Made by a program: the position numbers and the translations under genes
Source: Utricularia gibba
Lineage: Eukaryota > Plantae > Magnoliophyta
DNA length: 64,000 nucleotides
NCBI GenBank assembly: GCA_002189035.1
Contig: NEEC01000004.1
Location: 4,836,001-4,900,000, forward strand
Direction: 5' to 3'
Shown here: one piece after another, positions 1-64,000 of the stretch
Layout: every line of letters starts with the position of its first letter
Position numbering within the stretch: the first letter of the stretch is position 1
Notes under the pieces: generated by a model
What the model saw: the letters and a program-made list of their open reading frames with translations, nothing else
Told to the model about the DNA's origin: nothing
Databases searched by the model: none

Positions 1-96
1 ATCATCATTTCTGCTGCTACTCTTCTCCAAATCCAATACAGTCAGAGACTACGAACATGATACGGATACATCTGTGGGTATGTAAGTTTTTTTCAC

Positions 97-1846
97 CTGG
101 AAGAGTTGCTCCAGAGTCTAGGATTTGAGGATGTATAGTTTGTATCAGAATCCACTAGTGGGTCTCTTTGATCGATGATCTGCCGGATTCCGGTGGGTCG
201 ATCGCTGCCGATCGTGGAGATGTCATCTTCACCACCAGACCCTTCTGAGTGACCTTCAAGAGAAACAAAAATATGATGAGCTCCATTAACTTAAAAACGC
301 AGTAGCCATTGATTCTACTCGTCAAGAGCATGAATTTACCCGAGGAGGGTGCAGGCTTGTCGGTGGTCTTCACAGTTCGATACATCTGCAAGAATGATCA
401 AAACCAGGGTCAGCAAAACGGGATTAAAATAAAAAAATCATGAATTTATTAAGTTAATCCATTTGTTGTGGAGTCTGCAGCAGATGGGAAGACTTTATCT
501 CTGTTGTCTGGGGATTAAACAGTGAAGAGTTTAAATAATTGAGAAATGATGACTTTTCCTTCCAACTTTTAATATCATTCTATAAAGCTTCCCCATCTCT
601 GCAGTTGCAGATCTCTCTCTCTCTTTGTAGAGAGCAATCTCTTGTCCCAAAGCTCCATTCTTTGAATTAATTAGAGTCTGAACTCATCGGAGATCGTGCC
701 GAGAAATAAACGGAGACCCACACACAGATAACAAAGATAAAGACAGGGACAGAGTGCGAGATTAATTCGTTTTTTTTTCCCCATTTTGTTTCTGAAAGGA
801 AGAAACTGAGTTTTTTTGTGTACCTGCAAATGGCTTTTCACATGAGCAAGCGTGAGATCCTTGACATCCATCAGCTCCAGAACTGACTTCGGGGTTGCTC
901 CTGAATGATTTCAATACAAAAATATAAAATCTTGTTGACCTAAAGTTCCCAAACCAGAAAACCCCAACGGGAAAATAGAATCTTGATAATCCGGGGAGAT
1001 CGAAGGTTTAATCTTTAGGTGTGCGGTGTGAAGCAGAACTTGAAATTTTTAAAAAGAGGGGATTTAGAAAATACTTTCATGGCCGCCAAGGAGCTCAACT
1101 GCATGTACAAAACGAGCGTGAAGACTACTAGTCCATCTCATTCTCGGCGCCCTCATGCTTCTTTTACTCTGCATCTTGGGAAGAAACCTCGATCTCATAA
1201 CCCCGGGATGCGGAGCACCTCCCCCACCTTCAATACCAAACTGATGAGGGTAGCTCTGTGGGTGCATTTGATGAAACCCTCCGGCGCCGACGATTCGCGA
1301 AGCGGCGGCGACAGGGCCGCGGTAAAGACCGGCGCCACCGGCTGCAGGAGCGCCATTCGCAGTGAGATTCATCATCGGGAGATGATGATGATGATGATCC
1401 ATAGGTGCGGCTCCAGTGAAATACGGATGGGAAATTGGAGGTGAGGTCCAAGAAGGCATTTGGTAAAAACGCGTCTTTGGATCTTTTTGCTCCAAAGGTA
1501 AAAAAGGAAAGGGGCGATTTGTGGGGGGATAAACAGGAATACCCTTTATAGGTTGAGATGAAGAAGACTGTACGGCGTAATTTTGAAAAGGGTTTTGTGG
1601 GTCTTGTTGGTTTCCGCCACTGAAGCTCTTCGGAACCTCGAAATTTGTCCTGAGGGAGAGTTCGGTCGCCGGAGCTGCGGCGGCGGCGTCGGTGGAAGTT
1701 CCAGTAACCGAAAGGTCAAAATTGTGAACTTGCTGTTGCTGATGTCTATTTTTGGGCGATGAAACAAAATTTGGAGGGCTGATTTGTAGAGAAAGATCAG
1801 GCATTTGACTCGAAGAGAGCTCCAAGAAAACACCTTCCGTCGACAT
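97..1846 (-). CDS. KAN1: KANADI-family GARP/MYB-like transcription factor (KAN1-like), 3' end runs off the window. Exons 1846-1075, 900-824, 385-340, 253-97
   Basis: Starts MSTEGVFLE...PDLSLQIS; contains GVMRSRFLPKMQSKRSMRAPRMRWTSSLHARFVHAVELLGGHE|RATPKSVLELMDVKDLTLAHVKSHLQ|MYRTVKTTDKP. GT-AG junctions restore one frame; exon 4 ends LWSNSSR. Confidence 0.95.
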
Positions 1847-3031
1847 TTTTTCCCCCTCCTCCTCCTCTTCTTCTTCTTCTTCTTCCTTGTCCTCTATACA
1901 GATTAGGATTCCGATTCCCAAAACCAATCTCACCACCACCACCACACGTATGGAGAAAGCTTCTGTCTTTGCAAAAATCTGCACCCTTGAAAAGGTGCCA
2001 AGTCAATAAAAAAAGTATCGGGAGGACGACGAACTCACACCAGCGAAAAGAGGGAAACAAGAACAGATTTTGAGCTATAAATCAGAGGCCCATGTAAGCA
2101 GGATTAGACCTTTCCTCCTCGAAGAAAAGTTTGAAAGGCGAAAATCTCGAGGGAACTGCACCTCAAATTGACCTCAGAATCATCAGAAGAAAGAAGCAAA
2201 AACAAAACTCGTTTTTCTTTTCAGGTTTTGTTTTTTGGTGTGCCTCCGACCGAAGGTGTTGCTGTAATGGAGGCTTGAGGAACAGAAAGAAAACAAGTAG
2301 AGAGATGTGGAGAATTACAGAAGCAAACGCGAATGGCAAAAGGTGAGGGTGGGGATGCGCTGTTTGGTTAATTCCTCGAGAGTATGCAATCGGACAACGA
2401 CACTAGAAAGAAAGAAGGCCCCCAGGTCCACTTTAACAATGCACTCATGCATTTTGTAAATTCAAACACACCGGCTAACCAAAACCCCGTTTCTTCATTT
2501 CCCAAAAATAACAAAACCAACCCATAACTTCCCCAAATCGCGCATCCCCCCCTTATCCACAAACCCCCTCTTCACAGCAGATAAGGCAGCAGCAACAGTA
2601 TGAATCACCCTCCCCACAATCAAAAGATAGATACTTGGCCGCAGAAACACAGGTTCAGTATACATTTTTTGACTGTTTTGGGTGAAAAGCAAGCATCCGG
2701 TAAAAGTCAAAATGACGGAGGGGGAGCATAAAAAGATGCATTGTCAGTTACCCCGGAGAGGACGGGTTAAAATTCTTGCAACAGGAAGTAACAATCCCTC
2801 TTTCTGTTTATTCCTTTTCACCCACCCGCGAATGACATCTGTACCCTCCTGTAAGAAAACCATACTTTGCCCTAAAGTGTGTTTTTTTAATTAGGAAGAG
2901 CTTAGACAAGTAGAGGTGGGCCCAGATTCCGAAAACGAAGGGACAGAGAATTATCCAAGTCTAGGAGTAGCAAAATTAATCTGGGGTTAATTATTATTAT
3001 TATTGTGGATTATATTAATATTAGACTCTGC

Positions 3032-3052
3032 GTGTGTGTGTGTGTGTGTGTG
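3032..3052. repeat. (GT)n microsatellite, about 10 units, upstream of KAN1
   Basis: gtgtgtgtgtgtgtgtgtgtg seen directly. Confidence 0.95.
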
Positions 3053-6000
3053 CACCTACAACTAAAACAAAAGCACAGCATAATGGCGTAGGGTTTGTAG
3101 GGGAGAGATGATTCGTTGGACTTGGTTTGTTTGTGTGTTGTTGGCTGGTCTACCGAAGAAGATGAAAGTGGGTAGTTTTTTTTGCGGTAAAAAACAATTC
3201 TTTACTCTTGCTGCTCGTGTTTCCACGCTTTCTTAACTTTCATTTATCTCTGGCACGAATTTTTCACCGCGAGCATAGGCTGGGGAACCAGCATGGGGCA
3301 TGATGGAGATTTTCCGCACCGGTTTTAAGGAGAATAGGCCCCTCTGTGTTGGTATTTACTGCGGTGAATAAAATGGAATAGCACTCGTCTTCTACAGATA
3401 CTGATTGGCTTGTGCAGTTACTGCTGGAATGAATTGGAGTTGGGATCTCCAAATCAACACCGAATTATTACATAGTATGTGCCACATTTGCATGCATTTA
3501 AGCCGCACTGTTGAATTATTACACCGTGCTGCAAACCAGTGAAATGAAGCCTCACAGTCCTTGCGTCTTCTGGTACAGGGGGTTTTTACGGTGTACGGCT
3601 GCCGGAAGAAGAGTGAAATGGGGTGGGGTTTGGAGCCACGAGCTTTTGACCCACCAGTCAATGGCGCCTTAGTTTGTTCCACGGATCGGGAAAATTTTCT
3701 CTCAGAACGTCTCTGGGTACGTCCACCGACGGGTGTACCGAATTATTCCACACAGTTTCGAACTTCTCACATCTCTTACAGAACAAGGAAACAGCCAACT
3801 TTTGGACACGAGTTGTCTCAACGTGTAGAACAAGATCCTATCTTTTTTCTAGCTGCATTTTTCCGCAACAAAAGCAACCCATTCCTCAGCTGTTTCATTT
3901 ACTGGGTCTTTGCGTGGGTGAATTGGGGCTAGGGTTCTGGGGATCAAATTACAGAAGCATGAACAGTTTTGGGAAAAACCATAAAAGCTGGTTTTGAATG
4001 GATTCTTATCTTGAAGGTGCAGCCACAGAGTAACTACGCGACAGTTTGAATTGAAGTAGGGGAGAAATAATAGAAAAAGGTAGTCGCATTTGTGACATAA
4101 AAAAAAAAAAGAATAATTGGGTGATGATGGGTGAGGTAGGTGGGGAAGAAGAAGGAGACAGGTGGCGAGTAAGAGAAGAGAATGGAATAGCATGCAGAGA
4201 CCCCCCGGTCCGCCTCCCCCCTCATTCCTTTCATTCGTTGTTGTGTTCTGTGTTATGATGATGCGCGCGCTTTAAATGCAGAGTAGACAATACGGTCAGC
4301 TACTTTCGTCGAGGACGCTGTCACCCCCGGCCCTACCCCTCCTCCCATTTCATTAATATCCACCAATCCCGATCACCTTCTCCGGCATCCCTTCACAGTT
4401 TGAACAGCAGCAGCTGAGACCCAACCCAACCCGACCCGATTCTCCCCCCTTCCGTTTTCTGGAGATAGAGACAGGTTTATCTCTTGGAATGATGGCGGGT
4501 GAATAGTGAAAAGGGTACGAAGAGGAGCTACAGAACTACTTCAATCATAAAGCAATCGATTACAAAATCATTTAACTCCATCAAGAGAGCTGAAAGGCTG
4601 AGCCCCCCCACCCCTCGCTCTGTTCTGTTCTGTCAAAAAAAAGTCGTGCGCCCTTCTGTCTCTTTACCATTTATATCCCCCTTTTCAAGGCGGGGGCGGC
4701 CCCGCAACACCTGCAACTGCACTGCCTTCTCCTCTCCCCCACGCACTTAAATGCAGCATGGGGAGATGAGGGAGGGTGTTTCCGTCTTTTCACTGTCGCG
4801 CAACGGTGGGGTATTTTCTACATTCCTACTACATTCCCACCCCAGTCAAAACAAAATGGATGGACAATTTTATTATTATTATTATTTGATTTTTTTTTTC
4901 TAAACCTTGTCTCCATCCCAGGTCTCCATCTTGTGTGCATTCCCACATGACATATTCAGCATCAGGTTATTTAGAAAATTATTCATTTTCGATTTATTTA
5001 TTATATACTAATATAAAAAAATTAATATTGAATATGTTTAATTTTCTAACAAGGCTATTTTGGTAAATTACACTTCAATGCAACCCTATTCTAGATGCCA
5101 ATCCAATCCGCTTCTTCCCTTTTCTGTACTTTTAATTAAATATTTAATTAATTATTGTGACCGACATGCATTGATTTTATTATTACAATTGGGCTTCTAG
5201 CAATTATGTACTAACATCCAAGCCATGAAACCGCCTTCGTCACAAAAGCTAATCCTTTCGTATGTGTTTGGTATGTATTTTAATTAATAATATATTCAAA
5301 TTATTTGTATTTAAATAAATACGTGTTCTGTGGCTATAATTGAAAGTATGTTTGATAGATCATTTTTACGAATATTTGTTTGATAAATATGTTTAGAATA
5401 TATAGAAAATAAATGAGCTAAAACTTTATTAATTAAGAAAATTCACATGAAATACGGGATTTTGCAATTGCTTTACAATGATTATGTACTCCCATCTTGA
5501 CGTGAAAGTTACTTATGTTTTCTAGAACATACTACTATAATATAATGATATAAAATTTCGGGTTTCTAGAAATAAGGGATGTGAAATAATGGTGTATTAA
5601 AGAATAAGTTTATCAAATATATATATTCTACATTTCTTTAACGCTAGCGAATGTACGGTAATAATATCCCTAAATAAACATCATTTTACCATACTACCCT
5701 TAAGGAATGAAATGGTACAATTGCATTATTATTATTATTATTATTGGTGAGAATTAATCGGTCACCTATTATTTTTTTCTTTTTTTACCCTAATAATGCG
5801 AATAAATTTAATATTATAATGAAAATAAAAGAGGATTAAGTGGGGAGAGAGCATGATGGGGATCGTGTGCATGCATACATACATACAGCTGTGTCTTGCG
5901 GGCCAAAAGACAGACACGCATATGGCGAAGAGAAGAATTCCCCCACATGCATGTATATAAATTCCGAAAGTGATGGCACATGACATAACATCACATACCA

Positions 6001-6575
6001 TACCATGCATGACATATTATATAGTATTCTTAAATTTTGAATAATTGAGCTTCTTTATTAATAAATAAATTCCGTTTCCTGGGGGTGGTTGTACACGCGC
6101 ATCTTTCTCTTTTTTTTTTGGAATTTTGGAAAATATTTATGGGGAATTTAAGATACGGACGCTACTTTTGATGCTTTATGTAGGTCTATTCGGTGAATAA
6201 TAATGATATCATAATTCAGAAATGATTATTCAATATTTTCTGAATAATAAATTGATTATTAATGATAGACTTATTTGCATTTTCCAAAAATAAGTATATA
6301 ATAAATGTATTCTTCAGTATTCATATAATTTGAAAAATATTTTATGAATTTACACTATTATTTTCAATATATATTTATAAAATTTATATACCGGCCACAC
6401 TTTCGTTAAAATTCGTAAATAATTAAATTAGTTTACCAAATGTCAATTAATATTGGACTGAAAAGTGAGTCTGAGGCCCAATATTAGTCTCATGAGCTTT
6501 TGGCCCAACAACTAACAGTTCTGGATACCTTAGAGTGGGTGATTAATGGGCTAAAGGGCTTGGCCCGGTTGTCAG

Positions 6576-8673
6576 TCAGTGAGAGGGAGTTGGATGACGG
6601 CGCCGGCGGAGATTGTACCGTTGGGAACTTGTGGACTCATGTGAAGCTTCGGTGAGAAGAAAGTCAGGGTCTTCAGATTCGGCGGTATCTTCCGGTAACT
6701 CTTTGATGAGCCATGACCCCCAGTTGACGGAATCTTCGTCGTCGGTATCTTCCCAAGGTAATGATGATTCCTTGTGTTGTATGGTATTTAGTTTGTCTAT
6801 CAGCGTTAAAAGAATCTGATGGTTTAGCTTTTCGTAGTCCCTGAAAAATGACTGATTTAGCTCATGTTTTGAAGGGGTTCGTGTTTGATGTAATGAATTA
6901 TTGGGATTTAGTTTCTTACCTGTAAGTATACAAGGTGTATAGAAACTGGGCAGAGGCGAGAAAGAGGAAGAGCGACCTCGCGCACGTCGCCATCCAGGTG
7001 CGGTGTTCGAGAATGTAAGCTGAGCTTCGCATTATGCTTAGCTCAATCAAAAGGGTGACGCATAATCCTGCAGAAAAAATGAGATTAAGTAGTTACCTTT
7101 GAGATTTTTGGGCGATAAATTTTGGATAAGTTTTGTTTGATTTACCTATGTAGAGCCTGTGCCTGATGTTGTGTGTTTGCTTCATACCGGTAAACATGTA
7201 GACGACGAAAATCAGTAAGGAATAAATTATGAAGACTTTCATGAGTCTGGATTCAATCAGCAGGGCATTGTGTAGTGCAAAGAGCTTGTCCAATGCATTC
7301 AGCATTCCTGCTTGTTTTGTCTCGAATGCTTCCTGCAAATTAGTGCTTAAAGATCAGAAAACAAAATGATTTATCTTTTCCATCAACAGAGTAGAATCTA
7401 AACCTGGGCTGTTAATATTCTTTTTGAACTCTCTGCTAGGTGATCGTTTGCTTGCTGAAGATGTTCTTGTCGGAGGAGAAGTTCCTCCTGCTGTTTTTTC
7501 CCGAATTCAGAGAGTTTCTGGAGATTATTCCTGCTCTCTTCAAGTGCTTGAGATTGGGAACTTTTCAAGATCTCAAGACCTTCAAGTGCTGCAGACTGGC
7601 TCTCCAATAGTTGCTTCTGTTTATCCAGGGAACTTCCTGTAATATTCTCGATATCATCTGCTTTACTCTGTAAAACGTCCATCTTGGAGAACATGGCTTC
7701 TCCTAGTTTCCCAATCTCCTGCTCTATTTCAACCGTTTCATTCTTCAAGGTGGAGATTTCTGACCCCAGATTATCATACGACTCGTGTAGCATTTTAATG
7801 CCCTGTTCCAGATTTTCCCTCATCTTCCTTTGCCCATCACTGAGCTCTGCCTGAGAAGCTGCTATCCCTTTGGATTGCTCACGTAAATCCTCTGAGAACA
7901 TCTTCAGTACGTTTACATTTTGTTGTACATTTCTTGAAGTTTCTGCTACTTTCTGTGTCTGCATATCGATGGAGTCTAGAGAATCATGAATGTGCTTTGA
8001 GTTCTGCAACAAAACCTCCCCACGTTCCTCTATGTTTTCCAGCTTCTGCTCTGCGTACTCTGCCGATCTCTTTAGTTCGTTCACTAATCTCTCAGTTTGA
8101 TGCTTGAATGCATGGATTCTGCAGATTGAATGGAAGATCCGTTATGGAAACCAGGCCGGGGAAACGTAAAGATTCGTTATGGAAAGTGAAAGTTTCTTAC
8201 TGAAGCTGATGGCATATGGAATCAACTTGAAGAAAATACTGCAAGAACACTTTGTGGGCGTCATCATCCAACTTTTTGAGACAGTTCTTGGTGGGATACT
8301 TGGGATCACAATAAGGAAACTCCAGCCGACCGGAGTGTTTCTGAAAGCAGTCGCTGAGTTCCCAAGTAAGCCGATCCTTCAACTCCTGGTCCGCCACTAT
8401 CTTCGAGCAGCTGGAGAACACACTCCCGTAAGCCTTCGACCAACAGGACTCCGTTGAACGCATGTGCAACTTGGCGTTCTCCACCAAACCCATCGCCCTT
8501 TCATCGTTGTCCAAGGATGTCATGGCGAATTCCCCTCCGGCAAGTCTCGGCATGTGCGACGCCACGTCTGGAGCCGGTGCATCGGAGAACCACCAGCAAT
8601 CCGACCCGGGAACTCTTGAAAGCACAAAGGGGAGAACAAGGAAGCAGAAGGAGAAACCGCCATGGCCCATCAT
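6576..8673 (-). CDS. GEX1: GAMETE EXPRESSED 1 (GEX1/KAR5-family nuclear fusion protein). Exons 8673-8201, 8118-7404, 7332-7146, 7067-6920, 6840-6576
   Basis: Signal peptide; Cys-rich domain (SCWSKAY...LTWELSDCFQKHSGR...CLKKLDDDAHKVFLQYFLQVDSICHQLQ); long coiled coil (FKHQTERLVNELKRSA); three C-terminal TM segments; tail DYEKLNHQILLTL...YNLRRR. All junctions GT-AG and in frame. Confidence 0.93.
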
Positions 8674-10289
8674 CGCCCACAACGCTTTTCTTCTGCTCCT
8701 GCGCTCAAGATCAAAAGCGACCAGAAGCTTGGCACCCAAGCATACAGGGACCTATACACACAGTAGGTTGGGACTCTGTGATTCCATGTACTTGGACCAA
8801 AATCTGATACGTTAAAGAGCAGAATCTGAACCTTCTTTTCTGAGGGGATTTTGGATGCTATAAATAATTTTGAACGGACACCGAGACCGAACTCTAACGG
8901 TTCGGATGCGCTGTTCTCATTGGACGCGTCCTTTAGTTAAATTTGGGTGTTTATAATTTAAATATCTGTGTTATTAAAAAATTTATTTAATAAACTTATT
9001 TGCTAGCATATATGGATGTATTTGATATAATGCTGTAATAATATTGTATTTAAATAAATACATATCATATAATGAAGGATTTGATCTAAATAAGAGTGTA
9101 AAGAATTTAGGTAAATACTACATGATGGGAGTAAAATACAGTTTATCTAATTTTATGTGAATCTTTCTTTTTAGAAAATGAGAATGTAATATTGTAGTTA
9201 GGTATCCAAAATAAATAATATCATATAAAAAAGATATGGATTGTTATATTTTTAAATATTAATTTTTAATATATATATATATATATATTTATTTAAAATA
9301 AATATAATTTTTCTTTATTTTATAATAATAATTGATTTGACGTTATTTAGTTTGACTTTAACATATAATAACTTGATGCATTTTATTTTGAAGTTTTTAT
9401 TAATATTTATAAAATAATTTAAATATAAATTAAATATTAAAAATGGAGACTATCAGATACACGCATAATTTTCATTTTAGGAATTGATGTACTCAAACCG
9501 GTGAACTCATAAATCAATAAATGCAAGCATCCGCACTCGTATATTCTAGTTTTGAAACTTCATTAATTTTATTTATACTTTAAAAATTATAACTATATAA
9601 ATATATTTTCAGTAAACATTTCTTATTTTATTTATAATTTATCAATCAAACATTCATCAAATTCATATATCCCTATTCCGTCAATATTTTTAATAAATTT
9701 TAATAATTTCTTTCTTGAAATAATTATTACAAGGATTTTTCCTTATTGTAATAAACACGAAAAAATTGGTATATTCTTGCAATTTATAATATTTTTATAA
9801 TATATCTTTATTAATAATATGAAAATTAATATAATATTAATAAAATTATGTCGAGTTCTCTGTGAATTCCCAATCCCAAGAGCCCCCAAATGAATAAACC
9901 TTCAACGATATCTCATCCTATTCTATTCGCCGTCAGTCGCCGATTCCGGTGAGATTGTGTCCGCCGCCGTCGCGTCTATGTTCCCCAGTTCGAGTTCATC
10001 TGGAGTGGGTATATTCCAATTATCTCAGCGACTCAGGATTCGAAGATCTGTCGAGACATCCACCCTCGGCCTCCAACTGAACCCTGTGTTGAGCTGGAAG
10101 CTACTTCACTTCACGTATGAACTGAGAGAAAGACGGCTTTTGTCATCTCCCGGCGTACAGCTGAAGAAGAAAAATGGCTTCCAGGTCATGCTTGGGTTCA
10201 GATGGAGTGTAGGGGTGGATGTTTGTAGGGATCTTTGAACCAGCGGCGTGGTACTTGGAATTTCCCTGCTCAACTTGGGGAACATAGAA

Positions 10290-10717
10290 GCAACAAACGG
10301 AATCGATGACTGCCAGTGAATAGAATATGATGAGGCATGGTTTCAGGTTTCTTCAATGTGAGGCTCTTCGGACTTCAATGGCGATTATCCAAATGGACGA
10401 GCACATATCTAGTTTTCTTGGAGCTTCACGGCCGAGTTGGAGGAGTCTGCTACAACCCTTGATCATTTTCAGGGGAAATGTTGGCCTTGGGGGTTTCAAA
10501 ACTCATAGCCATAGCCGATGTGATGCAGGCGGTCATCCCCTAAGAAGCTCCAAGAGGGAGAGGGTGAATTTAATTTCTGACAAAGTTCTCAAAATAATAT
10601 ATGAGATCGTCCACTTGGATAATTAACATTAAAGTTAGAAGAGCCTCGGAATGAAGGAACCTGAAACCGTGCCTCACCGTATTCTATTCACTGGCAGTCA
10701 TCGTTTCCGTTTGTTTC
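10290..10717. repeat. Hairpin H1: imperfect inverted repeat, arms ~10290-10408 and ~10597-10717 (~120 bp, ~80% identical), made of fragments of the island gene family
   Basis: Reverse complement of caaacggaatcgatgactgccagtgaatagaatatgatgaggcatggtttcaggtttcttc matches gaaggaacctgaaaccgtgcctcaccgtattctattcactggcagtcatcgtttccgtttg. The loop encodes a family N-terminal fragment (SWRSLLQPLIIFRGNVGLGGF). Confidence 0.85.
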
Positions 10718-12364
10718 AAGGTGAGTCATGGCGGACGTGTTTCGTTGCAAGTGAAAGCGAATTCAAATGGCTCTCCATCTCCACCTAGTGAAAATGGCGC
10801 CCTAGGAATCCCACATAAGAAAAGCTTTAAAAGAGATGACCCAAAGATCATGGGGATTGTGAGATGAATGAATGTGCAATTTAACTTCCAGGAAGCCCCT
10901 TTTACGCAGTTTTAAAAAAAGATCGAAATCCCCTTGCTAAAGAGCTTGGAGGCTCCTGTTAACAATACATTTTGGGTGTTAACAATAGAATTTTTTTTTA
11001 TAATAAAGTAATTAAAAATTGATACAAATTATTGGTAGATCGGACACATCTAACATGGGTCAAATTGAGGATTTATATATCTCCGATTCAGAGTAAATCA
11101 ATTATCATCAATGTTTACTATAAAATATAAAATATCAAAGCTGATAATTTATCATCATCGTAAGAGAGTTTCAATCAACAGAAAAAGAATAAAAAACTTA
11201 AGTAATAACAAACCGCTGAACCAATATTTTTATTAAAGGATCGTTGACCCAAGTCGTCGTGCATTCAGATAAAAAGAAAGAAAGGCCACACGACACGTCA
11301 CAAATCTTCTCTTCTTCTGGGAAGCAAGAAGGTGGATGCTGGTTTTGGGGCTTTCACGCTTCTGCAGACGACGCCGGTGAGGTTCGTGCTATTTTTCTGC
11401 GACGTTTTCATTCAACTCCGGGACAAGCAACGGCTGTGGGAGGAACCCTTGACGTCCTTTTCCTTCTTCTGAATATTGAGATTGTAGGAAGATTGTCCAC
11501 ACAGATTTACTTAGTGTTTAGTTGAGGTTAGTTGAGGTTATAATAAGGGATTAATTATTAGATATTAGATATTAATGTGTTTGATTTACGAATTTCTATA
11601 TCCCGAGATTTTACATGTATTTTATAAACCCTTGTTGGTGGAATTACATAAAGTAATCACACCATTTTACTTTATCTAATCTCATGATATGATTTTATCA
11701 AATTAACTTTATCTTACAATCATATTTATTTTTAGTAAAAAAATACTTCAATTTCAAAAAGATATTTTAGTAAATTATCTTTTTTTAATTTCATATATTT
11801 TAATAATATCAACTGAACACAATATAACATAATTCCATATTAACTAATCAAACACAATAAAAATGATATCTCACTCCATCCTAATTTATCAAATACTTAT
11901 TAATATAAAACCATCTCATTATATACCATCTCATCCTACTTTATCTGCAGCGCTTTTTCAACATCTTTTTTTTTTTTTTTGGTCTTATCAACTCTTTTTT
12001 CACAACATCAAATACATGTTTGTAAGTGAACCTTAAAGATTTCGAAATCTTATCAAATTTTCATATTTTTTTAACATAGCTTATGAAAGTAAAAATGATA
12101 TTGGTCATGTTTATGTTGACCTCTATGACATAAGACGAGATTTGGGTTGACTTATAGCAGCAATAATACATCAATACATGGTTATAAATTAACCGTTTTA
12201 CCTTGGGCCCTTCCACAAGATGGGGAGATGAAAACCCTTGATCAATGGCATAATGCAAAAGCCCTTTCGTTTATACTTGAGTAACAACAGCTCCTAGCTC
12301 ATCACTTGGTTCATTTGCAGGCAGAAAGCGGATTTCTGAACGGAGGATCTTCGAAGTAGAAGTG

Positions 12365-12674
12365 TGTTAGAGCCTTGGATTGAAACGGGTGACAGGACCC
12401 AGTTTGCACAGAAGAAGAAGAAGAAGGTTGCGAAGGAAGCGAGATTCAACACAAGTTGTCTAACAAAGAGAAAAAAACAGAAAAGTAGTCCATCAAAGAG
12501 AGCAGAAAACAAGTAACAAGGGAGAGTTCAGCCTCCAGGAAAAACACTCCGTCACACTCCGGCAGCCTCAAAGCTCGAGTCTACGTTCAGCTCTAACCTT
12601 CGATTGGCGGCAGGGAACGCACTCTTAAGCTCCAATAGACGATGGGCTCGATCCAGGGATAGAGGTCTGCATCA
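12365..12674. mobile_element. Solo LTR (310 bp) with 5-bp target-site duplication AAGTG
   Basis: Ends TGTTAGAGCC...GCATCA (TG...CA); AAGTG at 12360-12364 and 12675-12679; the paralogous site at ~16184-16198 is empty (gtag-AAGTG-tcgg). Confidence 0.88.
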
Positions 12675-13128
12675 AAGTGTCGGAACTTTGGATTTGCTCC
12701 GTTGATGAATCAGGATCATGATTCAAGCTCATTTGCGCTGAACTGGCCTTGGGTAGCATAAGAGTGACGACAGTGGGTATACATCCAAGAGAATCGATGA
12801 CTGACATGGTGTAGAATACGATCAGGCATGGTTTTAGATTCCTTGATTTGTAAACTATTGAGACTTCACGGGTGATCATCCAAGCGGAGAAGCAGAAATG
12901 AATCAGATCATATATTATTTTGACGACTGTGTTTGAAATACACACTTCAGCTATCTTCCAGGTGGAAATGAACTCAACCCCGAACAAGAAGAGGATAACA
13001 TAGGGTGCAACCCTAATTGCAATATACCAGAAGGCTGCCGGCTGCAGTTCATTACTGAAACCTCCGAGGGCAACATTTCCCAAGAAAACGATCAAGGCTT
13101 GTAGTAGCCTTCTCCAACTCATCTTCAT
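12625..13128 (-). CDS. Island family copy B: single-exon multi-TM protein, 167 aa, native C-terminus replaced by solo-LTR sequence
   Basis: Open ORF MKMSWRRLLQALIVFLGNVALGGFSNELQPAAFWYIAIRVAPY...KIIYDLIHFCFSAWMITREVS...SRNLKPCLIVFYTMSVIDSLG. The displaced native tail (SKILRSEIRFLPANEPSDELGAVVTQV*) lies beyond the LTR at ~12272-12360. Confidence 0.6.
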   Translation of the reverse strand: MKMSWRRLLQALIVFLGNVALGGFSNELQPAAFWYIAIRVAPYVILFLFGVEFISTWKIAEVCISNTVVKIIYDLIHFCFSAWMITREVSIVYKSRNLKPCLIVFYTMSVIDSLGCIPTVVTLMLPKASSAQMSLNHDPDSSTEQIQSSDTLMQTSIPGSSPSSIGA

Positions 13129-14937
13129 CTTATTGGTTGTTGTAGCAGCAAGTGGCGTCTAAGAAGAGGGAAGAAGTAGCAAGTCGGAGTCTGGGATGGG
13201 ATATGGACAGGGAGAAATGGCGCCGTTGGCTAAATAAGAAGGGAAGAAGTACAAGACAAAACAGCGAACGAAAAGGTTTTTCCATGACACTTTCATTAAT
13301 TTATGCCATATTTTGGTTCATCGACGTGAAGTGGCCTTAGCGCAGTTTGTCAAGATGGGTCCCGTGCTTGAAAGCTTTTTGATCACTTTGGTGATAGCTT
13401 TTTGATGGTTTCATTCTCATTGATCAGTTTTATAGACATAAGACGGTTGCCCGTTGTACAGTAGAATTTGACCGTTACTCTTACTTTGTAGAGTAGTACA
13501 GGCTCTTATCCAGTTGTATGTTGCAATCTCAATTGGGCCGAACTTGTCTTCATGGATTGATCTCTAGAGGTTGCATCGTAGCCCATGAAGCCTGAGTGTT
13601 TGGGCCCGAGAATGATCAAGGCCTTTTTGCTATCTGAGGGAGGGTTGTTTCTTCTGGAATGCGCTAGGGCATTGCGGCGACCTTCTTCGCTGTTCATACC
13701 TTTCTGGGTCTTCAGTGCTTCATCATCGTTCGCTAACAGTGCTATATGTCAACCTGCAAGGGTTTAGTAAAATACATACCAATTTCACTAATTTTTTCAG
13801 GGTTTAGTACCGTAGGTGGTTATCTATCCACACAACCACAAACCAAATAAAGTAAATCCTGTCAGACACAAAATTCCTGATTCACTCAGAATCACTCGTC
13901 GGGAGCATCCTTATAAATTAGGGCCCAGCTTAAGAGAAAGCCACTCTGCAGTCTACACCCTTTACACTCTTGGTAACCCTCTTTTTCTCTCTTAAAATGA
14001 TAAAAAGGTGAAAATGATCTTTTAAGTATACATATATATTTACATGTATAATAAGTTAGTTACTAATTTTTTTTGAAATACTAAATTGTTGGGGTACTAT
14101 TTTTGTCGACTTTTCAAATAATGAGGATCATTGATACAATAATGTTTATTCAAATAGTTAGTACTGTTTTTTTTGGAGACTAAAAATATCAAGTTTACAA
14201 ACATTGAGGACTAATTTCATCCGATTTTTAAATAATCAGGATCAATTTTTCGTGGTTTTTAATCGGACTTTAGAAATGCGCAAATCTTTATTAGAAGCTG
14301 ATCCATATGCACCAACCTATTAGAATACATAATCATATATCGAGAAATGAAAATAAAATAAGCAAGTATATAAAAAATTACAGAATATAAATAATAAATT
14401 ATATATAATCTTTTTTATTATGATTTAATGTATTTGAGTTTCATGTATATCCTCGTCCAACTGATCTAATCCTAAATTTCAACACAAACTTTCCTTCCTC
14501 CTAGTAAACGACCAAAACTACCAAATCATGAATCAATATTATTCATTCAATCAGTGGGAAACCTCTCTTATTTCAACGTGTTCACGCTTTTTGATTGAAT
14601 GGGAAATATTTTTTGTATTATAGAATCGTTGACCCGAGTCGTCGTGCATTCAGATAAAGAGAAAGAAAGGCCACACACCACGCGTCACAAATCTTCTCTT
14701 CTTCTGGGAAGCAAGAAGGTGGATGCTGGTTTCGGGGCTTTCACGCTTCCGCAGACGACGCCGGTGAGCTTCTTGCTATTTTTCTGCAACGTTTTCATTC
14801 AACTCTGGGATAAGCAACGGCTGTGGGAGGAACCCTTGCCCTTCTTCTCCTTCTTCTTCTGAATATTGAGATTGTAGGAAGCTTGTCCAGATCTCCTTCA
14901 ATAATACATTTAAGTCAACCTTCAGACAGATTTGGGG

Positions 14938-15628
14938 AGTAAATTAGCTGTATACCTCTACTTTTTGCAAATGGTTTGCAAAATACCTGATGTTTTGCAA
15001 ACCATTTGTAAAATACCTGATGTTATGTTGAACATGGTTTGACTTGCAAATGAATATTTCATTTGCATATGAATATTAATATTTTAATGAAATTTCGTAT
15101 ATTAATATTATATATATATATAAGATAAACAAATATTTATTTTGATGATTATTATAATACAATTGTTTACGTTTTACTCAATTGTAAAAAAACAAATAAT
15201 TATTTTCTTTCACTTGTAATATTATAATTTTTGAGATACATATATTTTGCAAACAAAAATAGTTTTATAAATTAATATTTTTAATAAAATTTGAAAATAT
15301 TTTCAATTAATTGATGAAAATTGAACAGTGATCTACTTAAAAATAAATAAGACTTTTAGATTACTAACAATTTACAAATTAATTTATCTTTTAATACTCT
15401 ATTATATTCCAAATCACTCATTAATATCTTATGTAATATTAAATTAAAGATTACATATATTTTCATATAGTATAATTATATAAAAAATCATTGTACATTT
15501 TAAATTTAGAAACTACATGTATTTTGCAAATAGTTTGCAAAATATCATGTATTTTGCAAACTATTTGCAAAAGATCAGGTATTTTACAAATGAGTTTCTC
15601 TAAGTACATGGATAAACCCACAGGACCC
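14938..15628. mobile_element. Putative non-autonomous fold-back/MULE-like element
   Basis: Flanked by an 11-bp direct repeat CAGATTTGGGG (14927-14937, 15629-15639); inverted subterminal arrays of TTTGCAAAATACCTGAT-like units at ~14960-15025 and ~15515-15590; AT-rich core; absent from duplication copy 1. The extreme termini do not form a clean TIR. Confidence 0.55.
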
Positions 15629-16092
15629 CAGATTTGGGGTATTCTGCAACGCTTTTTCAACATCTTTTTTTTTTTTTGTCTTATCAACTCTTTTTTCACA
15701 ACATCAAGTACATGTTTGTAAGTGAACCTTAAAGATTTCGAAATCTGATCATATTTTCATGTGCGTAAAAGGATCCATTATCTAGTAATATATATATATA
15801 TATTAACTTAGCTTGCAAAGTTACAAGTGACACTCTCAGGGACATTTATTTTTAGACAATACAATGTTGTAATATTAGTATTTATTCGCCCTGTTTGTCC
15901 ACAAAATCATACCTCATCATATTGGTCATATTTATGTTGACCTCTATGACATGAGACAGAGATTTGGGTCGACTTACAGCAGTACCTAATACATCATTAC
16001 ATGCTTATAAGTTAACCGTTTTAACTTGGCCCCTTCCACAAGATGGCGAGATGAAACCCTTGATCAACAGCAGAATGCAAAAGCCCTTTCGT

Positions 16093-16686
16093 TTATACTT
16101 GAGTAACAACAACAGCTTCTAGCTCATCAGTTGGTTCATTTGCAGGCTGAGACTGGATTCCTGAACGGAGGATCTTCGAAGTAGAAGTGTCGGAACTTGG
16201 GATTTGCCCCGTTGATGAATCAGGATCATGATTCAAGATCCTTTGCGCTGAACTGGCCTTGGGGAGCATAGAAGTGGCTATACATCCAAGAGAATCGATG
16301 ACTGACAATGAATAAAATACGATCAGGCATGGTTTTAGATTCCTTGATTCGTAAACACTTGAGACTTCACCGTTGATCATCCAAACGGAAAAGCACAAAT
16401 GAATGGATTCATATATTATTTTGACAACTGCGTTTGGAACCCACACTTCAGCTCTCTTCCAGGTAGAAGCGTACCGCGATTTCTTGCATCGGAAACGCCG
16501 ATTATGACGGCGAGTGAGAAACCCAAACCGGAACGAGAAGGGCGTAAGCGTGCACGCATAGGGTGCAACCCTAAGTGCAATATACCAGAAGCCTGCCGGA
16601 TGCAGTTCATTAGAGAAACCTCCGAGGGGAACAGTTCCCCAGAAAACGATTAAGGCTTGTAGTAGCCTTCTCCAGCTCATCTTCAT
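16093..16686 (-). CDS. Island family copy C: intact single-exon multi-TM protein, 197 aa from MKMSW
   Basis: Uninterrupted ORF, start inferred by homology to copy B. Hydrophobic segments (LLQALIVFWGTVPLGG, FWYIALRVAPYAC, IHLCFSVWMI, CLIVFYSLSVIDSLGCIA) and an Arg-rich loop. Confidence 0.65.
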   Translation of the reverse strand: MKMSWRRLLQALIVFWGTVPLGGFSNELHPAGFWYIALRVAPYACTLTPFSFRFGFLTRRHNRRFRCKKSRYASTWKRAEVWVPNAVVKIIYESIHLCFSVWMINGEVSSVYESRNLKPCLIVFYSLSVIDSLGCIATSMLPKASSAQRILNHDPDSSTGQIPSSDTSTSKILRSGIQSQPANEPTDELEAVVVTQV

Positions 16687-18559
16687 CTTATTGGTTGATG
16701 ATGAGTCAATTAAGGAGAATTTCATCAGAGCCCGCACGGAGAGGAGAGTTGCAGTAGGTGGAAGTGTAAAACAGGAAAGAGGAAGCTGAGCGTGGGATGC
16801 GGGATGAAATGAGAGTTGCAGAAGTGGAAGTGTAATTAAGAAGAGGGAAGAAGTAGGAAGTGGGGTGGGGCAATCCTTTTCTAGTTCATTTGCATTTACC
16901 GCATCCACCCCATCCCACCGTTTAATTGTCCACGTGGACTGCTGCTAATTTGCTCACAATCGGGAGGGGCGGGTACAGATGCGTCATTGAATACATCATG
17001 TAGAAAATTATTTTCTAATGTAGAAAATATGTAAAAATATAATGATAACTCTAATTTTGTTAATTTGTCCTCACTTAGGATACAAGAATATCATATTATA
17101 AAAACTGCAAACCTTATGTTCGATACACATGCCTTTTAACCTCCCATCGTTTTATGTCTTCATAATATACCCCAATGTAAATGTGTATTATATATATAAT
17201 ATGTGCATCTGTGTTAACCATGTTATTTGATGGGGACTAATTATGTATATGACACGTGGAGATGAAATCCTCTAGAAAATGGTCTTAAGACATGAATTAC
17301 ACGAGCATCAAAACAGTCGATTGTTATTGTCAGCAACACCATACATATGAACACAAAACATAGAAAACAACTAACATTTTCAGTATTCCGTTGAGTCAAC
17401 CTCCCTTATAAATATAATAATACTTGAAGGAAAAGGTATTAGATTCTCGACACACTATTTGTAATCAACTTTTCTCCTTTGTTAGTGAAACTGATTTCTT
17501 CGATAAACTTTCCCAATTCTGTGACTTTTTCCGTTTATCGATAGTTTTCATGTAAAAATCCCTATATACATGCAATTCTTTTGTCCCCACTAATGCAGGA
17601 GAAAGGCTGATTGATCGAAGAGAAGATTTATTTTACACAGGTCCTTTTACTTACAGTATTTAGCCCAATAAATGGGGCACGAATTAATTGATGTATATAA
17701 ACACTGAAGACTAGTTTGAATAGAGAGAGAGGAAAATTGGGTTCACAGAAACCCGCAAAACCCTTCGCGTTCTTGGCATCTCTTTCTTCGAAGAACACAA
17801 TCTCTCCTGGGGAAGTCACAATACCCACATCAGCACAAATACCCGTAAAACCTTATATCGGATACGGTAAAACCGGCTTGACAACCCCAAAATCGGCCAT
17901 CATCAATAAAGCCGATTTTTTACCACAATACTATTATTTTACACAATATATACTATAATAATTTGCATCACATGAATGTGAATATCAGGTATTATATTTC
18001 ATAGTAAGGTTAATGCAACACAAGTTTCAATTATCTATGAATCATATTCTGTGTGGGATGTGGAAAAAGCTTGCTGAGAGATGCTTCATTTGGCATGGAT
18101 CATCGTGCATTAGGAGCTTGATAATAACACCTTGATCCGGCTTCTTGTGAATTACACCTGTGAGAGACTTCAGCTGGTTCACTCAGTCCTTCGCCCTCCT
18201 CAGCTAACACTGCAAATTACATGGGCCAGTTGGGAACTCTCCAGGGCATCATTCGCCAACTGCGGCGACTGGGTGCGGCGGCAAAAGATGAGTATTTATA
18301 TTGAGAATTTATTTTGCTAAAAACCAAAATATAAAGATATTTGAAGTATTGAAATAATAAGATTAATTGTATGTAAATTTTAAATAGTAAAAACTAATGG
18401 TGCTGATTATTCAAACATTGGGAATCAAATATGATAAGAGGGTGTTTGATAATATATTATAAAAGATTTATATTCAAGTTTAAATATAAATCGTTGTTTG
18501 ATTAATTAGTATATGATGAATCATGATTTCAGATTTGTTGTGTGGGAGGCTTTGTAGAG

Positions 18560-19025
18560 ACTTCAATGTTAAAAAAATTCCTTCTTGTAATTTATCATAA
18601 TTATTAAAAATTTGTTGTAACATGATCTCGTGTCATTGAAAAAAAAATCATATTACAATTCTTATTACAAGAATATCATTTCAAGAATTGTTATTTTTAA
18701 TAAATAATATTATTAAATGTTAATAATTTCCTTTTTGAAATATTATTACAGGAATGTTATTATGATAATAACAATGTCTCATATTACAATTTTTCATTAT
18801 TATAAGAATTTCCTTCTTCTAATAAAATAAAAATTATGAGAGTTGGTATTCTTCTTGTAATTTATCATGTTGAAAAACAAATTCTCATAATATCATCATA
18901 TTGCAAAGAATATCATTTCAGGAATCATCATTTTGTATAAATATTCCTTCTAGAAATATTCTCATAAGAATTTCCTTCTTGTAATTTATCATAATTTTGT
19001 AATAAATACTTAGTAATAATATTAT
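18560..19025. repeat. AT-rich array of degenerate short repeats immediately left of the hairpin cluster
   Basis: CTTCTTGTAATTTATCAT recurs at ~18581, ~18850 and ~18975; AAGAATATCATTTCA at ~18669 and ~18906; AAGAATTTCCTTCTT twice. Confidence 0.7.
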
Positions 19026-19129
19026 ATTGTGTTCTCAATATTTATATACGAGTTGTGTTCGTCCATTTGAACAATCACCCGTGATATTACAATACCCTTC
19101 CGAATCAAGAAACTACAAGTACTGCCTCA

Positions 19130-20670
19130 TGATGTTCTATTTGCTCTCAACAGCAAATTCTGTATGGTTTCTCGTCCACACTATACTGATATGGAGGGCA
19201 CAAAATGGGGATACCCAGGATCCAAGATCATCAGCTGGGCGTGTTCCAACCATCTCAGTCGCTGATGATGCTGCAAGTTCGATGATTCGTCCAGACATCC
19301 ACCTTTGGTAAACAACAACAGCTGTTAGCTCATCATTTGGTTCATTTGCAGGCTGAGACTTGATTCCTGGGATTTGCCCCATTGATGAATCAGGATCATG
19401 ATTCAAGCTCATTTTGCGGAACAAAAGAGTGATGGCAGTGCCAAGAGAATCGATGACTGAGATTGAATAAAATACTATGAGGCATGGTTTTAGATTCCTT
19501 GATTTGGTAACCCTTGAGACTTCATCGTTAATCATCCAAACCGATGAGCAGAAATGAATCAAGTCATATATTATTTTGAGAAGTGTGGTTGAAATCCGCA
19601 TTTCAGAAATGAGCAGAAATGACTTGCCCCGTTCTGACGGCGATTCCGACGGCGATGAACGGCGATTCCGACGGCGAGACTGGATTCATGGGATTTGCCC
19701 CGTTGATGAATCAGAATTCCTGGGAAACCCAAATAGGAACGAGAGCGCAACCATACAAGAATATGGCGCAACTCTAAGTGCAATATACCATAAGGCTGTC
19801 GGATGGAGTTCAGTGCAGAAACCGCCGAGGACAAGAGTCCCCCAGAAGACGGTTAAGGCTTGTATCATCATCTTCTGTATGGTTCCTCATGGACACTATA
19901 CTGATATTTTATTTGCTCTCAGAAGATGATGATACAAGCCTTAACCGTCTTCTGGGGGACTCTTGTCCTCGGCGGTTTCTGCACTGAACTCCATCCGACA
20001 GCCTTATGGTATACTGCACTTAGAGTTGCGCCATATTCTTGTATGGTTGCGCTCTCGTTCCTGTTTGAGTTTCCCAGGAATCCTGATTCATCAACGGGGC
20101 AAATCCCATGAATCCAGTCTCGTCGTCGGAATCGCCGTTCATCGCCGTCGGAATCGCCGTCGGAACGGGGCAAGTCATTTCTGCTCATTTCTGACATGCG
20201 GATTTCAATCACAGTTCTCAAAAGAATATATGACTTGATTCATTTCTGGTCATCGGTTTGGATGATTAACGATGAAGTCTCAAGGGTTACCAAATCAAGG
20301 AATCTAAAACCATGCCTCATCGTATTTTATTCAATCTCAGTCATCGATTCTCTTGGCACTGCCATCACTCTTTTGTTCCGCAAAATGAGCTTGAATCATG
20401 ATCCTGATTCATCAATGGGGCAAATCCCAGGAATCCAGTCTCAGCCTGCAAAAATGAACCAAATGATGAGCTAACAGCTGTTGTTGTTTACCAAAGGTGG
20501 ATGTCTGGACGAATCATCGAACTTGCAACATCATCAGCGACTGAGATGGTTGGAACACGCCCAGCTGATGATCTTGGATCCTAGGTATCCCCATTTTGTG
20601 CCCTCCATATCAGTATAGTGTCCATGAGGAACCATACAGAATTTGCTGCTGAGAGCAAATAAAATATCAT
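19130..20670. repeat. Hairpin H2: long near-perfect inverted repeat, arms ~19178-19877 and ~19920-20621, 42-nt loop, with more diverged outer extensions
   Basis: The ORF track gives near-identical translations on opposite strands (19571-19834- vs 19963-20238+; 19686-19871- vs 19926-20111+; 19137-19601- vs 20196-20474+). About a dozen substitutions plus one 2-bp indel counted by eye. Confidence 0.97.
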
Positions 20671-20762
20671 AAGGGAGTTGCGTTGATTTTCTGACTCCGA
20701 AGGTGCTAGGAGTTCACGGCTGATCATCCAGAAGGAGAAAGAAGCACAAATGGATCCCACAA

Positions 20763-21194
20763 GCTTCTGCAAGCCTTGCTCGTATTCTGGGGCAATGTTG
20801 CCCTGGTGGGGTTCAGCAGTCAAATGGATCCCCCAAGCTTCTGGTACGTCGCGGTGAACCTGGCACCGTATGAGTGGATGAACCCCAATATTCTCCAACG
20901 ACAATCAAGGTTTGCGTTACGCAGGTGCCGCCGCCAAAACTGCCGTCGTTTCCGACTGCCGGACTTCACGGGTGATCATCCAAAGGGAGAAACACAAATG
21001 GGGGACATACCTCACTGCCCATCCCTTTGATGATATCCTCCCATTGGAATTGAAGCCCCGCAGTCGGAAACACCGGCGGTTTTGACGGCGGCGCCTGCGG
21101 AACCCAAACCTTGATTTTTGATGGGGAATATTTGGGTTCATCCACTCCTACGGTGCCAGGCTCACCGCAGAATACGAGCAAGGCTTGCAGCAGC
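20763..21194. repeat. Hairpin H3: imperfect inverted repeat of family 5' halves, core arms 20851-20968 / 21051-21168, plus a 26-bp outer stem
   Basis: gcggtgaacctggcaccgtatgagtggatgaaccccaatattc pairs with gaatatttgggttcatccactcctacggtgccaggctcaccgc; outer gcttctgcaagccttgctcgtattctg pairs with cagaatacgagcaaggcttgcagcagc. Confidence 0.88.
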
Positions 21195-21291
21195 CTCCTA
21201 CAAAAACGCCGGCAGTTCCAATCGGAGGATATGGATTGCTATTTTCCAACAACGAATGGGGTTTGGATTCCGCAGTCGCCGCCGCCAAGAC

Positions 21292-21970
21292 GACGGCGTT
21301 TCCGATTGTACGGTTTCAAGTCCAACCGGAGAATATCTGACGGATGGAAAGTTCTCAATATATAATAAATGAGATCATCCATTTGTGCTTCTTCATTTGG
21401 ATTATCTCCCACGAAATTTCAAGACCTTCGGAATCAAGGAATCAAAAAACTTGTCTCGTTATATTTTATTCACTGATAGCCGCAGATTCTGTATGGGCCG
21501 TCGTCGCTTCTATCTTCCATAACACCAATTCATGGAGAGTGCAAAACCGATGATCTCAGTTCATCAAGTGAGCAGATTCCAACCATCTTCGTCACTGATG
21601 ATGCTTCAAGTTTGATGATCCGTCCAAATATCCCTAAAAATATGAATATCTGGGCGGATCACCGAACTTGCAGCTTCATCAGTGACTAAGATGCTTGGAA
21701 TCTGCCCAGATGATGAACTTGGATCAGGGTTAACTCCATTTTGTGCTCTGCGTGAATTGATGCTGTGGAGTATAGAGTGGACGAAGGGCCATAGAGAATT
21801 TGCTGCTGCAATATTTTTGGTTTTTTTGATTCGGAAGGTCTTGGAACTTCGCGGGTGATCATTCAACGGGAGAAACACAAATGGATGATCTCATATATTA
21901 TATGAAGAAGTTTCCATCCCTTAGATATCTTCCGATTGGAATTAAAACCGCCCGATCGGAAAATGCCGTC
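21292..21970. repeat. Hairpin H4: imperfect inverted repeat, ~330-340 bp arms (~75-80% identical), ~12-nt loop at ~21633-21644
   Basis: aatgagatcatccatttgtgcttctt pairs with gagaaacacaaatggatgatctcata; gatccgtccaaatatc pairs with gaatatctgggcggatc; outer gacggcgtttccgat pairs with atcggaaaatgccgtc. Confidence 0.9.
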
Positions 21971-22874
21971 AGTTCAAAGAGAAGAAGTTCCACACAAGAA
22001 AAGATTTATAACACCTGATAGAAATAATGATCGCGATTTTCAGGTGACATAGCTGAGAGTGGAAGATCGCTAATTGAAGAAAAGATCACCCGCATTTATT
22101 AAATGTAATTGTGTTTTAATAGTGATTTTAAAGTATGTTTTATTTATTATGTGGGTTTGGTGATTAATTTAAATTAACCCAGTGGTTTAATTTAAAATTA
22201 ATTTAAATTAAATCAAAACCATATATACAATTTATGTTTATTTTTTCTTCACTTCTAAATAAATATAAAACAGCAACTAAATATCTTTTTATTACAAAAT
22301 ATAGCATACCTAAATCAATATATCAAGCACATTCTAAAACTAAAATTATAAAATACATTTTATTTTAGGCCATATTATTTTACTCTCGGTAGCAAATCAA
22401 TTTGTTATTTTTAAAACAAAATATTATTATTATTATTATTATTGAATTACGAATTTGTAAAATATTACAGATTTACGTGATTCATATCCTTTTTATTTAA
22501 ATTGAAATTATTAAATATATATTTATATTTGATTAGAATGTGTGACGTGGCAGGGTGTTGTGGAGATGTTCTTTTTCGAAATAAACGAAAAAATAGCTGA
22601 TTGGTCTAATTAACAATTGCATATTTTTGGAGTCCGTTACGCAGAGTTGGAGGGAGGCTGTAGCAAATCAGCTTCCGCGTTGCCACCTGAAGGTTTCTTT
22701 TCTGGTGCTCTTTCTCGTTAATCATTGATTGCAGTTAGCAGTACGAAGTGAGGGGCTGAGAGGATCACAGTCGAAGAGTGCTGCAGGGCGTGGACTGGAA
22801 GCTGCAGTTGATTCGGAATTCATGGATTAGGGTTTTTCTGGGGTATCGGAATTTCTCCGGTGGTGGGCTTCGCA

Positions 22875-25800
22875 ATGGATTCGAAGTTTCTTTGGTTGTT
22901 TGCGTTGCTGTGCTTCCTTCATAGACCCAATTTTACAGGTTGGAAAAGTTTTTGTTTTTATAAACAGGATGAGAGTAATGGGGGTGGAGGCTTTTGGAAG
23001 GATTTCCTGGGATCACCTAGGAATATGTTCTTTTCTTGTTAATTTGGGTTCTGTGATATTTCGATGGTTTTGAAATTTTTCTGATGAATGCGGTGATTAT
23101 GAGAGTGAGAGTAGTAGTAGACCTATTTATTGTTGTTTATTCTGAAGACGGCGTGATTTGGGAAAAAGTGCATGGGCCAGTATGCTCGTGCTGCTTGTTT
23201 CGCTTTCTGATCCCCATCAGTGAACTATTCCGTGCCAGGTTTTTGGTTCCTGGTTCTATCTCGGATACTTCATCTTACTCGAATTCGTTATACTTCAGGA
23301 GAGGCGGTTGCTTTCGAGTCGGTACCTGATCTGGAAAAATCCATGTACAGGCAAATTGAAGGGTTTCCATGTGTGCGGTTGCTCAACCTCTCTGGAGTAA
23401 TCGGTTGTTCAAGTGGGTATTTATGTCAACGTGTTTTTTTCTGTATCAGGATTTAGTGTAAAATTTAACCAGTTTTTTTAATCAATTTGAATGCAGACCC
23501 AGGTCGTTCAGGTATCATTGCGCCAATTGTTAGGCTAAAGGATGCTAACGATTTTTATGGATCAGCTGCAATCTTGGTCTCCATTGATGAATTGGAAAGC
23601 TTATTTTTAAGGCATTTTTTTTCTTAAGCATGTCATTAATCTTCTGTAGTAAAACATTTTTTTTCATCTTCAACAATGCTCAATTCTTTTTCCAATTCTC
23701 AGGTTGTCTGAAGATTCCAATTTTCCGCCAAAAGTGGCTGGAGTACTGGTAGAATCAAGCGTTCCGAATGGCTTAGATGGTAACTGATCCCATCATTTAT
23801 GTTGTTCTAGAAATTTGCTAGTTTATGTTGTTCTAAATATTTTAGGAGCTCATAGGCCTGTTTTATTTGACAGCTTTTTCTCCAGATGCCAAGTTTCCAC
23901 AGGAAGAATTTTCTCCATATCGCAATAGCACCTTTCAGTGGAACCCAGCTGTATTTATGCTACTCTTCATCTTGATAACTGTTTCTTTTTTACCTTTGAA
24001 GTGACGGTAGTGGGTGTGAACCTTGAGTCTCATCAATCATTAGCAGGTAGCGGTTAATTAGTTGATTTTTGTGGTCTTCAGGGGTCTGGAATTATGTGGA
24101 AGGGTTACAACTTTCCAGTGTTTTTACTCTCCCAGAGTAGCAGCGCCGTCATGCAAGAGGTGCTATATAATAGAAGCGCTTGCTTTTGCCTTGTCTTTAC
24201 ATGTTTTCAGAAGAGGGAACTGTCATGACTAGATGTGTATCTGTGAACAGATGCATGTCTTTTTAGGAAGCGCGGGTGCTCGTTGAACTCAATCGATAAC
24301 CTTTTCCTGTTGTCAATGTTGCCAAATGCATCTTTTTCTGGTGTTCTTAGATTTCCTTTGCGAATGAGAAGCATGAAGGACTGCACACCGAAGTTGTTGC
24401 TGAGTTTGATCTAGTAATGCAGGTGGTTTCTAAATTTTTAAACTGGATAACATACTTGTATATTCTCTGTGTTTAAACTTATTTTTATTTTACTTCCCCT
24501 CATCTAACTTAGACTACAAAGTCTGGTAACCATGATTCAGAGTCGTGCTTGAACGAAGGAACTTGCCTTCCCCTTGGTGGATACAGGTAAGCTCGATAGA
24601 TTTCGGACTAAAATCCCTGTTGGACTTCATCATCGATCCTTTCTTGGATAAGCACTCTATACATACAGATGTGCATTAGAAGCTTTACAGTCAACTTTAA
24701 TTGTTTCCATCTGAATCCTTAATTTGAAGGGCAGCGTCTGGTCAGCCCTTCCCCCAATTAATCTTTCTTCCTCGCTAAAGGTGAAACCAGTTGTTATGAC
24801 AATTGCATCTATGGACGCAGCCTCATTTTTCGTGATCAAAGCCTTGGTGCTGAGTCCCCTATATCTGTAAGTTACTTTTCCTTGGTGAATTGATGCGTTT
24901 TCATCTTCCATGGAGTCCTTTACTTACTACTTCATTCTTAATTGCTTTGTTTAATCATCAGGGGTTAATTGCATTGCTTGCTGTAGTTGATTCTCTTTCA
25001 CGCCTTGATGCACTTGGTGAACTTAGCAAACAGGTTTACCTCTTGCTCCTATTAGTGTCTTTTTGATTTTTGTCATAATTCTCATCTTGTATTCGTTCAG
25101 CTTGTTTTTGCTGTTTTCACCGGAGAAGCCTGGGGGTATCTGGGTAGTCGGAGATTCTTTTTAGAACTTGATCTTCAGTCAGACACACTTAAAGGCCTAG
25201 ATATCGCTGGCATTGAAACGGTATTTCTCAATTGCACTTTTTTTACCGTCAATATGTGTTGCTGGCCTGTGTTTAATAAGTTGTGTACTTTAGGTCATGG
25301 AAATTGGGTCAGTTGGAAAGAGCTCTTCTGATGGAAGAACATTTTATGCGCATACTGCTGGGGTAATGGCTGCGCGTAGTGGGAACCCATAGCATTACTT
25401 AGTGGGCACTTTGTTTTTGTTTTCTTCAATTTAGACAGTATTCTTTCTCCATGGATTTCAGCTTCAAAGGAAAAAAATCATCTTCAGTTTCAAGCTCACT
25501 TCGATTACTTTTTTTCAGGCTTCATCCGCCATGAATGGGACATTGCATGCCTTGCAACGTGCTCAAAGCTCCTTGAAAACTGAAAGTGTGACTGTCAAAA
25601 CAGCCAGTGCATCAAATCCTGGAGTTCCTCCATCGTCACTGATGACATTCTTAAGGAAGGTCTGGACTGATGAATAAATACTTGAAATTTTTGAAAAGAC
25701 CTCGTGATCATCAGAGACGGTTTCAACCAATCTTTCTTGTGTCGTCTATTTCTTGCAGAAACCAATGATTTCTGGTGTTGTGTTGGAGGACTTTGACACT

Positions 25801-26693
25801 TCTTTTAGCAACAAGTTCTACCACAGCCACCTTGATGGCCCATGTTTGTCAACATGAACCCTTTCCCTTTTGTACTTGACCTAATTAGTTCCTCCTGACA
25901 TTTTTTTTTTCTTTTTTGCAGCAAATATAAACTCTTCATCCATTGTAACTGCTGCTTCTCTTGTTGCTCGAACTTTATACATTCTAGCTGGTGGCCAAGA
26001 TGTTTCAGTTTTAGATGCCATAAAAGTCAATGCCTCATTAGTGGAAGAGCTCGTGAGCTGCTTATTGACCTGTGATCCTGGTTTATCATGTCCCCTTGTG
26101 AATCGTTACATTTCCCCTTCTGCAACTTGTCCAAACCATTATGTCGGTGTGATTCTCGGCGACCCATCTTCCTCTTCGAATCCTTCCTATGTCGGGGATA
26201 TCTCCAGGCTCGTCTGGAACTTCTTGGCAGAAAAGGCATCAACTCCTTCGAAGAACACGAGCTCTTCATGCCCCGATAACTGCCGAGGCACCGGTGAAGT
26301 GTGCATTAGACAAGAAGCCGGTGGCAGTGGTGTCTGTGTCATCTCCACCACCAGGTATACCCAGACTCCACACACTGCTGCTGCTTTTTTACTCTAGTAG
26401 ATCAGCTAAGACATGACTTCAACTGGTGTGCCAGATATGTCCCCGCGTACTCCACTCGTTTGAAGTATGACTCCGGAAGCTGGACACTGCTGCCCCCTAA
26501 CACCTCCCATGTCGAGGAGGACCCTGTCTGGACCGAGAGCAACTGGAACACCATACGCCTCAGGGTGTTCAAGGTTCAAAGCGCCCGGTACGACCATGCT
26601 ATCCTCATTCTAGGCTTCGTTGTCACCCTCCTGTCGTACATGCTCATAATCCTAGCCAGAACTGTCATCAGAAAAGTTGTGAAGCAGGACTAG
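22875..26693 (+). CDS. NCT: Nicastrin (gamma-secretase subunit), multi-exon; one -1 indel at ~24826-24830 and a probable GC-AG intron
   Basis: Exons encode VPDLEKSMY...GFPCVRLLNLSGVIGCS, WNPAGSGIMW...NFPVFLL, VVAEFDLVMQTTKSG...DSESCL...TCLPLGGYSVWS, CLLTCDPGLSCPLV, and YVPAYSTRLKY...DPVWTESNW followed by a C-terminal TM. Confidence 0.93.
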
Positions 26694-27830
26694 TTTTCCT
26701 TCTGCTGCCATCCTTGATCACCACTAGTAGGTATACAGGCAGGAAACAGTTAAAAAACCTCCCTTACTTTCTATATTTTAAACTTCTGAACTCCGGTTGT
26801 CTAAGAAAGATTGATGTTTATCTTATTTTTGTGTTTCCTTGCCGTTAGAGTCCCTCATGGGGATAAGGTCAACACAGGCGGGCATTGCATGATTGGCACC
26901 AAGTCCTTTCTTCTCTCCAGAAGAAGACAAGAGGGCTGTGCACTGTACTGGGCTTCCCTTCTCCCTTATATCAATTCAAGGGATGGGGTCCCCTGGCCCT
27001 TAAAGGGTAGGTGGTGCCTCATATCTCATCCCCATCCATTTCCCACGTTTCCAATTGCGTGGCACACATCTCCACGATTAGGCTTCCTGTTAGTAAATAA
27101 ATCATTCCAGGACAAAACATGGGCGTGCACTCTACTCCTCTTCTAATCATTTTGATCCCTCTGAGGTGATGGGGCTTTTGTTTGATCTCCAGATGGTGGT
27201 GGGGCTTTCGTTTTCAATCTTTGAGATGAGGTGGCCTCCTTCTCTTTATCTTGTTTAAGTCTATGGACCCGATGTGAAACTGAAGTTAGGTGTAAAGGAC
27301 ACAGATAAAGGAGTGACCCTACATAAAAATCAGTCCTCCAAGGCTGCTACTTTTTAGATGCCCTTGACAGGGAAGGCTGGATCTGTGAGGTGAGTTCTGG
27401 GCTATGGTGGATGGAGGTGGATTTCCAAGCTAAGTAACAAACCTGTGTCTTGAAAGAGGTGATGAAGACGACTGGTATAGGATCCCAGGAAGGATCTTTG
27501 TGAATTGGATTTACCAGGAAATCAGAAGTAACTCCAAGGAAAGTGAAGGAAATCCAACCCAGGATGACAGAAACAGGTTTTGATGATTAACCGACCCCCA
27601 TCAACACAGATTTAAGTTGCACGGAAGGGAAAATGACGCCATTAATGGCTGCGCAGAGGAGTTTGCTGAAGCGTGCACCTAGTTTTGGAGTTACTCCATT
27701 GCTCATCTCTTAGCTGTATCCCGCAACCGCGTTTTCCGAGTCCAAATCCTGCAGCCCCACCTCCGATTTATCCTCTTCTATGTATAAATACACCACCCAC
27801 ACGCTTCCCCGTTCTTCACTCCAACAAAAA

Positions 27831-29152
27831 ATGGCACCTTCCACTTCCTTCTGCCTCCTCATCCTCTTCGCTTCTCTGCGGCTCCTTGAAAGCAAGCAGC
27901 TTTCTGTTTCCTTCCCTATGACCAGAGCTTTGGTGCCCAGCACCACGCATAAACGGCGTTCTTCCCTCGGAGTTGAAAAGGCTACGGCAGCGACGGCGGC
28001 TGCGGTGGCGGCGGGGGTTCTCAGTCGTTTGATTACAACTACCATAACTCCTTCAAGTACTCAATGGCTCTGGTTGTCTCCCTCCCGATTGGTACCCCGC
28101 CGCAGACTCAGAAAATGGTGTTGGATACCGGAAGCCAGCTGTCATGGATTCAGTGCAACGGGAAGAAGCCGCAAGCGGCGGGTGGGGCGGCGCCACCGAA
28201 GTCGGAATTTGATCCTTCCCTGTCTTCTTCTTTCTCGGTCCCCTGCAACCATCCTATCTGCAAACCGCAAATTCCCGATTTTACCCTCCCGACGACTTGC
28301 GACCAGAATAGCCTGTGCCACTACTCGTACTTCTATGCAGATGGGACGCTTGCGGAGGGTAATTTGGTAAGAGAGAAGTTCACCTTTTCTCCTTCCAGAG
28401 TTACCCCTCCCCTGATTCTTGGATGCGCTACGGCGTCCGCGGAGGCTCAGGGCATTTTGGGGATGAACCTTGGGAGGCTGTCGTTTGCGTCTCAGGCCAA
28501 GGTTCCGAGATTTTCCTACTGCGTGCCAAGCAAACACAACGCCGGCGAGAACCCCACGGGCACCTTTTTCCTCGGCCAGAATCCGAATTCGAGAAGCTTC
28601 CGGTACACTAATCTGTTGAGTTTCCCCGAAAGCCAGAGGAAGCCCAATTTCGACCCCCTCGCGTACACCGTCGGACTCGCCGGCATCCGAGTCGGCGGCA
28701 AAAGGCTGAACATTTCAACAACGGCTTTCCGTCCGGACGCCGGCGGCTCCGGACAAACGATGATCGATTCCGGCACGCAGTACACTTTCCTCGTGGACGC
28801 CGCGTACTCGAAGCTCCGGGAGGAAATTGTGAGACTCGCCGGCGCGGACCTGAAGAAGGACTACGTATACGGCGGATCCCTGGACATGTGCTTCGACGGC
28901 AATCCATCTCAAATAGGGCAGAAAATCGGACAAATAGCCTTCGAATTCGATAACGGCGTAGAGATCCTGATCGAGAAGGAGAACAACCTCGACGACGTCG
29001 GCGGCGGCGTCCACTGCCTCGCCATCGGCCGATCTGAAACCCTCGGCGTCCCGAGCAACATCATCGGCAACTTCCAGCAGCAAAATCTTTGGGTCGAATT
29101 CGACTTGACGAACCGGCGGGTCGGGTTCGGAGCAGCCAATTGTAACACGTGA
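27831..29152 (+). CDS. Intronless A1 aspartic protease (PCS1-like / nepenthesin-type), one -1 frameshift at ~27976-27979
   Basis: Signal peptide in one frame, then FKYSMALVVSLPIGTPPQTQKMVLDTGSQLSW (DTG) and QTMIDSGTQ (DSG), IIGNFQQQNLWVEFD. Adding one A in gaaaag joins the frames. Confidence 0.92.
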
Positions 29153-31208
29153 CTTTTTGTTCGCCTTTTCACTTTTGTACGTAGTAGCCCTAAACTAGGT
29201 AGTCAGCTCCCATATTTTATACATAATATTTTTTAAATCTTTACTGAATTCCCCTCCAGTTTTGTTTATGTTGAATTTTTTGGAAATAAAAAATATTTTC
29301 ACCCAATTAAATTATTCCATAAAAAGTGAAAAATCCAGGCTGGAACCCGGACATAAAATCCCTGGTAGGTCAGCCCATTGCATTTAATGCTAATTATTCT
29401 GCTTCAATTATTTGTGCTGCAATTTTTATTTATTTAATTTATTTAAATTAAAACAAATGTATTATTTATTAAATTAAGTTAATTATTAGGGAGTGGTCAA
29501 CCCGGACAAACACATTCAATTCCACTTCAGAATGTTATCAGCAGTTCTACCCTAATAATCATTTCCTAAATTTATAACCGCCGACCGGCAAATTAAAAGC
29601 GTTCAGAATTACATATATTCTTGAAATTATTTGATTTAATTTATGTATATTCTAATCTTTTAAAATCAGAAATTCACAGAAGTTATTAAATTTAATGAAT
29701 TTCTGTATTAATGATTAAATAAAAATTAATTTCTAATTAAAAAATACATGTATATATCAACAGATTAACTTCTATAATAATTTTATGTATTAAACGTTAT
29801 AATATATGATTTAAAATATTAAATTAATGATATAAATTTATAGTATCTCATAAAATAGTTTTATAATTTTAAAACTGATTATATTCTATATAATATATGG
29901 TTTCAAATTATATAACAATATCGTAACTTTACATATAAATATTTCTTAAGATTTCACGTTGCTACTTAACTTATGCGTTCTGAAATACATATTTGACTTG
30001 TAAATACTTATATAATTATATTTATTAAAACTTGTATTTCATAAGCTTTTGTCAATAACGCGATTTTTAATATTTTATTTCGTATGTATTAAATAAACAC
30101 AAATGACTATTAATCAAATTATACTATAAAAAATATCTAGTAGAAAGTGATGGTAAATATCAACTTTACCCTAGAAAACATGTATATCTACTCTTATGTC
30201 TCGATGCACTGCAAAATATCGCAGGTGGGTCCGGTGAAGTAAAATGATCTTTATTTTTTTACAAAAATATTAATATTAAAAAGCATTCATTTTTCTAAAT
30301 ATCGTGGGCTGTCTGTGGAATGAACTCCGGGAACTATCCTCCGCCGAGGAAGCTTCAGAGATGAAAGGTCGCCGCTGTCGGGGTGGACCGGGTTCGGTGG
30401 TTCGACGCGAGAAGGCGATTGGGTTGTCATGCATGTGTTGTGGGTTGGATGGATAGTTGGAAGAGCAGAGCAGAGCACAGCAGCCGTGGATTTGGTCGCC
30501 GAAAACGAAATCCGAAAGATCGTTATCGTGGCATTGATCGGGGCATGAAGCGGAGTCGCCGTCGTGGCTCCCGTCTCTGGTTCGGTTCGGGTTTCGTTTT
30601 CAGGGAGAGCTGTATCCTACTACTAGACTCCAACTGAACGACGCTGGGTATTTATGAAAATACTCCACCACACGTCTGCTACTTAATGTGTTTCAGTTAC
30701 GTGATGTGACTCCTTCTCGATTCATTCCTCAGATCATGGCTTTGGGATTCAGAGGTTTGGTTGGTTGTGCGCGGCCGGGCAGTCGCTTCGGGCCTTGTGG
30801 GCGGAGGCTGGTATGGGCCGAAAATCCGATGGCAAACTGCTGTTTCTGCCACGCCGGCTTGTCCGTACTACTTCCGATGCCGCATCCTTTTCTTCTCCGG
30901 CAGCAGCCCATTGTTTCACTGGATCCGTAGGGCGGGCATGGGATGGGTCAATATCCCCAAGGAATCCAAATTAAAAAAGTGTAGTAACGCAAAATTTTAT
31001 TAACAAATTCAAAAAATATATAAATATTGGTATTTTTAATAAATTACACAGATATGATTTCTAAAAATTTTATTAGGACCATTTTTTTTGAAATTTTTAT
31101 TTTGGAAAATTATAAAAAAACAAAGATTATATAAGTGTACAGTAACGAAAATCTTGCTTAGGAAAGAAAAACAAGATTATTAGATTCAGACAAGAAGCAC
31201 GTCCGTTA

Positions 31209-31684
31209 TTAGGGGACACAGGGATCCAGAGTTATTGTATTAGGTATCCGAGAGGATCCACCGACATGACCGTACAGGAGGGATGACACTGCTGCAATCC
31301 GAGCATGAGCCATCTCTCCGGCGGCATTCAACTTCCGCCGCCGCTGCCGCCCAGGTTCATCTTTCCTCCGGCGTTGACGAAAACCACCACGCGCTGACTC
31401 TTCTCTACTACATCGTTCCTGGACCATCCGCACGTGGCAGCAGCAACATTCCCTAAACGAAGCCCCCTCACGCTCGCACTCTTCTTCGTCTTCCTGCTCC
31501 TCGCCGTCGACTCGCCGCGATTCGCCTCGACGTAGCGATCCAGCAGCGCGGAAATCGCCATTATCTCGTGAGCATCAAGAAGGGAACTCGTGGAGATATT
31601 TTTGTCGGGAAACGGCGCGTCTGCGCCCATGAATGGAATCTCCGTCGGAAAACAGATCTTGGCGGCGGAGGAATCTGGAGCCAT
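31209..31684 (-). CDS. Small plant-specific protein of unknown function; boundaries uncertain
   Basis: GC-rich ORF with SLLDAHEIMAISALLDRYVE and LRLGNVAAATCGWSRNDVVE, resembling a recalled uncharacterised plant family; overlapping frames suggest a possible indel. Confidence 0.45.
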
Positions 31685-32548
31685 AGTTCTGCTTCTGAGG
31701 GGAAAATGGATCGACTTTTTCGCTTTCTTGAATTTTCAAAGACGCGAAGTTTGAAGAAGCCTGAATGCATTTATGGACAAGTGCAGGAGGTGGATGAAAC
31801 GCAGTAATACCAAAATGGTGAATTTACAGTAAACCCATCCTATCCTGGTACCTTTTGGGACAGGTAATAATTTCCCAAAAAAGAATAAATAATGATAACA
31901 TTATATATATGTGTAGTAAGATTTTATGGGAATGATTAAAAATTCAATAGTATTTATGTCGAAGTATGCTATGTAAAATTAATTTACTGAATTTATTTTT
32001 ATTTAATTTTTAAATATTCTAATATTTAATTATGATTAAAATCATAAATTCGGATTTTATAATTAACTTTATAAATTATAGAGTTTTTAGAATCTATGTT
32101 TTAGTAATTAATTAATATATTAATTAAAAAATTATACTATTTAATTTTTATTTATTTTTAAAATATATTAATATCATAAAATTAAATTATATAATATTTA
32201 ATGTATTAATTATGTAATACATTATTTATTTTATTAAATTTTATAATACTATATAAAATGGTTTTATAATATGAAACTTATTATATACAAATAATCTAAA
32301 AAATGATTTTATTTTATATAATCTTAATCATGCATTTTCATGGTGCAATAATCAATGGAATGTTCGAAATTAGGTAATTTATTTATTCGCTAATGTTTTT
32401 ATATCAAATGGAGTCTCGAATTAGAACAACGCGATTATTCCAATCGGGAGCAGAAAGACCGTACAATGATAGCACACAAATAGATGAGATAAGACAGGCA
32501 GAAGCAAATCGTCGAACACTTGCCATGCGAGGAAGAAGGCAATCAAAT

Positions 32549-34584
32549 TCAGGGCTTCCCGATAATGGTTGTCTCGGCAATCATGGAGGTCACCACGTAG
32601 GGATCCATGTTTGAAGCTGGCCTTCGGTCTTCGAAGTAGCCCTTCCCTTCTTTCTCGGTGTCCCGCCCGACACGAATGGATGCGCCGCGGTTCGCGACCC
32701 CCTGTCGTGAAGAACAAACGCCGGCGAGGTTAAAGCTACTGATTACGGTTGTGAATGAATGAAAGGGATTTCTTTTATCTTTTGTTCAGTCAGCTTACCC
32801 ATTTGAATGTGTTGATGTTTGCAGTTTCGTGTCTGCCGGTGAGGCGGCGTTCGTTGCCCTCGCCGTATGCGGCGATGTGTTCCTTGTGCTTCAGCCCAAG
32901 CTTCTCAATCGCCTTCTTTATCACTTCGTATCCGCCCTCCTCCCTCATCGACTTCGTGCTGAAAACCAGAATCTCAAGTGAATCTAATCGCACTTGGGTG
33001 AATGCCGTGATCAAGAGGCAATATTGACCTGTAGTTCGTATGTGCCCCCGCTCCATTCCAGTCTCCATCAATAGGCTTGGGATCGAAGGAAAGCACGACT
33101 CCGGCAATTTCAGTGATCCTCTGCGTTGAGTGATTGATCAGGATAATGCACAAGCAGTGGCTCCTATTTGGGAAATTTAAGGACTGAAAGAGCAGCAGTG
33201 GATCAGAAGAATTTTTACCTCAAGGATGTAACGAGCAATCCATAGCTGATCGCCGGCGGAGATGCCAACAGCAGGTCCAACTTGAAACTCCCACTGATAA
33301 ATTCGGAATGCTTCATCAATTGCTTCTCCGATCATCTAAAAAAGCTGATGGTGAAAGCCGTGGCAGTGCGCATACCTGGCCAGGCATCACTTCTCCGTTG
33401 ATGCCACTTATGTTGACTCCGGCGTAGAGGCATGCTTTGTAGTGTGCATCAACTATGTCACGTCCGAAAGCCTTGTCTGCTCCAACACCGCAGTAGTAAG
33501 GGCCCTGATACACACAAAGGCCGGTGAGTTAACATCAAGAAAACGCCACAGAACCAGTCTGTGTATTTCCTTTTATTCGGATTTGACCTGAGGACCGGGG
33601 AAACCGCCGGTCGGCCATCCCAGGGGCCATTTGACTTGCTTTTGCAGGAGGGTATATTCTTGCTCAATCCCATACCTACCCATGACCACATCAAGTCAAT
33701 CATCAGCATTGCAGAAACCGGAAACAACTGGGGTAGGCAGTTCCTTACCAGGGCACCTCCGCAACAACATCAGGGTGACTGAAAATCTTTGCTGCAGCAT
33801 GTCTCTTGTTCGTCGGAATCGGTTCACCGGCAGGAGTATAAGCATCACATATGACCTAGATATCCAAAGCATGTATCAGAAGCTGAAACAATTCACAAGG
33901 AAAAGCAACTACCGTTGACTCACAAGAATGTTGTTTCCTCTTCTGAATGGATCTCTGAAGATAGCTTGAGGGCTGCAGGGAAACCAATTGCAAAATTATC
34001 GTACACATTAAAAAACACTTCATTCCTGATCAAAACTGGGATGGGATAAGAACATACTATAAGATAACTTCACTGTCTTCTCCGGGCGCTTGACCAGTGC
34101 TGGATCCATCGTAGTTCCACTTGGGGAGCTTAGAGGGATCGCTCACAGGACCAGAAAGCGTCTGCCCATGCCCAGAAAAACATTAAAGATCCCATCTTTA
34201 TCACAAAAACAAGTAACCCAAAAAACCTACTCACCCTGGCTTTGCTTCTAAGATCCAAACCAGAACCACCAATCCTGTAAATTAATTTTCGATCCGCAAA
34301 GTATCAACATAAATCCAAAATTTTGCTTTGTGGGTTGTTCAGTATCAATTGAAAATAGATCGATTCCGTAAAAGGAAACAAAGAATCTAGCAGTACAAAA
34401 GGTAACTACAGATCAAACCCAGAAACAAGTGAAACCTACACAGGTGACGCATTCAAAGCAAAAAAGGTACTTTTTTTCAGCATTAGACAAGGGGAAGAAT
34501 CATTACTCACCAAACATACTCAGCGATGATCTTCTCCGTCTTGTCCGAGAGATCGAGATTGATCAGATCTGAGAGAAGCGCCAT
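32549..34584 (-). CDS. GLN1: Cytosolic glutamine synthetase GS1, 11 exons
   Basis: [25 protein letters not shown]...[19 protein letters not shown]...[25 protein letters not shown]...[13 protein letters not shown]...[10 protein letters not shown]...[25 protein letters not shown]; no transit peptide; all junctions GT-AG. Confidence 0.97.
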
Positions 34585-36289
34585 TGTTCTCAAGATTCCA
34601 ACAGTTTCTCTTCACAGTCTCCCAGAAGCAATTCTCTCCTCTCTCAACAATACGCGAATTCGGATAAGGACTCGCGAGCTTTTATAGACCAATAAACCCA
34701 CCTTGGATTGGTGGTGGTCTCTCCAGTCAAATATTTCGTATATAAAATGAATATAATGAAGATTCGGAATGATATAATCGCAATTCACGGAAACACAACA
34801 CCCATAAGCTTGATGATGATCTCCACTAGATTTTAGTGTGGGCACGCGTGTAGAGAATGGTTTCTCGGTCGCCCTCAACGATGAGAAAAGCAACTGAACC
34901 CAAAGAGAGCTTTTCAAATAGAAATCCTCCTCATTCAAAGATTCTTTAACTCTAGTGCATAAATCAGTCAACTTATTTTTCCATAATTTCTTGAAATTGA
35001 TTCTATTTAATTTTTAAATATCCTAATCTTTATTATTTTTGTAATCAAATTAAAAATTCAGATGTTGTGACTAATTTAAAAAATTATTAAATTTATTGGA
35101 TCTATGTTTTATTGATTTAATAATGGAGTAATTAAAAAATATAAGATTTATTTTTTATCTATTCAAAAAATACATTTATATTATAACACTAAACTATATA
35201 ATAATTTAATATATTAATTTTATAATATATATTTTAGTTTATTAAATTTTATAATATAAATTTATTTATTCCACAAAACAACTTACAATGCTATTTTATT
35301 TACATAATCCTAAATCTGACTATATTCTACGAGCACAAATTCAAATTATATAATACACCCATCATAATATGGGGAAGTAGTTGAATCGAAAGTCTAAAGA
35401 GTTGAAAATGATGGGTTTGTAGGAGATTCCACCGTCCACGTGGCGGGTGAACAAATCAAAATTCCCTTGTTAATAAAGTTTCAGTCCCATATTTCACGAG
35501 TTTTGTTTTTCCACCCCTGCATGTGGGCCCTACTTGCCCATACCTCTAACCAACCCCCTATTATGTTAAATTATAAAAATACCCATGTGCCCGAAAAACC
35601 GACTAAGTATTAATTTAATATCCATGTCATGAATAAAGAGGGGCCCTCCACAACCCAAAAATGTCTTTTTACAGCAGCAACTAGAACCCAAACGTTAGAG
35701 ACGAATATTTGGGAAAATAAAATAAAAAAGAAATTCATTTTCCAAGACGACCTTCTAGACGAGACTTGACTTTGAAATCAACGCTTAGCCGCTTTTTTGC
35801 CATCATTTCACATGGAAAATGTTACACATCTTTTTGGGCCATATATTGGGGCCTAATCAGGCCTACAACACTATGCGCTCGGCATGGACCATAATAGGCC
35901 CATAATTTCTACTCCAGCAATGTGATGACGATGACGTGTATTCATACGTGCGTTTAGATTTAGCTCGTATTTAATTTATTATTTATCAATAAATATTTTT
36001 TTATCAGTAAATATTTAGTTGAATTGTATTATAAATGTAAAAAATAATTAGAATTTTTAGTTTTAAGGGGCGTGTAGAAGGTATCAAATCAGCCCCTAAC
36101 GTACACATGCATGGGCTGATGTGTACAGACTTAAGCAGAAAGAAACTTGGGGAAGATGATGAGAACAGGTCATCCGCTTTTTACGTGGGGAGCTTTTTTT
36201 TACTGGTGACTTGTGCCTATAATAATCACATTCATGTAGCTGGAGCACAGTTCGATCTTTTCTGCAGAGTTTGTAAGGATCTCTCTATC

Positions 36290-37378
36290 ATGGTGATCGC
36301 CATTTTACTGGTGATTTTGGGTCTGGCTCTGAGAGCAGATGGATCCGTTGATAGCTTTCTCTACGGCGGCTGCGCGCAGATAAAGTACACGCCGAATTCT
36401 CCCTATGAGTCGAATCTGGATTCCCTTTTGGCTTCGCTTGTGAATTCTGCAACTTACTCTGCCTACAACAAGTTCACAATCATGGGATCCACTCAGCGCG
36501 ACGTGGTTTATGGCCTTTATCAATGCCGCGGCGACCTCGCCATGCCTGACTGCGCCACCTGCGTGGCGGAGGCCGTCACTCGGATCGGCCCTCTGTGTCC
36601 GCAGTCCTGCGGAGGCGCAGTGCAGTTGGAGGGTTGTTACTTGAAGTTCGATAACTTGTCGTTTCTGGGGGTAGAGGATAAGTCGGTTGTGATGAAGAAA
36701 TGTGGGCCGTCTGATGGGTACGGCGCGGGGACGGGCCGCCGTGATGCTGTCTTGGCGGCGTTAAACGACGCCGGCGGGACGTACAGGGTTGGGGGAGCGG
36801 AGGATGTGCAAGGGGTGGCTCAGTGTGTGGGAGATCTGAGCGGGAGCCAGTGCCAGGACTGTGTGGCGGAGGCGATACGGCGGCTGAAGGCGGAGTGCGG
36901 GGGCGCGGTGTTCGGTGATGTGTTTCTGGGTAAATGCTACGCCAGGTACTCCACCAGCGCAGCCCAGAACTTCCCAAGAGCAAATCATGGTAGGAGATTC
37001 TTCTGGGCCATCCCTCTTTTCATCTTCTTCCTCTGAACCATGATTCCCAGGCGTTCTTCAGAATATTCTCAGTGTCACACCCCTCCCATTTTCTTCAAGA
37101 TTAAGCCGTGAATACGTTGAAACTAAGGTCTTAAACCCAAAAACCCGAACGCAGTCTAACTCATTTGCTCCTGGACCAGATTATCACTCCGATTCAGAGA
37201 AGACATTCGCAATCATCATCGGATTGTTAGCCGCCGCCGCCCTGATCATCATCTTCCTCACTTTTCTGGGCCGTATGTTCGGAAAAACCAACGGTGAGGA
37301 TCCTACCTTAAGTCCCTACATTCCTCAGTTATGATTGATGGATGAGATTCAATTCTCTTGGTCTGTGAAGGAAAATAG
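36290..37378 (+). CDS. Plasmodesmata-located protein (two DUF26/Gnk2 domains + TM), PDLP6/7/8-like. Exons 36290-36989, ~37180-37293, 37371-37378
   Basis: Signal peptide, two C-X8-C-X2-C motifs (CRGDLAMPDCATC, CVGDLSGSQCQDC), TM EKTFAIIIGLLAAAALIIIFL, short GK* tail. Confidence 0.92.
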
Positions 37379-37880
37379 CGCGACCCATCGCCTTCCGACG
37401 ACGGCCACCGGAGACACAAAGTGATGGAAAGGTTGCTGAATAAAGTAGAGCGCAAAAGGGGTAAAGGAGACGGGCAGCTCCACTCACCGAAGCTCGCTTT
37501 TGCTTGTTTCTTGCAAAAGACGTGCCTCCTTGACGTTTTCCCTCCCCAAGTAGGTTTTAAGACAGTTTCCTATGTATCAATTATTTGTGTTTCAAAAAAA
37601 TAATTTTTTTAAAAAAATTAAAAAAAATTTATATTATAAAATAATATTGTGAAATAAATTTTAGAAATAGATGCAAAAAAATAAAAAAAGCTTATTTGAT
37701 TTAAAAAGTTTCTTTTTTGCTTTGCTTCAATCTGTTAATTGGGCCGTAAAAAGGAAATTATGTTGATAAAGGCCCAGTCTACGGGCCCATAAAATAGTAG
37801 CTTCCCATGGAGCCTAGAAACTTCCACATGACTGCCATAAGGATTAGCACCGGGAACGGGGTACCGTAGGGCAATCGGAA

Positions 37881-38377
37881 ATGGCTTTCTTCGGCGATCC
37901 TTTCCGGCGATTCCTCCTCGGCCCAGCGCCCTATCGTTCGTATCCGGGCACTCCTGGGCTCCTCGATTGGGTTGAGTCTCCCAGCGCACACATCTTCAAA
38001 ACCAACGTTCCCGGTGAGTAAGTAATCCCCGCTTTCGTCTCCGGGATCAAAATCCTGAATTCCAGCCTTCGACCGCAGGATGCAGTAGGGATAACATTAA
38101 GGTGCAATTGGAGGAAGGGAGCATTCTAGTGATTCGAAGTGAAGGCGCGAAGGACGAATACTCGCAGGGGAAGGAGAAAGACCTAATTTGGCATGTGGCG
38201 GAGAGAGCGCCGCTCGCGGCGGGGGATTTCTCGAGGAGAATCGAATTGCCGGAGGATGTGAAAGTGGAGCAGATCAAAGCTCAGGTCGAGAACGGCGTGC
38301 TTACAGTGGTTGTACCCAAAGATACAACTCCGAAGCGCGACCACGTCAGGAATATTACCGTTACGAGCAAACTCTGA
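37881..38377 (+). CDS. HSP15.7: Peroxisomal small heat-shock protein, 2 exons
   Basis: MAFFGDPFRRFL...LLDWVESPSAHIFK.NVPG|...FSRRIELPEDVKVEQIKAQVENGVLTVVVPKD; C-terminal PTS1 -SKL. Confidence 0.93.
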
Positions 38378-39278
38378 AGTCTGATCTTTGCTGTTACCAT
38401 GTGTATTTACAGAAATACCCTAAAACGGATATGACACGTACATGTTAAATAAATCTGGGCTTCGGTATGGCCCATTAGGCCCTTTCCATTTGGGCCTTGA
38501 AATTCACTCGTTGTTCTAATTTCTTAATTATATTTTACTTTTAAAAATTTAAAACAGTAATAAATATATTCATGATGCTAAATTTTATTGTAAACCGTAC
38601 TCTTTGTTTATTTTCTCTACCAAAAACGGCATTAATTTCTCATCGGGAAACAAATATATTTAATAACCGATCGGAAAAATTAATATTTGGGCGAGTAATC
38701 AATGAACATGTTCTGCCAACTATACACATGGGCCCACTATATTACTTGTCGGCCTTTTATTCGATGTTTTATTTCATTATAATAAATCTATTAATATTTA
38801 TAATAATTAACAAAATCACTGTTTCAAATTTTTAAACGAAAAAAATGAAATAAAAATATTACGATTTTATAATTCGTTTATTATAATATACAATTTACGT
38901 AAATGTGATTAAAAAAGTTAAAAAATACAGACGAATTTGAGAGGTTCAAATCGGATTCTCCGCCATGGAAGCATCTTATAACAATGCCCCCTATGGAGTG
39001 TTTAGCTGTTAGCGTTTAACCGGCGTGGCTTTTGGCTTCCTTTCCGGCGGAAAATGGAGATAAATAGGGATGAAGACACGAAATGCTGTCCGGGTGATGT
39101 GGTTGAAAGAAGATTTTTTTTTTTTTCTCTTGTCCGAAGTTATCACAAACTTTGTCCAATTCTCCAGACTGCTTCTCCTCAGGCTTCAAAGGTTTCGGCA
39201 TCCAGTTGCTGGCAGTTTCACATGAGTAGCTAACTGTAGCATCGTCATTCGTTTCAACTGGCAGTTTCTGGGGCGGCA

Positions 39279-41274
39279 ATGGGTGGCTTGGAATTTCGAA
39301 ACTTACAGCTTGTGATTGCGGGCGTTATTCTATTTTTTCCGATCCTGGGAGCGCCGGACTTGGATTCCGATATGGCGGCGTTGTTGTCCCTCCGATCGGC
39401 CTTGGGTGGGCGTCTCCGTGAGTGGAATAGTGAGAACTCAAATCCTTGTGAGTGGGCTGGCGTCATATGTTCGCCGGAAAGAAACTCTGTTGTTGGGCTT
39501 CACCTCCCCGGAAGGGGCCTCCGGGGCCCGTTGCCGGAAAATATCATCTCTAATATGACGAATCTGCGTACTCTTAGCTTGCGTTACAACTCCCTCTCTG
39601 GTCCGATTCCAGCGAACTTTTTTTCATCGCTCACTCGTCTACGGAATCTTTATCTGCAGTTTAACCTTTTCAGTGGCGAGATTCCGGATTCTTTGTTCAC
39701 TTTAACGTCACTCGTTCGCTTGAATTTGGGCAATAACAATTTCTCCGGTGCGGTTTCGCCTTCGTTCAACAATTTGAGTCGCTTGGGGACGCTGTACTTG
39801 CAGAACAACAGTTTTTCAGGGGAATTACCAAATCTCAGTTTCCGGTTGGCTCAATTCGATGTTTCCAACAATAACCTCACCGGCCGGATTCCACAGGGGC
39901 TATCTACTCAACCAAGAACCTCATTTATCGGAAATTCGCTCTGCGGCCAACCCTGGATCCCTGTGTGAATCGGAATCCAAGAAATAAGCTATCCAGCGGC
40001 GCCATTGCCGGAATCGTGATAGGGTCCATCCTCGTCCTTGTTCTGATTGTATTGCTAATATTATGTTTGATTGGGTTATTGATCGGAAAAGACAAGAAAT
40101 CTTCTCAAAACAAGGAACCTGAAATTGGGATTCTGGGAGACGACGCCGTCGAGAGAAACGCAATAACTCTCGGCGGCGGCGTCGGTATTACCACTCTAGC
40201 AGCTGCCGGTGTGAGGGAGAACGAGAAAATTGAAGGCACCGTCAACGGCGGTGGCGGCCCCGGAGGGAAGAAAATTTTAGTCTATCTCGGATCCACTGAT
40301 TGGAATTTTGACTTGGAAGAACTTCTGAGAGCGTCTGCGGAAGTTCTGGGGAAAGGAACATTTGGAACTACTTACAAAGCTGTTCTCGAAACAAATGTGT
40401 CTGTTGCAGTGAAGCGCCTGAGAGAAGTTAAACTTGGGGACAAGGAATTCAGAGCAAAAATAGAAGTCATCGGAAAAGTAGATCACGAAAATTTGGTTCC
40501 TCTGAAAGCTTATTTCTTCGGCAACGCTGAAAAGCTCCTGGTTTTCGATTATCTGCCTCTGGGAAGCCTCTCTGCAGTGTTACATGGTAAGAATCGGAAT
40601 CATTCCAAGAATTCTTGAAACCCAGTTGCCTAAATGTTCTATTGATGGCAGGAAGCAAGGGCGGCCGCCGCACGCCGTTAACCTGGGAAACTAGGGTTTC
40701 GATCGCCGCCGGCGCTGCCAGAGGCATCGCCCATCTCCATTCACAAAGCCCATCATTTTCCCATGGTAACATCAAATCATCCAACATTCTACTGACAAAA
40801 TCATACGAAGCCCGTGTCTCTGATTACGGGCTCGTCCAAATCGCCACCCCAACGGCGCCACCGGCTCCTGCCCGAGTCGTGGGGTACCGGGCGCCGGAAG
40901 TCACCGATTCCCAGAAAATTTCACAGAAAGCCGACGTGTACAGTTTCGGGGTATTACTACTCGAACTGCTAACAGGAAAGGCACCCATGAATTCATTGTT
41001 GAACGAAGAAGGCGTGGATCTACCGAGATGGGTGCAATCAGTGGTTCGGGAAGAGTGGGCCGACGAAGTGTTCGACGTGGAACTTCTCCGCTATCAGAAC
41101 GTAGAAGATGACATGCTGCAGTTGCTACAGCTCGGCATTGACTGTACATCTCAGCTCCCAGACAGCCGGCCAACGATGGCTCAAATCGTAACCAGAATCG
41201 AGAGTCTCGCCCGCCGGGGCACCCACGGCTTGGACGCCGACATCGAAGAGCCCGGCGGCGCATCTGCAAATTAG
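39279..41274 (+). CDS. LRR-III atypical receptor kinase (RKL1/RLK902-like); intron 40587-40651; -1 frameshift at ~39950
   Basis: LRRNT and LRRs, TM (LSSGAIAGIVIGS), kinase FDLEELLRASAEVLGKGTFGTTYKA...HGNIKSSNILL...GYRAPE...WVQSVVREEW; adding one C in caaccctgg gives GQPLDPC. Confidence 0.93.
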
Positions 41275-42306
41275 GCCCCATATATCCCTTTAAAATTTTA
41301 TTTTTATTTGTAACAATTTTCTCAGTTTTAACTCCAAAAACTGAACCATATATGCAATTCATGAATATAAATTATTCATAATATTACTATTATTTCTCCT
41401 TTTTCGCTTTTTTAAGGGTGACAAATAGCAAAAATATATCGTATATAATAAAAATTACTTTTTAAAATATTTTTTGAAAATACAATAGATTATAACAAGA
41501 GGGAGCATTAAATGTAACGCCCACCATATTTTAGCTATAAATGATGATCCCACCATCTTGTGTCATAAGTCAAAATGGAAATGGGTGGGAGGGTATGCTT
41601 CTAAATCTTATTCTAAAACGCCTTCACATGAGTATCTAACTTTCGAAATGTCATTCCGATAATCCGAAATTTTCTCGAATTTTGAACATTGATTTTAATT
41701 TTTCAAATTCAAGTTTAAATGATCAATATATGTATTTTTTTTCTAATTTGTGTGTTATATTGATTCATATTGTTCAGCATTCTGGAATCTTCTTTTGGAC
41801 CTTCGGATAATCAAAGTTTGTGTCTTTATCTTTCAATACTTTTCAATCACAATCATTGACAATACACATACATCGATCTTAACAAAACATCTCAAATATC
41901 AACTATATTAATAAATAGTAGGTAGTGGCATGGAGAATAAGATTTTAAATTCAAAATAATTATGTTTTCTAGATTTTTTGTTAAAATATGAAATTTATGA
42001 GTAATAAGTTTTTATTATTTTTTAAATATAAATATAATTTAGGACAACCCATCCAGTAATTAGTCGTAGCTAAATTTAGAGCGAAATATTTTTTTTTTCA
42101 TAATCTTGACGATAAAATATTGAATTTAAATAGAATTCCGTCGAATTTTAAAACAATGGGACTGGAAGGCCATTTCCTCATTGGGCCGTCAAACTTGTCG
42201 TATCGGGCCGGATGTTGGGCTTCACAAATCGGCGACGGTGGGCGGTATCCCTAGGGCTTGGGGCTTATTGCTCTCCGCCGTTCCATGGTATTCCGGGAGA
42301 ATCTGA

Positions 42307-43947
42307 ATGCTCTTTCGGAGTTCTTTTGTACGCGAGAGAATTGCAGTGGTGAGGGTTCTTTGTGAATGCGTTTCTCCATCATCGAACTTTGGAGTAAGGG
42401 TAAGGTTTTCTATTCTTGCCGGCTCAGAGAACTGGGTTCAGCATAACGAGTTGTTTCAGAGGCATCCTAGATTGCGAGTCCTTGAACAGAAAAAATGCAA
42501 GAAGACGTTTCGTCATGTGAGGCAGCTTTTGTCCTACGTCATTGTTTCTGGTCTCCATCGCAATCCGTTTGTGATGAGCCGATTACTATACTTGAGTTTG
42601 GTTGATTTGGAGGGAGGTGAAAAGGAAAAATCGGAGTTTGGAGCTCGGATTTTTTCTAGGATTGACAATCCTAATTTGTTTTCGTGGAACACAATCATCA
42701 GATTCTTTGCGGGCTTTTGCCCTGTAACCGCTGCTGATTATTACATTGAAATGCTTAGGGAAGGTAACTTCCCAGATGGTTACACATTTCCGTTCTTACT
42801 TCAGGCTTGTGAACTTTGTCCCTATTTAGGTTTCGTTAAACAAATCCACTGTCACTCCTTGAAGCTGTTTCGTTGTGATATTTTGTTTGTGCAGAACTCC
42901 CTTCTCCATGCCTATTTGCAATGCAATTCAGTGAAAGATGCTCGGTTACTGTTCGACGAATTGCCTGAGAAAGATGTTGTTTCCTGGACGACTGTAATTT
43001 CAGGGCTTGTCTCACAATCCAACTATTACGAGGCATTCCACTTTTTCAGAGAAATGATAGGTGATGGTTTTCGAACACTCCCTAATGATGCGACCCTTGT
43101 TTCAACAATGTCAGCTTGCGGTGGCCTAGGATCTATGGTGCTCACTAAGTGCTTGCATGGTTTGCTTCAGAAGGCAGGATGGGTAGACTCTAACATCTCT
43201 ATTGTGAATTCCCTAATAGATGCTTATGCAAAATGTGGAGACCTGGACTGTGCTATGAATGTTTTCAATGGCGCCAAACAAGGTACCAAAAGGCACTTGT
43301 ATTCATGGACAGCCATTATTTCTGGATATGCAATGCATGGCCATGGAATCAAAGCTTTGAGTATGTTCCTTCAAATGCAGCAAGACTGCGAACTGATCCC
43401 TGATGAAGTAACTTACTATGCAGTTCTGTCTGGCTGTGCTCATTCAGGTCTGGTACAAGAAGGGTTGTCAATTTTTCAGTCCATGATTGCGAACAAGAGC
43501 ATAAATCTTGATCTTAAACACTACTGTTGCATTGTAGATCTTCTTGGTCGAGCCGGGATGCTCAATCAGGCATTCGATATAGTGGAAAAGATGCCTATGG
43601 GGCCAAATCTTGCTGTGCTGGGATCTCTACTGAGTAACTGTAGACTTCATAATAACTTACAAATGATTGAAGACGTCTCAACAAAGATCGAGCTGTTGAA
43701 CCGCACTGGTGGGGGTTCTCCTGTGCTCATGTCAAACGTTTATGCAGCAGAGAATCAGTGGGATAAAGTTATTCGCATCAGGAAGGAAATGAGACAACAC
43801 ATTGGGGAGAAACCACCCGGAAGAAGCTGGATTCAGATCAAAGATGTCATCTTTGAGTTTGTTGCTCGGAATGATTCCAGGGAAACACTAGCTTTGGAAC
43901 TCAAGCATGTTATTTGTAGCCTTGAGAAAATTATCAGATTGATGTAG
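42307..43947 (+). CDS. PLS-class pentatricopeptide repeat protein with E domain, intronless
   Basis: Repeated motifs FSWNTIIR, NSLLHAYLQC, DVVSWTTVISG, NSLIDAYAKCG, HYCCIVDLLGRAG; E/E+ segment VLMSNVYAA...KPPGRSWI. Confidence 0.93.
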   Translation: MLFRSSFVRERIAVVRVLCECVSPSSNFGVRVRFSILAGSENWVQHNELFQRHPRLRVLEQKKCKKTFRHVRQLLSYVIVSGLHRNPFVMSRLLYLSLVDLEGGEKEKSEFGARIFSRIDNPNLFSWNTIIRFFAGFCPVTAADYYIEMLREGNFPDGYTFPFLLQACELCPYLGFVKQIHCHSLKLFRCDILFVQNSLLHAYLQCNSVKDARLLFDELPEKDVVSWTTVISGLVSQSNYYEAFHFFREMIGDGFRTLPNDATLVSTMSACGGLGSMVLTKCLHGLLQKAGWVDSNISIVNSLIDAYAKCGDLDCAMNVFNGAKQGTKRHLYSWTAIISGYAMHGHGIKALSMFLQMQQDCELIPDEVTYYAVLSGCAHSGLVQEGLSIFQSMIANKSINLDLKHYCCIVDLLGRAGMLNQAFDIVEKMPMGPNLAVLGSLLSNCRLHNNLQMIEDVSTKIELLNRTGGGSPVLMSNVYAAENQWDKVIRIRKEMRQHIGEKPPGRSWIQIKDVIFEFVARNDSRETLALELKHVICSLEKIIRLM

Positions 43948-44158
43948 TGTCAATTTTATAGGAAAACAAGAAAACTTCATTGTACGGCTAAACAGTTGCA
44001 GGTGCTGATTGATGAAGTCAACTTAAAGGAACCTGAAGGAAAGTACACTTACAGAGAGATACATCACCCAATGTTAAGCACAATCACGACCTAATACTAC
44101 CATAAAGCAGCATAACTTCCAAGTCAATGAACTTCAAAGACAAGCACAATCATCTCTC

Positions 44159-44924
44159 TCAGGCTTCAACAGCCGCATTCTGCACAGTTTGTGGCCTCAC
44201 CTTTCTCGGCCTTCCTCTGGGCCTACCAGTCTTTGAAACACTTGGGGCTCCACCGGAGGGCTTCGGCTTCTTAGGCGCGGGCGGCGCATTCGGGTCCTTT
44301 CGCGGTCGCCCTCTTGGCCGCGGAGGCGGCAATACAACACCCGGAGGCAGAGGCTCTTTCGGCTTCGATGGACGACCGCGGCCGCGTTTGACCGGAGCAG
44401 CGTCGGGGACTCGCCTGAGATAACTGTTGTTGACAAAAACAAGTTCCCCAGTGCCTATCATTCTCGCCAGATGCGTGGTCAGCTGGTCAGAGTGTCCTTG
44501 GGGCATTTCCCGTACTTGGTCTCCATGTACTTTGATATGGTAGATTTGTCAGCACCCTCTGGTTGTTTCAGAGAATCAATAGCCTCCAAAATCATCTGAG
44601 TTTTTTTTTTTTCAGAAGAGTCAGCGCGCAAACGGACAAGAATTGCATAGCAGCATGAACTAAGCTTCAAGGGCTCAATTAAAGCGACAAAGGTGAGCAA
44701 CACATAAATGCTTTTCAATACAAAAACCAGAAAAAAGCTTTAAACTTTGACGCAAAACTTACGCAGAAACGCAAAAGAAAAGAAACCCAGAAAATTCGGA
44801 CAAGACACAAATGTACAAGAAGCAAAATAAAACGAGCGCTTTAAAAACAAATCTGCATGCTTTTTGTTTTCACCTGGGGATAAGGAGGAAGCGGAGACGG
44901 AGCGGTGAGCTCTTCAGACACCAT
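44159..44924 (-). CDS. HMGA/HMG-Y (H15 globular domain + AT-hooks); exons 44924-44874 and 44595-44159; -1 indel at ~44510
   Basis: MVSEELTAPSPLPPYPQ|MILEAIDSLKQPEGADKSTISKYMETKY, then four RGRP AT-hooks; adding one G in tacgggaaatg joins the frames. Confidence 0.92.
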
Positions 44925-47900
44925 TGCAGAAGCTTCTTGACAGAGATTCAGCCGGAGAAAACACCAAAATCAAAGCTTTTTTAGAAAATTATATTTTTTA
45001 CGAAAGAGAAAATCACGGACAAAGAGAAACCAGGTCTTGTTGTCACACTGGATGGACGGTAGAGATTGGCGCACGCGGACGGACGACACAGAGAGCACTC
45101 GGATTGATGACGTGGCATTGATTTTGTAATGATCTACTCCGTTTGATCGTCTATTATTGGACTTGGACACGTATTGATCTTCAATTAATGGGCTCTCAAT
45201 GGAAGGCCCGAGTAAAAAATGAGAATAAAAAATTAGGATGACGTCACACTCTCGTTTTTCTTTCATTTATTAAAATTATTATTATTATTATTACTTATAT
45301 TTCTCAGATAAATATATATATTAAAATTTGTAAAATAATCTACTTTTTATTTAGTGTAAATAAATATAAATAATTTAAGCTTTTGTAAAATTCAACTTAC
45401 TCTATTGATATTAATGTTTTTATGTCTCAAATGAACGAATAACAATATCATCAGAAATAAAAACATTTGTAATTTTATATAGTCTAAACCATTTAAAATG
45501 CAATTTATCCGGAAATAGTTTCAAAATAGTATTAAATAAGAAAACTTTTTAATCAACTAAAAATTAATTCTCATGTAATTTACTATCATAATAGCATTTT
45601 AACTTTTATTCGTGTAGAAGCTGATTGATCTAGGCATTAAGTCGAATTTACTCCAACTCATTCAATTTCAAAAGTCTACGGATAGTATATATTTTCTTTG
45701 GTGTAGTAATATAAGTTAAAAATTTGATCATGTATTAGATATTATGTAAAAAAAATGATAAATCCTATGTATATATATATTTTTTGACTAAATGTGTCAA
45801 GATAATGTAACAATGATGATTGATACATTTGTGTTGAAGTCCAAGAGGAGTACTTTTCTTTTTTGATGGGGTCTTTTACTTTCTAGTGGTGGATGTATAG
45901 TCTCTATCTAAAGGAACTGCTTTCCTTCTCTTTACACAGAGGGCATTGCTTACATTGGGGGAAAAGCATCGCCTTATCATCTGAAGTTTGCTGATTTGAA
46001 GAACATACCTGGGTGGGTGGCGATCTGCTTTTTACTTTCTGTATCTGCTTTATGTTTGCATTTATGTTGAAAAATGAAAGGAATTACACAATGTACTTGT
46101 AGCCGTGGGTATGGGTTCTTAACAGTAAGCCCAGAATGTGCAGTTCTCTTGATAAAGATTGAATGGGAGTCCCCTGAGCCTCCACTTCGCAAGGCCTGCG
46201 GAAACAGTGTGAATGTAGGATTGATTATTCGTTTAGATAATGAAGGCATTTGTGTTTACTTGAACACTTGTAGTGGCTCAAATGTGTTATTCAAGAATGT
46301 TGGGTTTTTTGGAAGCAAAGAGTAGAGTGGTATTGTGGAGTGAGCTTGAATACTTGCAGTGGCTAAAATGACTAATTCTCATATTATACGATATTATTCG
46401 TTTTATGTATTCAATTCTTAATGTTTTATATTTTTTCTTTATGGGAAAAAAATAGCATATCAAATTTAGGTGATTATTATGCATGTGAAATTCACTTAAT
46501 GTAGTTATGTCACTCTTCCTTGGAAGAGTTGCCCTATATTTATTCCTTTTTGAAAATTTAGCATTTTAGTTGAAGTTTGACTTAGAACTCTTTATTGATT
46601 TACGAAAATAATGACGTGGATTCCGTTATTTTGTTTTCATGAGCAAACTTCATTTACCTAAAATGATTTCTACAGTATGAATTTATTAAAATTAATCATT
46701 TTTATAAAAATTAAAAATAAAAGTGATTTACGAAAAGACATGTTAGTATTTCCGGAAATCACTAAAGATATTTTTACCATCAATTACAATCATATATTTG
46801 ATTTTAATATCAAATGTCATGATACATCTTTTAATTTCACGATATTATCTCTATTGAATATTTAATTTTTACATTTTTTTGATTTTATTATCTTAAAAAA
46901 GTTTTTATGTAAAATTTGTATGATCATTCTACTTAATCTTTTCATTTCCCCCATCTGCAACCGATGTGATATAGAATTCATCTAATTTAAGCATAATGGT
47001 GTTTAAATATTTCTTCACTTTCATTTACGGCCCTTTTATCAATGGGGAAATGATACTCTTTAGATTTGTGCAAATGGCTGTGTCATTACAAGAACTCGTC
47101 CGTACCTGATTCCCTTATTCATCTCCTGTCTTGTGTTACCTGGGATCACCACCCCCATTAGCCTGTTTGGTATGTACAGAACATGCACCAGGAACTCAAG
47201 ATGTGATTGAGGGATGATTCATTCTGTACAACAGAACCATGGAACACACCAGAAAACATCAAAATGCCGACTGGTCATGATGGATGTCTCAAAAGCCTTC
47301 AGCAACATTTCCCCATCTGTTACTGCTGTTGTAGTTTGAACTTTGTAAATGTCAGAATATGGACGGTAAGCTCCAACAGCAGACATTCCAACACTAGTGG
47401 GCTTCCTACTCCTACGTATGTTCATGCCTTTGAAACTGCTGAGACAACGTTAGCTATGCAGTAAAGAAAGTGGAGGAGGGGTGTAATAAATTTGCATGAA
47501 TATAATTTGAATTTGTGGGTGTGGTGTTGTAGTGCAATGCCACCGGAGTAGTGTGGCCCAGGTACAGTTAATGATCGGAAACAAGAGCTGCAGCCTCGTA
47601 CGGAGTGGAGGAGTGGAAGAGGAAAAAGAACACAGACCAGTGAATTGGACACCGCAGGAAATAGGGAGGAGAGAGTGTCGTTCCTATTAATTCTCCATAT
47701 TGCTACCCCATAAGGCAACTTTAAGCTTTCAAACTACTGGTAATGGAACATTAACAGCAGGAAGCAGTCCCCCGTAGAAGAAACTCAGGAGTAATGAGAC
47801 TAGAAACAAGGAAATAGAGCCACTAATCCAGAAATGCAGATACAGTGGAGTCTAGAAAACTACAAAGAGTTTAAGGGATTCTGAAGTGTATTGTGAAGAT

Positions 47901-48380
47901 GGGGTGAAAAGGGACGTTACATGGAAGGAAGGGGAAAAAGGTGCATAGGATGGTCAGGTCCACGCTGCGGTTTGTCGGGTGGATACGAGTCAGATTCTAC
48001 CTCTCCTCTAGGGGCGTAACTCGTCATCTACTTGCTATTTGTGTACTGCATCTGCTGCTTTTACTCCCTTGTCTGTAATCATTTTCCATCACCATCTACT
48101 TCTCTCTGATCACTAAGTGAACGCAATGTGTTTTCTGTTGTATAAGTAACACACATAGATAGGTAGATAGATCAAGATCATCTTTTTTTTTCACTCCCTT
48201 TCTTATTCCCATCTTTTCTCTGAAACCAAGCTGATAGAAGAGTTAGCTTCACTTGTTTTGTAACTGTTAAAAGTTCCTTGTCCGTCGCCTTCATGCATGA
48301 AACCAAGGAACTCATTTGTCTCTCTTGAGCCTCCGTCATCCTCCACCAACTGACTGTTTTATTCTTCCATTAGGATAACA

Positions 48381-49283
48381 ATGAGTGATACCAAGAACCA
48401 GAGGAAGAAGGCGGCTGATAGGCCTCAAGAAGCAGCTCTTCGATGCCCACGATGCGATTCGCCGAATACCAAGTTCTGTTATTACAACAACTACAGCCTC
48501 TCCCAGCCGAGGCATTTCTGCAAGACATGTCGGAGGTACTGGACCAAAGGTGGCGCCTTGCGCAATGTTCTGATAGGGGGTGGCTGCCAGAAGAGCAAGA
48601 AGGCCAAAGGGTCTTCCAAGCTCGCATTGGATTCAGCAGCGGATGTGGGAGGGTTGAGATTGTTCCAGGTTATCCCACCAGTTGCCATGGATTTTCAGCT
48701 CAATGTTCCAAGACTTGGGTCTCCATTTCCAGGGCTCTGTTACCAGTTTCCGTCATCAAATCCCGCCATTCCCACAAATCCATGCTTCAGTTTTGATCCG
48801 AATCCTGAAGGGCCATCTCCTTCCGTAGGACTTGGATTCTCCTTCTCTTCTTCAGGTTTCAAACCACTGGAGGGAACAAACACTGCCGGATTCCAGGAAA
48901 TGGGCTCTTACAGCAGAATCTTTGACTCTGAATCACACTGGAAACTTCAGCAGCAGAGACTAGCCATGCTCGTTTCGGGGGACTACGATAAGGAGATACC
49001 GAGCATCGCTATCCCAGCGATCGAACCAGCAACAAGCATTCAAAGAATGCAACCCATACTATTCCGCAACTTGGAAATCTCCAACATGAAGCAGCATGTC
49101 ACGCTGCCAACTACGAAAGATGACATCACTGCAATTCCTCCAAGAGAATGGTTCTTGGAACATCCCTATGCTACACAACAGCAGGCTCCAGCACTAGCTA
49201 CGAACGCCACAAATCCAAATGCAAATGAAACTACAAACTGGAGCACTAATGAAGGTTCATTTGAGATCATTTCTGGGATTTGA
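48381..49283 (+). CDS. Dof zinc-finger transcription factor (a short upstream exon is possible)
   Basis: [42 protein letters not shown]. Confidence 0.93.
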
Positions 49284-51039
49284 TAGAGAAACATTGCATG
49301 CAAGAACCAACTCTTACTTTCTTCTTAGAGCACATAGAGAGACCTGAGAAAAGTATGTTGTAGAATAGTGGTTGTATGCTCGCTCTGGTTCTGCATTTGC
49401 ATGGAAAAGATGCAGAATCTAGGCAAAATTATATCAAGCTTTTTATCTTTTTTGTGGATGATCATTAGGTTTATTTAGAGCAAGATTCGATCTTCATGTT
49501 GCATATCTGGAGCATAGACGCAGCTCAAACATCTTTTTTTCCACACATACAATATCACAATACCCTCTTTGGTATAACATTCAGAAAATGGATATTGATG
49601 CATAACATAGAAGGGTAAATTAAACTGTATCCCCATCTTACAATCTGTCTGAGCTCATATAATTTTTTTTATTCATTCTAACACGTATAACAGGAAATGT
49701 CTGATTTGCGACGCATCACCAGTTCTTAAAAACGGCCATATTTGGATTCCTTTCTTCGTCTTCGTCAAGGTTGCATAGTCAGACAATAACCAGGTAAATT
49801 TCCATTACCCACTGACTCTTCCATCTTGGTAACAGTAACAGAAGCAAGTTTCAGACTTTGCACAGCTGCTTCTCTGGCAGTAGCAGCAGCATAGCACCCG
49901 ACGGTCCCAGTTCAGCGCTCCCTCTTCCCTGATCCTTCTCCAGAAGCGTGAAAATAAATACAAGAACCAGGGAGTTAAGTGAATGGTAATTAGTGAACTG
50001 GGGTTAGTAGCAAACAAGTACTGGGATCGGTCCCTCACCTTTTCTCACCGCTGAGTTAATCGCAGAATTTGAAAAGTTACAAACCTAGTCCCAGTGGAGG
50101 GGAGTCGGAGTCCTCAAAAGGGGAGACAATGAAAACTGCAACTCCCCGACCAATCAATACAACCTGCCAAAATCTAGATCAAAACACACCACACAATGCC
50201 CTAAAACACAATTTTCTCTTCACACTCCTTGGTTTTCAGGCATCATTTAAAAAATTCAATATTCATGATATATGATATATATATATATATGTAATGAAAA
50301 TGATTATTTTTACTATTTATTTTTCATCATAATATATACTAAAAAAATATTTTGGAAAAAAATATATTATGAATTTTCTCTCATATAAAACACTAAAATG
50401 TGGGATTTTCACCCTCTTTTTTCGTTCAAGTGATGGTATTTGGCAATTCGCATGTATATTTAAACAACATTTGGAAGTATGTAGAATCAATTTTATTTTG
50501 TCTTGTAAATGTATATTAAATTTTATTTAATTTTTTTGAGAATCATTTTTAATATATTAGAATTATGAGATAGTGAATTTTCTATAAAAATTAATTTTTG
50601 AGAAATGATTATAAGATGAAATTAAATTATATACTTTTTTATAAATAATTATAATTACTGTTATAAATAATTTAATTATTTTAAATTTTAAATTTAAATT
50701 TTAATATAAATATATTTAAATTAACGTAATAACATAAAATGTAATTCAAAATTATATAATATTTTCACAATACAAATGATGTAAATATACTTTTAAATTT
50801 ATAAAATATAATTATTAATAGGTCATAATAAATACGTGATTTATTTATTAAAATTAATTCTTCTTTTTTATATTACGAATATGAACTCATTGTGTAATAA
50901 TCGATCTAAAAAATATATATCAATTTTCATTCTCATTAAAATCAATTTTAGATTTAATTTTTAAAATATAATTTGAGTTTATGTGCAGAATAATTATTTT
51001 ATTATTAAAAAAACACACACACGTACTCATGAGAGATTC

Positions 51040-51165
51040 TGTTTGTGTGGGCTTCCTAATAGGCTCTCGTGTGGATTTTATGGTTAATCATTTGGGCATT
51101 ATTTAAACGTGGGCCCAGTGATTGAAGCCCATATGTGTCGTTATTTTATCACCGGCCCAGGTTGC
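51040..51165 (+). promoter_or_regulatory. Cluster of site II (TGGGCY/RGCCCA, TCP-binding) elements upstream of PNO1
   Basis: tgggct ~51047, tgggcc ~51111, agccca ~51126 and ggccca ~51153; typical of ribosome-biogenesis promoters. Confidence 0.55.
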
Positions 51166-51213
51166 TATTACCAAAAGGGTTTCCGTCTTCGAGATTTTCG
51201 GGGTTGAAGTAAG

Positions 51214-51915
51214 ATGGAGACCGACTCCGCCGCGCCGCCTACTCGCGGGGAAGCCGGCCCTTCAAGTATGGAAATCGACGCTACGTCTGCTCCGGCACGG
51301 CAACAGACCGTCCTATTTGCTAAGAAGCCAAATTTCCAGCCCCTGAAAGCTCACGAAATATCCGACGGGCAAATCCAATTCAGGAAAGTGCCTGTACCGC
51401 CCCACAGGTACACTCCGTTGAAGAAAGCGTGGATGGAAATCTACAATCCAGTATACGAGGAGATGAAAATCGACATCCGAATGAACCTGAAAGCCCGCAG
51501 AGTGGAGCTCAAGACGCGAAGCGATACTCCAGATGTAAGTAATCTCCAGAAGTGCGCTGACTTTGTGCACGCTTTCATGATGGGTTTCGATGTGATCGAC
51601 GCCGTTGCGATGCTCAGAATGGATGAGCTTTACGTGGAGTCATTTGAAATCAAGGATGTGAAGACTCTGAGAGGCGAACACTTGTCTCGGGCTATTGGGA
51701 GGCTGAGCGGGAAGGGAGGGCGCACAAAATTCGCCATCGAAAACTCAACACGGACAAGGATCGTTATTGCTGATACTAAGATTCATATTCTCGGATCGTT
51801 TGCGAATATCAAGGTTGCCAGGGATTCTCTCTGTAGCTTAATCTTGGGTTCACCTGCTGCTAAAGTTTATTCCAAGCTGAGGGCTGTTACTGCTCGTCTT
51901 GCTGAGAGGTTTTGA
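51214..51915 (+). CDS. PNO1: PNO1/Dim2 KH-domain pre-rRNA processing protein, intronless
   Basis: RKVPVPPHRYTPLKKAWMEIY...KCADFVHAF...GEHLSRAIGRLSGKGGRTKFAIENSTRTRIV...VYSKLRAVTARLAERF. Confidence 0.96.
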   Translation: METDSAAPPTRGEAGPSSMEIDATSAPARQQTVLFAKKPNFQPLKAHEISDGQIQFRKVPVPPHRYTPLKKAWMEIYNPVYEEMKIDIRMNLKARRVELKTRSDTPDVSNLQKCADFVHAFMMGFDVIDAVAMLRMDELYVESFEIKDVKTLRGEHLSRAIGRLSGKGGRTKFAIENSTRTRIVIADTKIHILGSFANIKVARDSLCSLILGSPAAKVYSKLRAVTARLAERF

Positions 51916-52321
51916 ACTTCTTTCTTGATCCATTGCCTTATTCATCATTGAAAGACAAGATTTTTGAGAATGCGGTTTGCTTATCTTGGTGATCGATTTA
52001 TGTGATTGTATGGAGACCTAGATTTTGAACTGTTGAGTAATATACCTATATTGAACTGTATGGAAGCAGCAATTCGGAGAGATGGGGTGTGTTTCTTTAA
52101 TTAGCTGCATGATGAACAGATGAATTTACAGGAGAAAAAGCAAGGGAACGGAAAACTTCTTGAAAATCAACCCATTCCTTGGCTGTTCCCTTTTTGTTGA
52201 CCTTCACATGTATTGAGACAGGTGAATCTGAAGCTACCAAAACCATTTTCCTAGTTACTAGCGAAAACCTAACCTTTTCCATGCGTCATAAAATGACAAC
52301 CGTACCTAGTCCAAATAGAGA

Positions 52322-55293
52322 TCAGTTTGATGGGAATTCTTGAGAGTACTGAGGCCAGATGTAGAACTCCGGTGAAGGTGGCATCTTGCTCACCGGTGTA
52401 ACCATCGTCGGGTCCTCCACACAGGAGTTTCCGGTGTGGAGGTGGTGGATGAGGTTTTGGTGTAAGAACGGGGCAGCTCCAATGACAGGGATGGCTGAGG
52501 TGGGCTCAGCAGAGAAGCTGATGCTGCAGCGGGCTCTCCTGCATGCACGTTGAAAAGGTACCTCCCTGTCCGATTCGAGGGAGACCCTCAATCTCTTGCC
52601 AGTTTCGCCTATAGGAAGACGGCTTTTGGCTATTGCTTCAACATCGTAGCGGCTCATTTCGAAGTTGGTGACGGCATTCCCTCCCCTGAACTTGATCGCA
52701 GCAATGTCGTATGCTTCTGCTGCTTCTTCCTCCGTCGCTGCATTTGCAGAAGCCAACCTCAGTGCACTAGAGAGTAACTAATACGATGAGAGTTCAATGA
52801 TGGCTTTTAGCTATACCAAATGTTCCCAGGTAGAGATCCTTGTTCCCAGCAACACGTCCGATTCTAGCCTGCCACCGGCCTTGCTGATGATGCCTGCGTG
52901 ATTAGGCCCATCATCTCCAAATCAGGAAAAACGATGGCTAAGAAGATGGGTATATGATCAGAGTGCATACAATCTGGAAAGAAACCTTGTAACTCCTCGA
53001 TAAACAGATGCACCTCTTGAGAAACCACTGCTTTTCCTGAAGAAAGTTGCAGAAGAATTTCATCGAACACTTGATAGACATAGGCCATAGGGATTCCCAA
53101 AGCCGAAGAGTAGGCCTACCTTCTAAGGGATGCAATGAATTCTTGTCTGGTAACATGCATCTCTTCAAGCTCGCTGCTATAATTTGAGATCTGAAACAGC
53201 GATCATGTTAATTTCTAGGCCATAACCATCGGCAAAATTCGATCTCCTATCGGAAAAAGTCCATCACCGGGAAATTTGTCGTCGCCGTCGGACCCCAGTA
53301 CTTGAGAGCAGCCAAATCATACGCTGCAGCAGCCTTCTCTTCTTTGTCATAACCGCCTGCATCACATAAATCTAAGCTCAGCAGCATACCCACATGGCTA
53401 ATAGCAAAAAAATGCAATGACAGAGACGATCATTTACCTAAGTAAACTGCAGTATTTTTTTTTTCCAGGAATGCACCAGAGATTTCGTTTTCGTTCATGC
53501 ACAAAAATGACAGCGAATTGTCAGAAAACACGATGAACCCAATTCACAAAACGCCATAGAACGATGAAAAAAACAACAAAAAGGCAGCTTTCAGATTATG
53601 CTTCCCGGAGTTATTCCATTTCCCCTGTGGAGTATATGCAACGAAAATACAACAAAGAGCAAAACTAAAAACAAGAGGCGAGTCAAAGAAGTAATGCGCA
53701 AAAATAAAAGCAACGTGTAAAGCAAGAGGGCCAAGATTCAGAATTTTCAGGCGCTAGTTCCCCAGACTAGCTGATGTAAAGAGACACGTCCTGGCTCTGT
53801 AACGAGACACTGTATTCGCATAAAAAAACCCAACAGCAGCAGGTAGACAACGCTCTTCTCACATATCTATCTTCAATTATTGATGACTACGATGGAGTTT
53901 TCAAATCATTTGTAAATTGTGAAGTTGAAGAAAGAGGTTGCGCATATAGTGAAATAAGATTGACAGAAGAGAAGGGCAAGCTCAGGTTGTACAGTATCAG
54001 TTCATCAATGGCTACAGAAACCCTGACACTCAAGAAAAATGAGACCCCCATATTTACTTATTCTTAACCGAGACTTGAACAAGACCCTACCTTCTGCCCT
54101 AGTCACCTGAACCGCTTCTACCGCCATTAATTCGATGCGTGCAACTTATGAAAAAAAGGAACAGAAACCTATTAACCCAAATCATGCCAATGAACTAAAG
54201 ATCACATCTTTATCAAAAATTATACCTGCCAACTTAGGTGACTGTAAACACAGAGAAACCCCAAAACCGCCCAATGAACCAAAAATCACATCTCTATTAA
54301 AAAATACGTATGCCCAAGTACTAGAATCTATGATGTAAGTACAACATTACAGAGACTTGGAAGATTGTACCTTGACGCCCCTTCCTGGCTTGCCCCTCTC
54401 TTCGGCAGCTGTTATCCCACAGATGCGCTTCGTATCGCCCCGTCCATCTGTGCCTGCCGTCAAAAAGATAGGTGACTGATAAACTTAACTAATCCTTGAG
54501 ATTACATGAACTTGCAGCATTGTTAGTGTGGGTTTTTACCTTGTCACTCCTCTGTAAATGGAGGTTCTTTGACCAAAAGTGTCGGCGATCTTCTTGAAGT
54601 TATCGGAATCGACGGCAATGATGGCCGTTCCGTCGTTATTCTCAGTGCCAGGAGTGTTGACCTTGTTGCTGTTGTTAACTGCGAGAGTTAAGTTATTAGA
54701 AGCTGTTTCAGCAGGAACGTGGCACCGCGGGTACTGGACCAAATCATTTCCCGATTCGACCGGAGACTGGGTCGGGGTGGCGAACGCCACATCGTCGCCG
54801 AAGGTGGCGATGAAAGCAGGGGGGTGGTGCGCAGGATCGTATGTTAAAGAGAAGTCTTGAGTTTCCACCGATTCGCCGCCAGTGAGGAAGTCCTCGAGTT
54901 TCGGCGGTGATTGGATGTAACCGACGAAACTGGAGGAGCTTCCGCCGCCGTCATCTTTCAGTTCAACATCATCCCCTGTTTCTGAGTGCACGCCATGAGG
55001 TTTTGGGTCAGACCACCCTGGAGATAAAAACAGACATGGGAGTAGGGATCTGAGTTGGTGGTTTAATGGCGGAATAGAAGACGACATTTACAAAACCAAA
55101 ATAATAAAGACTAAATCTTGGGTTTACCAGCGGCGTAGAAATCATCTGCGCAAGTGTAAAAATGATGAGAAGCAGGAGACGAAGAATGCATCATTGGAGG
55201 TTGTGAGGAAGAAGAAACGGTGACAGCAGCGGCATTGAGAATTTCATCACAAGGAAGTGAGAACGAAAGGTAGTCATTGTCATCAGGAGTCAT
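52322..55293 (-). CDS. AINTEGUMENTA-like/PLETHORA double-AP2 transcription factor, AIL6/7 (PLT3/7)-like, with 9-bp VYL micro-exon at 53446-53438
   Basis: euANT motifs (YLSFSL; PKLEDFL), [14 protein letters not shown]|[27 protein letters not shown]|VYL|[24 protein letters not shown]|[25 protein letters not shown]; C-terminal EFYIWPQ. Confidence 0.93.
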
Positions 55294-55724
55294 CCTCTGA
55301 ATCTTCTTCTTCACTCCTGAAGAGTAGATCATACAAATGAATAATCACAGAAACAGAGACGAAAATGATAAAGAAAAGAAATCGAAAAGAGAAGTCCAAT
55401 TACCACAGCAGCTGCAGCAGCTGTTCATGCAAAGTGCTGCTTCATGGAGGAAAACGATTGACGGGCAACGACCGCAGAGGCCATTTTTAGAGAAAGGGGG
55501 TACAAAGAGAGAGGAGAAGACAGAGAGGGGGGGGGGGGGTGGATCTATTGGAAGAAAGAGGCGGTTGGTTCTGCCACTCGGCGAAATACCAGAGGGGGAG
55601 GTAGAAAGAAAGAAAGGATTACTTGTTCTTTTGTGAGAGAGAACGTAACAGGAACAGTGAAGAAGTGAATCTCGTCTTAAATAAATTGAACAGATACAGA
55701 GTAAGAAGGCCGCCATTGACAGAA

Positions 55725-56099
55725 TTCAGAAGGATCTTGAAGAGGAAAAGAAATTGCTGTCGAAACAAATACAAACTCCTGAACTGCTGCGATCTCCTCT
55801 AGAACAAGATATGGACTGGTTGAATGAAATGCCGGAAGTTTCCAACTTCACTCCCAGGAGCAAATCGTACTCACAGAAAAGATTTGAAAATGGCCCTTAA
55901 CAGAGCGAATGAAGAGCTGTATGACAAATTTCGTCAAGCAAGCGCAATAGAATTTGAGCTGCAAGTCTGGAAGTCTTTAGCTGAGCAAATGGATGATGAA
56001 ACTCTCAGATGGAAACTTATAATGCGTAGAGATGCAGAAGCTTCTCTCCTTTCACATACTGAAGTTCTAGCGAACTTTTCACAGAGACAGAAAGCCTGA
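55725..56099 (+). pseudogene. Isolated fragment of a long coiled-coil gene (At4g38062-like) in the AIL6 upstream region
   Basis: ALNRANEELYDKFRQASAIEFELQVWKSLAEQ...MRRDAEASLL resembles the recalled At4g38062 segment ALEIANSELSDK...IEFQLWVWKSIAKRL...RKRVEASLL; no flanking coding sequence. Confidence 0.55.
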
Positions 56100-57306
56100 G
56101 CCTGCAACTCGAAGTAAAAAGAACACACATGGAGAAGAATCTTTAACTACAGCTTGATGAAGTTTAACTCAGAGAAAGTTGGATCATCAGAGAATATCCA
56201 GTTAAGTTGATTAGTGTTAAGCAATTATTATTTAAAAATTTATAATTGAATCGTGTTGAATAATGAATTAAATGATTTAATCAAATTATGATTGAATTAA
56301 ATTCAGTAAAATTACTATTTCACCCTCACCCGTCTCACTCCCGGTTTTTTCACGAACCGCAATCCAGATGGTGATACCATCGGCCGGCGCATATGTTGAC
56401 CGGCGACTCGTGTCCCCGCGTCCGCTTGTCAACAATGCGTCTACGTAATGGACGCGTGGTTGGTGATTGAACGGGTCTCTTCCTCTCCACACACTCTGGA
56501 ATCTCGAACCTCGAATCCTGGGTTCGTGGAAGTATTCTATTTTCATACATAAAGTATCATATTATGATTCTCATAAATTAAAATGATTTTCAAATTAATT
56601 TTCGTAGAATAAAATCTTATATATGTTTGAAATATAAAAACAATTATATCATAATAGAATTGATTCTACTGGAATTTGGAACGTGGAATCATAGGTTCGT
56701 GGAGGTATTCTATTCTGCAAGGCTATTTATATGGTTTATTCCTGAATGAATTAATTAATATAAAACCATATACTAAAAAAGCATTAATTAACAATCGAAA
56801 GTATGATGCCTGTTTTAAAGGCTTTTTGAATATCATGTAATTCCGTCGTATTTTCTGATTAAATTTTATAATTTTTTTTAGTGTGAATTCATTTAATTCT
56901 GAAAATGGAATTTAATTAAAAGGAATTTTCAACGAGTTCAGCCACCGCACGATTTCTGAATTTATTTATTAAAAAATAAGGAAATATTTTAAAGTTGGAA
57001 GACGCGTTTGAATAGAAAAACCTAGTTTCCCTGACGTTTCTGCGCCTTGCACCTATAAATACGCTCGGCCTCCCGGTATTAGAAGTCGCACCGGCGTATG
57101 TCTCAGAGGCCTAATATTCCACACTTTTCCTCGATTGCCTTCGGGATCCATTCCCATCTCCTGGTTTCCAGTGAGATGAACTCCAATTCCAACTGGTCTT
57201 GTGAGGCCTAAAGGCGTTTGCTTTTTTTGTTTCTGGGTTTCGTTTGCTGTTTCCCTGGTTTCTCGGATCTACGTTTGTCTTGTTGTTTCTGGGTATTTGA
57301 TTGGTG

Positions 57307-58269
57307 ATGGGTTTCAAGGGGTTTTTTGAGGGAGGCATTGCTTCGATTGTGGCGGGATGCTCCACCCACCCGCTTGATTTGATCAAAGTGAGGATGCAGT
57401 TGCAGGGGGAGGCCGCGCCAGCGCCGGCCCAAGCGGCTGTTTATCGTCCTGCTCTTGCGTTTCACACATCTGCGGCGCATCATATCCACATCCCGGTTGG
57501 TAATCTGCAGCCTCGGGCTGGACTTATTTCTGTGGGTATGAAAATTGTTCAGCAGGATGGACCCGCCGCTCTGTTCTCCGGCGTCTCCGCCACCATCCTC
57601 CGCCAGACCCTTTACTCGACAACGAGAATGGGCCTGTATGAGGTTCTTAAAGAAAAATGGACCAACCCAGAAACCCACAACATGTCTTTGAAGAAGAAGC
57701 TCCTTGCTGGTCTCATCGCCGGCGGCGTAGGTGCCGCCGTGGGGAACCCCGCTGATGTGGCCATGATACGTATGCAAGCCGACGGACGCCTCCCTATGGC
57801 ACAGCGCCGCAACTACAAAAGCGTGGTTGACGCCATTCAGCAGATGATCAAAAGCGAGGGGGTCTCCAGCCTCTGGCGTGGATCCTCGCTCACCGTGAAC
57901 CGCGCCATGCTCGTCACCGCATCGCAGCTCGCGTCGTATGATCAATTCAAGGAAATGATCCTTGAAAAAGAAGTGATGAAAGATGGGCTGGGTACTCACG
58001 TGACGGCCAGCTTCGCCGCCGGGTTTGTAGCGGCAGTGGTTTCGAATCCCGTGGATGTCATCAAGACCAGAGTGATGAACATGAAAGTTGCACCGGGGAT
58101 GGCGGCGCCATACGCCGGACCTCTAGATTGTGCGATGAAGACCATCAAGGCCGAAGGTCCCACAGCTCTCTACAAAGGCTTTATCCCCACCATCTCAAGG
58201 CAGGGACCGTTCACCATCGTGCTGTTCGTTACATTGGAACAAGTTCGCAAAGTTCTCAAGGATTTCTGA
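57307..58269 (+). CDS. DIC: Mitochondrial dicarboxylate carrier (DIC1/2 = UCP5/4-like), intronless
   Basis: MGFKGFFEGGIASIVAGCSTHPLDLIKVRMQLQGE; three carrier motifs (PLDLIK, PADVAM, PVDVIK); TATA ctataaat at ~57054. Confidence 0.96.
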   Translation: MGFKGFFEGGIASIVAGCSTHPLDLIKVRMQLQGEAAPAPAQAAVYRPALAFHTSAAHHIHIPVGNLQPRAGLISVGMKIVQQDGPAALFSGVSATILRQTLYSTTRMGLYEVLKEKWTNPETHNMSLKKKLLAGLIAGGVGAAVGNPADVAMIRMQADGRLPMAQRRNYKSVVDAIQQMIKSEGVSSLWRGSSLTVNRAMLVTASQLASYDQFKEMILEKEVMKDGLGTHVTASFAAGFVAAVVSNPVDVIKTRVMNMKVAPGMAAPYAGPLDCAMKTIKAEGPTALYKGFIPTISRQGPFTIVLFVTLEQVRKVLKDF

Positions 58270-58701
58270 AACCCATAGAGACGATGACGAAAATACTATT
58301 TTCAGTTTGTAACTTCCATTGCTGAAACCAAAACAAAAACACTGTAATGGGGTCTGATTGATACGAATTAATCATGTTCTCTTATTTTCATCTTCTTTAA
58401 CCAGCCTCAGAACAGAGCATCGTCTTCTTCGAGTGGTTTAAGTTCCTCCGGTATATCCGATTCCGGGAGGCGATAGATTTTCTCAGGTTGGTGGGAATAT
58501 AAACCAGAATGATCACAGCTAGACGCCACAGCAACCAACTCATGGTAGTGAATACGCCACCTGATAAGTATTAAGAAGCGCCATGGACAGACAGATGCTG
58601 TAATCCAGCTGAAATACGGGAATATATGTCAGCACACCCTTCTTTCATGTAGAGCACGAATATGCTGATCACAGAAACCCGCAGTTTTTAAAGGGAAGGG
58701 G

Positions 58702-59691
58702 CTACTCATCATCCCAATAGTTCCTGAGCTGGGACAGGTGCAAGAGCAGCTCGTCGCGACCCAGACCGGTAACGCTGCTTGTCATGATCCATGGAGGATG
58801 CTGTCGGTAGTTTTCTCCGATCAACACTTGGAAATCTTTGATGTTCTCATCAGGTCTTCTTCCCTTGCCTCCTTTAAACTTATCACACTTGGTAAAAACG
58901 AACGTCACCGGTATCTACAAGGAGGGAGAGATGAATCAGTAAAGCTCAGGCAATTTATCAGAAGAAAAGTGTGCCATGAACAAGAAGCATACGCTGTTCC
59001 TTCCAAGCCAATTTGCACAATCCATGTCGATTTTCTGCGGAGGAACACTAGCATCAATTAGCAGTAGGACAGAGACCAATGTCTTCCGGTTTAAAAAGTA
59101 GCCTTTGGTGAAAGAGGACCAATCCACCCTAGCAGAAGCAGAGGCATTTGCAAAGCCATAACCAGGTAAATCGACAAGGTACCAGCTTTTATCAACCAGG
59201 AAATGGTTGATCAACCTGGTCCTCCCTGGCTTCTTAGAAGTCAAAGCAACATCTTTTTTCAGTAAGAAGTTGATAAGAGAAGATTTGCCAACATTCGACC
59301 GGCCCAACATGGCGAACTCTGGAAAATCATCCTTGGGGCAGTCCTTAGGCCGCTCGCTGCTCTTAATAAAATCCACTGTCTTGATTTTCAGATCGCTGGC
59401 ATACGGGCCTACGACGATATTCGAACCAGGCAAGACCATCTCTTCTGTGACCTCATCCGGCTCTACACCAGGTGGTACATAGAGAAATTTTCGCACGAAC
59501 CGGCTAGCCTCTGAAATCGATTCCTGCTTGGAAGACTTGGCAGCGGATGTATAGCACAAATTTGGCCTGGTATAGTTATAGGAACAAGACCATGGTAAAG
59601 GATAAGCAGGAGTATAGCACTGTGAAAGCGACGAGTATATCAGAGAGGAAAGTCTAGGAGTTGAGAAAATTGGCCTAAGCTGCAGCCGCAT
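58702..59691 (-). CDS. EngB/YihA-type organellar GTP-binding protein (At2g22870/EMB2001-like); intron 58992-58915
   Basis: G1 GRSNVGKS, G3 DLPGYG, G4 TKCD, LLLHLSQLRNYWD; transit-peptide-like N-terminus. Confidence 0.93.
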
Positions 59692-61177
59692 AGTTCACCA
59701 AAGAGCTTGAGCCAACAATTGGGGAAGCTGAATCCAGAATTTACAACAAATCTACCCTCCTCTTCTCTCCTCAGCACCCATGTCTCTTGCAAGATACGGT
59801 GGCCGCCATGCTACAGTATTTAGAAGAAAGAACAACCCCTTTCGTTTTCTTCATCAAATCACGCATTCAAATACCACCTTGCCCAAACAACCCAAAAAAC
59901 AGTAGTCAAACACCGTCGCAGTTCGACAAGCAATCTGCGGTACCAAGCCCCCGTCTCCAATTCGAATCAGAAACCTAAAATCAAGCCACCAGCTCACTGA
60001 ACAGCACCACGGAGGAGAACCAAGATTTACCTCAGCCCAAGTACGTGGTGGGCTGTCCATCCCATCATAATTAAAGTAATCGTGGGCTGGAAATCCCAGA
60101 AACCCAATATAGACCCACTGGACTGTACTCAGTCGGTCGCCGTCGTGCTGCCTCCTCCATTTTCCGATGGCCTCATCCCTTTGAGACTCTTTTGGAATGG
60201 GCCTTGAATAACAATCTTTTTGCCCACAAGTCCATGCAGACTTCTTTATTAAATTAAATTAAATTATTTTAATAATATAATTTTAAAAAATTATACTTAA
60301 AAAAATATTCAAATTAAATACAAATTTAGTTAGTCTTAACTATTTTAATTACCAAATTATTGTTCATTAATTGTTTTTAATAAAATAGATGTACAGGGTT
60401 TTACGAATTATTAAAAATAATACATTTTCTGTTTTTTTTTAAGAATAAAAATCAACTGATTTTCTTAAAATTTGAATATATTCTATATCTTTTATTTTTA
60501 TTTACCCATACTTTGGGTGAATCGTCACTTCCTCTGTAGAGAAATAAATAGGATATTTATTACTCTCATGGGAGACAAATTTATTTTTACATGTTTCCAC
60601 GGTAAATTTTCCGGAACAGGGGCAGTAATAAATAAAAGAAAGGATATTGAATTCACGTTCCTTTTTTAAAAATGTTTTTACAGAAAATAAAATTTAAGAG
60701 CAGTAAGATTGAGAGAAGGGTTTCGTGTACGCAACGCAGAGGGTGGTAGCTCACAAGGTCAAATGACACGAAGATGGATACAAAATTTCACGGGGTCAAA
60801 TGGAAATGTAAATGACAAAGGAATGTGGAACACTCACAGGGGCAGGTTTCTTTCTTTTGTTTTTGTGTTTTTTTTGTTTCTTTTTAGGTACATTGTGTTG
60901 GTAGTATGAGGGGAGTAAAGAGCTGCTTCCTACCCAATTGTTCATAAAAAGCTTTTCTCCATCTTCAGTCTTCATCCCTCCAGTGCCCATTCAGCGTCTC
61001 TCTCTCTATAGAATCACTTTCAATCCACCTATCCCCGCTCTGGGTTTTGCAGGAATGGCAGGAAAATAATGCCATCCTGAAAATGGGCTAAACACTAGCG
61101 TTAAAAATGATATCTTTTTTCCTTTTTGATAACTTCCATTCACCTTGAAGAACATTGATTGTGGGGTGATTTTTTCA

Positions 61178-62864
61178 ATGGAGGAGAAAGAAGAAAGCGT
61201 TGGCTGTTTTGCAGGGGACCTTCTTCTCTGCGACGAGGAACCGGAAAGCTTGACCTTCTGCAGTGGGGAATCGGAAACAGAGCAGCAGCTTATTGGGTTG
61301 CCATCGATGAGCGATGAGTGCTTCTGGTGGATGGTTGAAAGGGAAAAGGAGTACCTGCCCAGAGATGGTTACATTGAGAGACTGAGAACTGGAGAAATTG
61401 ATTTGAGTTTGAGAAGAGAGGCGTTTGATTGGATGTCCAAGGTGAAAATGCAACTCTTTTTGGTTAAATTTTTTTTTTTTTTGATTCGGGATTCCTGGTT
61501 CTGTTCTTCCCTCATTGATTTCATTTTGTTTCTTACATTCATCAGAGGATCCATTGTTGAAATCTAGCGCGATTCATTAGTCTTTAGATTGCGAATCTTT
61601 CCCTTATCGGTGAACTTTTTTCAACTTTGAAGAACAAAAGCAAAAGTGAAAGATTCCTTATTCCCAGTCATTATAACTACTCAAGTTTAGTTTGTTCATC
61701 CCTTTACCGTTCTTGGATTGAAGAAAATGGATTGATCAAGAGTTAGATCACTTAACAGCTCCAGTTTTCATTTTTGCTCATCTGCAGGCATGTGTTCATC
61801 ACTGTTTTGGAGAGGTGTGTTTATATTCAGCCATGAATTACTTCGATAGATTCCTTTCGGTGTATGATCTTCCGGTATGCCATCGGCATCTTCAAGAGGT
61901 TTCATTTCAAAATGCACATTTGATCTCTGCAGCTCCATTGATTCCCTGGGTTCACAACGCAGGATGGTAAAACATGGGCTGCACATTTGGTGGCAGTTGC
62001 ATGTCTATTCCTTGCAGCCAAAATGGACGAAGTTCATGTACCAAACTCCGTGGATTTACAGGTGAAACCTTTACACAGTTTTGCTCATTTTCTTCCCCTT
62101 TATCCTGATCATGCGAACTCGTTCCACAGTGTGGAGTGCTGCATACCACAGGGGAATCAAGGCTCTTGTTTGAGGCAAGAACTGTGCACAGAATGGAGAT
62201 GATTCTGCTCAACGCTTTGAATTGGAACCTTAAGCCGTACACCGCATCACACTTTATAGAGTATTTCCTCTGGAAGATGAGCCACAAGAAGCTCCCACAG
62301 GAGCAATGGATATCAAGATCAATCCACATGATTCCCAGCATACACAAAGGTACTACTTATTGCTGATCCATTTAAAGAAAACGGTATTGATTGATCCATA
62401 ATATCGTGGTTGTTTGGATTCTGAAAGCAGGGATCGATTTCTTGGAATTCCGGCCATCTGAAATAGCCGCAGCTGTAGCCATTTACATCTCAGGAGAAAG
62501 GGAAGTAGCCATGGCCGTCTCTGATAAAGCTCTGCCCTGTTTCATAGGAGTTGAAAAGGTACTGAATTGCTTTGGTCCCCCATCATAAAACCTCCCACAT
62601 CGAAACTTAAACAATCTTCTTTTGCAGGGGAAAGTAATGAAGTGCTTGAAACTGATTCAAGACTCGATATCTACCCATTCCATAGCTTCTGGTTCACTGT
62701 TCTCTGTGACCAACAGCCCAAATGGTGTTCTAGAAACTGTGTTTTGGAGCTACAGAAGCGATGAAAACGTGTACCAATGGTCTCCCAGTTCTGTAGAGAA
62801 CACACCCACTCCTGCCAAAAGGAGGAGACTGGACATGAACCAATTCAGAGAAGACGATCCATGA
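61178..62864 (+). CDS. D-type cyclin (CYCD2/4-like), 6 exons
   Basis: LxCxE (LLCDE), RREAFDWMSK, MNYFDRFLS, LVAVACLFLAAKMDE, FLEFRPSEIAAAVA; the exon 4 acceptor needs one extra G or an upstream AG. Confidence 0.93.
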
Positions 62865-63811
62865 ATTCAGTAGTGTATTCGATTATTGGATTTGTACTAC
62901 TGCTTCATTGTTCAGTCCAGTCCAGTTCTCATGAAACAAAAAATTCAGTTTTAAATTTTAAAATGATGTGACATGGCGCACTGTGGTGATACGACGTCAC
63001 ATCGATGGGAATGGGCCCCACATATTCAGTTTTGTTTTGTTTTGACTCTGTTCGTCGTCGTCGTGGGGTCGGTCAAAATCTCTATTTTTGTCTCTTTTCC
63101 TCTTGTTCCCTTCCTTCCCGAAAGGGGTAAAACTGTAAAAATTGTAACGCTCCTGCTACCACTGGGCCTGGTATTGGGCTGATAACATGGGCCGGTCCAC
63201 CTAGTTATCCAGCCAGATAAAACGGCCGGGTCCACTGGGCCTGAATAGTGGGTGACAGCTCAGCCTCCCAACTACTATTACTGTGGTATACGTGGCGAGC
63301 GGGGATTGGCTCCCTGCTCTTAACTAGCCATCTTTACCCTGTGCTGTAGTGTTGAACCGAAGTCGAAATCTTTTGGGCTGAGGACATGTCAAGGAATGTG
63401 CGCAGCTCCCTGAGCTTGGTAATGTAAGCTGCTGCAGCTGTGCCCACATGTTCCCTTGCCAGAATCACAGGGGCGTAGAAAGCACTTGTCAATAAATAAA
63501 GGCACCGTTGGTATGTGTGTTGGAGCACACACAAACACTGCGCAGGCCCATTGCTCTCTCCACTCACTTTCCCGCATTTCGCATTGTCCTCTTGCTTGGG
63601 TGTCCCAGAATCAAATGCATTGAATGAAACTTTAGGGGTTGTGTAAAGGGGAACATAGGGGAAGATGATGATGAAGTTGGTTCCACTCATTCATTCATCT
63701 GATAAAATTATACATGAACAACAAGAGACATAAATGGAGAAAGGCCTAGAGGAATGATGCAGACATGAAATGGAATCACAAAGAGAAGGACATGTGGTGG
63801 TGGTGATGGGG

Positions 63812-64000
63812 TTAGAGTTTCTTACCGAGGGTGTGCTTATTGTTGTGCATCCAGACTTTGAGGACGTTCCTCTTGATTCCCACTTCATGGCAGAATTGCT
63901 GCACCAGATCTTCGTCTTGTTTCTGGATTCTCCACCCCAGTCTCTCTGAGAAGCTCAGCATTTTATCCTTTTGATCCTGAGAAAATTTTGTTCTCACCCT
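63812..64000 (-). CDS. ZF-HD homeobox protein, C-terminal part (5' portion beyond the window)
   Basis: [53 protein letters not shown]. Confidence 0.93.

What the first reader, a model, noticed from the sequence alone, without database searches (positions are those of the whole stretch)
9990..21970. Candidate self-contained silencing system: a lineage-specific membrane-protein family beside a cluster of hairpins made from its own sequence
Seen: the 12 kb island between GEX1 and nicastrin is built largely from one family. It has two ORFs (copy B 12625-13128, copy C 16093-16686) and fragments in alternating orientation across 19.05-21.97 kb (+,-,+,-,+,-,+,-) and at 10.0-10.7 kb, forming four fold-backs (H1-H4). 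H2 shares perfect tracts with the ORFs: TTGATGAATCAGGATCATGATTCAAGCTCATTT (33 nt, H2 19382 = copy B ~12702), AGGCATGGTTTTAGATTCCTTGATT (25 nt, in H2, B and C) and CCAAGAGAATCGATGACTGA (20 nt, all three). Established: inverted duplication of gene fragments is a recognised origin of plant hairpin siRNA loci and young MIRNA genes, and hairpin RNAs act in genetic conflict (Drosophila Nmy/Tmy suppress the Dox distorters; the maize/teosinte Tpd1 hairpin is itself part of a pollen-drive system). Inference: this is a polycistronic hairpin locus that silences the adjacent ORFs and/or unlinked paralogues, with hairpins of graded age (H2 young; H1, H3 and H4 older).
Basis: partly seen in the sequence, partly recalled or inferred. 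Interest (0 to 1): 0.9.

Follow-up and report, generated by a model that had tools for sequence, protein, structure and literature searches.

The report
Gene-derived hairpin cluster beside orphan genes
A 12 kb stretch of a compact plant genome holds copies of one orphan small gene, four of them folded into mirror-image repeats, and the youngest looks like a natural RNAi construct against its two intact neighbours, but nothing I could reach shows that it is transcribed or makes small RNAs.

Summary
Between about 10.0 and 22.0 kb, one sequence family occurs as two open reading frames (B and C, inside a 3.4-3.8 kb tandem duplication) and as ten fragments of alternating orientation that form four fold-backs.

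- **H2:** 533-nt inner arms (97.6% complementary, 42-nt spacer) sit inside 252-nt outer arms (about 92-94%).
- **The family:** it has no detectable relative in billions of proteins. In-frame indels and ORF length point to a coding origin.
- **Targeting:** H2 shares 40-46 perfect 21-mers with B and C. H1, H3 and H4 share 0-2.
- **Old hairpins:** their mismatches show no strand-specific G:U excess, so they look like neutral decay.
- **Origin:** H2's spacer is built from two exact snippets of the right outer arm joined at 3-6 nt microhomologies. That is a template-switch or filler-DNA signature, so the birth was mutational.
- **Expression:** no RNA evidence was obtainable. No listed RNA run holds H2.

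Best reading: a young endogenous inverted-repeat (endoIR) siRNA candidate of a known kind, plus decaying relics. It does not look like a designed polycistronic system. Earlier notes of this scan flag similar palindromic gene arrays at other loci of this genome, which suggests a genome-wide tendency.

The parts
10158..10412 (-). H1 left arm: diverged family fragment (b-c segments)
   Evidence: tblastn with C gives E = 1e-11. It forms an inverted repeat, 10292-10416 / 10591-10715, 84% complementary. The fold has z = -18.6.
10435..10711 (+). H1 loop and right arm: family fragment (a then b segments)
   Evidence: tblastn with B gives E = 4e-11; inverted repeat listed.
11223..13142 (-). Tandem-duplication unit carrying ORF B (12625-13128, 167 aa). 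A 315-nt indel (about 12366-12680), flanked by a 6-nt direct repeat, supplies B's stop codon.
   Evidence: blastn shows about 90% identity to 14605-16700. The nucleotide alignment shows in-frame indels. The ORF is listed.
14605..16700 (-). Second tandem unit carrying ORF C (16093-16686, 197 aa, frame open to 16908). It contains a MITE-like insertion at 14951-15614.
19096..19347 (+). H2 left outer arm: a diverged 'type 2' b'c' fragment, tail-to-tail with the inner copy
   Evidence: Inverted repeat I2, 93.6% over 250 aligned nt, tblastn. A 100%-identical short-read contig from run X4 spans 17714-19347.
19345..19877 (-). H2 left inner arm: a near-full-length family copy (a-b-c) with one in-frame stop
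   Evidence: It carries the B/C (ancestral) base at 5 of 10 informative arm-variant sites, so it is a lineage of its own. No short-read contig was laid on it.
19878..19919 (.). H2 spacer, made wholly of two exact snippets of the right outer arm. 19873-19907 is the reverse complement of 20607-20641. 19902-19922 is the reverse complement of 20649-20669. They are joined at 5-, 6- and 3-nt microhomologies.
   Evidence: Exact-match search.
19920..20452 (+). H2 right inner arm: a near-full-length family copy with the same stop, plus a 2-nt indel at the inner/outer arm junction (about 20452)
   Evidence: Run X1 contigs cover 20008-20904 and a run X4 contig covers 20138-20435, all at 100%.
20452..20703 (-). 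H2 right outer arm (type 2 b'c'; the ORF runs on to 20904)
20761..21199 (.). H3: a + linker (+) facing b-start + linker + a (-). Arms 20851-20968 / 21051-21168, 86% complementary.
21341..21910 (.). H4: type 2 b-c (+) tail-to-tail with c-b (-), about 10-nt centre near 21635, 80.7% complementary

Best explanation
The island is a young, local cluster of a lineage-restricted small-ORF family. The family has been duplicated repeatedly, once in tandem (B and C) and at least four times in inverted orientation.

The inverted duplications are products of DNA repair or replication template switching. H2's spacer is a patchwork of exact snippets copied from 700 nt away and joined at microhomologies.

The youngest product, H2, is an endogenous inverted repeat with a stem of about 0.8 kb, made from an already stop-bearing family copy. 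If Pol II reads through it from a flank, the RNA should fold into long double-stranded RNA. DCL2/DCL4-type Dicers should then cut it into 21-22 nt endoIR-siRNAs without needing an RDR. Those siRNAs could act in trans on B and C through the conserved tracts.

H1, H3 and H4 are older products of the same process. They are now decaying neutrally and are no longer able to target the ORFs.

Shown: the structures, the homology, targeting competence, neutral decay and the origin signature. Inferred: transcription, dicing and silencing.
For: - **Structures and folds:**
- **Family map and alternating orientation:**
- **Tandem unit:**
- **Coding origin:** indels inside the ORF are 9, 48, 9, 315 and 3 nt, all multiples of 3, against 17, 15 and 1 nt outside it. 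None of 2000 shuffles of B gives an open frame of that length. dN/dS is 0.37-0.57 in older comparisons.
- **Orphan status:** no Pfam or NCBIfam family. No hit in the word-indexed searches. Only three spurious repeat-protein hits in an exhaustive phmmer of 1.84 billion representatives.
- **Targeting competence:** H2 has 40 (B) and 46 (C) perfect 21-mers, and 282 and 406 with 3 mismatches or fewer. The tracts are more clustered than chance.
- **Templated spacer:**
- **Nested ages:** inner arms 13/533 mismatches against outer arms 16/250, Fisher p = 0.008.
- **Both arms genuine:**; P is about 6e-4 if the left arm were the right arm plus random errors.
- **Background:** transcribed endoIRs are diced by DCL2/3/4 independently of RDRs and are suspected MIR progenitors (PMC10827316).
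Against: - No RNA evidence. No listed RNA run holds H2, and RNA run X11 has no contig on C or on any hairpin.
- H2's arms are head-to-head with only 42 nt between them, so it has no promoter of its own and needs read-through from outside.
- B and C have evolved at the same rate as their non-coding flanks, with dN/dS 0.89. They may themselves be dying genes with nothing left to regulate.
- G:U versus A.C mismatches are symmetric in all four hairpins, so there is no sign of selection on RNA pairing.
- The left inner arm and the spacer are not covered by short-read contigs.
- If the organism is Utricularia gibba, as I infer, its 24-nt siRNA pathway is weakened (PMC8333044).
Confidence: 0.45

Rival explanations
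1. Inert structural debris. The palindromes are by-products of error-prone break repair or template switching in a decaying orphan-gene cluster. They are not transcribed, or are transcribed without consequence, and will be deleted.
For: - The spacer is built from templated snippets at microhomologies.
- Mismatch spectra are neutral and strand-symmetric.
- B and C evolve like their flanks, with dN/dS 0.89.
- No RNA contigs lie on the locus.
- Unchecked notes of this scan describe similar palindromic gene arrays at other loci of the same genome. One was followed up with the same outcome.
Against: - In plants, long near-perfect inverted repeats are usually diced once any read-through occurs (PMC10827316).
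- The genome is gene-dense, so read-through is plausible.
- The perfect tracts shared with B and C are longer than random placement of mismatches predicts.
- Four fold-backs from one family in a genome that otherwise sheds DNA is a lot for pure chance.
Confidence: 0.4
2. Genetic-conflict module. The orphan family is selfish or harmful (for example a gametic killer), and the hairpins are successive generations of suppressors, as with Drosophila Dox/Nmy-Tmy or teosinte Tpd1.
For: - The family is orphan and fast-evolving with in-frame indels.
- Hairpins of graded age were formed repeatedly from the same family.
- The locus lies next to a gamete-expressed gene, which is only suggestive.
Against: - There are no expression, phenotype or population data.
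- The old hairpins show no maintenance of pairing and no residual targeting capacity.
- No paralogues are known outside the island.
Confidence: 0.07
3. H2 is an assembly artefact, a chimeric fold-back of long reads.
For: Neither of the two short-read runs has a laid contig on the left inner arm or the spacer, and arm depth is not clearly doubled.
Against: - The arms differ by 13 substitutions and no indels, and the left arm carries the ancestral B/C base at 5 of 10 informative sites.
- Both outer arms, which are about 6% diverged from each other, are each confirmed by 100%-identical short-read contigs. One contig ends exactly at the T-run where the two junctions differ, as expected at a graph branch.
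- The spacer has a structured, templated make-up.
Confidence: 0.04
4. The family is a transposable or foldback element, and nested insertions explain the palindromes.
For: There are many inverted copies. A MITE-like inverted repeat sits in the C unit (14951-15614).
Against: - None of the spacer ORFs I scanned has a transposase or reverse-transcriptase domain.
- The family is confined to the island.
- I saw no terminal repeats bounding the units.
- Depth in the two low-coverage DNA runs (X1, X4) is close to that of the flanks.
- No relative was found in metagenome contigs.
Confidence: 0.03

Closest known systems
Endogenous inverted-repeat (endoIR) siRNA loci of plants, such as Arabidopsis IR71 (PMC10827316)
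   Same: A long, near-perfect intramolecular stem of hundreds of bp, which would yield double-stranded RNA without an RDR. It is non-coding, since both arms carry a stop.
   Different: No transcript or small RNA is shown here. The arms derive from a neighbouring gene family rather than from transposons or anonymous sequence.
Natural inverted gene duplications that silence paralogues: Arabidopsis PAI1-PAI4, the soybean I (CHS) locus, rice Lgc1, maize Mu killer (my own knowledge; Mu killer is also named in PMC10827316)
   Same: An inverted duplication of one family member lies near intact paralogues with which it shares long identical tracts.
   Different: In those cases silencing, siRNAs or methylation and a driving promoter are demonstrated. 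Here none is. H2 is only about 78% identical to its putative targets outside the conserved tracts.
Proto-MIRNA genes formed by inverted duplication of target genes (Allen et al. 2004 model; PMC3237417 updates it)
   Same: The hairpin arms show extended similarity to the putative target, and there is a series of progressively degenerate fold-backs.
   Different: No discrete miRNA/miRNA* duplex is known. The degenerate hairpins H1, H3 and H4 keep no conserved 21-nt window against B or C. The Rfam hits are sub-threshold, generic hairpin matches.
hpRNA suppressors of selfish gene families: Drosophila Nmy/Tmy versus Dox, teosinte Tpd1 (my own knowledge)
   Same: A young, lineage-restricted gene family lies together with hairpins derived from it.
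   Different: There is no evidence of drive, germline expression or small RNAs. This is an analogy only.

Membership tests
endoIR / hairpin-siRNA locus | One strand can fold into a long, nearly perfect stem | tested here: met
   -1411 kcal/mol for 1499 nt; 97.6% pairing in the inner arms and 93.6% in the outer arms.
endoIR / hairpin-siRNA locus | A single transcript spans both arms | tested here: inconclusive
   No listed RNA run holds H2, and RNA run X11 has no contig on it. Only assembled contigs of a few runs could be examined.
endoIR / hairpin-siRNA locus | 21-24 nt small RNAs from the arms, biased to the precursor strand, DCL-dependent and RDR-independent | not testable with these tools
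   No small-RNA reads could be laid. The ShortStack table of PMC8333044 is held only in part and is indexed by unitig coordinates that I cannot link to the window.
Paralogue-silencing inverted gene duplication (PAI1-PAI4 / CHS I-locus type) | An inverted duplicate of a family member with long identical tracts to intact paralogues | tested here: met
   33-, 27-, 26-, 25- and 20-nt perfect tracts. 40-46 perfect 21-mers against B and C.
Paralogue-silencing inverted gene duplication (PAI1-PAI4 / CHS I-locus type) | Reduced RNA or methylation of the paralogues that depends on the repeat | not testable with these tools
   This needs RNA-seq, bisulfite data and a deletion or natural variant.
MIRNA gene (young) | Precise excision of one dominant miRNA/miRNA* duplex from an imperfect hairpin | not testable with these tools
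   Only sub-threshold, generic Rfam hairpin matches at the H2 and H4 centres. Nothing reaches a gathering score.
MIRNA gene (young) | A retained window complementary to the target within an otherwise diverged hairpin | tested here: not met
   H1, H3 and H4 have 0-2 perfect 21-mers against B or C and 0-12 with 2 mismatches or fewer.
Transposable / foldback element | Dispersed multicopy units with terminal repeats and target-site duplications, or TE protein domains | tested here: not met
   The family occurs only in the island within 64 kb. No TE domains in the scanned spacer ORFs. Depth in runs X1 and X4 is about that of the flanks. The whole genome was not searchable.
   No Pfam hit at E up to 1. 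No homologue in the exhaustive search or the profile search.

The most novel reading that the evidence does not exclude
The island is a self-contained conflict module. A fast-evolving orphan membrane-protein family, possibly harmful or selfish, is kept in check by successive generations of hairpin suppressors born from its own copies. It is retained in a genome that otherwise deletes non-essential DNA and has a weakened 24-nt pathway. A related and more modest reading is that this genome has a general, microhomology-driven tendency to turn small gene families into palindromic arrays, which acts as a nursery for hairpin RNAs.
Probability: 0.08. Interest if true: 0.8.

Novelty: new member of a known kind. 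Interest (0 to 1): 0.4.

Why it matters
If H2 is transcribed, it would be a clean natural example of how an RNAi trigger against a gene family is born. The DNA-level birth mechanism (templated, microhomology-joined centre) is still readable, and older and younger stages lie side by side. In a minimal plant genome with an atypical small-RNA profile, that would bear on how new hairpin RNAs and MIRNA genes arise, and on whether such loci are selected or merely tolerated. If it is silent, it is still a documented case of serial palindrome formation by template switching in a genome known for DNA loss.

Tried and rejected
- **Family assignment failed.** Pfam, NCBIfam, the word-indexed search with B, the profile search with 13 fragments, exhaustive phmmer (the three hits are repetitive proteins and spurious), atlas features (best 0.88, unnamed clusters), exact-sequence look-up and JGI metagenome loci all gave no relative. 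The AlphaFold2 model has pLDDT 41, so I ran no fold search.
no support.
- **Transposon idea:** rejected for lack of TE domains, defined ends or extra copies.
- **Known RNA families:** only generic, sub-threshold miRNA-hairpin matches. No tRNA.
- **Selection on RNA pairing:** the G:U versus A.C asymmetry test was negative.
- **Expression:** two run searches and one read-laying run gave DNA contigs only.
- **Published small-RNA table:** the ShortStack table of PMC8333044 could not be used. It is truncated in the library and indexed by unitig coordinates. Tiling H2 with search terms would have exceeded the look-up cap.
- **Organism:** the PPR neighbour's best hits are Lamiales at 62% identity or less. 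An exact look-up found no record. Utricularia gibba is an inference from that result, the gene density and the dates and labels of the DNA runs.
- **Nicastrin flank:** not verified.


Full report

Yes. A repeat scan of 9.5-22.5 kb finds a 533-nt inverted repeat, 19345-19877 / 19920-20452, reported as 98% complementary with 42 nt between the arms. It is flanked by a second pair, 19096-19347 / 20452-20703. The scan also finds weaker pairs at 10292-10416 / 10591-10715, 20851-20968 / 21051-21168 and 21360-21449 / 21814-21903.

Realigned, the arms are 97.6% complementary (H2 inner, 13 substitutions and no indel), 93.6% (H2 outer), 84% (H1), 86% (H3 core) and 80.7% (H4). As RNA, a 1499-nt stretch covering most of H2 (19150-20648) folds into one continuous stem of -1411 kcal/mol. 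H1, H3 and H4 fold with z-scores of -18.6, -21.2 and -25.2 against dinucleotide shuffles.

tblastn with the family's own translations maps fragments in strictly alternating orientation across 19.03-21.91 kb (+,-,+,-,+,-,+,-) and a -,+ pair at 10.16-10.71 kb. They are 33 nt and 27 nt with B (25 nt with C) and 20 nt with both. They are longer than random placement of the mismatches gives (P = 0.019 for the longest, 0.0012 for the top three).

In the whole 64 kb window, every inverted repeat of 60 nt or more within 3 kb lies in this island. The family occurs nowhere else in the window.

**2. What the island is made of**

B (12625-13128, minus strand, 167 aa) and C (16093-16686, minus strand, 197 aa) sit in a tandem duplication, 11223-13142 versus 14605-16700, of about 90% identity.

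Aligned at the nucleotide level, the ORF part is as diverged as the non-coding part (about 10%), and dN/dS between B and C is 0.89. That speaks for recent neutral evolution. Three things still point to a coding origin:
- All indels inside the ORF are multiples of three (9, 48, 9, 315 and 3 nt), while those outside are 17, 15 and 1 nt.
- None of 2000 shuffles of B keeps an open frame of that length.
- Older comparisons give dN/dS of 0.37-0.57.

The family therefore probably encodes, or recently encoded, a small protein. B has four hydrophobic stretches, but base composition by codon position is flat and the AlphaFold2 model is useless, with pLDDT 41. 'Membrane protein' is plausible but not established.

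**3. No relatives**

Pfam and NCBIfam give nothing. The word-indexed search of 5.8 billion proteins gives nothing with B or with a 13-fragment profile. An exhaustive phmmer of 1.84 billion representatives returns only three repetitive, unrelated proteins. JGI metagenome contigs hold no relative.

The neighbouring PPR gene's best hits are Lamiales proteins at 62% identity or less. The window is very gene-dense. The DNA runs that hold the locus date from 2013, plus a 'plant metagenome' of 2016. I infer that the organism is Utricularia gibba, but this is an inference. That species' own proteome seems absent from the collections. 'Lineage-specific' therefore means absent from other Lamiales. It does not mean that the family lacks paralogues elsewhere in this genome.

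**4. Anatomy of H2 and how it arose**

Each inner arm is a nearly complete family copy with N-terminal, middle and C-terminal segments. Both arms carry the same in-frame stop, so the copy was already broken when it was mirrored. The copy is about 22% diverged from B and C. It is therefore an older paralogue and not a copy of either.

The outer arms are a different, more diverged subtype of the family, lying tail-to-tail with the inner copies. H4 has the same tail-to-tail layout. Inner and outer arms differ significantly in divergence (13/533 against 16/250, p = 0.008). The palindrome is therefore nested, or its centre is being homogenised.

The 42-nt spacer is fully explained by two exact snippets of the right outer arm, about 700 nt away. 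19873-19907 is the reverse complement of 20607-20641. 19902-19922 is the reverse complement of 20649-20669. The snippets overlap each other by 6 nt and overlap the arms by 5 and 3 nt. Templated patches joined at microhomologies are the signature of replication template switching or filler-DNA synthesis during break repair (my own knowledge). This is direct sequence evidence that H2 was born by a mutational accident of DNA repair.

**5. Is H2 an assembly artefact?**

Contigs of two independent short-read runs match the window at 100% over 16.1-19.35 kb, 20.0-20.9 kb and 21.2-22.0 kb. That includes both outer arms and all 13 right-arm variants. None lies on the left inner arm or the spacer, so the centre is not independently confirmed.

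Several points argue against an artefact:
- The arms differ only by substitutions.
- At 5 of 10 informative variant sites the left arm has the base shared with B and C while the right arm is derived. That is very unlikely if the left arm were a miscopied right arm (P about 6e-4).
- One contig ends exactly at the T-run where the two inner/outer junctions differ, as expected at a graph branch.

I put the artefact reading at about 4%.

**6. Function**

H2 is competent to silence B and C. It has 40 and 46 perfect 21-mers, and 282 and 406 with three mismatches or fewer, against B and C respectively. In plants, transcribed endogenous inverted repeats are diced by DCL2/3/4 without an RDR and are regarded as possible MIRNA progenitors (PMC10827316).

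Nothing shows that H2 is transcribed. No listed RNA run holds it. The one RNA run laid on 16-22 kb covers only 17591-17823, a fragment of a gene that lies elsewhere. H2's arms are head-to-head with 42 nt between them, so it has no promoter of its own.

The older hairpins share 0-2 perfect 21-mers with B and C. In all four hairpins, G:U-type and A.C-type mismatches are equally frequent (7:4, 7:9 for the whole of H2, 4:4 and 15:10). There is therefore no sign that pairing on either strand has been under selection. Rfam finds only generic, sub-threshold hairpin matches.

If the species is U. gibba, 21-nt RNAs dominate its small-RNA pool and DCL3 is truncated (PMC8333044). A hairpin would then be expected to act mainly post-transcriptionally.

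**7. Verdict**

The structure is real and striking. The best reading is a young endoIR-type siRNA candidate, born by template switching from an orphan gene cluster, lying next to three decayed predecessors. The 'polycistronic silencing system' remains untested, and for the older hairpins it is unlikely. An inert-debris reading is almost as probable.

Earlier, mostly unchecked notes of this scan list similar palindromic gene-fragment arrays at other loci of this genome. One was followed up with the same outcome: structure real, no small-RNA evidence. This points to a genome-wide mutational tendency rather than a special device at this locus.

It is a new member of a known kind, of moderate interest.

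Noticed in passing
window 17591-17823: A 233-nt segment with sharp boundaries. DNA contigs (X1, X6) and RNA contigs (X11) match it but run on into unrelated sequence on both sides, and its depth is raised in run X6. It looks like a fragment of an expressed, multi-copy gene or element inserted in the spacer. No Pfam or Rfam match.
   Followed up: partly
window 14951-15614: A MITE-like element: terminal inverted repeats of about 77 nt (14951-15027 / 15538-15614) with internal sub-repeats. It is present in the C tandem unit and absent from the B unit.
   Followed up: no
window 12366-12680: A 315-nt indel relative to C, flanked by a 6-nt direct repeat, provides B's stop codon. A contig of the divergent run X6 that was laid on C at 16185 runs on into this B-type segment. 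C may therefore have lost it recently, or a third copy exists.
   Followed up: partly
window 19355-19396, 19676-19717, 20080-20121, 20401-20442: A 42-nt piece of the family's C-terminal motif is duplicated into the linker of the H2 copy. Each arm therefore carries it twice, four copies in H2 in all. The in-frame stop lies at this insertion.
   Followed up: partly
window 39279-41274: Three consecutive ORFs in three different frames, the first with LRR and LRRNT_2 domains. This is probably an LRR receptor-like gene with frameshifts or introns.
   Followed up: no
window 18570-19020: An AT-rich block with several copies of a roughly 47-68 nt repeat, directly upstream of H2. Read-through transcription into H2 could start here.
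   Followed up: no

Follow-up and report, generated by a model that had tools for sequence, protein, structure and literature searches.

The 42-nt loop of a long, near-perfect inverted repeat in the genome of Utricularia gibba, here called H2, was found to consist of templated filler DNA, which is the new result of this analysis. H2 is located between 19 and 21 kb of the window, a 64,000-nucleotide stretch of DNA (GCA_002189035.1, NEEC01000004.1:4836001-4900000). Judged from the alignments, one of the two arms was probably re-synthesized off its inverted partner, either in break repair or in replication template switching. With moderate confidence, H2 is regarded as a genuine endogenous inverted repeat built from a dead composite unit of a local ORF family, formed in one synthesis event and likely without a selected function.

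Geometry and arm identity of H2

The gapped local alignment of the left arm (19178-19877) with the right arm (19920-20621) resulted in an identity of 97.9%, with a loop of 42 nt between the arms. This alignment merges two repeat pairs that the repeat search had listed separately, namely an inner pair of 533 nt (19345-19877 / 19920-20452; 98% identity, 42 nt apart) and an outer pair of 252 nt (19096-19347 / 20452-20703; 91% identity). The arms differ by 15 substitutions (9 transitions and 6 transversions) and one 2-bp indel, which was determined to be a run of three T in the left arm (19345-19347) and of five T in the right arm (20450-20454). In the initial annotation, arms of about 700 bp with about 98% identity and a 42-nt loop had been described, together with about a dozen substitutions and one 2-bp indel. 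This description was borne out by the alignment, in which two of the sample differences given there could be located at positions 19715 and 19783, and H2 is confirmed as a real feature of the sequence.

The differences are spread along the arms, with a cluster of five in 19548-19602, which could be an unconverted patch. No difference was found in the last 94 bp beside the loop; at a divergence of 2.1% about two would be expected there, so that this gap is not significant.

A weaker homology outside the arms had also been noted earlier, and the alignment indeed runs on to 19074 on the left and 20724 on the right. The identity is about 84% in 19128-19177 and lower farther out, and for the whole outer stretch it was 70% between the left and the right side (82 of 117 aligned columns). 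The boundary of the 98% tract is sharp: four mismatches within 8 nt (19170-19177) are followed by none over the next 38 nt. Those parts of the outer-type sequence that lie inside the tract are 98.4% identical (124/126), compared to 70-84% beyond the boundary.

Composition of the arms and the local ORF family

The gene content of the window is that of a plant and includes genes for PPR, LRR receptor kinase, DOF, AP2 and aspartyl protease proteins. The region of approximately 10-22 kb forms an island in which one ORF family is repeated; its copies P12 and P16 lie on the minus strand (Table 1). Family copies recur every 3.2-3.5 kb (at 12772, 16273 and 19428), and the parent-type copy in the left arm of H2 sits in the register of this tandem array.

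A tree of the homologous pieces separated two subfamilies with 98-100% support. The parent type comprises P10, P12, P16 and the inner parts of both H2 arms, and the outer type comprises the outer parts of both H2 arms and both arms of the fold-back H4. Each H2 arm is thus a composite of an outer-type fragment lying tail-to-tail with a parent-type copy, the joins being at 19303/19304 and 20495/20496. A tail-to-tail pair of family fragments in each arm had already been read from the sequence, and it was recovered by tblastn with hits on the plus strand at 19102-19302, the minus strand at 19874-19305, the plus strand at 19917-20453 and the minus strand at 20754-20497. The orientation map continues with a plus-strand hit at 20758-20871 and onward, the array being alternately inverted.

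Table 1. Features of H2 and the nearest uninterrupted copies of the ORF family (positions in the window).
Feature	Position	Strand	Remarks
Left outer fragment, outer-type	19035..19177	+	approximately aa 165-210 of the family ORF; tblastn, blastn; outside the homogenized tract
Left arm, outer-type part within the 98% tract	19178..19303	+	124/126 identical to 20496-20621
Left arm, parent-type pseudogene	19304..19877	-	aa 78-270 of the 16-kb copy; tblastn 19874-19305
Loop, templated filler pieces A and B	19878..19919	+	exact reverse-complement matches
Right arm, parent-type pseudogene	19920..20495	+	tblastn 19917-20453; TGA at codon 62 and frameshift
Right arm, outer-type part within the 98% tract	20496..20621	-	alignment with the left arm
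Right outer fragment	20622..20754	-	tblastn; together with 20607-20621 holds both filler templates
P16, nearest uninterrupted family copy	16093..16908	-	271-aa ORF; possible trans target
P12, second uninterrupted family copy	12625..13128	-	167-aa ORF

The parent-type sequence of the left arm (19311-19864) is collinear with 16105-16661 in P16 at 72-80% nucleotide identity, and the outer-type part of the same arm is collinear with 21546-21633 in H4. Outside the tract, the left outer fragment was found to be 70% identical to its right-hand partner and 67-70% identical to the H4 arms.

According to the translations, an in-frame TGA at codon 62 is common to both arms. Both also contain an ectopic 42-nt copy of a C-terminal motif (19676-19717 / 20080-20121) and a 12-nt tandem repeat in four units (19632-19677 / 20120-20165), and neither of these is present in P16 or P12. 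Since the arms share the stop codon, the ectopic motif and the tandem repeat, the unit was dead before it was homogenized. The frameshift of the right arm results from the 2-bp indel at 20450-20454. The ectopic sequence is a direct copy of the motif DPDSSxGQIP, located 321 bp from the normal one, and may have entered this composite unit by an earlier templated insertion.

Between the arms, nine nonsynonymous and four synonymous changes were counted. For P16 compared to P12, a dN/dS of 0.92 was determined. The ORF family evolves neutrally and shows no sign of constraint at the protein level; this value is based on two copies and is compatible with a function of family members elsewhere in the genome. 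The "gene family" of P12 and P16 may thus be one that encodes no functional protein.

Database searches gave no relative of the family. No domain was found by Pfam in five family or arm ORFs, and a word-index search of 5.8 billion proteins with P16 returned no homologue. An exhaustive search against 1.8 billion representatives yielded only two bacterial Thr/Ser-rich repeat proteins, which were rejected as homologues because the matches are compositional (low-complexity) noise. In the ESM Atlas there was no match above 0.9 and no convincing neighbour; a weak lead at rank 24 (score 0.82) is SIS3_N, the N-terminal membrane region of a RING E3 protein. Among the JGI metagenome contigs, the family profile gave 203 pattern matches, of which none was confirmed. 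Look-ups of exact products found no record for the PPR gene, a 154-aa arm ORF or a 116-aa ORF that crosses the loop. For the whole window no family exceeded the Rfam gathering thresholds, so that no known MIRNA or other RNA is present.

The loop as templated filler

The loop and the nucleotides directly bordering it are made of two pieces copied from the right-hand edge of H2. Piece A (19873-19907) is the exact reverse complement of 20607-20641 (35/35; blastn-short E-value 1.8e-12), and piece B (19902-19922) is that of 20649-20669 (21/21; E-value 2.6e-5). The templates are located about 700 bp away, which places the source within 1 kb. Microhomology was found at each of the three template switches, with overlaps of TTCTG (5 nt) between the end of the left arm and piece A, TGATAT (6 nt) between pieces A and B, and CAG (3 nt) between piece B and the start of the right arm. 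At all sites where the left and right outer sequences differ (7/7), the filler shows the right-outer state.

Compared with the loop, the order of A and B is reversed on the template, which excludes a simple deletion as the source of the loop. As templated filler, the loop marks a discrete synthesis event. When other sites were checked for filler, the spacers of the fold-backs H1 and H3, the H4 centre and two further junctions (near 19303 and near 20756) proved to be plain family sequence, and the filler signature is therefore specific to the H2 loop. A scan of the JGI metagenomes for the junction between A and B gave no match.

So-called filler DNA is a known feature of repair junctions in plants. 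Three consecutive switches at 3-6 nt of microhomology, together with an exact filler of nearby origin, are a recognized footprint of polymerase-theta-type end joining or of MMBIR/FoSTeS template switching, and by analogy the H2 loop would be the product of one of these pathways. Templated inverted insertions at breaks are among the subjects of PMC11724301, and a link between templated insertions and MMBIR is drawn in PMC8421209. Templated insertions at repair junctions also appear in PMC7165422, there in a context of polymerase theta and MMBIR/FoSTeS. The H2 filler resembles such junctions in being an exact copy from a source less than 1 kb away, in the consecutive switches at 3-6 nt of microhomology and in its inverted orientation relative to the template. 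It differs in that it seals an inverted tract of 700 bp which was templated by homology, and not a simple break.

Origin and age of the homogenized tract

At 19177/19178, the identity steps down within a single uninterrupted fragment of the outer type, which is collinear across the step with its partner and with the H4 arms. The register is kept and no indel was found at the step. A de novo inverted duplication would not stop in register at this position; thus the recent event used inverted homology that already existed. This homology is old and of family level, since the identity is 70% between the two outer sides and 66-70% between either of them and the H4 arms. In the tree, the two outer sides are weak sisters (support 82/83). 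In the initial annotation, a recent event, either an inverted duplication or a conversion between the arms, had been proposed to overlie an older palindrome. The recent event is supported by the identity step and the filler; the older palindrome applies only loosely, given that its sides are no closer to each other than to the arms of H4.

In the proposed course of events, the DNA would first break, or a fork would stall, between two old fragments that are homologous and inverted relative to each other. A free 3′ end would then pair in the short identical patch 19178-19215 / 20584-20621, and approximately 700 nt of the partner arm would be copied in inverted orientation. Two extra short switches onto the right outer edge would close the join and leave the 42-nt loop. 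The left arm may have been copied from the right one, with the filler made in trans, or the right arm from the left one, with the filler arising by snap-back on its own strand; both versions fit equally well. Afterwards, both arms would have mutated independently.

The arm differences were polarized against P16, P12 and H4. The right arm was found to be derived at seven sites and the left arm at three to four. Derived states in both arms indicate two real copies and not an error-laden copy of one. Substitution rates commonly used for plants range between 7e-9 and 1.3e-8 per site per year. Very roughly, the event would be 0.8-1.5 My old, based on the divergence of 2.1% and on the assumption of no later conversion.

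Alternative origins

An assembly artefact, in which the left inner arm and the loop, or the adjacency of the arms, were made by the assembler, is considered very unlikely. Contigs of four runs (X1, X2, X5 and X11) were compared with the window, and none of them covers 19641-20007 including the loop, so that for the centre of H2 the assembly is the only source. In addition, the X1 and X2 contigs on the inner part are all of the right-arm haplotype. Such holes are, however, expected, because the depth is only about 3-4x and contigs merge palindromic k-mers. The left and right flanks of H2 differ and each of them is unique sequence, which argues against a fold-back chimeric read, and each is tied to its own arm by contigs with arm-specific variants. 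One X1 contig (17714-19347) joins the left flank to the left arm with no mismatch and carries the left-specific states at 19216 and 19271, and an X2 contig (20008-20904) joins the right arm to the right flank, also with no mismatch. A second X1 contig (20138-20435) matches the right arm without mismatch. Contigs of X5, which is from another study, show left-type states at 19573-19635 and the left-type state of the indel. Moreover, at the seven sites with a derived state in the right arm the left arm has kept the ancestral one, which would be impossible for a spurious copy, and a filler bounded by microhomologies is a biological signature. Two doubts had been raised at the outset, namely that H2 could be a single copy in a fold-back chimera or that the arms might differ by sequencing-type indels only. 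The former is contradicted by the unique flanks and the arm-specific short-read contigs on both sides, and the latter by the 15 substitutions and the derived states in both arms.

The short centre between long terminal inverted repeats would also fit a fold-back transposon or a MITE-like insertion, and pieces of the arms occur at a depth of 50-137 in X5, which points to related sequence in multiple copies somewhere. These X5 pieces are short, 95-99% identical and derived from the interior of the arms, not from the termini. No direct repeat of at least 8 bp could be identified between 18990-19185 and 20615-20810, and thus at any plausible end. The fold-back transposon was rejected because of this lack of a target-site duplication; the arms are also collinear with the local tandem family and lie in its array register, and their ends fade into family homology without a sharp stop. 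A transposon origin is therefore hardly credible. Continuing gene conversion between the arms, with no founding event and an incidental loop, was judged rather unlikely. Arm-to-arm gene conversion is known from the ampliconic palindromes of sex chromosomes, and H2 resembles these in having arms far more alike than the flanking inverted homology and in the sharp edge of the tract. The identity step with its kept register looks like the boundary of a conversion tract, and the 94 bp without differences beside the loop point in the same direction, although their length is within expectation at this divergence. However, H2 is far smaller than an ampliconic palindrome, and a divergence of 2.1% that extends along the entire tract, both arms having derived states, does not fit frequent conversion and suggests one past event. 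The boundary is abrupt, and a filler with three microhomology junctions requires template-switching synthesis. The sharp boundary, the spread of the differences and the filler taken together favour one event over continuing conversion, while several conversion events could have had the same result and are not strictly separable from a single one on the basis of the sequences.

Hairpin formation and silencing potential

The RNA of 19400-20397 (998 nt) was predicted to fold with -927 kcal/mol, compared to -283 ± 9 kcal/mol for shuffled sequences (z = -73). For the longer RNA of 19074-20724 (1,651 nt), -1475 kcal/mol and 771 pairs between the arms were calculated. The longest perfect duplex runs were 114, 112 and 93 bp. 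According to these models, a read-through transcript, if there is any, would necessarily form a duplex of about 745 bp. Among the 21-mers of the left arm (n = 728), 21 match P16 perfectly and 147 with up to two mismatches; for P12, the corresponding numbers are 20 and 105. Targeting of P16 and P12 in trans is therefore possible on sequence grounds.

The two gene copies in H2 point outward, their ATG codons being only 54 bp apart, which leaves no promoter inside, so that any transcription must come from outside. As a candidate promoter, a TATA-like run near 19040 was rejected because it aligns with KIIYD-type codons of the family in H4a and H4b. In one RNA run (X11), no contig was found on the arms or on other family copies, a result that cannot show absence, since it is based on contigs. 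The observed/expected ratio of CpG was 0.78-0.82 in the arms, no different from the mean of the window (0.82); there is thus no footprint of long-term targeted methylation, and the ratio is uninformative in this respect.

Inverted repeats that silence genes naturally are known from PAI1-PAI4, soybean CHS and rice LGC1. The class of endoIR-siRNAs has been defined with examples such as IR71 and IR2039 in Arabidopsis and Mu killer in maize (PMC10827316). H2 has in common with these plant loci that a long and nearly perfect inverted repeat lies within one molecule around a short loop, and if transcribed it would provide a substrate for DCL2/3/4 that is independent of RDR. Like most endoIRs, it is young and lineage-specific. 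In contrast to them, the source of its arms is an ORF family that is orphan and apparently neutral, not a transposon or a known gene, and H2 is known from its DNA structure, which has no promoter inside. The idea that MIRNA genes originate when a target gene is duplicated in inverted orientation goes back to Allen et al. (2004), as cited in PMC10827316. With such loci and with the silencing inverted repeats, H2 has in common that members of a neighbouring gene-like family are copied in inverted orientation in its arms (72-80% nucleotide identity), which include perfect 21-mers. However, the founder of H2 was already interrupted by a stop codon, the family is unconstrained, and arms of 700 bp that are 98% alike are far from the short, imperfect hairpin of a miRNA-like precursor. 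Of the properties expected for a proto-MIRNA, homology of the arms to a founder was present, and a constrained, functional founder was not.

A working endoIR or hairpin-RNA locus of proto-MIRNA-like character, with Pol II read-through, dicing by DCL2/3/4 and silencing of the family in trans, would account for the near-perfect duplex with its long perfect runs and for the 21-mers shared with P16 and P12, and it would belong to a recognized class including IR71 and Mu killer (PMC10827316). Several family-derived fold-backs lying side by side in the island are also consistent with it. This function is nevertheless regarded as unlikely. The ATG codons facing outward and the lack of an internal promoter are against it, as are, within the limits of one run, the RNA contigs, the neutral and orphan nature of the target family and the CpG ratio of the arms. 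Moreover, the arms of the fold-backs H3 and H4 have decayed to 77-86% identity, as expected without selection for pairing. Most likely, H2 serves no selected function and arose incidentally as inversions and duplications recurred in a neutral, lineage-specific island. With read-through it would act as a source of endoIR-siRNAs able to hit P16 and P12, and it may incidentally yield siRNAs.

Wider meaning and neighbouring sequences

H2 is an ordinary endogenous inverted repeat from gene-like sequence, the origin of which is unusually legible, and otherwise looks like a probably functionless product of local rearrangement. Plant siRNA and MIRNA genes are believed to be built from long endogenous inverted repeats, and the DNA event that creates them can rarely be read. 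The H2 junction is a clean natural example of repair synthesis building a structure competent for RNAi, and it gives a dated start for asking how fast such loci gain or lose small-RNA output.

A more far-reaching interpretation, which we regard as highly doubtful, is that the region of 10-22 kb is a self-renewing "palindrome nursery" in which siRNAs from a regenerated hairpin police a young, multi-locus orphan family. Inverted fragments would provoke breaks, repair would use the inverted partner as its template, and templated filler would close the joins; H2 would be the current near-perfect hairpin, and H1, H3 and H4 its decayed predecessors. If true, this would be a plant counterpart of the arms race between hairpin RNAs and target genes in Drosophila.

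Further observations concern the surroundings of H2. The fold-back H4 (21551-21726) has only 4 nt between its inner arms, which are 83% complementary. In the alignment, the outer-type fragment of each H2 arm ends exactly at the point that corresponds to the H4 centre, position 19300 aligning with 21633. Each half of H2 therefore resembles a tail-to-tail palindrome of the H4 type that has come to have one parent-type arm. The AT-rich left flank of H2 (18703-19022) is 79-83% identical to 9683-9820, which lies left of H1 (approximately 10.1-10.7 kb), and flank and fold-back may have been duplicated as a block.

A segment of about 230 bp (17591-17824) has a depth of 36-66 in X5 and is the only part of 16-22 kb found in the RNA contigs of X11. 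These contigs carry unrelated sequence on both sides and about ten differences; the segment probably represents part of an expressed multi-copy element or of a gene from elsewhere. At 16705-16837, just upstream of the core of the P16 ORF, an X5 contig has 19 other letters in place of 131 bp, which is a structural variant or a paralogue in another genotype.
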